DNA of 44,100 nucleotides from the NCBI GenBank assembly GCA_030167865.1, contig JALAGF010006593.1, positions 1-44,100 of the forward strand, given 5' to 3'. The translations under genes were made by a program, and so were the position numbers. Below, in pieces: positions 1 through 44,100 of the stretch. The stretch is from Craspedostauros australis. Its lineage: Eukaryota. The notes beneath the pieces were generated by a model. That model was not told where the DNA came from. It saw nothing but the letters and a program-made list of their open reading frames with translations, and ran no database searches. The first letter of the stretch is position 1, and each line of letters begins with the position of its first letter.

Positions 1-1686
1 TGCACATCGCACCGCATCACAATATGATACATCATATCACTCTCCATGCAACAACAGTTTTGTGTTCACACCAACGATTCTGTGCGAGCACAAGATAGAG
101 TCACGCTCCGGAAATTCAAGAATCGCGAACAAGTCCCAAACGACGGAAGAAAAAAGAACGTTTTGGGATGAATGACCACTGCGACTCNGTTGAAGCGCCA
201 ACGAGCACCGTGGCGTCTGTGCGTTATTCACCTAATAGGTAGCTTTCCCATGAGTTTTAGCCCTCCATAACTCTTAAAAGATAACGCCTTCAAGAGGTAG
301 AAGGTGTTCAATAGAAACTTAACATTGATAGGAAGAGTATTATATGGTTGGATACCCGATCCGTGATGCGACGCCGACTTTACTGTACTATTTTGGCTCA
401 GGCGGGTCTTATCTTTGGGTTCTCCTTTCTCGCGGAAGCCAGAATGTGGACACTTTCCTTCATTGTTGAACCTTCACGCTAATCGGCGTTTTCGGACAAG
501 AAGGAGCGCTTTGCTACTCCCGGCTCAGATCGTAGTTCCGCACCGGAGAGTCCCGTCACATCCGTGCATGCCAGGGGCTGCTACGCCTGAATACTCGCAC
601 GTGCAAATATGATGCGACATAACCGTATGAGGGGACTGCGTCCGCGTACATGTTCCCTCGCAGGAGCATGAGTATCACAACCAGAACGCTTCAATCCGTG
701 CAGTTCGTGGTTTTGTGGCGGCGTTCAACTCTCATGTCAGCGCAAGTCAATGCATGCCAACGCATATCAACGTTGGGGAACATGAGATTCTACGAGTATC
801 GTCTTCTCATGTGGCCTCCCCCAGACACCAAAGAGAGACGAATGTTTGCGTGAGTAAAGAAAATGCCAACACCCAAGCCCCGGCGGCGAGATGAGAAACC
901 ACGACAATTGAACTTGGGGTGTGCCACGTTGAGGAAGTTGGGGATGGCCCACCTTCACAGAGAAGAGGGAAGTGAGCAAGTTGTAGTTGCGGCCAGAGAA
1001 CAGAACATGTGATGTTCTGGGGCGATTTGTTGGTGGCCAAGCCAGAGCAGAGCATCGACGCTGGGGTCCTCGTGGTTATGCATGTGAATCTGGACCATAA
1101 CAGAACGGTCCCAACAAGGATGTCCCATCCCTACCAGTCGCAAAGCGCGAAGTGGGGTCGTCCAGTATGTACGATCTACTCGAGTAACAGTATTTCCATT
1201 GGTGATAACGGTACCGGCAACAGAGCGATCGATGGGAGTGCCACATGTTGGTGGGCAGGAGCGTGGGACAGTGAGATTCGCTGGTGGCTCCAAGAACGTC
1301 ACCGTCGTCGCCGCCACCAGCGACGGTTCCTGATTCCCATTCCAGAATCCATGGCTCTTCTCTTTCTCGGATCCCGGCATTGCATGGTACTCGCCATGAG
1401 CGCTTCAACCTACTTTATTATAATATTTGTTTGCGCATGTTCGAGGCAGATGCCGTTCCTCGGGTCGAACCGCGCGAATAGCCACCCATGGTGTGGAACA
1501 AAGCGGAATGATGATAGCCCCGAAGTGATCTGAGAGCACCCCCCACATGCTCGCACGGTATCGTCACAACATTGCTCTGAATAACAGGATGCAGAACAGA
1601 ATGGAACAGAACAATTGCAGTCGAGTATTGGGACAGCGGATGAAAGCCGGTCCTTATCGCTCGCCGCTCTATCGCTTCGCCGGCAC

Positions 1687-2682
1687 TCAGGATACCAGAT
1701 GCTCTCTCATGAACTTGTGCATGGTGCGGCATCCGCCTCGACAAAGGTTGATGGCCTCGTCGGACATGTCGGGATTGAGACCGCCGGATTGATTCCACAG
1801 GGTGACCTCCTTGTGATTCGGCATCATGGCGAGCACGACGGTGGCGCTGCTTTGGCTGGCTTCTGTCCTTGTTGGATCGGCGAGGCATCGCACGATATCC
1901 TTTTCGTTGGCACCGGCGTTGGCATCACCCTTCTTTTGCTTACTACTACTGCTGCTGCTGTTAGTGCTGTTGGTGCTGTTGATGGTGCTGGAGCTTGCGG
2001 CACGATCTACGAAGGCAACGACGGTGCAGCTGGTGACCATATCTACGACTTCCACGCGAGCCTCCACCAACGCGATGCTGGCCGCGCATATGCAAGCGGA
2101 CAAGCTGGATCCGTCATCCTGCAGCACGGTGACCTGAGTCCGGATGACGCACTTGGGATAGCTGGCAAGCAGAATGGTTGGCTCGATCGCGGACGACACG
2201 TGCGCGGACAGGTCGGTTTCCATGGTGGTGATCTCGGCCCGCAGCTTGCCGAAGGATATCGTCGTCGAATCCAACGGCGTTACGCAGTGCGCTCTTTGCG
2301 ATATGGCGTGCACGCCGACGTTGGGGAGGTACTGCACCTGAACCTGCAGCGTCCCCTCCTCGACGCTGGCGTTCATCTGGGTCGTCGCATCGGTCGTCGT
2401 CAGATCCACCTCCGTCAAGACCTTCGTGTGACCCAGCTCGATGAGCGCGGAGCCGAGCGAATCGGTAACCCCCGTTTCGATGCGCAGCTGTCGCAGGCCG
2501 TGATTTTGCCGCTCTTCTCCATCTCGCAACGATGTATTGCCTGTTGCCTCCGCATTGGTATTGTTGGCGCTGCTGCTGGCATCATCTTTCTCGCCATGGA
2601 TCTTCAGTGGCCGCTTGCCAGAGATGTCGGGAAGCGGCAAAGGAACGTAGCAATTGGTCAACTTCGCGGATGGCCTTGGCAT
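1687..2682 (-). CDS. Exosome complex RNase PH-family subunit (MTR3/EXOSC6-like; RRP41/RRP46 not excluded)
   Basis: 331-aa ATG-started ORF with RNase PH motifs LRQLRIETGV..GSALIELGHTKV, YPKCVIRTQVTVLQDDGSSLSACICAASIALVEA. Subunit assignment by eye only. Confidence 0.8.
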   Translation of the reverse strand: MPRPSAKLTNCYVPLPLPDISGKRPLKIHGEKDDASSSANNTNAEATGNTSLRDGEERQNHGLRQLRIETGVTDSLGSALIELGHTKVLTEVDLTTTDATTQMNASVEEGTLQVQVQYLPNVGVHAISQRAHCVTPLDSTTISFGKLRAEITTMETDLSAHVSSAIEPTILLASYPKCVIRTQVTVLQDDGSSLSACICAASIALVEARVEVVDMVTSCTVVAFVDRAASSSTINSTNSTNSSSSSSKQKKGDANAGANEKDIVRCLADPTRTEASQSSATVVLAMMPNHKEVTLWNQSGGLNPDMSDEAINLCRGGCRTMHKFMREHLVS

Positions 2683-3155
2683 CTTGGAATTCTTCGTTCG
2701 GCAGGCAGCAACTACTATGTTATACGATTATATCGTATTCTATAATACTCCACACGATTTCGTTTGGCTCGGTCTTCTGCCTTGGTTGGTGTTGCACCTG
2801 GATGCGGGTCTTCCAGTTGGGATGCTTTGGCTGAACAATAGGTCGTAGCAGTACTGCTCCTCTCGGCTGATGGCTACTGAATCGTTTCTGTTCGTTGGCG
2901 TTTGTCAGTGGTGTGGTTGGAGATGGGGTGAAACCGCGGTCTGTCGGTCGACCGTCGTATCCAAACAACCAACCAACAGAAAACACAACGAAACGAAACG
3001 AATACAAGGATGGGACGGATAGCGACCATGGCCGAAGATGGCGGCAAATGCAACGCGACCTCCCGTTCCCACACTCTCGCTGCTCTGTTGTGTTGCCTTG
3101 GTGCCATACAATACATAGTCGTATTATGCAACACACATCGCACTCAACAACCAAC

Positions 3156-3200
3156 AGAGTCAATAGAGTGAATACAGTGAATTGAGTGAATTGAGTGAAT
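3156..3200 (+). repeat. Five imperfect tandem copies of a 9-bp unit (consensus WGAGTGAAT) just upstream of the U1-C ATG
   Basis: agagtcaat-agagtgaat-acagtgaat-tgagtgaat-tgagtgaat, read directly from the sequence. Confidence 0.85.
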
Positions 3201-3214
3201 AGAGACGGTTGAAG

Positions 3215-3907
3215 ATGCCGCGGTTCTTCGATGACTACTCCAACACGTACCTGACGCATGACAGCGCAGCAGGACGCAAGCAGCAGCGACGAGGATGGAA
3301 GTTCCGCGAGAACTTCAAGCTGCATTACAACGACCGCATCCAGGACTGGCGCAAGGGATCGATGGGGCTGGCATCCGCGCAGCAGGCGTACGTGCGGGCC
3401 AGAGGCAAGGAGGACCCCATGATCCCGCCATTGCCGGACGGCTGGGTGGAAGATGTGGATGAGGTCACCTCCATGACCTTCTACAGCAACGAGGAGACCG
3501 GCGAACGCACGTGGGTCCGCCCCGGATTCATCCCACCTCCACCACCGGGTCGCGGCGGCGGGGGCTTCCGCTCGCGATCGCACCATCCCAACTTTCACAA
3601 CAACCGAGGACCACCGCAGAACTTCGGGAACCGACAGCAGCACCATCAGCCGCAGCACCATCAGCCGCAGCAACAGCAGTTTGGAGCCGCACCGCCACGA
3701 CACCACCATGTGCCGCCGCCGCATCATGCGCAGCACCATCAGCCACCACGGTTCGGTGCTGGTCCGCCGCCTCCGCCCAACATGGCACAGGGACCGCCGC
3801 CGCCGCCACCATTCATGCAGCAGGCTGGGCCACCTCCGCCCTTCATGGGTGGCCCGCCACCAACGGGTATGCCGCCGCAGCATGGTGGCTACAGGCCGCA
3901 TCCATAA
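3215..3907 (+). CDS. SNRPC: U1 snRNP protein C (U1-C)-like protein with degenerate zinc finger, WW domain and Pro/His/Gln-rich tail
   Basis: ATG at 3215 (the track's 3209 start is TTG). N-terminus [38 protein letters not shown] aligns without gaps to U1-C (human [38 protein letters not shown], from memory). WW domain [31 protein letters not shown] at 3431-3523. Proline-rich C-terminus as in U1-C. Confidence 0.85.
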
Positions 3908-4224
3908 ACTGTCCATGGTGATGGTGATGGCCATCGGCGCATGGTGTTGGCGATTGAGGATGTGTGGATGGCTTCGTAGCAGTAGCCGAGTGTAAATGCA
4001 CCTGTAACCTCCATGCAGAGTCGTATCGATGTTCGTTGCTACATGGTACCACAGGTCTGTTCACCCTCTCGAGTTGTGCCAGCGATCAACACGTGGCACC
4101 CAATGTTTGCAGAGGAGCATTGACATGTAGAATATGGTATAATGGATGATGATAGAACCATGATGTAGGACTGGCAATCAACTATTCTATAACATAGTAT
4201 ATACTAGACAAGAGTACTGCTCCA

Positions 4225-6568
4225 TTACAATTCGATTTGCTCCACTCTCGTGATGTTGGCAGTTCCGTCGATGCTGTCGAAAGGGTAATCAGGTAGCGGA
4301 TTCGGCACCACGTAAATGTACAGCGCCAGCCAGTGGAAGATGCTGCCCGACAGCACGAAGATGTGCCAGATGGCATGGTCCAGGTTGTTGTTGCGAACGA
4401 AGAACGGAACGCCCGCGGTGTATCCGACGCCTCCTAGTATCAGCAGGTTGATCCCGCCCGGTTGCAGCCGTCCCATCAACTGTGGCAGGCAAAATAGCGC
4501 GAGCCAGCCCATGCCAAGGTACATGGCCAGCGAGAAGCGCCCCCGATGCTGCCACGTCGGGCAGAAGGTCTCCACTCCGATGCCCAGGATGCACAGCAGC
4601 CAAAGGAACACCAAGAAGTAGTTGGCGTACATGGGGATGTCGTTCAGCATGATCTGGAGGAACGGGGTGTAGCTGCCGGCGATCAGGATGTAGATGGCGC
4701 ACTTGTCCATCGCTTCGAAGATGTACTTGGTGGCCTGCATCGAAAAGAAGGAGTGATAGAGCGTGGAGCTGGTGTACAGAACGATCAGGCTCGTGCTGTA
4801 GATGGCACACGTGACGGTGTGGGTGCGCGAGATGGGGTTGGCACGGTTCGCCATCAATATGCCGCCAAGGAAGCTAAGCAAAACTCCAAGACCGTGCGTG
4901 CAGCCGTTCATGATCTGACCAAATCAGCATCGTTGGAAGAGAATGTGCAATCGCGTGAGGATGAAAGTGAGGATGAGATTGCCAAATTCAACATGCAGCA
5001 CTCGCATGGTGCAAGTGCACAAGATCAATGCCAGCCAACTGGGAATGTAGAATGCAAAGACTTGTCTCCTCCAACGCACTACTATACTCTATGCACCTTC
5101 GTCTTGCCATCGTTGTATGCTCATCACTTACCTCGGGGAACACCAGATTGCCCTCCAAATCGACGTTGATGATGCTTGCAACAACCGCAGCATTATCCCC
5201 GCCGTTTGCCAATGTTCCCGCCATGCGCATGTTGAGCGCATGCTCGATGGCCAACTTCCCACGGTATCCCACGCCATTCGCACTCAAATCCACCTCCGTG
5301 AGACCCTTCAGTTTGTCGGGCGACGCCATGAGTTCTGCCAAGACCAAGGCTCCACGTTCGCGAATGCGGCAACGTCGCAAGCACAGCACTTGGATCGTCG
5401 CATTCGTCGAACATGCCAGGAACAGGGCGGATGCGCCGAACGGGCCGATCTTGTGCCGCGGCAAGTAGACTTGTCGGATGTGCTGGCTGGTCTGCAACAC
5501 CTTGGATAACGCCAATGCGCCGTGACTCGTGAAGCCCTTCTTGCGATGCAATCTGCCCTCGCGGCTGGCGACGCCAAAATCGAGACGATGGATGAACCGC
5601 AATGACGTGTTGCAATGCTTCAGCAGGACTTCCACCAACGCCAGCATGTCGGCATCGTGGAATGCACCCGTGACGCGCAGGCACGGCATTCCGAAGCGTA
5701 TGGTGGCCATGATGCCGGCGTTGATGCGATCACGGCATCCGTAGATGGCGCACGCGGCCGTGTACTCGGCGAGGATCTGCTCCATCTTCGCCGGAGGCAA
5801 CGGTGATGACGCGGAGGAGATGTTGGAATTCATCATCGGGATGGAGACCAGCGGCGAGATATGCGAACCACGCGATTGCTGTTGCAGATGCTGTCGGTTG
5901 GCCTGTTCCTGCCGGCGTCGACGGTGCTGCTGTTGCAAGGCCTGCAGATTGTACATGTCCGACGGGTCCATGTCCTCGTCATCATCAACCGGCGCCATCA
6001 TGGCCGCCATAGTCGTTGATGTTGTTGCTCCTGCTCCTGCTGCCGCTGACGGCGTCGCCGCAGCGCCTGTATCCGCATCCGCCCTTCCATCCGTCATCAA
6101 TTCGAAGAGGTCATCATTGTTGGATCCGCACTGTCGGCAGCTCAGTCCCGAAAGACATGACATGAATTTGGAGGACAGACCTGCCATGCGGCGTGGGTTC
6201 CGCTCCTGCTGCCCCTCGAACGGAACGGAGTATGCTCCATCACCATTGGGAAAGTTTGGTGCAAGCTGTTCACCGACATTAACGTTGGCATTAACGTTGG
6301 TATCAGCATTGGCATCAACCATACCTGTGTTGGCATCACCTCCATCATTTCCAACGGACGCGAGTTGTCCATTCAGATCTTCGTCACTTTTCATGGTCGA
6401 GAGTGGAGGCGTTGGGTCCTGATCGATGATCCCCTCCACCACCTGGTTCTCGTCGCCCAGTGATCCAGTCTGTTCGGCGCCATCCACCGCGTGGACCACA
6501 TTGTCAATCTTTTCTTTCTTGTCATTCTTGTCATTCTTGCCGTTGTTGCTGGCACCGCTTTCAGCCAT
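4225..6568 (-). CDS. RNI-like leucine-rich-repeat / haemolysin III (PAQR) fusion membrane protein, 2 exons, 708 aa
   Basis: Exons 6568-5132 and 4914-4225; intron 5131-4915 (GTAAGT...CAG). The join is in frame and rebuilds the PAQR ExxNxxTH motif (FPE|IMNGCTHG). Also SSTLYH, IAGSYTP, HAIWHIFV and about 7 TM helices. Exon 1 has LRR-like units (LCLRRCRIRERGALVLAE, VDLSANGVG, VDLEGN). Confidence 0.85.
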
Positions 6569-7104
6569 CTTGTCTCAATCACTTGACGTCTCTCGCTCTC
6601 TCTTTCTCAGATTGTGTCTCCTCGCACTTCGGCGAATTGAGGAATGAATGTCGCCAATGAAGCCAATCAGCACCCGTACTGGCACATGTATGGCCTGTTA
6701 GTGCGATTCGAACGGATCTTCTTTCCCCTCTTTGTGTTCCATGATGGAGGTGTCAGCCACAGATTGATGTTGGCAGAATCGAAACATCAAGGGTGAACCA
6801 AGGGCAAGACTTGTGTCACGATTGTTCTTGTCATGGGATTAATCTATCTAAACGTATCTAGATATAGAGACAACCCACCCGAAGAAACAAATCATCCCGC
6901 ACATGTCCATCATTTCGTGTGGTGACGACCAGATCAACTATCCTTCTGTCATGCTATGAAATGTATTACATGTATCAGTAAGCTAGTTTACGTATTGTTG
7001 TATATGGAAGAGTGCTATTGTACGAGCTATTGTTGTGCTGACGGACCAGGCACCTGTAACTTACGTCGTACGTTGCATCCACCAAACGGCCAATCGAACC
7101 GCGC

Positions 7105-7881
7105 TCAGTGATGCCCCATGACGGAATCAATGACGAGCGAGAAGGCGGCGAATCCACCACACCCCATCGCGGCGGCCTGCGGACCGGACTTGGCCTGCAG
7201 AGCGCCGCCCGTCACGCAGCCGCTGATGACGGAGTTCCACACATCCGTCTTGCCACGGTACTTCTCCACAAGGCATTCGGATCCACCAAAGACGCCCGTG
7301 ATGAAGGCAAAGTTGCGACACCAGTACAGGGACTTGTCGGCGGTGGCGCGCATGGTCGTGCGCAGCTGTTCGCGGAAGGGTGCCTGCGGGACGTCCTTGC
7401 CGCCGATGACCTGCACGGGCGGCGCCGAATCGGACATGGCGCCGAGGAACACGCCCATGAGCAACCCCATGACGCCACCGCCGAAGACACCGATGGCCGC
7501 CTTGCCGCCGCAGCTGTTCGTGACCCAGGAAAAGTCGGGCGGGACTTCGGAGGGACCCGCGCTGGGATGCCATGGCAGGAAGTAGGGCAGGGATTTGCGG
7601 GAGAGGTTGTCGATTCCAAATTCGTTGTCGCTCCTGGTTGGGACGGGTTTGTGCATGGCGGCCTCCGCGGTGTACCGTGCCGAAGTTAGAGGATGCTTCG
7701 ACATGATCATTTCAAAGATCGTTGGTTGCAAGCCGATCCTGCTGCCAACATTCGTGCTCGCACTGTTGTTGGACATCGACGTGGGCGTCAGCGGGTGATC
7801 TTCTGTCGTGGATGGATTCTCTGGTGATGCGGCCTGAATCGCCGCTGGCGGGGTTGGAGTCGGATCGTCTTGGTTCTGCAT
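7105..7881 (-). CDS. TIM22: Mitochondrial inner membrane translocase subunit TIM22 (Tim17/22/23 family)
   Basis: NSCGGKAAIGVFGGGVMGLLMGVF, NFAFITGVFGGSECLVEKYRGKTDVWNSVISGCVTGG and GCGGFAAFS; both Tim22-type cysteines are present. Exact start codon uncertain. Confidence 0.9.
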   Translation of the reverse strand: MQNQDDPTPTPPAAIQAASPENPSTTEDHPLTPTSMSNNSASTNVGSRIGLQPTIFEMIMSKHPLTSARYTAEAAMHKPVPTRSDNEFGIDNLSRKSLPYFLPWHPSAGPSEVPPDFSWVTNSCGGKAAIGVFGGGVMGLLMGVFLGAMSDSAPPVQVIGGKDVPQAPFREQLRTTMRATADKSLYWCRNFAFITGVFGGSECLVEKYRGKTDVWNSVISGCVTGGALQAKSGPQAAAMGCGGFAAFSLVIDSVMGHH

Positions 7882-8347
7882 CTTGCAACTTGGGAGTGTC
7901 CTGCGACAGAGTGAAAATTGATGATGGATGTTGCTTTCTCAGCCCGCAGTCCGATCTCCTCGTATCTTGACCACAAAAGGAGATGGAGCCCTGCAATCAA
8001 GTTGATCTTTTTCTTCTTCTTCTTCGATTCTATCGTGACGGATGCAAGATACGACGCAAAGGCTCACGGATGGAGCATACGCAAGATGTCCTGAATTCTG
8101 CGCAGAGATGATTCTATTTGGAGGGGTCTTTGTGCGGAGGTTATTAGTGGCGTCAATGGTGTTGATGTGGGTTGTGGTTTCGGTTGTTGTTGTGGTTGGA
8201 GCGGGCTGCGTGTGATCCATCAAATCAGGTGTCAGTGTCCATTCACGAGGATACAAGACTGGAGGCCGCAGGACGATTCTCATCGACGCGTCGTCCAGCA
8301 AACGCTACGTCCGATTTGATTCTGAGAACGTCCCCCATTCACAGCAT

Positions 8348-8368
8348 CAGGAGAGAGAGAGAGAGAGG
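8348..8368. repeat. (GA)n microsatellite; a (CATC)n tract lies nearby at about 8547-8573
   Basis: Read directly from the sequence. Confidence 0.8.
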
Positions 8369-8629
8369 ATGTCAATGACATACCGCCACAGCCACGACAA
8401 TAGGACGGTGCTGTTGCTACATACTTCTTCATGAATTGGACATCTTCTAGTCTTACAGTTGCAAAAATGTGGCACTCCTCTGATATATAATAACATGCTG
8501 TTGCGAGTTCTGATGAGATTGGTCAAGCGTTGCCGTGGGAGTTTAACATCCATCCATCCATCCATCCATCCATGCCGCCGCTCATGAATTCAACTGCCCG
8601 CTGATCCAGCCGCTCACCCATCCAACTGT

Positions 8630-10449
8630 TCACGCGGCGATCTCAGATTCCGCTTGAGATGCTGTCGTCGTGGGATTGTTAGAATTGTTGTCAGCGTCAG
8701 CGTCAGCGGCAGTGTTGTTGTTATTGTCGGCGTTGGTTGCGCTGTCAGTGTTGGATGCGATAGGGTTGGCTGTTGCGCTCTCTTGTTGTCTGGTGGAACG
8801 TAAAGACAGTGGGAGGAAATGCAGAGTGATTGGTGGTTGGGGCAGTTCTGGCGCTTCCACAGGTGCCGTCGACGCTGGCGAACTCAGGAATGCATCATCC
8901 GACAAGGATCGCCATGTTTGGTTGTTGCCACCAGCCACCTCTTCCTCCGCATCGTACGGATCAATGATGAAATCACGGCGACAGCAGGGACACAGCGGTC
9001 CTTCCCGCTGCTTCATGAGCCACTGTTCGATGCAATCTGCATGGAAGACATGTTCGCAGGCACTGTTGGAGCTCCAGACAACATCCGATCCGACCTCGTA
9101 ATCGCAGAGGCAGATGGTGCAAGTCGTGGAGACCAGTCGCTTCTTTCTCTCCTTTTCCTTGTCGACCGTCAGCCCCGGTATTGGAAGCTCGACGAATGTT
9201 TCTGGTTCGCATGCAAAGCATTGCTGGTCGATGGTAATTTTGTGCGGCGCGAGCTGTTGCTGTTCTGCCGAATTTGATGGCGCGTCATCTGCGCCATCTG
9301 TCGCAGCCGTAGCCTCGTTTGACGATGACGACTGCTGTTGGATTTGTTCCCCCGTTTCGATGTCTTGGGCAACCTGAAGGCTCCCTTCGCTCGTTGCTGA
9401 CGATGAGGGGACAGGAGTTGGTTCCTGGATGTTGATTTCCTCCTCCTCGACTTCCTCCTCCTCTTCCAGCCGGCTTTGTTTTGTGGGCGTAACGCCGTTC
9501 GGAAAATGCTCTTCCTTCAAGGTCTGCCATTGCGAATTGTGATGCGGGGTGGAATGCGAATGCCAAAAGTAAATGAACAGAAGGACATCGGGTTGGTTGG
9601 AGTTGTCATGATCGATGCGTTGACGATTCTGCGATGGATGAGGGAAAGCATGAAGGAGAACACATGAGGGCTGATGACCAACAGATGGCGCGCGTGCATC
9701 TCTGTTGTCCGCGCCGCTTTTTGTGTTGGCATGTGGCAAAGAGTTCGGTTCATGCATCAGTGGCGTCGTGCCTCCACTGAGTGTTGACGCGCAATCCCAA
9801 TGCGAGACAGCAGAGTAACACGCCACGATCGGAGACCTTCGTCAATGAACACGACGAACACGATGGAAACGAATGACCACGTCCATCAAGAGATGAAGCA
9901 AGAGATGAGGCAGGCAGACAAGAATGGTGTTCCACGCAACAACACACGACGTACCATCCGAACGGGATCGAAGAGCTGCACAATCCTTGCCCTGCGCTCT
10001 TCCTTGTACTTGCGCCTTGCTGCCCGCGTTTCGTCGCGATTGCGTTCCGACTCTTCCAACGCTGCCGCGATGCCCGCCATCTCCTCCGCTCGTTGCTGAC
10101 GATTGCGACGTTCCTCGTAGTGCAGACGAATGTAGTAGATGACCGGGATGACGAAGCAAAGGCCGAGGACGCAAAGGTACATGATCGTGAGGATGGTCCT
10201 CCCCCGCACTTGCGCCTTCTCATTCGTTTCTTGGAGTCCGCGCAGGAACTGAGATGGTGATGGTGGCATGGGCGATGCCATGGCTGATGGCACCTGTGGC
10301 GATGATGATATTGGCGATGCGGCAGTATCGGTCATGCTGCTGATGGCAATATAGCCGTTGACACTGTCCACGTTATCGATGCCATCGTGGTACTCCTCTG
10401 TTCCAAAGAAGGAGCTCGTTGAGTCGGTTTGCCAGTCAGTGTCGGCCAT
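8630..10449 (-). CDS. Single-pass transmembrane RING-H2 E3 ubiquitin ligase (ATL-like architecture), 2 exons, about 462 aa
   Basis: Exons 10449-9955 and 9523-8630; intron 9954-9524 (GTACGT...CAG) gives in-frame FDPVRM|TLKEEHF. TM helix ILTIMYLCVLGLCFVIPVIYYI. RING-H2 CTICLCDY...CEHVFHADCIEQWL...CPCCR. Start ATG inferred. Confidence 0.75.
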
Positions 10450-10583
10450 CGTGGTCGTTGTTGTTCCAATTGGGCTCCTGCCTCTGCTTGCTGGTGGATG
10501 GATGTGCTCGTACTGCAATGTCACGCGCAAGTGATGAGAAATGGATGTTGTGTGCGATTGTCAGTTGCTTCCTCCTTCACTCC

Positions 10584-10641
10584 ACTTTGCTCGCACTTGA
10601 CTTTACTCGCACTTGACTTTACTCGTACTTTACTTGACTTG
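10584..10641. repeat. Degenerate tandem array of ACTTG/ACTTT/ACTCG-like units upstream of the RING gene
   Basis: actttgctcgcacttgactttactcgcacttgactttactcgtactttacttgacttg, read directly. Confidence 0.7.
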
Positions 10642-12142
10642 GTGTGACGTGTTGTGATGTGATGTATTGTAGGTATTGTGATGTGATGCGAGGTTGGTTT
10701 TCTCTGTTGCCATCAGCACAGACACTCGGTGTGGGAGAAGGATTGCGTTCTCTTTGGTTGCTTTCGCTTTCGTCTTCGCCGACATGCCCGTGCGTGCATG
10801 TGAGTTGTTCTATTGTTGTGCGCCTGCTGTCTCTGTCTGCGCACGACCTATTGGTACGAGCTATGCGTATCTAGTGCTCTGTCTCTCTACTGAACTATTG
10901 AAAATGGATGGTGTGGGTATGTCAGCACACGCTTGTCGCGTTTCTGCGCTATGTTGTCTGTCTCGTTTCTTGTTCTGCGGTTGTTCGGCTCTCTCTCTCT
11001 CGCTCTCTTGGTTGTGGTGATGTCTTGCCTCCTCGGTCGTTCGCGTCCACGCGCCTCGGGGATCGGAGATCTTCGTGGAACTCCATCGCCGTGGGCGCCA
11101 CAAATCGAGCACGACAGACACGCCTCCTCCGCCCACCAGGATCACCGTTCTGGGCAGGCTTCTGTGCTCTTTTCCGCCAAGACTGCTCATGCCGTGCAAT
11201 CATGTCACGCAAACACTCGAACAAGTGCATCTCTGTGTGGAAGTCACTCCACCATCGTGCTTGGGTTGGTTGCCCCCACCAAGAACACGAGTTTTTCTCC
11301 CTCGCTCTTCCCACTTCGCTTCGGTTTTGTCTTTGTTCCTTTGCGCGCATTTCTGTGCGCGATCGTGTATTCTTCCTTTCGATTCTGTGTTGTGTTCTGT
11401 CTGATGGCTATTCCCGGATGGACACGCACATTTCTCGTTCGACTTAAGCTCGCCATGTCGCAGGGACTTGTTCACGCCGATGTGTTTCCATTCGTGCAAA
11501 ACTTGTGTCTTGGATTGATCGATTACTTCGATTCAAATGTCGAATGGTGACTCACATCTGAATGAACAGACAAAGGAACAGGAGAACACATGGAGAAATA
11601 TCAATTGCGTCATGTCTCTGGGGACTGACGCAGTTGTGCGTACCACATCATTTTTCGAGGAAATTCGACTGTGCGGAGCATTCGAGGGAATCGACGTGTT
11701 TCAAATCATGTTTCCATGTCTTGACGGGGTATCTTCTCTTTGTCGATGCGACATGACGCCACGTTGCGGACGCACATCGGTCCATGTCGCAGACAGATTG
11801 AAGGGAATCTTTGGTGTCTGTCTTCGTGATGTGCGCGGCGCGGCTGAAGTGATGAGGCGAAATTTCGCGGTGCATCCATCAATCATTGGCCGTTTCCATT
11901 GGATGTGTGGTGACACCAGCGGTGTCAACCAGAAGCGGCCGATGTGCCTCGTCTTCTTGGGGTGGAACAACGGGAAGAGGAGAGAGAGGAACGCAGTCCA
12001 ATTGTCGTTGAGTTGCAACAAGCGCGGCGAAATACTCGCGCCAATCCCCTTCCTTTTTGGCATTGCAGTCGCATTCGGACAACCTCGCCACATCACAAGT
12101 CACAAATCACAGACAGAAACCGAAGCAATCCAATCCGCCACG

Positions 12143-13516
12143 ATGAAGCTCAACCTCACCATCATCCTTGTCATCTCCTTCTGCCTCGCGGCCAGCGCCT
12201 TCGGCGTCAACCCGCAGCAGCCCACCGTCAAAAAGGTCGCCACCGTGGACTCCGTCCCAAGCGCCTTCCGCAAGGATTCCGCCGTCGTGCAGAGCCGCCT
12301 CTTCCGTGATGTCAACAAGGTCCGCGGAGGTGCCGTCCCAGGATGGGCCGCCTACAACCGCGCCCTCGAGGACAGCCCACTGATCGCCAAGGCATGCACC
12401 TCCCTCGTCGGATGGGCCCTCGGTGATCTTCTCACCCAGGTGCGTTCATATCCTGTCTTCATCTCATTTTTGTTATTTTTGCGATTCTTTTGCATGCGCA
12501 ATCGCGGGAGCTTTCATGTCGTGCTTTGAATCCATCCTGGCTCTGCCCTTGATGCGGTCGTGGAGACTGGGGCAGATTACTCTGCAAGGAATGCGCATGA
12601 AGTGGCACTGGCTCATTCGTGTTGTCCACTGAGCGGCGTTCCCACTTGTACCATCCACATCACCACCACATCCTCACAACTGCTTGTCATCTCTCAATTT
12701 TGCCATCACACCAACAAATCAACGCGACTCGCCTGGCCTCACTCTCGCACACAACTATTACATGGCAAAATACATGTCTCTCTTTGCATCATGCAAATTA
12801 CAGTTCTTCCTCAGCAACGCCGCCTTCGACATGAAGCGTTTCATCACCCTTTCCCTTTTCGGATTCCTCTACCACGGACCATCTGGACACTACTTCTACA
12901 ACTGGTTGGACAGCAAAGTTGAGGGAACCGATGGAAAGTCTGTTGCCATGAAGGTCGCCTTCGACCAGATCATCTGGTGGTACGTACCTGCGAGCAGACT
13001 CTTGGGTCTCTCTCGTGTCTCTGCTCTCACATTTGGCTCATTCCCGGTCCAGGTCGAGGAGTGTGGGCTGCATTGTTTGCCGATCCCAATGCAGCAGCAG
13101 CGATCCAGGGCGACTCTCTTGTTGGATTGCGCCTCTCGCCGAATTGTCCTTGAACTTGTATTCTCACCGCTTTCGCGTTGCACTGCATCCTATTCCATTC
13201 CATTCTCTCTCGCCAACGCAAACGTGGAAATCAAAACAATGACAATAACGACAACAACACTACAAACAACAATGACAGCCCACTCTTCATGACCGTCTTC
13301 TTCACATACCTTGGAGTTGTCAACGGCGACTCCTTCTCCGCCATCGGAAACAAGATCAAGAACGACCTCCTCGCAGCTTGCCAGGGATCATGGAAGGTTT
13401 GGCCAATCGTGCACGCCGTCAACTTCAGATTCATCTCCACAAAGCACCGATTGGTCTTCATCAACGGTGTCCAGATCGCCTTCAACATGTTCCTCTCCCT
13501 CATTGGAAACAAGTAA
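12143..13516 (+). CDS. Mpv17/PMP22 family membrane protein with bipartite (signal + ASA-F transit) presequence, 3 exons, 236 aa
   Basis: Exons 12143-12439, 12804-12979 and 13279-13516; introns GTGCGT..CAG and GTACGT..CAG. The joins give PLIAKACTSLVGWALGDLLTQ|FF..., KVAFDQIIWC|PLF and WKVWPIVHAVNFRFI, typical Mpv17 motifs. N-terminus MKLNLTIILVISFCLAASA-FG. Confidence 0.9.
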
Positions 13517-13972
13517 ATTTGGATGGATTGATGTCATCGCATGCATCTTCAGAGGTGCACTCGTGTGCGTACTCGTAGGGTATTCAACGACTCGTCAATG
13601 CCAACACCAACATGGACGTCCTTGCTTTTCGTCTCTTCGTGATGGGAAACCGCCGAAACGACGGCCTCAACAACTCGTGGAGAACGAGGAACAAGGCAAC
13701 GATCGTGCTTCCGCTCGGATAACACTGGTAGTGATCATGCACAACAACACCAAAAGCAACAGCGCCACATCACTCATGCCACTGGGGCAAGCGCAAGAGG
13801 GATACTCGTCATTCCTTCACAGTACCAGTACAATACAACACTACACTTGTAATTGATATTAGCGAGACCCAACCGAGCCAGCGCACATCCACAACTTCGC
13901 ACGCATTCTTGTCATCCATCCACTCATTCATTCGTTGCTTGATACGTTTGTCCATTCATCACCACGCGTTGG

Positions 13973-16717
13973 TCACACCTCGAAAGCTTCCGAATACAGC
14001 TCACAGTTGGATTGTGCGTCCACGTATGTCTTCATCACCTTCATCAATGGCGCTGGTGCGCAACAGAACACCCCGACATCGCGGCTCGTCCCAACTTCTG
14101 CCAACAACGTTTGCAAGGATGGGCGGCCGTCGGTGTGCATCGTGATTGCGACACACGGCCTCGTTGCGGACGTGTCAAGTCTCTGCCCTTCTTCGGCGTC
14201 CGCATCCTCGTCGTGAGGTGTATTCCATTCATTTCCAGATGATGGCAATGGCGACAGCTCGATGCTTTGTTCTGCGGTTGCTGCCGACGCGAGAAGGTTA
14301 CCATCCGGGCTGCCAAGCACGTATGCGTCCGCATTCCAATCCATCCACAGCGATGACGCATCCGTGCGCTTGGCGACGCGATACAGTATGCTGGAGGAAA
14401 TCACGCTGACAATCCCGACGACCGTGATTCCATAAATGCGTTGGGACACTTCGTCTTTCTTTTGAACGTGTATGTAGAAGTGCCACAGAATCCACGTTCC
14501 AATCCATCCCGTGACGACGAAGGATACTATCAAGAAGATGTTTTGTGACATGGAGCTGCTGTACGCATTCGAGAAGTAGGACGCTTCGAATGGTACAGCA
14601 ACGTTGCCAATGTTGCGATGGATATCATTGCTCGCTTTCTTCTTGGATTGATCACCACCTTCTTCGGATGGATCATCGAGGAAGGCGTCGTGAGTTGGCA
14701 ATTCCTCCCCATGGCGTTGGCTGCCGTCGGTTCCGCCCAATCCATTCGATGATGCTGATGGCGACGATGTCGTGTTGTGAATGTGGACTTCGATGGAGAA
14801 CCTGGATGCTGCGCCGTGCATGTCATCATGATCCTGATGCTTCCTCAGCGAATCGAAATACTCGCTTTGGACATGCTTGATCAACGCAACGTCACGACAC
14901 ATCCAGTGCAAGATGACCTTGTGTGACCGTTGGCGTAATCGATTGTTACCTGCACGAGATGGTGCTGTAGATGCCGGCTCCTGTTCCTGTTGTTGTTGAT
15001 GATGATAACGATGATGGTACTTGGCGACCTCTTGCAACAGCGACAGGTACGGCGTGATGCCAATCCCACCAGCCACCATCACGACTACGTCATGCGCCAA
15101 CATCTGTTCCAACCGGTTGGAACCACCATGAAAGCCATCGATGTAAATGCGCGGCATTGTCAAAGCACCGTGCACATTGCTGCCGTCGCTGTCACCGCAG
15201 AGCGTCAAAAGTTGCTTGGTGAATGGACCCGTGGCGCGGAAGATGATTTGCAAGTTGGTAGGTTCAGATACTGTGGCAACCTCGTCATCACTGTTGGCGT
15301 TGCTGCTGCAGTATTCTCCGCTGTCGTCGCTGTTTGCTGATGACGATGTCGCCGCCATGCCTGAAGTGTTTGCGTTTTCTTCGACGCGGTTGACGGTGAA
15401 CGGATGACTGATCCAAGAGATGCCAGGTGCATGCAATCGGATATGCGCTCCTGGGTAGTACATGTGCCACGCGCGTTCGGTCGCTGCAAACTTGAGGCTG
15501 ACGCACGCATGCCCATGGTTCGATGGAAGAATCTTTGTGGCAACGATCTGAATCGGCGCAGCTGACGTGCCAAAAATCGTTCTCGTGCTGGATTGGATCC
15601 AGCTGGGAACGCTCGTGACGAGATAGTAGAACAGTCCAGGAGCGAAGTAGAGAACCGCCTTGTTGTAGTGCAGAATCATCATGATGAGCGCCAGCGGTGC
15701 GGCGACCACATGGCACCCGTAGAACAAGGCATAGGATGTTCTGCGGATCGGGCCCACGCTCGTGAGTGTCAGAGCGAGCATGCACAGGACTGCCAAGAAA
15801 CCCGTCATGTTGCGAAATAGATTGTAGCAGGAACACGCCGTGTCTGGGTCATGGCACGTCGGTTGGAATGGTTCGGCGGCACCATCGACGTCGCCAGAAT
15901 TGCTGGACCATTTCCAGCACGGTCCCGGCGGCACGACCATGTAGAGCAACGATTCGTGAGCGATCCATACCCACCGCATGATGTGGAAGATGCCGTGCGT
16001 GGCCGTTCCGATGACCACGATCCGTCCCGTCCAAACATGAACTGCTGCGAAGGATATTGGGTCCCATCCATACAACGAGAGGAATGTGGAATGCTTGGTC
16101 ACAGGAATGAACAGAATGGATCCAGCCACCAGCGCCATGACGCCGAACGCATTCCCGATGTGATCCAACTTGGAATCCATCGACCTGTCGTTGCTGCCGG
16201 CCAGATGCCGATGAATGTTACCGGCCGCGCAAATGGCGCAAGGCACAGCCACGAACCAAAACGTCTGCTTGTTCCAGTTGGGATCCGATTGCTTGGCCAT
16301 ATTCCTTTCGCTGCCACTGTCACTATGGCTGTGCCGGCTGCGGCGATGCAGATATCGGGTCCACATCCGCAGAATACAAGCCGGACAAATGATTGCAAGC
16401 ACGACATGGGGCCGCCTTGACGCGGCTGATGACTGCTGCTGATGAACTTGATGATGGGATGGATTCCCCCATCCGCGCTTGCGGACCGTCAACACAGCAG
16501 ACGTTGTGGCTGCCATCAAGAGAGGGAAGATGAGCGAGAGCAGAAGGACGCCGCCCTTGACAGTGTTGCTGTCGGAGGTGCGAAAGATCGTTGCGCTCAA
16601 TTCCTTGTACGCCTTCTTGCCACCGTACATTCCACCAAAGATGGCAAAGCATAGCATCCAGACGAAGCAGGCGGCGCAGGTGAACCTGGCGACAGCATGT
16701 TGGTTGATGGCAGCCAT
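13973..16717 (-). CDS. Ferric reductase-like transmembrane flavocytochrome (FRE/FRO, NOX superfamily)
   Basis: Haem His pairs HVWTGRIVVIGTATH and HVVAAPLALIMMILH; FAD motif SHPFT; NADPH motifs VMVAGGIGITP and LHWMCR; C-terminal EAFEV. The track start (17011) is TTG; ATG 16717 (MAAINQH) chosen because it precedes the first hydrophobic helix. Confidence 0.9.
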   Translation of the reverse strand: MAAINQHAVARFTCAACFVWMLCFAIFGGMYGGKKAYKELSATIFRTSDSNTVKGGVLLLSLIFPLLMAATTSAVLTVRKRGWGNPSHHQVHQQQSSAASRRPHVVLAIICPACILRMWTRYLHRRSRHSHSDSGSERNMAKQSDPNWNKQTFWFVAVPCAICAAGNIHRHLAGSNDRSMDSKLDHIGNAFGVMALVAGSILFIPVTKHSTFLSLYGWDPISFAAVHVWTGRIVVIGTATHGIFHIMRWVWIAHESLLYMVVPPGPCWKWSSNSGDVDGAAEPFQPTCHDPDTACSCYNLFRNMTGFLAVLCMLALTLTSVGPIRRTSYALFYGCHVVAAPLALIMMILHYNKAVLYFAPGLFYYLVTSVPSWIQSSTRTIFGTSAAPIQIVATKILPSNHGHACVSLKFAATERAWHMYYPGAHIRLHAPGISWISHPFTVNRVEENANTSGMAATSSSANSDDSGEYCSSNANSDDEVATVSEPTNLQIIFRATGPFTKQLLTLCGDSDGSNVHGALTMPRIYIDGFHGGSNRLEQMLAHDVVVMVAGGIGITPYLSLLQEVAKYHHRYHHQQQQEQEPASTAPSRAGNNRLRQRSHKVILHWMCRDVALIKHVQSEYFDSLRKHQDHDDMHGAASRFSIEVHIHNTTSSPSASSNGLGGTDGSQRHGEELPTHDAFLDDPSEEGGDQSKKKASNDIHRNIGNVAVPFEASYFSNAYSSSMSQNIFLIVSFVVTGWIGTWILWHFYIHVQKKDEVSQRIYGITVVGIVSVISSSILYRVAKRTDASSLWMDWNADAYVLGSPDGNLLASAATAEQSIELSPLPSSGNEWNTPHDEDADAEEGQRLDTSATRPCVAITMHTDGRPSLQTLLAEVGTSRDVGVFCCAPAPLMKVMKTYVDAQSNCELYSEAFEV

Positions 16718-17410
16718 GGCTCTGGAGAGAATGGTACAATGTAATGGCTCGGATGCGATCTCTGTCGCCAAGTGGACCGACGTGCGAACCCGTCCTTCCT
16801 TCCTGTTTCTCTTCCTTGCGTTCCCACTCGTGGCCTCTTGCTTGGCTGGTCGACGGATCGATCGTGTGCGATTATGAGTATGATCTGATAGCCGTTGTTG
16901 AGGCTGTCGCTGCTGTTCGTTGCCAGCCACCAACGTGCGCTGCCGATCCACGAGATGTTGTGGAGGTGGTCTTGTTTGGCTTCGCATGTGCGATTCGATT
17001 GGTGATGCCAAACGAAAACGGATGCGATCTCATCTCCGGTGTCTGTTTGCAACTGGCGAAAATGAATTCTTGTTCGTAGTGGTCATACATGACTAATCTT
17101 TCATGATTTGATGTGGTCGCTTGAATCGATTGTCGCAGAGACATGTGTCGGATGCAAAATTTGAATTTCCAAGCTTGACCACGAGCGAATTTTGGACGAA
17201 TCGCTCCCTTCCCTTGTCCCACGAAGAGAGACACCGTGGAGGTGTTCCACCGTGGCGCGGCGGCCGTGGATCGTGCTCATTCAAGTCTTGAGGTCAGAAC
17301 ACCTCCGGAAGCACGCTGTTGTATCGGAGGGATGTTCTTGCGATACCAAGAGATCTGAAATCCTCCGCGCATTGACTGTCGCAACGGCAGCAACTGAAGG
17401 AGCACACACG

Positions 17411-18970
17411 ATGAGCAGTCTTCGCGGTTTGCCCAGCGTGGATGATGACTTGTGCAATTCGGACGACACGGATGATCTGAGCAGCATCGGCAGCATCGAC
17501 AGCATCGACAGCGTGAGCAACAGGGACAGCAGGGACAGCAGGGACAACATGGGCAACAGAGACGAGAAGAAGATGCACGCCAGCATGCCTGATGACGACA
17601 GCGAGGACGAGGCATTCCGCCGCCGCGATCAGCACGAGATCCGGAGGCTGCCGCAGGACGATCCGCACGTTCGCGATTTGCGCTCGTCGTTGCAATTCGC
17701 CGTCATTCAGATCACAGCGGCGGAGGATCAGAAGCACGGGACGAAGATGAGCTCGCGCGCCATCCAGGCCCTTTCGGAGCTCACGTTTCAGTACGCCACC
17801 ACCTGCTTGGCCAACGATCTGCAGTCCTTCTCGGACCACGCCGGACGCAAGAGGACCATCAACGTCGAGGATGTGCAGCTGGTGGCACGGAAGAATCCGG
17901 CCATCTCGCAGCGTCTGGGAGACTTCTGCCGCAACAACCTGCACCGCTACTCCACGGTGTCGCACGGTCATGGACTCGCGCTGGCAGCTTCGGCAGATGG
18001 GGTTGCGGAGGGCTCTGCACCAGGTGGGTTCGGTGTCGCGAAGGCATCCAAAAAGCGCAAGTCTTCTCCACCTTCACGTGGGAGGAGCAACAGCAGGGCG
18101 ACCTTGGGACGCGACAAAAGCAACAGTAGAAGTAGAAGCAGGAGTAGGAGTGCGAACAGAAATAGAAGCAGGAGCAGAAGCCTGAGCGGCGAGAGAAGGT
18201 CGCCTTCGTCGAGGTCGCTCAATCTCATGGGCGACATCCAGTACCAGGCATCCACATCTTCCAGCTCGTCTTCCTCTGACGATGACAGCCTGGACAGCAT
18301 TAGCAGCAAGCCAAAGAAGCCCCGCACGGACGATCACAACAAGTCAAGGAAGACCAAACGCGCATCGTGGCACAAAGCGGCATTCCGTCAACAAGACAGC
18401 AGCAGCAGCAGTAGTGGCGACAGCGACGTCGGCAATGATTCCGAGATCCAGATCATTTCCACGCCGTCACCGCCCAAGGCCGGTGCTGATGGCGCCAGCA
18501 GAGAAAGAGAGGGTGGCAAGAAACGACCTACGTCGTCGCTTTCACCAACGTGCAGTTCTTCGTTGTCGCCCCTTCTGGAAGAACGTGGTGCGCGACGAAC
18601 TTCCTCAAGCGCCGGTGCACGTGCCCCTTCCTCGCGTGACAAACGGCGCAAATCGTCGACGGCAGCATCGGGGACGGTGGACATGCTCCTGGTCGATTCT
18701 GACGACGAAGACGATACTAATACTCATGGCGATACCCGCAGCAAGGGAACTTCTACCAATGGTTCCAAGCAGTCAGGAACGACAAAAGCGGCAGGTACCG
18801 ACCCCTTCCAGAACACGGAGAGCGAAAGCGAATCTCATTGGGACAAGCCTCGCCCGCGTGATACCAGCAGTAAGAAACGCAAACAGGAGACGCTTGGCCA
18901 CACTGATCATGCAACAAATGCACCTCGGCAGCGTGCCATTGAAGATGACTCCGAATCAGAAGACTCCTGA
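17411..18970 (+). CDS. CENP-S/MHF1-like histone-fold protein with long Ser/Arg-rich disordered tail, 519 aa
   Basis: First ATG in the ORF at 17411. LRSSLQFAVIQI...MSSRAIQALSELTFQY...LANDLQSFSDHAGRKRTINVEDVQLVARKNP matches the CENP-S signature (DLE.FA.HA.R.TI..EDV.L.AR.N). Confidence 0.8.
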   Translation: MSSLRGLPSVDDDLCNSDDTDDLSSIGSIDSIDSVSNRDSRDSRDNMGNRDEKKMHASMPDDDSEDEAFRRRDQHEIRRLPQDDPHVRDLRSSLQFAVIQITAAEDQKHGTKMSSRAIQALSELTFQYATTCLANDLQSFSDHAGRKRTINVEDVQLVARKNPAISQRLGDFCRNNLHRYSTVSHGHGLALAASADGVAEGSAPGGFGVAKASKKRKSSPPSRGRSNSRATLGRDKSNSRSRSRSRSANRNRSRSRSLSGERRSPSSRSLNLMGDIQYQASTSSSSSSSDDDSLDSISSKPKKPRTDDHNKSRKTKRASWHKAAFRQQDSSSSSSGDSDVGNDSEIQIISTPSPPKAGADGASREREGGKKRPTSSLSPTCSSSLSPLLEERGARRTSSSAGARAPSSRDKRRKSSTAASGTVDMLLVDSDDEDDTNTHGDTRSKGTSTNGSKQSGTTKAAGTDPFQNTESESESHWDKPRPRDTSSKKRKQETLGHTDHATNAPRQRAIEDDSESEDS

Positions 18971-19343
18971 GTGTCGCTCATGGCACACAAGGAGATGGAG
19001 GCGCACAGTTTTGACATTGCTCTCTCTATCGAGAAACGCACGTGTCGGTTGGCATGTGTGCCATAATAGAGTCTTATCTTTAGATTGCATCTCGTAATGT
19101 TCAACGATCAAGGACCTTCCAAGCAGGCGCATTAGTATGTTGCCATTGGAGGGATCCTCCCGACAATGGCCGCCAACGCACCATGCATACCTGCTCTCAA
19201 CACTGCGACTTGCGGCCGAGTTAAAGTGCGGCTGGATGTGCCAGTCTGCGTACTTCGATTTCAAATCATTGGAGTCGTTACCGCTATCGCATCGAAACGC
19301 TGCCTATCTCCCGGAAACATGTACTATTCTATATGAACGTACT

Positions 19344-22300
19344 CTACATCATTGTGACTTTGTACTCCGCTTGCATCTTGATGTTGACGAGGCTGTATGT
19401 GCCGTCCTCCCGTCGGTTTAGCCGCCAGTCCGTGGGCCCGGTCTTCCCAGTTTGGCCAGACTCCTCAACCCAAACATGCTGGACACCTGTTGGGTCAGTT
19501 ACGACGCGCCTGTCACCGCGTGGGTGGAGTCGCGCAAGTAGAACAGGCGTTGACTGCTTGGCACGTTTCCGGCGCTGCTTGGTTGCCGCTTGACTGGACT
19601 GCTGCTGATGTGGCTGCATCCCCTCCTCCTCCTCCTCCTTCTCCTCCTTCTGCGGCTGTTGCCGTCGTTTCTTTGCTTCAGGTTTCCGTGGCTCCACTTG
19701 CTGTACCTCTCCTGTCTGCGTGGATTTCGCGGCTTGCCGTGTCGGTTCATCGGCGACCTTGGGGGGACCACCAGGCGAATCCTTTGCAGGTTGTTTTTTC
19801 GCAGGCATCTTCTTCGCCGCGGGTTTCCGTGGTTCGATTTGCTGTGTCTGTGCTGCCTGCATAGGCGTGGTGGTCTGTCGTTCAGCTTCAACGGCAACTT
19901 TGTGTTGGCGAGCAGATGGTTGTTTCTCTTCGTCCTCTTGCTTCTGCTGCTGCCGTTTCTTTTCCACTGGTTTCCGTGGTTCCACTTGCCGTACCTGTTC
20001 TGTCTCTGTGGGTTGTGTGGTTAGTCGTGTCGGTTCATCGGCAACCTTGCGTCGACCAGCAGATGGTTCCTTTGCAGGTATCTTCTTTGCTACGGATTTC
20101 TGTGGTTCCACTTGCCGCACCTGTTCTGTCTGCGTAGGTTTTGCGTCTTGTTGCGTCGATTCATCTGCAACCTTGCGTCGACCAGCAGATGGTTCCTTCG
20201 CAGGTATCTTCTTCGCAGGTATCTTCTTTGCTGATATCTTCTTTGCTGCAGGTTTCTGTGGTTCCACTTGCTGTGCCTGTTCTATCAGCGGAGGTTTCGC
20301 GTCTTGTTGTGTCGATTCATCTGCAACCTTGCGTCGACCAGCAGATGGTTCCTTTGAAGGTGTCTTCTTTGCAGGTATCTTCTTTGCCGAGCGTTTCCGT
20401 GGCTCCACTTGCTGTACCTCTCCTGTCTGTGTGGATTTCGCGGCTTGCCGTGTCGGTTCATCGGCGACCTTGGGAGGACCAACAGATGGTTCCTTTGCAG
20501 GTATCTTCTTTGCTGCGAGTTTCTGTGGTTCCACTTGCCGTACCTGTTCTATCTCTGTGGGTTGCGCGGCTTGTCGTGTCGGTCCATCTGCAACCTTGCG
20601 TCGACCAACAGGTTTCTTCTTTGCAGGTATCTTCTTTGCCGAGCGTTTCCGCGGTTCCACTTGCTGTGCCTGTTCTATCTCCGTGGGTTGCGCGGCTTGG
20701 CGTGCCGGTTCATCGGCAACCTTGCGTCGACCAACAGGTTTCTTCTTTGCTGATATCTTCTTTGCTGCGGATTTCTGTGGTCCCACTTGCAGTACCTGTT
20801 CTGTCTGCGTAGGTTTCGCGTCTTGTTGTGTCGATTCATCTGCAACCTTGCGTCGACCAGCAGATGGTTCCTTTGCAGGCATCTTTTTTGCTGATATCTT
20901 CTTTGTCGCGGGTTTCCGCGGTTCCACTTGCTGCGCCTGCTCTATCTGCGCGGGTTTCGTGGCTTGTGATGTCGATTCATTGGCAGCCTTGCGTCGACCA
21001 GCAGGTTTCTTGTTCGCAGGTATCTTCTTTGCCGAGGGTTTCCGCGGTTCCACTTGCTGTGCCTGTTCTATCTGCGCGGGTTGCGCGACTTGTGATGTCG
21101 ATTCATTGGCAGCTTTGCGTCGACCAGCAGATGACTGTATCTTGCCCTCCTCTCCCTCTTTCTGCTGCTGTTGCCGTATCTTTGCTACGGAGTTCCTTGG
21201 TTCCACTGGCCGTACCCGTTCTGTCTGCATGGATTTCGCGTCTTGTTGTGTCGATTCATCGGCAACCTTGCGTCGACCAGCAGATGGTTCCTTTGCAGGT
21301 TGCTTCTTCGCAGGTATCTTGTTTGCTACAGGCTTCCGTGGGTCCACTGGCTGCACCTGTTCTGTCTGCGTAGCTTTCGCGGGTTGTCTTGTAGGTTCAT
21401 CGGCAACCTTGGGAGGACCAACAGATGGCTGCATCTTGTCCTCCTCCTGCTGCTGCTTTTGCTGGCGCTGTGGTTCCTTTCCTGCCGGTTTTCGTGATTC
21501 CACTGGCCGCACCTGTTCTGTCTGCGTAGATTTCGCGGGTTGTCTTGTAGGTTCATCGGCAACCTTGGGAGGACCAACAGATGGCTTCATCTTGTCCTCC
21601 TCCTGCTGCTGCTTCTGCTGGCGCTGTGGTTCCTTTGCTGCCGGATTTCGTGATTCCACTGGCCGCACCTGTTCTGTCTGCGTAGGTTTCGCGGGTTGTC
21701 GTGTCGGTTCATCAGCAAACTTGCGTTGGCGAGTGGATGGCTGCATCTTGTCCTCGTCCTCTTGCTCTTTCTGCTGTTGTTGCAGGAGCTTTGCTGCTGG
21801 GTGAGGTCGAGGTTCCACGTTCCGTGGCTCATCTATCTGCGTGACTTTCGCGACTTGTCGTGTCGGTTCATCGGCAACCTTGCGTTGGCGAGTGGATGGC
21901 TCCTTTGTACGTGGTTCCTTCGTTGCTGGGCGAAGTCGTGGTTGTGATTGTGGTTGCAATTCTGACGATATCGGTGATGAAGATGGCAGTTGCGACTGCG
22001 ACTGCAAGTCTGACGTTGGCGGCGGTGGTGGTTGCGCAAAGGAAGAGGGCAACATCAAATCCTCTTGGTACGTTTTCTTCACCATCTTCTTTGGATTTTG
22101 CAACCCCAGAGCGACCGAAGATTGCTGACTACTGGTCTGTCGTTGTTGTTGTTGCTGCTGCTGCGGTTCCATTCGTGTGGCCGTGTTGAGAGAGACCTGT
22201 GGTTCAATCTCCTTCCTCGCAATCGCCAAATCCTGCTCCGGTTGGGCTTCACCATTGTATTGCAGCGGTTGTTGTTGCTGCAATTCCACCGGATCATCGA

Positions 22301-23948
22301 TGTTGGGATTCTCCTGCAAAGCTTCTTCCCAATCTTCCTCTTCCAGCTCCATTTCATATTTCGCCTTTCTGGCCTCGGCTTGTTTCTCACGTTTTTCTTC
22401 AAGGAGCGACCGCATGCTGGACATTTTCACGAATGCCTGAGCGACCTCTCGATCTTCGTCCGTGCAGTTCTTCAATTCCAGCTGCAGGGCTTCGTACTCA
22501 TCTTCGATTTCCTTGCACCGAAAGCACATGTAACGTCTGGTGCCATCCAAGGTGATGGGAACCGTCCGGTTGTCACTGACGGCCAGCCGACAGTTGCACT
22601 CGTAGCATGCCGCAAAGGTCTGGGTGAAGTCGTAGTTCGCCATGATCTCGTCCATCTCCTCGAGCTGTTCGAATAGCCGTTTCTTTTCGATACCCTCGCT
22701 CCCACTGAAGGTGTCGCTCGTGAATTCCTCGGCTCGTTTGCGGTTGGCATCTTCTTTGCCGAGGAGAATGTCGGACAACACTTGTGAGTGAGGGGGGACG
22801 GCCGCTTCTTGCGCTAGCACCTGCTGATGCAATTCTTCCGCACGCTGCATCTGTGTCGCGGCATCCGCAGAAGCCATCTGGCTGCCCAGCTTAATGAAAT
22901 CCTCCGCAGTCAAGGTGTCAGGGTTCACATTCTGCCAGAAATCGTCATCGATCACAGGGGCTTTTTCAGGTGGCTGCACCAGTACTTCAAAGATGCTCTG
23001 AGGGTCTATTGACCGATCCCCTTGCCGTCCTGCCATTTCTTCCGTCATGTTAAGCGACCCATCCCGGTTCAAGATATCGTGGCAACTGGCGTACGTATCG
23101 GCGTCCAAGAAGACGCTGTCGGCGAGTTCACCAAGCATCGCCAGATCGGGATCGATCTCATTTATGTTGAATATTGAGAGATCGTTTGATGTGGTGTGAT
23201 CACCATTGAGTCCATCCTGGTTTGGCGTAACGTCGATGATGCTTGGGTCGCGGATTGCTTCGACTTGTTGATATTCGTCGAGGCCGCCATCGCCATTTGT
23301 GACGGGAGATGATGTGTGCATCTCGTTTTCCGCAATCTCTCGTTCCAGATCTGGTATAGCTTCGCCGTTCCCATCGAAACTGTCTTCGCTGTATTCGTAC
23401 ATGCGAGCAGAATCGAATGGCTCAGGATCTGTTGCGTCCACAGATGAAGGGTCGGTGGGATCCTGAGATGCAGGCCCTGGAGAGACCGATTCGAGTTGGT
23501 GAAATAGGGATTCATCCTCTTGTTGTTGTGATTGCCGCCTCTTCTTCTGCGCTCGTCGTCGTGGTGGTCGATATGACTTCTTCTGACCCAATCCCTTCAC
23601 TGCTTGATGCAGCTCGCCAGGAGAGCAAATGCTATCGAGCCTGTCGTTGCTGGCTGCACCTGCATCGTCCACACTGGACTCGCAGCATACCACTCGGGTG
23701 CGTGTTGCCATCGCAGGATGCAGACGAGCATGGGCATGGAAGTTTGCTTGATTGCGTGATGCTGGTAGCCTCTGGAATGGGCGACGGCAATTGCCCAGAG
23801 GCAACGCGGTCGATGGTCTCCACGCATTGCCCTTCTGAATGAGCAATCCTGGCACATGCAGCCACGCCGATGCATGCTGGAACAGCAGCAGCGAGAGGAT
23901 CAAGAACACTAGCTGCGCGCGGCATCGAAGTGGGAATGGAAGGCACAT
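19344..23948 (-). CDS. Large unknown protein (1,534 aa) with signal/transit-like presequence, acidic region, C4 zinc-ribbon-like motif and 16 Lys/Pro/Gln-rich repeats
   Basis: 4.6-kb uninterrupted ORF; first ATG 23948. Hydrophobic LVFLILSLLLFQHASA-W followed by an Arg/Ala-rich, acid-free stretch. CYEC-x23-CFRC at about 22515-22607. Confidence 0.8.
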   Translation of the reverse strand: MCLPFPLRCRAQLVFLILSLLLFQHASAWLHVPGLLIQKGNAWRPSTALPLGNCRRPFQRLPASRNQANFHAHARLHPAMATRTRVVCCESSVDDAGAASNDRLDSICSPGELHQAVKGLGQKKSYRPPRRRAQKKRRQSQQQEDESLFHQLESVSPGPASQDPTDPSSVDATDPEPFDSARMYEYSEDSFDGNGEAIPDLEREIAENEMHTSSPVTNGDGGLDEYQQVEAIRDPSIIDVTPNQDGLNGDHTTSNDLSIFNINEIDPDLAMLGELADSVFLDADTYASCHDILNRDGSLNMTEEMAGRQGDRSIDPQSIFEVLVQPPEKAPVIDDDFWQNVNPDTLTAEDFIKLGSQMASADAATQMQRAEELHQQVLAQEAAVPPHSQVLSDILLGKEDANRKRAEEFTSDTFSGSEGIEKKRLFEQLEEMDEIMANYDFTQTFAACYECNCRLAVSDNRTVPITLDGTRRYMCFRCKEIEDEYEALQLELKNCTDEDREVAQAFVKMSSMRSLLEEKREKQAEARKAKYEMELEEEDWEEALQENPNIDDPVELQQQQPLQYNGEAQPEQDLAIARKEIEPQVSLNTATRMEPQQQQQQQRQTSSQQSSVALGLQNPKKMVKKTYQEDLMLPSSFAQPPPPPTSDLQSQSQLPSSSPISSELQPQSQPRLRPATKEPRTKEPSTRQRKVADEPTRQVAKVTQIDEPRNVEPRPHPAAKLLQQQQKEQEDEDKMQPSTRQRKFADEPTRQPAKPTQTEQVRPVESRNPAAKEPQRQQKQQQEEDKMKPSVGPPKVADEPTRQPAKSTQTEQVRPVESRKPAGKEPQRQQKQQQEEDKMQPSVGPPKVADEPTRQPAKATQTEQVQPVDPRKPVANKIPAKKQPAKEPSAGRRKVADESTQQDAKSMQTERVRPVEPRNSVAKIRQQQQKEGEEGKIQSSAGRRKAANESTSQVAQPAQIEQAQQVEPRKPSAKKIPANKKPAGRRKAANESTSQATKPAQIEQAQQVEPRKPATKKISAKKMPAKEPSAGRRKVADESTQQDAKPTQTEQVLQVGPQKSAAKKISAKKKPVGRRKVADEPARQAAQPTEIEQAQQVEPRKRSAKKIPAKKKPVGRRKVADGPTRQAAQPTEIEQVRQVEPQKLAAKKIPAKEPSVGPPKVADEPTRQAAKSTQTGEVQQVEPRKRSAKKIPAKKTPSKEPSAGRRKVADESTQQDAKPPLIEQAQQVEPQKPAAKKISAKKIPAKKIPAKEPSAGRRKVADESTQQDAKPTQTEQVRQVEPQKSVAKKIPAKEPSAGRRKVADEPTRLTTQPTETEQVRQVEPRKPVEKKRQQQKQEDEEKQPSARQHKVAVEAERQTTTPMQAAQTQQIEPRKPAAKKMPAKKQPAKDSPGGPPKVADEPTRQAAKSTQTGEVQQVEPRKPEAKKRRQQPQKEEKEEEEEGMQPHQQQSSQAATKQRRKRAKQSTPVLLARLHPRGDRRVVTDPTGVQHVWVEESGQTGKTGPTDWRLNRREDGTYSLVNIKMQAEYKVTMM
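19624..21899 (-). repeat. Coding tandem array, 16 units of about 41-53 aa (PSAGRRKVADEPTRQ.AK.TQ.EQV.QVEPRK..AKKIPAKE)
   Basis: Units counted from the translation. DNA repeats are visible, e.g. the recurring gcaaccttgcgtcgaccagcagatggttcctttgcaggtatcttc. Confidence 0.9.
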
Positions 23949-25506
23949 TCGATCCGTGGGCAATCTCCTCCCCTCCTCTCTTCTTCAGGCATGCTTCGTG
24001 AACAGTGATGATGTGAGTGGAGAAGATACCGTCGCTGCAGCGGTGCAGATTGGTGGAAGCGAGGGTGAAAATTTGGGACGCACGGGCTTCGCGCAGTCGC
24101 AGTACAACAGCCGTAGCGTTTTGTTGGAAACTGTCCGTGCGGAGTTTTGTCTCGTGTCGGCGGATGCCGAATCTTGTGGACGCAGATGTGGTCCTTTGAG
24201 TCAATCCGTTTTGAAAAAGTCGGATCATGAGTGTGACTCGATCACATAATTGACTATAACCATAGCGGTTATTTCCGATGGCGAAGTTCTTGTCGTCGGA
24301 ACATCCTCCGGCGGTTTCGTGGCATCGTGTTCGTCGGTGAGTGCATGGTGCTCGGCACGATACGAACGCGAAGAAAAGCGCCATCTGTTCTTTGGGGGGA
24401 GATCGTGGCAGCAGGTTGTGAGCTGTCCGCCCTGTTCCGTCTCTCTCTCCCTCTCTCTCCCTCTCTCTCCCTCTCTCTGCGTGTCTGTTTGCTGGTGTGG
24501 TGTCAGCGTCGAATGCAGACCCCTTTTGTTCCCATCGATGTCGCCCCTGCCTCCTCTTCGCTCTCGGAGATGAATGCTTCGCTTCGTCTGTTCCACCACA
24601 TCTGCTTCGTGCACAAGTAGCCGTGGAAGGTTGTGAACAGTGAACAGTGAAAAGTACGGGCTGTGGATGGCACACATCAGCATCCAAGAAAGAGCAACCT
24701 CAACATCGAGCACGACAACCACCAACCCTTCATCTGCATCATAGTCGTACTACCGCCATTCATACTAAAATACTCGTTCCGAGGACAATTTGAGACACTC
24801 TCCGACCTGCTCCAAGCCAAACCGTCAAGAGAGGACAGCAACGCAAACAGACACACAGCACTCCTGCCTTGTATTATAATATTACATTTGGACAATCGTT
24901 CTCAAACACAGTACAACTGCTAGTATTAGCAGTGCACGATACCATTCCGCACGTGCGCCACCACCCATTCTCTGTTTGACCCATCAAATTCTTCTCTTGA
25001 CGAAACGCAACACGGCTGCCATACCGCACTACTGCATCAGTATCTGCACACGTACGTGAGAGAGTGTGAGAGAGAGAGAAGCCCCAACGAAGAGACTGAG
25101 ATCCACTTCCTCCACCGTAATCACACTAAATACATCAACAGAACTTGAGTCAGTTGCAGTGCTCCAGTCGAACGCAGAGGGAGAGGTTGTGGCAAGGCCA
25201 AGTTGATTGACACTCAAAGCAGACACCGCATGCCAGAGAGTACCGCCCACTTCGCTTCGGGATTCATCGAGGTAATCACACGAGCACCGCTCGATTGTCA
25301 GGGTGTCACTCAGCTTGCCGCTTGAGCCATCACTTGAGCCATTACTCGAGTTGGTGCCACACAGAACCACACGAACACAACAATCAGACATCGCATCTAC
25401 GATCACCACATCGTATTCTCTCAGACTGGTATTCTATCATATTTCACTTGACAGCCCATACAAGAGCGACCTCCAAAGTCTCAAGCATTGCGATTCATTG
25501 CCCACG

Positions 25507-28500
25507 ATGACGCCAAATAGCACGGGCGAACGTCGCCCGCTTCTCGCGTCTTTGGTGTCATCGTCGTCGTCGCCCCCATCATCCCCTGTATGGCTGAGGT
25601 CTGATAGCAGTGTGGAGTCTGCTCAGCTGCAATCCCCAGCCGCCAGCGACAGCGATAGCACTCGTACCAGCTCCGCCCGAATCAGTACCATCTGGTCCCT
25701 CGCCCGTTTCCTCGGAGCACCGCAAAACGCGCAGCCTTCGTCCAACGATAGCACCGAGCAAGAGCAAGCCGTTCCATCAGCTGAGAGGACCGGCGCAACG
25801 TCCATCTACGAATCCATCGTGGGAAGCGAGAGCTTCCGAAGGGGCGTGGGTTCCATCCACCAGCAACACTATCGGTATCAGCTGCAAACCTATCGGATGC
25901 AGCAACAATCCAGAGACACGCGCAGCCGGCCCCAGCGTTCGTCCGCCTATCGCGCTCTCTTTCCCTCGCGTGCGACGCAAACGGCGACCAGGATCCGCAG
26001 GCTCGTCATCAGGCCCTGCGTCGCGCTCTTCCTCGGCCTATGCTTCCTGCAGGCGTTCTTCGCTTCTCCTGCGGCTTTTAATCCGGCCCGCGCCAACGGA
26101 GGAGAGATGCCGTGGGACAATGGCGTAGCGCAACGATTCAAGCCTGTCGATGACCAAACTCATTCGGCTCTTTTGAACTTGGATATGCAGCATCCCAAAC
26201 TTGCTGACGACATGCTCATCACCACGATGGGAGGCGAGGATCGGCAGTATGCTCACTTCGATGCAGCGACCCTGTGGCAGTCCGACGAGGCTGCAGGTGA
26301 GGCCGATCATGAGGCCGACGAAGGAATTGTCGATGACGAGTCGTCGACATCTGTATCAAGCTCCGTGGCCACTTCCGAGACATCATCGATATCACCACCA
26401 TCCGCCATACCACCCAAACGCAATCACAAGCCACAGCATACTCTCGGATGGGATCCGATGACATACCCCGACCCGATCGTGCATCCGTTGGAATGCGGGA
26501 TTGCGTACTTGAAATCGCCCTACGATGCTGACCTCCCTCCGCAATCCGCAGCATCGCCGCCCCTTGCCACGTTGCCAACGAACCAGACCGACCCGCTGCT
26601 TCAGCGTCACAACGAGGACCACCTGCGATTGTGTGATCCGGATTGGGTGCTCGGCAGCGTGCACCTTAACCAAATTGCGGCCAAGCTGCGGAACTTCTCG
26701 GCAACGTTCACGGAAGAATTCTTCTCCAGCAGCGAATGGAACGGGAAGCACACGCGTCGTCATCGCCGCCTTGGCCAGATCGACGATGTCAACGACATGG
26801 AAAGCAGTGAAGACGTGCATGAAAGCATTTCTCTGGCAACGAGCACCGGCGAGAGCGATGTCAACAACGACTTCAACAGCGACAGCGACGGCGGAAGCGA
26901 CCTCGGCAGCTCGAAGGATATCCCTTCGGTGGAACTCGCGGTGGCCACCGTGCGCAAGATGGACATCGCGAATGTGCTCAACCACGGGTCGTACTTCACG
27001 TACGAAGACGAGGATGACATGGTCAGCGACGCGGCGCAAATCTTCGCTCGTTACTTGCACGAGGTGTGGTGGCATTCGGATTGCTACAGCAGCGGCGAAC
27101 CTAACCCAGAAAAATGCGTCTCGAGCAAGCCAGATTATGGCATCCTCATCTTCCTCTCCATCCAGGATCGCGTCTGCTTCATTTCGACGGGATCGGCCGT
27201 TTCGGTCGTCTTGCCATGGTGGAGGCTCGAGCACATCATCGCGTCGATGAAGCCAGATCTGCGACATCGCAACTACGGCAAGGCCTTGCTCACGGCGATC
27301 GATGACCTTGCCGAGATGCTCAAAGGTGGCCCGCCGACCATTGAGGACCGCCTGCATGACTTCCTGTCCAGGTTCGGCGTCGTGATTGGTTTCGCCATCT
27401 TCACATTTTGCTTTGGTGCGTGGGGCGAATACCGTGACCGTCGCAAGCGGTGGAAGTACGCAGAAAATCGATCGCTGCTCTCTGCCGCGGACAAGAAGAA
27501 AGCCAGATTGTTGCAGAAAGAGTTCAAGACGTTCTCGTGTCCCATCTGCCTCGAGCCATTCAAAGGTCAAGGCGAAGGCGGCGATGACTCTGCTGACTAC
27601 CTTGGTGCAAGCAACAAGAGCAAGGATGACGTGAATGAAAGCAACGGCAGCGGCGCCGGTGGTGGTGGTGGTGGTGCTGACACCACCGATGATTCTGCGA
27701 CAAGGATTGGGCATTCAGGCAGTCAGAATCAAAATGATGAACAGGAGTGCAATCGTGATGACTTGGAGTCCAACATGAAGCACAACAACGGCTCGACATC
27801 ATCATGTAAGCCAAAATTGCGACGCGTCGATACCTACGGCATTCCGTTGCACGGGTCTGACGACCGCAGGATCAAAATGCTGCGCTGCGGGCATATCTTC
27901 TGCGACACGTGCTGGATGAATTGGGTGCACTCTGGATACGGCAACCCGTGCTTTTGTCCCGTCTGTCGACAAGATATCGGCAAGTCAAGCAACAAGCGCC
28001 GTCGCCGCAACAACAGAGATCGAAATCGATCCTCGAATGCAGCATCGTCATCGTCAAACACCAACGCGTCGACTTCTCGCGCGGACAGCAATAGTGACAA
28101 TGGCAATTCGAATGGCAGTGGCAACAACAACGCTGATGGCACTCAGCAGAACGGAGCAACTCCCACGCCCACATCCTTCTCTGAACCAACCAATATTCAG
28201 ACGGGTAATGCCTTGCCTCCTTCGTACGATTCGATGGCTGTAGTCTCAACCCACGATGAAACCAGCCATCCTCGTCAAGACGACACTGCAGGCAATCGCC
28301 GGGCTACCGAGATCCCAGCTGGGTCACCCTCGTCATCAACTGGGTCGTGGCCGGCATGGTTCTTCGCCGGCAATTTCTGGCACTCAGCATCCACATCGTC
28401 GACAGACGGTACATCGAGCGATGCGCTCTCTCCGTCCACCGGCGATCAAGCAGGACGCCGGGACGGCGAGTCAACTCCCCTCATCACACGACGCGAGCCG

Positions 28501-28575
28501 GAAGGCACGCTGGCTGACATCGGTGTCGCCCTTGGAGGCTTTGATTATGGAAGCGAAAATTTGCGGCAGCCTTAG
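25507..28575 (+). CDS. Membrane protein with MOLO-1/TPM domain and C-terminal split RING-HC finger, about 1,022 aa
   Basis: First ATG in the ORF at 25507. TM1 CVALFLGLCFLQAFFA. MOLO-1-like WDPMTYPDP..ECG..LCDPDWVL. TPM core ELAVATV..FARYLHEVWW..GILIFLSIQDRVCFISTG..MKPDLRHRNYGKALLTAI. TM2 FGVVIGFAIFTFCFGAW. RING CPIC..CGHIFCDTC..CPVCR. Confidence 0.8.
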   Translation: MTPNSTGERRPLLASLVSSSSSPPSSPVWLRSDSSVESAQLQSPAASDSDSTRTSSARISTIWSLARFLGAPQNAQPSSNDSTEQEQAVPSAERTGATSIYESIVGSESFRRGVGSIHQQHYRYQLQTYRMQQQSRDTRSRPQRSSAYRALFPSRATQTATRIRRLVIRPCVALFLGLCFLQAFFASPAAFNPARANGGEMPWDNGVAQRFKPVDDQTHSALLNLDMQHPKLADDMLITTMGGEDRQYAHFDAATLWQSDEAAGEADHEADEGIVDDESSTSVSSSVATSETSSISPPSAIPPKRNHKPQHTLGWDPMTYPDPIVHPLECGIAYLKSPYDADLPPQSAASPPLATLPTNQTDPLLQRHNEDHLRLCDPDWVLGSVHLNQIAAKLRNFSATFTEEFFSSSEWNGKHTRRHRRLGQIDDVNDMESSEDVHESISLATSTGESDVNNDFNSDSDGGSDLGSSKDIPSVELAVATVRKMDIANVLNHGSYFTYEDEDDMVSDAAQIFARYLHEVWWHSDCYSSGEPNPEKCVSSKPDYGILIFLSIQDRVCFISTGSAVSVVLPWWRLEHIIASMKPDLRHRNYGKALLTAIDDLAEMLKGGPPTIEDRLHDFLSRFGVVIGFAIFTFCFGAWGEYRDRRKRWKYAENRSLLSAADKKKARLLQKEFKTFSCPICLEPFKGQGEGGDDSADYLGASNKSKDDVNESNGSGAGGGGGGADTTDDSATRIGHSGSQNQNDEQECNRDDLESNMKHNNGSTSSCKPKLRRVDTYGIPLHGSDDRRIKMLRCGHIFCDTCWMNWVHSGYGNPCFCPVCRQDIGKSSNKRRRRNNRDRNRSSNAASSSSNTNASTSRADSNSDNGNSNGSGNNNADGTQQNGATPTPTSFSEPTNIQTGNALPPSYDSMAVVSTHDETSHPRQDDTAGNRRATEIPAGSPSSSTGSWPAWFFAGNFWHSASTSSTDGTSSDALSPSTGDQAGRRDGESTPLITRREPEGTLADIGVALGGFDYGSENLRQP

Positions 28576-29250
28576 ACCCGAACAGCAACGGTAGCAATAT
28601 CGACAACGCCGAGCAACTCGTTCGTGCGGAGGCAAGCACGTATGGTGACGATGTCATCATCATCTGGTAGAACAAGGCAGCCGGACACGCTAATGTTTGC
28701 TTCGTTGTGATATCTTTATGGACGTAATATGCATACAACAACCCTGTAGAGTACGTATGGTAGCTGCATACGATAGTAGAAAACGACTATTCCTTGGAGT
28801 ATTCTGGGGGCGCGTTCACTGTGGTGCCTCCGGAGGTGATTCCTTGAAGACAGGCATGTGCGGTGCGCACTCTGCGGGCACACATGGTGTGAGCAGCTTG
28901 GTACTTGTAGCAGCACTCTCTGCAACATATTCTATCATTTAGCTCGTGTCGAACATGTGGGTCACGGCCAAGGCACCGGTGTCTGGCGCCAAGCACTGCC
29001 TTGCTCGGCCATGTCAGCAAGGACTTGACCATCGTAAGCGTTCAGAGCATATGGTAGTTTGGCAGAACAGCACCGTCACTCCCATGGCGCAAGCACAGCG
29101 GCATCCGCACAGACGAACACACAAATCTACTTTTGCTGTCTATTGTTTTCAACATCGTGTCTGCATGTCGTTGCTCGCCATCGCCATCGCCGTCGTTGTT
29201 GCTGTTGCTCTCACTATTGCTGATGCTTAGTTTTGGGGGCTTGATGCAAC

Positions 29251-30539
29251 TCACCGAGCACCTGGTTTCATTTCATCAAAGAATGCATGTTCCAGCGCAT
29301 CGGCGGCTGTCACACGCCGCGCCGGGTCGTACTGCAGCATGCTGGATAGCAGGTCGACACCTGTGGGATCGAGAGTGGGTACCAGGCTTGCCAATTTGCC
29401 GCGCGGCGGCGGGTAGGGTGGCAAACCCGGCGAATAATCGGGTAGGTCCACGATGCCAGGGTAATCCGCGATCGTTGGTGTGCCCAACAAACGGAAGATG
29501 CGGTCTAACTGATCCGTTTCCGATGTGCCGGCAACCAGCGGTCTGTGGATTTGGTGGGTCGTTGGCAAACGTCACAGTTTTTGTGAGCGGATCGTGGGAG
29601 TGCACGAATTGTATTGTGAGAATAGATATACTCGTAGCGTGAGTGAATTGAAGCAGAACGCTTGGATGAGTATGAGCATCATGCAACGACAAGGCATGTG
29701 AAAAGTGTTTTTGGCCGTTCACCAATGCTGGCCGCTGCTGTGCAGACGTCGACCATCCAACATTCGACGGCGCGGCTTCATGTCGATCAAGTATCTGCAT
29801 TCATTCATTCATTCATCCGTCCATCGACCAATCTATCCATTCCTCTTGGCAGATTTCATTTCATTTCATCTCATCATCACATGATGCTAGCCATCAATCA
29901 CCAGCCACCCAATTTCCAACACAGAAAACAACGAGCAACTCACCGTCCATTGGCCATCTCCGCAAAGATGCAGCCCACGCTCCAGATATCGACGGGCGTC
30001 GAGTACTTCCGACTCCCCATGAGGACGTCCGGTGCACGGTACCATAACGTGACGACCTCATGCGTGTAGCTGCGGACGGGTATGCCAAATGCCCTCGCCA
30101 GTCCAAAGTCCGCCAGCTTGAGCTGTCCTTCTCGGTTGATGAGCAGATTGGGCGGTTTGAGATCGCGATGCAGCACGCGGTGATGATGGCAGTAGGCCAC
30201 GCCCGTGAGGAGCTGGAAGAGGAATGATTTGAGGATGGGGACGCCCAGCCCGGAGTCGCAGATGTCGAGGTACTTCTTGAGATCCTGATCGAGATACTCG
30301 AAGACGAGGGTGAGCTTGCGTTCGGTGTGCACGACATCGTATAACCGCACGATGTTGGCGTGCTGCAGCTCCTTGAGCAGCGAGATTTCGCGGATGGCCG
30401 TGGATGGGATGCCCTCGTCCTCCGCCTCCAGACGGATCTTCTTGAGCGCCACAATTTCTCCCGTCACGCGGTCCTTGGCCTTGAAGACCTGGCCGTACGT
30501 GCCCTCGCCGATCTTCTCGATCTTTTGGTATCGTTCCAT
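29251..30539 (-). CDS. CDKA1: Cyclin-dependent kinase, PSTAIRE type (CDK1/CDKA), 2 exons, 295 aa
   Basis: [49 protein letters not shown]. Exons 30539-29944 and 29542-29251; intron 29943-29543 (GTGAGT..CAG, phase 2) gives [18 protein letters not shown]. Total 888 nt. Confidence 0.95.
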
Positions 30540-31835
30540 CGTGTCTCTGTCTCTGTATGTGCGTGTATGTGCGTGTATGTGAGCGTTTGTCTCGGCTTCG
30601 CAGTGGATTATTGTATTATATAATATTATATTATCGTATGTACTCTTTTGGTAGAGAGTATGCTGCACGATTGCTGTTGTGGTGCTCGTCGGCGCAGTGA
30701 TCGATTGATGAAGAGGTAGATCGTATAATAGGTTGTATGATAGGTGGTCAGGTAGGCAGGCAGGTAGGCAGGCAGGTGGAGGCAGCACTCTGACGCAACA
30801 GTCGGAGTATCGGTGTCGGTAGGTATGTCCCTTGCGTTTGTACGTGCGTCTGTGCGAGTATGACTGTGACCAAACTTGGAGCTCCTCGCAAGGTCGATCT
30901 CCGAGAGTTCCTGTTGGTGCTGTTGGCGCTGTTGGAGGCTGATCCAGGATGGATCGGTCGTGTTTAGCGGCAACTGGGTGCAACTCTCAACTTCTCAATC
31001 CCTCTTGAGATGGCGCTGCATGAATTGTGCTGTTGGTTGCGTGTCCACAATGCTGTCACTTCACCCCTCCGTGACGACGATGGCGATCCCCTTGTCTGTA
31101 TCCGTATTGGTGGCTCGTACCTCGTATGAAACCACACAGATAGAGTAGTTGCACGTGTAGATCGTATTCTATTAGATTGTAACCGGATCGTTGACGGCAA
31201 GAGAGAATTGTGCTCCTCCTCTTGTTCCCTCCTCTTGCTCTCTCCTCCTTGGATTGTTGTGGTCATCTTTTGGTCTTCCTCTCCCACACGTTGGAATCTT
31301 TCGTCCGCTCTTCGTGTCTTGGGCGACATCAATTTGGTGTTGGTTGCGCCAGTTTTGCACGCGGGTTTTGGTTGTTCTCTCTCCTTGTGGTCATTTCTCG
31401 TTGTGGCGATCCTGATTGTCATGAAAGGACTGCTCAAGCTCCTTCTTGCGCTTCAGTCATGCGTGTTTGAAATACGCCCCACCACTCACGTTTCAAGGCA
31501 AACGTGAACCATTCGACTTTGTGTCGCGAAAATCTGTTGTGTGGTTCCAAACAGTTCCAAGCGGTTGTGTGTGGTCGCACGTGGTTGGACGCGGTGTGAT
31601 GCCACCAATGTCACGCGTGCTCAAACACACACACCAGAACAGAAGATCGCAGTCAGAATTCTGGGAGCTGTTTCTGGATCTTCCATCGCTCTCCGCACAC
31701 AATTCTTGAAGGCAGACAATCCCATCACCCTGCATCCACCACAACACTCATACATCACAACACTCATACATCACAACATCAGTTAAAGCAGCAATAGAAG
31801 TAACACCAGCACCAGCACCAGCAGGAGAAGCAACA

Positions 31836-33941
31836 ATGACGACAGAAGAAAAGGCACAAGACGCGGGGACAGCAGAGACGGGAGATGATGCCGACAGCGG
31901 CAACACGCGCAACCCGCTGTCGGGACGCGAGATGGAGCTGGCGAACAACCCTCCGGAGCTGATGGAGGCCCACAAGAAGCGCAACGGCAACATCGTTCGC
32001 ACGCGCTTCCCTCCCGAACCCAACGGCTACCTCCACATCGGCCACGCCAAGTCCATGAACATGAACTTCCACCTGGCCTTCGAGAAGGTCGGCGTCGCCA
32101 AGGAGAACCGCCGCACGATTTTCCGCTACGACGACACCAACCCGGACGCGGAGAGCAAGGAGTACATCGAATCGCTGCGGCGCGACGTCGAGTACATGGG
32201 CTGGACGCCCGAGCGCACCACCTACGCGTCCGACAACTTCCAGAAGCTCTACGAGTTCGCCCTGGACCTCATCAACAAGGGGCTGGCCTACGTCTGCGAC
32301 ATGACCAAGAGCGAGATGGAGCAGCAAAGGGAGCTCGCCATGAAGCGGGTCATCGCGATCAACACCGGCAAGGACCCCGATCAGGTCGCGCCCATCACCT
32401 CCACGGACATCCTGCCTGGCCGCAACCGCAACACCAGCGTCCAACGCAACCTGGACCTCTTCCAAAAGATGAAGGACGGCTTCTTCGACGAGGGCACGTA
32501 CACCCTGCGTCTCAAGATGGACCTCGAGAGCTCAAACCCAAACATGTTCGATCTGGTCGCATACCGCATCAAATACACGTCGCACCCGCACGCCGGGGAC
32601 GGATGGTGCATCTACCCGGCGTACGACTTCACCCACGGTGTCTGCGACTCCCTCGAGGACATTGACTACTCCATCTGCACGCTGGAATTCGAGACGCGTC
32701 GCGAGCCCTACTACTGGATCCTGTGGGCCATCAATCTATACCGTCCCCACGTTTACGAAATGTCGCGACTCAACTTGGAGTACACCGTGCTCAGCAAACG
32801 CCGCCTCCTCAAGCTCGTCAATGCAGGCTACGTGCGCGGTTGGGACGATCCGCGCATGCCCACCATCTCCGGTCTGCGCCGACGAGGCTACACCAAGGAC
32901 ATCCTCAACAACTTCTGCAACGCGGTCGGCGTCACGCGCGTCAAGAACGTCATCCAAATGGAGATGCTCTACAACACGGCGCGCAACGAGCTCAGCGCAT
33001 CCTCCCGACGTGCCATGGCGGCCATGGACCCCATCAAGATCACCTTCACCAACTGGGATGAGTACAAGGACACGCCAATCTCGTTCGACGTCCAGAACTC
33101 GCCGACCGACGAGGCCCTTGGCAAGCACACCATCACGCTCACGCCCGTCATCTACATCGATGCCACCGATTTCCGGTTGGAGAATTCACCGTCCTACTAC
33201 GGCCTGGCGCCCAACAAGGCGGTGGGCGTCAAGTACTTTGGAGGCAATATGATCTGCGACGAAGTCACCAAGGGAGCGGATGGCAAGGTCACCGAATTGA
33301 AGTGCCGGTTGGACAACAAGGACGACAGACCCAAGCCGCAGACGTGGATCAGCTGGGTCCCACAGGACGGCATCCGCTGCGAGGTCCGTATCTACGATCA
33401 CCTCTTCACGGTCGCCGAGCCAACCGAGCTTTGGGAGGAGGAGCTCAATTCAAAGTCGGAGGTCGTTTACGGCAACGCCATCGTCGATCCTTCCGTCCGC
33501 GACCTCGTCGACTACCGTGACGTCGACGTGTGGAAATCCAACACCGCGTTGCAATTCGAGCGCATGGGCTACTTCGTCGTGGACATCGACACCAAGTTCG
33601 ACAAGGACACGGGCAAGGGCAAGCTCGTCTTCAACCGCACGGTGTCGCTCAAGCAGGAGGCCACGATCAAGAAGCTGACGAAGGCCCAGGAGGAGACCAA
33701 CGCGGCGCGCAGGGCCAAGCAGGCCAAGGACAAGGCGGCCAAGGAAGCGCGCATGAAGATCGAGCCCAAGAACCTCTTCAAGGAGGCAGAAGAGCACAAG
33801 GGCAAGTACACCCAGTTCGATGCGGAGACCGGCATCCCAACCCACGACGCGGCGGGCAAGGAACTGACCAAGAGCGCCAAGAAGAAGCTGGCCAAGGAGC
33901 AGAACAAGCATATTAACATGCTCAAGAAGGCGGGCAAGTGA
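31836..33941 (+). CDS. QARS1: Glutaminyl-tRNA synthetase (class I)
   Basis: TRFPPEPNGYLHIGHAK, RYDDTNP, YPAYDFTH, CTLEF, VLSKRRL, GWDDPRMPTISGLRRRG and QFERMGYF; strong GC3 bias. Confidence 0.95.
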   Translation: MTTEEKAQDAGTAETGDDADSGNTRNPLSGREMELANNPPELMEAHKKRNGNIVRTRFPPEPNGYLHIGHAKSMNMNFHLAFEKVGVAKENRRTIFRYDDTNPDAESKEYIESLRRDVEYMGWTPERTTYASDNFQKLYEFALDLINKGLAYVCDMTKSEMEQQRELAMKRVIAINTGKDPDQVAPITSTDILPGRNRNTSVQRNLDLFQKMKDGFFDEGTYTLRLKMDLESSNPNMFDLVAYRIKYTSHPHAGDGWCIYPAYDFTHGVCDSLEDIDYSICTLEFETRREPYYWILWAINLYRPHVYEMSRLNLEYTVLSKRRLLKLVNAGYVRGWDDPRMPTISGLRRRGYTKDILNNFCNAVGVTRVKNVIQMEMLYNTARNELSASSRRAMAAMDPIKITFTNWDEYKDTPISFDVQNSPTDEALGKHTITLTPVIYIDATDFRLENSPSYYGLAPNKAVGVKYFGGNMICDEVTKGADGKVTELKCRLDNKDDRPKPQTWISWVPQDGIRCEVRIYDHLFTVAEPTELWEEELNSKSEVVYGNAIVDPSVRDLVDYRDVDVWKSNTALQFERMGYFVVDIDTKFDKDTGKGKLVFNRTVSLKQEATIKKLTKAQEETNAARRAKQAKDKAAKEARMKIEPKNLFKEAEEHKGKYTQFDAETGIPTHDAAGKELTKSAKKKLAKEQNKHINMLKKAGK

Positions 33942-34339
33942 TAATGGAGATACTGCCGGTGTTGTTGCTGCTGCTGCTGCTGCTGCTGCAGATGGTGGTG
34001 GTGCCGTTTGGTATGCATTTGTTTGCTCCACTCAAGGTTGATACGGCGTGGTTCTCTATAATATGACTTGAAATGGCCGATGAATCATTAAAGAATAACG
34101 GAAAGAATACGACAGACTCCAAACGTGTCGCAGCATTGTGGTGTCAACGTTGTGCCACTGCACGCATGGGCCTGGTGTTGCTTCCTCGCTCTCTTCAGTC
34201 CCCTTGAAACAACGTTCTCTGCTATACTGGTATCATTGCGTGGTTGTTGCATCTATGCTCTTGCATGCTATGCTATGCTATTCTACGCGTTGGATTGGAT
34301 TGCTGCAAAAGGAGAGCCGCGTTTTGTTCCAACGTTGAA

Positions 34340-35575
34340 TCATGTTGGTTTGCCTTTGCTGGTTTCGATCTCTTTCAGCAGGCGATACAGCTGACGGATC
34401 ATATCATTGTTAATCTCCGCATGCAGATGATGCGTATCGATGAAGGTGTCGTTATCCTTCGGCAGCTGCTCCGTCCAGCTCACGTTCCAACAATGCTCGA
34501 TGATGTCGCACACCATCGCATCGTGCTCGCCCATGCCGACGCCATCCTTCCTCGCCGTCGTGGTGCGGTAGATGCCAATCATGCCGGTGTCGTGCAGCGC
34601 CTTCTGGATGGCACGCACGACTGTCTCGTTGTTGAGCGTGTGCGATTTCCATTGACCTTGATTGAAGACCACGTAATCCGGTCTCGGTTCGAGGTGGGCC
34701 ACGTACTGCGTGAGGAAATCGTGCCATTCCGCAAACTCCCACGCAAATGGACGCGGGTGGAAATCCATGCTGCTGGCGTTGGCGTACTTGCCATGATATA
34801 CCTCCTGCGTCGACCAATGGCCGTGCATGGGATACTCGGCGAAACGAGCGAAGTAATTGACGTACACGTTGCGATCGCGATTGGCGTAATACCGATTCTC
34901 GACCTGCATCGCGGCGCGGAATCGCTGGCGCCAATGCCGGTACGAGTTGCTCTCCTCGTTGGGTTCGAGGACGCTGTTGGTGTAGGCGAAGAAGTCGTTC
35001 CATTCGGCCTTGGTGCTTCCGGCCAGCACGGCTCGCGTCATGAAGGGGTCATTGTGCTGCGGCCAGGTTCCCTTGTGGATGTAATGCGCCATGGAGAGGT
35101 AGGTGTACCTCGTCATGGAATCGCCGATGAATGCGATGCGCAGGTTGCTTCGTGGATAGTCCATGTCAGAATCCATTGCGTGCGTCGCATTGTCGTCATG
35201 GTGAGATGGCGTTGGTGATATCTTTGATTCCACCTTTGACGACCGTAGCTGTGGCATCTGCTGCTTGGAAGATTGTACTGAGCTGTGCATTGAGCTGTGC
35301 ATTGAGCTGTGCATTGAGCCTTGAATGGAGGCAAGACGCGACTGCATCCGTCTCAGCTCCATGTCAACCTGCCATTCTGAGGAACTCTGCGCCCACTCTC
35401 TGTAGTTCATCGCCCCAACAAAACTGCAGCATGCACCAGCAATCGTCATGTACGCCCTCCTGCGTCGCCATTGGCGGTTGCTGGCTTTCGCAGGCCGCGA
35501 TGGAGGAGGCGATGGGACCTGCTTCGATCCATTCCTCCTCAATTTCACCTTCTTCCTTCGTTTGTCGTTGCCCAT
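34340..35575 (-). CDS. Type II membrane SGNH/PC-esterase (TBL-like) protein, paralogue 1
   Basis: ATG 35575 (track start is TTG). Basic N-tail plus a hydrophobic segment; IAFIGDSMTRY, VFNQGQW, YRTTT and FIDTHH (DxxH). A 12-bp repeat encodes (MHSS)3. Confidence 0.75.
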   Translation of the reverse strand: MGNDKRRKKVKLRRNGSKQVPSPPPSRPAKASNRQWRRRRAYMTIAGACCSFVGAMNYREWAQSSSEWQVDMELRRMQSRLASIQGSMHSSMHSSMHSSVQSSKQQMPQLRSSKVESKISPTPSHHDDNATHAMDSDMDYPRSNLRIAFIGDSMTRYTYLSMAHYIHKGTWPQHNDPFMTRAVLAGSTKAEWNDFFAYTNSVLEPNEESNSYRHWRQRFRAAMQVENRYYANRDRNVYVNYFARFAEYPMHGHWSTQEVYHGKYANASSMDFHPRPFAWEFAEWHDFLTQYVAHLEPRPDYVVFNQGQWKSHTLNNETVVRAIQKALHDTGMIGIYRTTTARKDGVGMGEHDAMVCDIIEHCWNVSWTEQLPKDNDTFIDTHHLHAEINNDMIRQLYRLLKEIETSKGKPT

Positions 35576-36115
35576 TACTTCATCCAATCTGACAGCGATG
35601 CGATTTGGTCTTCTCTACGGTCTAGTTCGTATAATATAACACAATACAATGCGTGCCTGGGCTCTTTGTTGCGACTGCTTCTGCATAGAATATAGAATAG
35701 AATAGATCGTATTCTATTATACTACTACGCGTGGTGTAGTAGTAGTTGTGACTGCCGGCCGTCACGGTCCATGCCCATCCACTGATGACCACGAACAGTT
35801 TTGTGCAGAATGGGTTTCTCATCAAGAAATGGCGAAGGCGATTCTCCGCGAATTCAGGCGCCTCCTTGCTTTGAAGACACACTACTATGGCATGGCATCC
35901 AACGTCAGAATAGTACAGTAGTCATGCAGAAGACTTGCACTGTCAATCTACCCGTGCTGCATTTGCAAACTATAGTACGGCTACTATCATGCACTTTCGT
36001 TTCATTGCAAGGTACAGAGATGAAACTGACTTCAATACGAGGACGATTACTATCATACATGCGAGTATCCAAGTATTCTATGATGCCCTAATCACTCAGT
36101 CGGCGTCGACATGGA

Positions 36116-37471
36116 TCATCGGATTCCTTCCTCCTTCTTTGGATGCATTCTAATTTCGCTCAGCAACTCCAACAGCTGCCGTGTCATGCGATTATTGGCG
36201 TTCGCATGCAAATGCACAAAGTCAATAAAGGTGCGGTTGTCCTTCGGCAGCTCTTCCGTCCAGCTCACATTCAAGCACTGATCCATCACCGAGCATATGT
36301 GGGCGTCGTGGCCGCCGTACTCTTGCCCATCGAGCCGCGCTGTCGTCGTTCGGTAGATGCTGGTGACGTTGATTTCTTTCAGGGCACTTCGAATGCCTTC
36401 CACCACATTCACGTCGTGCAAATCATGGTGTGGCCACTGGCCTTGATTGAAGATGAAGTAATCCAGATTGAAGGGCCGAATGTAGTTGCGAATGAACTGC
36501 GGCCATTCGGGATAGTCCCATTTGAATCGGCGGGAGACGAAATTTATCGGCATTGGCTTCTGCTGGATTTCGATCGGGTCATAGTGCCCGTGGACGGATC
36601 TGTTGCCGAACTTGCCAATGTAGATGATGCTGATGTTGCGTGCGTCGTCGATGTAATACCTGTTCTCCACATGTCTCCTCTGCCGGAATACCTTCTGCCA
36701 ATTTCTGTAGCAATCGCAGGTTTCGTACGGTTGCATCAACGTTGACGTGTAATTGAACAGGCCGTGCCATAGGTTCCGGCTGGACCTCGGACCTATCGTC
36801 ACGAACCGATCATTGTGCTGCGGCCATGCGTTGAAATGGAGGTAGTACACCAGGGTGAGGTACGTGTATCTCGTCAGCGAGTCCCCCACGAAGGCTATTC
36901 GCACGTTCCTCTTCGGGAAGCCATCGCTCAATTCCAGGTCAGCTACGGATTGTGGCTCTGCTTGGGGCTGCGATTCAGGTTGTGATTCTGGCTTTGGCTG
37001 GGGCTTAGGTCGTGCCTCTAGGTCTGCAGTATGCTGGGGTTCAGTTTGTGGCTGAGCTTCAGACTCTGCTGGTTCCGGTTCAGCTTTAGATTGTGACTCA
37101 ACTTGCGGCTCAGATTCAGCTTTCGCTGATGACTCAAGTTGTGGCTCAGGTTCTGGAGTCCTCGGAGGTTCTGGTTCAGCTTCCTGCTCAGCCTTGACCT
37201 CTACCGACGCAGCGATCATTTGGGTATCGCCAATGACATCCGTGATTGGCAAGAAAGCGGATTGCATCAGCATATCGTTCTGTCGCCAGCTCCACTGGTT
37301 CCATAATGCAATGATCGCGCAGCTTATAAGCAACGCCGTCGAGATGCTCTTCCTCGTCGACGATGCTCTCGTTCCCATCGAAGCAGACCGGCTCTGATGA
37401 CCCGTCAGAGTCGCCCGCCGTTGCTTGCTCCATCCATGGAATGCAAGCAGACGATTTGATTGACCCGACAT
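36116..37471 (-). CDS. Type II membrane SGNH/PC-esterase (TBL-like) protein, paralogue 2, with Glu/Pro/Gln stalk
   Basis: ATG 37471. TM ISTALLISCAIIALW; EPQ-rich stalk; IAFVGDSLTRY, IFNQGQW, YRTTT and FIDFVH. Collinear with paralogue 1. Confidence 0.75.
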   Translation of the reverse strand: MSGQSNRLLAFHGWSKQRRATLTGHQSRSASMGTRASSTRKSISTALLISCAIIALWNQWSWRQNDMLMQSAFLPITDVIGDTQMIAASVEVKAEQEAEPEPPRTPEPEPQLESSAKAESEPQVESQSKAEPEPAESEAQPQTEPQHTADLEARPKPQPKPESQPESQPQAEPQSVADLELSDGFPKRNVRIAFVGDSLTRYTYLTLVYYLHFNAWPQHNDRFVTIGPRSSRNLWHGLFNYTSTLMQPYETCDCYRNWQKVFRQRRHVENRYYIDDARNISIIYIGKFGNRSVHGHYDPIEIQQKPMPINFVSRRFKWDYPEWPQFIRNYIRPFNLDYFIFNQGQWPHHDLHDVNVVEGIRSALKEINVTSIYRTTTARLDGQEYGGHDAHICSVMDQCLNVSWTEELPKDNRTFIDFVHLHANANNRMTRQLLELLSEIRMHPKKEEGIR

Positions 37472-38068
37472 GATCAAATCGCTCTTCGTAGCGTCTTGAT
37501 GGCTGGTCGAGAATAGCGTTTCTACGAAAGGAAGAGTATCAGGTTGGTTTGCGGAGTAGCCGTGCGAACAGCGCTAGTCCTCCAACCCGACTGCGCCTGA
37601 GGGGATGGAGGTCGTTGCGACGTGAAGCCGCGTGGTAATGGTACTATGGACGCATGTCGTGTGTTGATGTGTGCGCTGTGGTGGAAGAGGAACACGAAAA
37701 CGATGTGTCTTGTCATTTTCCTCAACGGTCCCATCCGTGATTGATACGTCATTCGTGTCTCAAACGGACAGTTTGAGAACGTCTAATTTACAGAGTTATA
37801 TCATAATTGCCGTTTACCCCATTCTCAATCGTTGACAATATTCAAAGACATCCGGGACACGCTCATTTACAGACCATTTTGTAGGACCATGACAGTCCGT
37901 TTATGTAATATGTATAGTGTCTACTTCAAGTCTAGATAAAAGGTGAGTCGGATTGAAGACAAGGAGTCGCGACGCTCTGGGAATAACAAGAGAAAGTACA
38001 TACGGTTGGACGACTAACACTGTTACTCTATTCGAGAATAGTTGCCCCACCCAGAGCACCATCATTAG

Positions 38069-38680
38069 TTAGTCCTGAAAGACGTCCTCCTCGAATCGAC
38101 CTTCGAGGATGTCGACGTCGTTCATGTGACAGATGCCTTGGCCATGCATCATCCCGTCTTTCCATTCTCCTTCGTACCACAGATCATTCATCCATACCTT
38201 TCTCCCTTTGCCTTCATGCTTGCCATGTTTCCATTCACCTTCATACCACAGGATGTCTTCGTCATTGTCGGCATATTCCATGCGCCCATCTCCGTGCGGT
38301 TGGCCATCGAGCAGATGCCCAACGTACACATCGCCATTCGTGTAGTTGACCGTTCCTTGCTCCTTGTCCCGATTATTGGCACGGTCTGCTTCGGCAATCC
38401 GACTTTGCTCCGCTTCTTTGCGAGACCGTTCCGCGTCCTCTTCCTGCTTGCGCCTTGTCTGCGTTTCGACTCGTTTCATCCACTTATCGTAGTTCTTGGT
38501 GTTGCAGATGGGACAGTATCCATCGTCACGCGCGGCCGTCATGGTGTACCCCACACCATCCACGTACATCTCGTAGCACCCATCGTCGGCGATCGGTCGA
38601 ATATCTTCGCACGCGCAGCACTTGGCGAGGCTGGAGGGGTAGCAGTGATGACCGCAGGATTTTTGTTCTCGGCTGATCAT
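38069..38680 (-). CDS. MORN-repeat protein with Cys-rich N-terminal domain (5' end possibly interrupted by the retrotransposon)
   Basis: MORN repeats YVGHLLDGQPHGDGRMEY, YEGEWKHGKHEGKGRKVW and YEGEWKDGMMHGQGIC. First ATG at 38680; the frame stays open up to the LTR junction. Confidence 0.75.
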   Translation of the reverse strand: MISREQKSCGHHCYPSSLAKCCACEDIRPIADDGCYEMYVDGVGYTMTAARDDGYCPICNTKNYDKWMKRVETQTRRKQEEDAERSRKEAEQSRIAEADRANNRDKEQGTVNYTNGDVYVGHLLDGQPHGDGRMEYADNDEDILWYEGEWKHGKHEGKGRKVWMNDLWYEGEWKDGMMHGQGICHMNDVDILEGRFEEDVFQD

Positions 38681-38696
38681 GTCCAAGTAGGCAGAT

Positions 38697-38887
38697 TGTC
38701 AATAAGACGAGTAGTGTGTGAATCAATGTTGTTCGCTAATATTATGAGATATTACATTGCTGAGCTGAGGAGTTGCGGTCTTGGCTCCTGCTAGTGTCTT
38801 GATCTGCTCTAGGAGGAAAGTGGGCGCGAGGTGCGCACTTTGCGTACGNNGGTCAGTCGGGTCACGTGCGGGACTGGAATCAATACA
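38697..38887 (-). repeat. 3' LTR (about 191 bp, TGTATTG...TTGACA)
   Basis: 3' end fixed by the match to the 5' LTR. 5' end inferred from the TG directly after the purine-rich GCGAGGG (38894-38888). Confidence 0.8.
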
Positions 38888-41800
38888 CCCTCGCGTAACT
38901 CCCAACATGCTCTGTCTTGCTGATTTGCCGCTGTCAGGGGTAGGCTTGAGGTACACTTCTCTCATTTTTCTGTGATGGGCCGTCGGATGATGCTTCGTGA
39001 AGTAGTCGGCGAGATTGTCTGCTCCGGGGGCCCAGTAGNNNNNNNNNNNNNNNNNNNNNNNNNNNNNNNNNNNNNNNNNNNNNNNNNNACTGGAATCAAT
39101 ACACCCTCGCGTAACTCCCAACATGCTCTGTCTTGCTGATTTGCCGCTGTCAGGGGTAGGCTTGAGGTACACGTCTCTCATTTTTCTGTGATGGGCCGTC
39201 GGATGATGCTTCGTGAAGTAGTCGGCGAGATTGTCTGCTCCGGGGGCCCAGTAGACAATGAATTGTCCTTGCTGGATCCGGTCGCGCACCCAGTAGAAGC
39301 GCATGTCCATTGCTCTGGTGCGTCGCTGTTTCATGGTGTTGTTGACGATGCCGGATGCGGTGGAATTGTCTGTTTTGATGGGTGTGGGCGGTTGGGTGTG
39401 GCCCAGTTCGTCCAGCGTGGTGCGTAGGGCGGATGCCGCTGTGCAGTTCAGGTAGAGCGCTCCCACTTCGGCCTCCGCCGCTGAGCTCATTACGTTCTGT
39501 ATTTTGTTGCAGACCGTGTGGATGGCACCGTTGTTTGGAGGTGGGTTGGCTGGCGCCTTGGTGTCCGTCGGGGATCTACTGCTGAGGTACATGTGGCCGC
39601 CGGCGCGGCTTCTGGCCTTTGGCAGGCTCAGGTATGATGCGTCACTGTCGACATGTAGTATCATGTCGCTGGCGGTGTACACGATGGTCGCATTGGGGTG
39701 CGTGGCGCAGTAGTCGAGTAGCTGTCGTACCCGGTTCGCTGTGTTGTGCGTGGCATGTGCTTGTTGAGTGGCGATGTCGCTGACTGCGGGAAGGATGGTT
39801 GGGTCGACGGCTCTTGCGTAGTATAGTAGGGTTCCTACTATTTGTCGGATGCGGATGATGTCTTCTGCTGGTAGCTCCGGTGCGGTGTCCTCCAGTTTGG
39901 GTTCTTGCGTTCTCGCGCCGTAGACTGGCGCTTCGCACGGCGCTGGCGCATGTTGTGGCTTGGTGGGGATCGGATGTTGGAATTTGTGAAGCGCCTTTTT
40001 CACGTATCCTGGCATGGACAGCTCCACTTTTCTCGCGTCGTAGTCCCACTTGAGGCTGACGCCGCAGTAGAGATCGCCGTCCCACTCGATGGTGCACTTG
40101 TATATTGTTTGAAGTGCCCCGATGAGATGCTGTGCGTGCTCTTTGCCCACGTATTTGACTCCGAAGTCGTCGACGACGAGAGTGAATGTGATGGGTCTGC
40201 AGTCGTGTTTCCACAATCCTGGAGTGTGTGGGACTGGTCTGTATCCGAATTTTGCGAGGTGTTTTTGGAGCTTCACATTTGCAATTTTGCCTGCTTGTGG
40301 TAGCCCATACATTCCCTTGCGTACTTCGACGTACACGTTGCCCTTGTGTTCGAGCTTGTGCAGCTGGTATTGCTCGATGACCTCTGGTGGCAGCATTGCC
40401 ATCGGCATGCGCATGTATTCGTATCTGTCCATTTCGGTGTTCAGATAAAAATCCTTGATGTCGATGGTCATGAACTTTGCTCCTGGGGTGGAGACAACGC
40501 TGTTGAACAAACACTTTGCTGTGGTGAGTTCCGCGGTTGGTGTGTGCACGTCGAAGGGGTAATCGATTAGGTTGCCTCCTACGGTGAGGCGCGTGCGATG
40601 TGTTTCCGCCTTTTGTGGTCTGACGGCGCATACGATGCGGCCGTAGGTTACGGTGCGATTTCGTGGTACTGCCGACCTTGGGACGAAGAAGATTGTGTTG
40701 GTTGCCGCCGACGCCGGAATGCGTGTTCCGATGCCTTGCGCCAAACGCCCGATCTCGTTCGCGAATGATGTGTACCATTGCTGCGGGGTGTGGCCGTGGA
40801 CTTTGCCTGCGATGAGGTGGCGGTATTCGTACGCCGTGCCTGTGCGTTCGTCGATGACTGCGTTCGCCGTGCTAGTTCCGCGCGTCCATTGCTTGCGTTG
40901 GATGGTTCCTGTGCGTAGCCGTGTGCGCGGCGCCGTCGCGTCGCTCGTTGTGGTTGGCGCTTGCGCCCTGCGGTCTTCGTTGTCGTCGTCGTCATCGGTG
41001 TCTGATTCGGGGTCTGAGTCTGCTTCGTCGTCGGTGACCTGTGGTGTCGCCTGGGGCACCCTCGGAGGTGTGCGCGCTGGCGTCGTGAAGGTGACGCGTT
41101 TCTGTTTGTTGCCGCCGCTGGCTGTGGTGAGCACCCTCGGAGGTGGCTCTGTCCGCACCCTCGGAAGTGGTGCTGCGGGCACTCTCGGAAGTGGTGCGGT
41201 GGGTGTTGCTGGGAGCGTCGTCTGGAAGATGTCGCTGAGCTGCTGTAGTGCTCCCAGCTGCTCGTCGCCGACTGATTGTAGTGGCGCGCAGGGTTTGGTG
41301 AGCGCTGCGGCGAGGTCGCCGGCTGCTTTGATGGCCATTTCTGCGTTGGTTGGCGTGGGCATCGCGCACTTGCTCGGCATCAACTCGATGGTGTCGGTGA
41401 CGCGGACTTTGCGCGTTTTGTTGCAATACACCTTGTAGCATCGGTAGTGCTCGAGTGCTGGTGCGATGTACCATCCGGCGGATCCGTGTGGTGCCCATGT
41501 GGCTCGCTTGTTGGGCTTGTCATGGATGACTGCCTTCGTTCCTGGTGGTGCCATCGGCGTTGCGTTGAAGTCGAAGTTGCCGTGGAGCGCGTGATGTGCT
41601 GAGATGTGCGGGTTGATGCGTGACGGTCGTAGCAGGTTGAGTGTGATGTCGCACTGCGGGAGGAGCTGGCACCACAGGTGGAGTGGAAATGCCTCGTCGG
41701 CCGTGGCCAGCCCTGCGATGAAGTGGTCCTTCCAAGTGGAGATAGCTCTCTCTGCAGCGTTGCGCCGATGGATGCCCGGTGGTACAAGTTGGTATTGCAT

Positions 41801-42805
41801 ACCTTTGGATTCGATGAGGTGCTTGAGTTCTTTCGGTGCCTCGTTGTCGAGCCGGTGAAATCGCGGTGTCATTCCGCTTCGAAGGAGAACCGTCAAAAGT
41901 TCGTCACACGCTCGCGTGAGTTCAGTTGCGTGCCGACTGCGCATCGGTCGCGAAAGAATCGCGTTGGAGTCGTGATCGTACAACACCATGATGTACTGGT
42001 ATCCACGGCTTGACGTCACTGGGAAGCGTCCCGTTTGATCGGTGAAGATTTTACCCGTTGGCCGATAAACGTCCATGAAGATTTCGCGTTGTTCCGTGGG
42101 ATTCTTGGTGGACTGGGTGACGTGGTTACAGTGATTGCGTGTGGACTGCGTGTTCTGGTACTGTTGCCGGAGGTGCCCAGCGGCTGTGGCGGTGGAGGGT
42201 GGAAGGAATTTTCGCACCATTTGTTCAGTCAGTCCGGGCCACGACGAAAAGAATCCTTTCTTGATGGCTGCCGTGAACGTGGATACCGCGGGGCTGAAGC
42301 AGCACTGGTGGTAATATTTGGCCAGTTCCGTCTTGGTTGACGTGTGATGGATGTGATTGGCCATTTTTGGCGATGTTGGCTTCGGCGTTTGGATGTCGAT
42401 GCGATACATGCCGTCAACTTGATGCCGACAACCGGTGTGAATCGTGTTTCCGTTTTTTCGAATTCTCACGGATTCTTGGTCGAAGTCAACCGTCATGCCG
42501 TGGTCACACAGTTGCCCCACCGACACAAGCGCCGCGCTGGAAAGTTGTGGAAAAACTCGCGCGGTGCACGCGTGCTGCGGTACATTGGCAATGCTGACCG
42601 TGGCTCGGTGGGAAGATTGGATGCTGGATCCGTCGGGCAACGACACCGATAACGGGTTATCGTCGGGTGTTTGGCCAGTGCAAGGATCTTCAGGTCGCAG
42701 GAAATGACTAGTGCAACCAGAGTCAACAATGGCGAGGGCAGGAGCACAGGACGGTGAAGTAGTAACAGAGAGTGCTACTTGCTTACTGTGGTCCTGCCGT
42801 GCTTG
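38723..42805 (-). CDS. pol: Copia pol: protease, integrase, reverse transcriptase, RNase H
   Basis: Frame is open from the gag stop. PR AIVDSGCTSHF lies upstream of the track's start. IN FTDQTG/LDNE/NAAERAI; RT DIKDFYL, GMYGLPQAG, LVVDDF; RH VDSDAS, AEAEV, KTDN, NLADYFTK. Includes a 50-N gap and a duplicated 166-bp segment. Confidence 0.92.
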   Translation of the reverse strand, partial: QARQDHSKQVALSVTTSPSCAPALAIVDSGCTSHFLRPEDPCTGQTPDDNPLSVSLPDGSSIQSSHRATVSIANVPQHACTARVFPQLSSAALVSVGQLCDHGMTVDFDQESVRIRKNGNTIHTGCRHQVDGMYRIDIQTPKPTSPKMANHIHHTSTKTELAKYYHQCCFSPAVSTFTAAIKKGFFSSWPGLTEQMVRKFLPPSTATAAGHLRQQYQNTQSTRNHCNHVTQSTKNPTEQREIFMDVYRPTGKIFTDQTGRFPVTSSRGYQYIMVLYDHDSNAILSRPMRSRHATELTRACDELLTVLLRSGMTPRFHRLDNEAPKELKHLIESKGMQYQLVPPGIHRRNAAERAISTWKDHFIAGLATADEAFPLHLWCQLLPQCDITLNLLRPSRINPHISAHHALHGNFDFNATPMAPPGTKAVIHDKPNKRATWAPHGSAGWYIAPALEHYRCYKVYCNKTRKVRVTDTIELMPSKCAMPTPTNAEMAIKAAGDLAAALTKPCAPLQSVGDEQLGALQQLSDIFQTTLPATPTAPLPRVPAAPLPRVRTEPPPRVLTTASGGNKQKRVTFTTPARTPPRVPQATPQVTDDEADSDPESDTDDDDDNEDRRAQAPTTTSDATAPRTRLRTGTIQRKQWTRGTSTANAVIDERTGTAYEYRHLIAGKVHGHTPQQWYTSFANEIGRLAQGIGTRIPASAATNTIFFVPRSAVPRNRTVTYGRIVCAVRPQKAETHRTRLTVGGNLIDYPFDVHTPTAELTTAKCLFNSVVSTPGAKFMTIDIKDFYLNTEMDRYEYMRMPMAMLPPEVIEQYQLHKLEHKGNVYVEVRKGMYGLPQAGKIANVKLQKHLAKFGYRPVPHTPGLWKHDCRPITFTLVVDDFGVKYVGKEHAQHLIGALQTIYKCTIEWDGDLYCGVSLKWDYDARKVELSMPGYVKKALHKFQHPIPTKPQHAPAPCEAPVYGARTQEPKLEDTAPELPAEDIIRIRQIVGTLLYYARAVDPTILPAVSDIATQQAHATHNTANRVRQLLDYCATHPNATIVYTASDMILHVDSDASYLSLPKARSRAGGHMYLSSRSPTDTKAPANPPPNNGAIHTVCNKIQNVMSSAAEAEVGALYLNCTAASALRTTLDELGHTQPPTPIKTDNSTASGIVNNTMKQRRTRAMDMRFYWVRDRIQQGQFIVYWAPGADNLADYFTKHHPTAHHRKMRDVYLKPTPDSGKSARQSMLGVTRGCIDSSXXXXXXXXXXXXXXXXXYWAPGADNLADYFTKHHPTAHHRKMREVYLKPTPDSGKSARQSMLGVTRGCIDSSPARDPTDXRTQSAHLAPTFLLEQIKTLAGAKTATPQLSNVISHNISEQH

Positions 42806-43969
42806 TCATGCGTTCGCCGGGGCGCCTTCGGTGGACCCTCCCATCGTGTTGCTGCGAGTGGCCTCCTTCTTGTGTCCTGGCGCTGGGTTCATGCACGTTG
42901 CGCTGGTGTGCGTGATGCCCACCTTGTATCCGTGTGTCCAGCAGTAGGAGGTGTGCTTGTGCTTGCGACCTCCTTTCTTGCTTCCGTTGCCGCTGCTTGT
43001 GGCCGCATTGGCTTGTAGCTGGGACACCATCGCCGTGATCTCGGACAACTGCTTGACGAGGTTGGCGTTGCTTTCGGTGAGCTGGGCCACGGTGCTGCGA
43101 TCCGCAGCTGTGGCGGACGCGAGGTTGGCGAGCGCGTCGGCGGTCTCCGTGGCGGTGATCGCCGCATTGGCTCCTTGGAAGTTGGCGCCATTCGCTGTGG
43201 CTTGCGATTCGCGGAGATCTTGATGAGCTGCTGCGAAGTCTCGCTTGAAGCGAGTCCATGTCTTGTCGGCGGCACTGAGAGCGCGGAAAGAACGGCAGGC
43301 TTCGGGGAACGCTTGTGTTCGGAACACCAGGTTGTATGCCGTGGTGACGAGCTGGTGATCCGCGTACGGCGCTTTGGCAGCAGCCGCAAGATCGCGCGCA
43401 GACTCGATTTGGGCGACGAGCACTTCGAACGGCGCCGTCGGGTCGTAGGGTGTCTTCATGGCCTTGTCGTTTTCGTCGAGGTCTTGTGGTGTGATCTTGC
43501 CGTATGTGGAGTACAGGTGGGTCAGAAGCTCGAGCGTCGTGACGTTGGCGTATCCGACGATGTTGTGGCGGAGAGTTCGCACGTACTGGTCTTCGATGGC
43601 GCCAAGAAGCTGCTGCTTGAGGGCATTGTCGACCGCGCGGTACTCTCTCCAAAGGCGCTCTTGTTCCTTGTGGATGCTGGTGGCGGCGCTGATCTGGGCT
43701 GCAGTGGCCGCGTTCGGGATGTTCGGGTGCGGTCCTGGGTTGACCGGCACGACGAATGCTGTCGCCGAATGTTCTTGGTACACCTCTCGGGAGACGGTGA
43801 GGACCAGGTATCCGAGCTGACCGTTTCCGAGGGGGCAGTGCACCGAGGCCGCATTGGCGTTGAGGACTACATTGAGTTCTGCGATGGACTCGTATGTGGG
43901 TACCCCGACGATGGGTTCGACGANTGCCTGNGGAAAGGTGGCGAGGATCTTCTCGTGGCTGTTGGCCAT
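42806..43969 (-). CDS. gag: Copia gag with C-terminal CWTHG-type zinc-binding motif
   Basis: 387-aa ORF starting 68 nt after the 5' LTR. LGNGQLGYL, LLTHLYSTYG, YDP..PFE, W..FK.DF and YCWTHG..HTSATC..GH, as I recall from diatom copia Gags. Confidence 0.9.
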   Translation of the reverse strand: MANSHEKILATFXQAXVEPIVGVPTYESIAELNVVLNANAASVHCPLGNGQLGYLVLTVSREVYQEHSATAFVVPVNPGPHPNIPNAATAAQISAATSIHKEQERLWREYRAVDNALKQQLLGAIEDQYVRTLRHNIVGYANVTTLELLTHLYSTYGKITPQDLDENDKAMKTPYDPTAPFEVLVAQIESARDLAAAAKAPYADHQLVTTAYNLVFRTQAFPEACRSFRALSAADKTWTRFKRDFAAAHQDLRESQATANGANFQGANAAITATETADALANLASATAADRSTVAQLTESNANLVKQLSEITAMVSQLQANAATSSGNGSKKGGRKHKHTSYCWTHGYKVGITHTSATCMNPAPGHKKEATRSNTMGGSTEGAPANA

Positions 43970-44023
43970 GGTGATGATTTTTGGTGATGCTGGTCTTGGT
44001 GACCGAGATTTTCAAACGTTGGC

Positions 44024-44037
44024 TATTAGCGAACAAC
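44024..44037 (-). other. Primer-binding-site position (GTTGTTCGCTAATA), complementary to LTR 44069-44082
   Basis: Immediately follows the LTR-terminal CA; lacks the TGG start of a tRNA-CCA PBS; perfect 14-nt inverted repeat with the LTR. Confidence 0.8.
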
Positions 44038-44100
44038 TGTCAATAAGACGAGTAGTGTGTGAATCAATGTTGTTCGCTAATATTATGAGATATTACATTG
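44038..44100 (-). repeat. 5' LTR (partial, 3' portion)
   Basis: Identical to 38697-38759. Confidence 0.95.

Follow-up and report, generated by a model that had tools for sequence, protein, structure and literature searches.

Predicted self-priming of reverse transcription in a clade of diatom Ty1/copia retrotransposons

A Ty1/copia retrotransposon of the diatom Craspedostauros australis is predicted to prime reverse transcription with its own RNA, in the manner of Tf1, and not with a tRNA, and the same design would hold across the clade to which it belongs. A probability of roughly 0.7 is attached to this reading, all of the support for self-priming being computational prediction. The element lies on a 44,100-nt stretch of contig JALAGF010006593.1, referred to here as the window, and all coordinates are those of the window unless a related locus is named. 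The case is built on an inverted repeat that joins the 5' LTR to the predicted primer binding site (PBS), on the position of this repeat relative to the LTR end, and on compensatory changes in its two arms among related elements.

Layout and classification of the element

The minus strand of the window carries a complete-looking Ty1/copia LTR retrotransposon, with its 5' LTR ending at 44038 and its 3' LTR ending at 38697. The window stops inside the 5' LTR after 63 nt (44038..44100, minus strand), and the full length of the LTR is deduced from the 3' copy and from relatives. These 63 nt form a direct repeat with positions 38697-38759 (63/63 identical), both copies stopping at ...TTGACA; the bases past this point differ, the PBS arm following the 5' copy and the flank 'atctgcc' following the 3' copy. 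The 3' LTR (38697..38887, minus strand; TGTATTG...TTGACA) is approximately 191 nt long. Its end is given by the direct repeat, and its start, placed to within 2 nt by analogy with relatives, is probably 38887: 'gcgagggtg' or close variants stand immediately before the 3' LTR in five related loci (L006, L048, L008, L039 and L034), and in the window a polypurine-tract-like GCGAGGG (38888..38894, minus strand) would abut the LTR at this point.

The gag frame (42806..43969, minus strand) consists of 387 codons, starting with an ATG at 43969 and ending with a TGA stop at 42806-42808. It gave tblastn matches to relatives and no match in Pfam, and it has two N, in codons near 43924 and 43931. The pol frame (38723..42805, minus strand), recognized from its translation, an RVT_2 match and homologues, follows in phase right after the TGA. 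The order of its domains, as read from the translation, is protease, integrase, reverse transcriptase (RT) and RNase H. RVT_2 is the sole Pfam match in the element (E 5.3e-07), its 29.9 bits lying just under the curated cut-off of 31.6 bits. The location of the integrase before RT/RNase H, the RVT_2-type RT and the TG..CA ends of the LTRs place the element in Ty1/copia, whereas the PR-RT-RH-IN order and chromodomain of the Ty3/gypsy elements of the Tf1/sushi family are not what was found. A 5-bp target duplication was seen, by eye, only in relatives L006 and L048; the 5' flank of the window element lies outside the window.

Several further observations were made on the element and its surroundings. 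The pol frame runs open for approximately 55 codons into the 3' LTR, to a TGA stop at 38723-38725 that lies inside the 31-nt loop sequence described below. The last conserved motif of pol (R-G-C-V/I in the alignment consensus) is encoded by 'cgagggtgt', which is at the same time the polypurine-like tract and the LTR start (window 38723-38890, minus strand). An assembly gap of 50 N (39039-39088) interrupts pol and is flanked by a 166-nt direct duplicate (38873-39038 and 39089-39254, 99%). This duplicate extends over the terminal part of pol and 15 nt at the start of the LTR, and the C-terminus of pol is thus doubled in the translation; gap and duplicate together (38873-39254) have the look of an artefact produced by scaffolding at a repeat. 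The insertion lies directly upstream of a MORN-repeat gene (38069-38698, minus strand). Further host genes of the window, all of them long uninterrupted frames, include those for a ferric reductase/NADPH-oxidase-like protein, a CENP-S-domain protein, a protein kinase, a RING-finger protein and a glutaminyl-tRNA synthetase (31710-33941), the best named matches of the last being those of Nitzschia, Pseudo-nitzschia, Seminavis, Conticribra and Odontella, with 66-69% identity, in support of a diatom host.

The inverted repeat where the 5' LTR ends

In element sense, the region is ordered as ...tcataa TATTAGCGAACAAC, then 31 nt ending in TTGACA, then GTTGTTCGCTAATA gcc.... The first of the two named sequences is the putative self-primer arm in the LTR (44069..44082, minus strand) and the second is the predicted PBS (44024..44037, minus strand), which has no TGG. 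The two arms are 14 nt long, 100% complementary and 31 nt apart. The loop between them (44038..44068, minus strand) comprises the remainder of R together with U5, and is the proposed template of the strong-stop DNA. As the direct repeat independently fixes where the 5' LTR stops, the second arm begins at LTR end +1. A sequence-only reading of this DNA had described a perfect 14-nt inverted repeat whose second arm starts, without a TGG, at the first base after the LTR, and this description was confirmed.

Allowing up to two mismatches, the 14-mer has three matches in the window, namely the two LTR copies (the one inside the 3' LTR lying at 38728-38741) and the PBS; the mean in shuffled sequence was 0.19, and none of 100 shuffles reached three. 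Folding of the RNA from 44086 to 43966 placed the duplex in both the MFE and the centroid structures (-23.9 kcal/mol, z = -2.97).

The case for priming is strongest in the placement of the right arm. An LTR has its 3' end set by the point at which minus-strand synthesis starts, and LTR end +1 is therefore where the primer of the minus strand must sit; in the window this place holds a sequence able to pair with the LTR of the element itself.

Related elements and their LTRs

Scoring of 8000 candidates against the RT-RNase H part of pol gave 2077 homologues with E values no higher than 0.001; almost all come from metagenome assemblies, and the best is 77% identical. With an alignment of 19 homologues, 79 loci were retrieved from metagenome contigs. 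Leaders were located via the N-terminus of gag (tblastn with the gag of the window), and the upstream 300-450 nt were scanned for perfect inverted repeats whose loop measured 10-130 nt, the longest being kept. This yielded 46 unique leaders from 80 sources (the 79 loci and the window), the remaining sources having no gag match or too little upstream sequence; L039, one of these, was read by eye.

Two LTR copies with defined ends are present in five loci (L006, L048, L045, L039 and L034, the 5' LTR of L034 starting at the contig end). These LTRs are short, at 119-230 nt, and in all five loci the 10-13 nt past the 5' LTR have their complement in a stretch of LTR located 25-74 nt upstream, with a sequence that differs each time. 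Among the six elements with independently defined LTR ends, the right arm stands at LTR end +1 in five (the window element, L006, L048, L034 and L039), the position in L045 being ambiguous by 1 nt.

L045 is an older copy, with LTRs that are 95.8% identical. The arm in its 5' LTR (locus positions 292-303) still matches the PBS perfectly, and the arm copy in its 3' LTR, near locus positions 5595-5606, has one substitution (TTAATCGAAGAC against TTAATCTAAGAC); this is a single case. It was also observed that many metagenome contigs have 60-5373 identical nt at both ends (L002, L014, L015, L020, L021, L028, L031, L036-L038, L043, L047, L049, L058, L059, L061, L062, L064, L068, L076 and L077). The period of these contigs is approximately that of one element minus one LTR, so that one LTR lies between the end of pol and gag. 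Such overlaps may arise from the assembler cycling through collapsed LTRs, or may represent tandem or circular one-LTR forms.

Conservation and covariation of the arms

A perfect repeat of 9-14 nt was found at the same place in 43 of the 46 unique leaders. The best arm measured 7 nt in one leader, 8 nt in two, 9 nt in three, 10 nt in six, 11 nt in seven, 12 nt in eighteen, 13 nt in seven and 14 nt in two. In the three leaders with arms shorter than 9 nt, the duplex at this place is interrupted, with 12/13 pairs in L004, 11/13 in L075, and 8 pairs, a G-U and 3 further pairs in L046. Arms of at least 10 nt occur in 40/46 leaders, compared with 22/727 control windows of 300 nt from the same loci and 18/920 shuffled leaders; the control windows may hold second copies of a leader (L047, L058 and L064), by which the control counts would be inflated, and the comparison is conservative in this respect.

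The 43 leaders with a repeat contain 37 distinct arm sequences, each of them matched by its partner, and the two arms thus co-vary. The loops are 19-74 nt long, and the duplex is part of the MFE fold in 42/43 leaders. The right arm is preceded by CA in 37 leaders, by TA in four and by another dinucleotide in two; its first base is G in 36/43, and a TGG start was found in none of the 43.

Covariation was measured on the eight of these sequences that share a loop of 31 nt and give a gap-free helix, a MAFFT alignment of 14 leaders having misaligned the arms and been set aside. Across 13 pairs in the eight sequences, 94.2% of the cells are standard pairs, compared with 27-36% after a shift of the partner by 1-3 columns. 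Both sides change in 10 of the 13 pairs, and 0/500 shuffles reached any of five measures. In anchored counts over all 43 leaders, standard pairing (Watson-Crick or G-U) holds in 40 leaders at pair 10, in 39 at pair 11 and in 29 at pair 12, with background level beyond pair 13, while pairs 1-9 are perfect through the selection of the rows and have as their informative control the arm-length counts of the control windows and shuffles. These counts indicate a duplex of approximately 11-13 bp. The presence of compensatory changes in both arms across families had been set as a check by the sequence-only reading, and they are abundantly present; such changes indicate, at the level of sequence comparison, that the pairing is functional.

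Some positions of the arm are nearly fixed, with T at -10 in 42/43 leaders, A at -8 in 36/43 and A at -4 in 40/43. This points to a second constraint on the arm, perhaps a promoter or a poly(A) signal. By eye, many relatives also have in their loops, 5-12 nt past the LTR arm, a T-rich stretch ending in CA (tttaca, tttatca, ttaacaac), which may represent a poly(A) site or a signal of another kind.

An initiator-like motif beside the LTR arm

Immediately upstream of the LTR arm, the relatives carry (C)TCATAA, CCATAA or CATTAA, which can be summarized as CAT(A/T)A; in the window the putative initiator-like motif is TCATAA (44083..44088, minus strand). A script detected TCAHW within 30 nt in 32/43 leaders, compared with 41/164 upstream windows of 31 nt, and the 11 leaders that it missed were all found by eye to have CATAA or CATTAA. 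In 29 of the 32 leaders detected by the script, the A of CA stands 14-17 nt before the final base of the arm, with 15 or 16 nt as the usual spacing. It has been proposed that genes of Phaeodactylum and promoters of diatom viruses share an Inr-like consensus, TCAH+1W (Kadono 2015, PMC4686930), and the CAT(A/T)A motif fits this consensus in sequence. The candidate transcript start in the window is accordingly the A at 44086 or the T at 44085, which leaves 3-4 nt between it and the arm and lends indirect support to the start at or near 44082 that the sequence-only reading expected. Transcript-like contigs, recognizable by poly(A) tails or by heads at this motif, were sought, and none was usable.

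Proposed mechanism of priming

Transcription would begin in the 5' LTR at TCATAA, at about 44085-44086. Nucleotides 4-17 or so of the RNA (44082-44069), whose potential to pair is conserved, could fold over the 31-nt loop onto the 14 nt that follow the LTR (44037-44024). By analogy with Tf1, the RNase H of the element would then cut after the last paired base, which is the C at 44069 in the window and a C in 36/43 leaders, and a primer of approximately 16 nt would be left on the PBS. Copying of the loop by the RT would give a strong-stop DNA of very small size, 31 nt in the window element and 19-74 nt in relatives, which would move to the R copy in the 3' LTR. Plus-strand strong-stop synthesis would copy the primer and so rewrite the PBS in each cycle, by which the arms would stay perfectly complementary. 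Priming of this kind needs two conditions: the transcript made from the 5' LTR must include the LTR arm, and the poly(A) site at the 3' end must lie beyond the arm, in which case the loop would be common to both ends of the RNA.

Among the features that count against such a mechanism are a start at the CA/T of the motif, which would leave 3-4 nt unpaired at the 5' end of the RNA, loops of 19-20 nt, which would provide very little R for the first strand transfer, and the second constraint on the arm described above. The additional duplexes of the Tf1 'pretzel' were searched for by pairing the loop against the 35 nt past the PBS, with shuffled sequence as reference. None were detected (mean z 0.05, median 0.14, 1/43 below -2), in a crude energy test that could overlook duplexes of low stability or small length. 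The modelled structure therefore looks like a plain hairpin rather than a 'pretzel'.

Alternative explanations

The hairpin might instead be a regulatory RNA structure, which would occlude the poly(A) signal in the 5' copy of R or act as a signal for packaging, dimerisation or translation, with something else as the real primer. The poly(A) hairpin of HIV-1 is a precedent for an occluded 5' poly(A) signal or site. Such a role would agree with the A/T-rich 5' half of the LTR arm and its fixed positions, with the negative search for a pretzel, and with the placement of the complement only downstream of the 5' LTR, by which masking of the arm would be confined to the 5' end of the RNA, leaving it free at the 3' end. 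It gives no explanation, however, for the exact abutment of the right arm on the LTR (after CA in 37/43 leaders, and in 5/6 elements with independent LTR ends), nor for the arm filling the sole possible place of a PBS with 0/43 TGG starts. As a replacement for self-priming this explanation is considered unlikely, although a regulatory role could accompany priming as a second function of the same hairpin.

Much less probable still is a primer of host origin, be it an internal tRNA fragment, a half-tRNA of the type that copia itself uses or some other small RNA, to which the match with the LTR would be secondary. A subset of the arms ends in GTAGCTC, which we take to resemble a strand of the tRNA D-arm. 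Half-tRNA primers are known in Ty1/copia lineages (Neumann 2019, PMC6317226). A host RNA would nevertheless be expected to keep the PBS constant and gives no reason for complementarity to the LTR, whereas 37 different PBS sequences occur in 43 related elements, each perfectly matched by its own LTR. The PBS also has no TGG, and positions 43850-44100 gave no match to Rfam families at E values up to 1. A scan for tRNA genes in the window and in 20 of the 79 related loci found none to set against the PBS. A chance inverted repeat or an assembly artefact, to which the N runs and nearby duplicated block of this draft assembly might point, is refuted for practical purposes by the shuffle and control-window counts, the covariation shuffles, and the recurrence of the feature in independent metagenome assemblies with 37 different arm sequences.

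The stop codon between gag and pol

Twenty elements had enough sequence for the junction of gag and pol to be read, the other 26/46 leaders being too short. A single in-frame stop separates the two frames in 16 of these (the window element, L008, L022, L031, L032, L034, L037, L042, L047, L048, L054, L058, L062, L064, L065 and L077), and the other four have several stops or a frameshift. The single stop is TGA in 16/16, followed by C in 12, by A in three and by G in one; in the window the junction reads TGA-CAA (42806-42808, minus strand). With TGA in every single-stop element, read-through of UGA looks, on sequence grounds, like a design of the whole clade and not a quirk of the window copy. 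The window element had earlier been presented as one young element that combines self-priming with UGA read-through. Hairpin and TGA stop are indeed both present, but as features of a clade (43/46 leaders for the hairpin, 16/16 for TGA) rather than of a single element.

Comparison with other retrotransposons

To our knowledge, self-priming has been proven only for Tf1 of fission yeast and is predicted elsewhere for a few lineages. In Tf1, bases 1 to 11 of the mRNA anneal to the PBS, the RNase H cut falling between bases 11 and 12 (PMC7175516), and a 'pretzel' of three duplexes is required (PMC10085805). Self-priming is considered common in the Tf1/sushi group. The diatom element resembles Tf1 and Tf2 of Schizosaccharomyces pombe in having a PBS that directly follows an LTR ending in CA and is complementary to that same LTR (PMC7175516, PMC10085805). 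The predicted duplex is close in length to the 11 bases of Tf1, the Tf1 PBS has no complementarity to a tRNA just as the PBS here has no TGG, and the cut needed at the 3' side of the primer arm in Tf1 is predicted here as well. The differences lie firstly in classification, Tf1/sushi elements being Ty3/gypsy chromoviruses while the PR-IN-RT-RH order and RVT_2 match are found here and no chromodomain was seen. Furthermore, the diatom element gives no sign of a pretzel, its clade has loops of only 19-74 nt, and the predicted 5' end has 3-4 unpaired nucleotides, whereas the first 11 of Tf1 all pair. Tf1 is also proven by genetics and biochemistry, whereas the diatom element is a prediction only.

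Within Ty1/copia, self-priming has been predicted for the TAR lineage of plants (Houba, Osr-1) from complementarity to the LTR of at least 10 bp that starts 0-5 bp past the 5' LTR (Neumann 2019, PMC6317226). The window element, likewise Ty1/copia, shows complementarity of this extent and at this place, and so falls under the same published criterion. The hosts differ, being green plants in one case and diatoms in the other, and the LTRs of the diatom elements are very short (119-230 nt in relatives with two LTRs). The view from which the sequence-only reading had started, that copia elements are normally primed by tRNA or half-tRNA, is corrected by the TAR prediction. The GalEa copia elements of fungi have a Conserved Hairpin Site in place of a PBS, and the authors of that study state that they found no complement in U5 (Donnart 2017, PMC5445492). 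They are similar to the diatom element as copia elements that have no tRNA-type PBS and a conserved hairpin at the PBS position; however, the hairpin of GalEa forms from a local palindrome, to which the final A of the LTR belongs, while the partner here lies inside the LTR, as in Tf1.

The CoDi elements of diatoms share the type of host, the PR-IN-RT-RH order and the TG/CA termini with the window element, whose LTR of approximately 191 nt lies inside the 153-844 bp reported for them; 'one or no stop codon/frameshift' has been reported between their gag and pol (Maumus 2009, PMC2806351). A proposal of self-priming for a CoDi element of Phaeodactylum, which the sequence-only reading had mentioned, could not be traced: a term search of the main text of Maumus 2009 (PMC2806351) returned no statement on a retroelement PBS, priming or tRNA, the sole 'PBS' being a buffer. 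More widely, no published statement of self-priming or of the type of PBS was found for diatom or CoDi elements in a search largely confined to literature outside subscription journals.

Significance

Self-primed LTR retrotransposons are already a known kind, and a self-priming copia element is not unprecedented. This is apparently the first case to be argued for copia elements of diatoms, and for a whole clade, and the comparative support, with 37 co-varying arm sequences, is stronger than in the papers compared. Dozens of related elements in aquatic metagenomes appear to be primed in this way. A fuller proposal is put forward tentatively, at a little short of even odds: that of a widespread clade of diatom Ty1/copia elements, not yet in print, which would have no tRNA primers and would use a self-primer of one hairpin without a pretzel, with an R-U5 of approximately 35-90 nt, an initiator-like motif from which the 3' end of the primer is mostly 15-16 nt away, an obligatory read-through of UGA, and an origin independent of Tf1/sushi and of the plant TAR lineage.

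For annotation, a PBS search based on tRNAs is not expected to find the site in these elements. Their small leader, consisting of the initiator, a primer of approximately 16 nt, a loop of 19-74 nt and the PBS, would be a compact system for the cutting of a primer from an RNA duplex by RNase H, and would also show strand transfer with a very short R. The case concerns the dominant transposons of diatoms, described as stress-activated elements that shape diatom genomes (Maumus 2009, PMC2806351); if the present reading is true, the diatom elements studied here would be independent of the tRNAs of their hosts.
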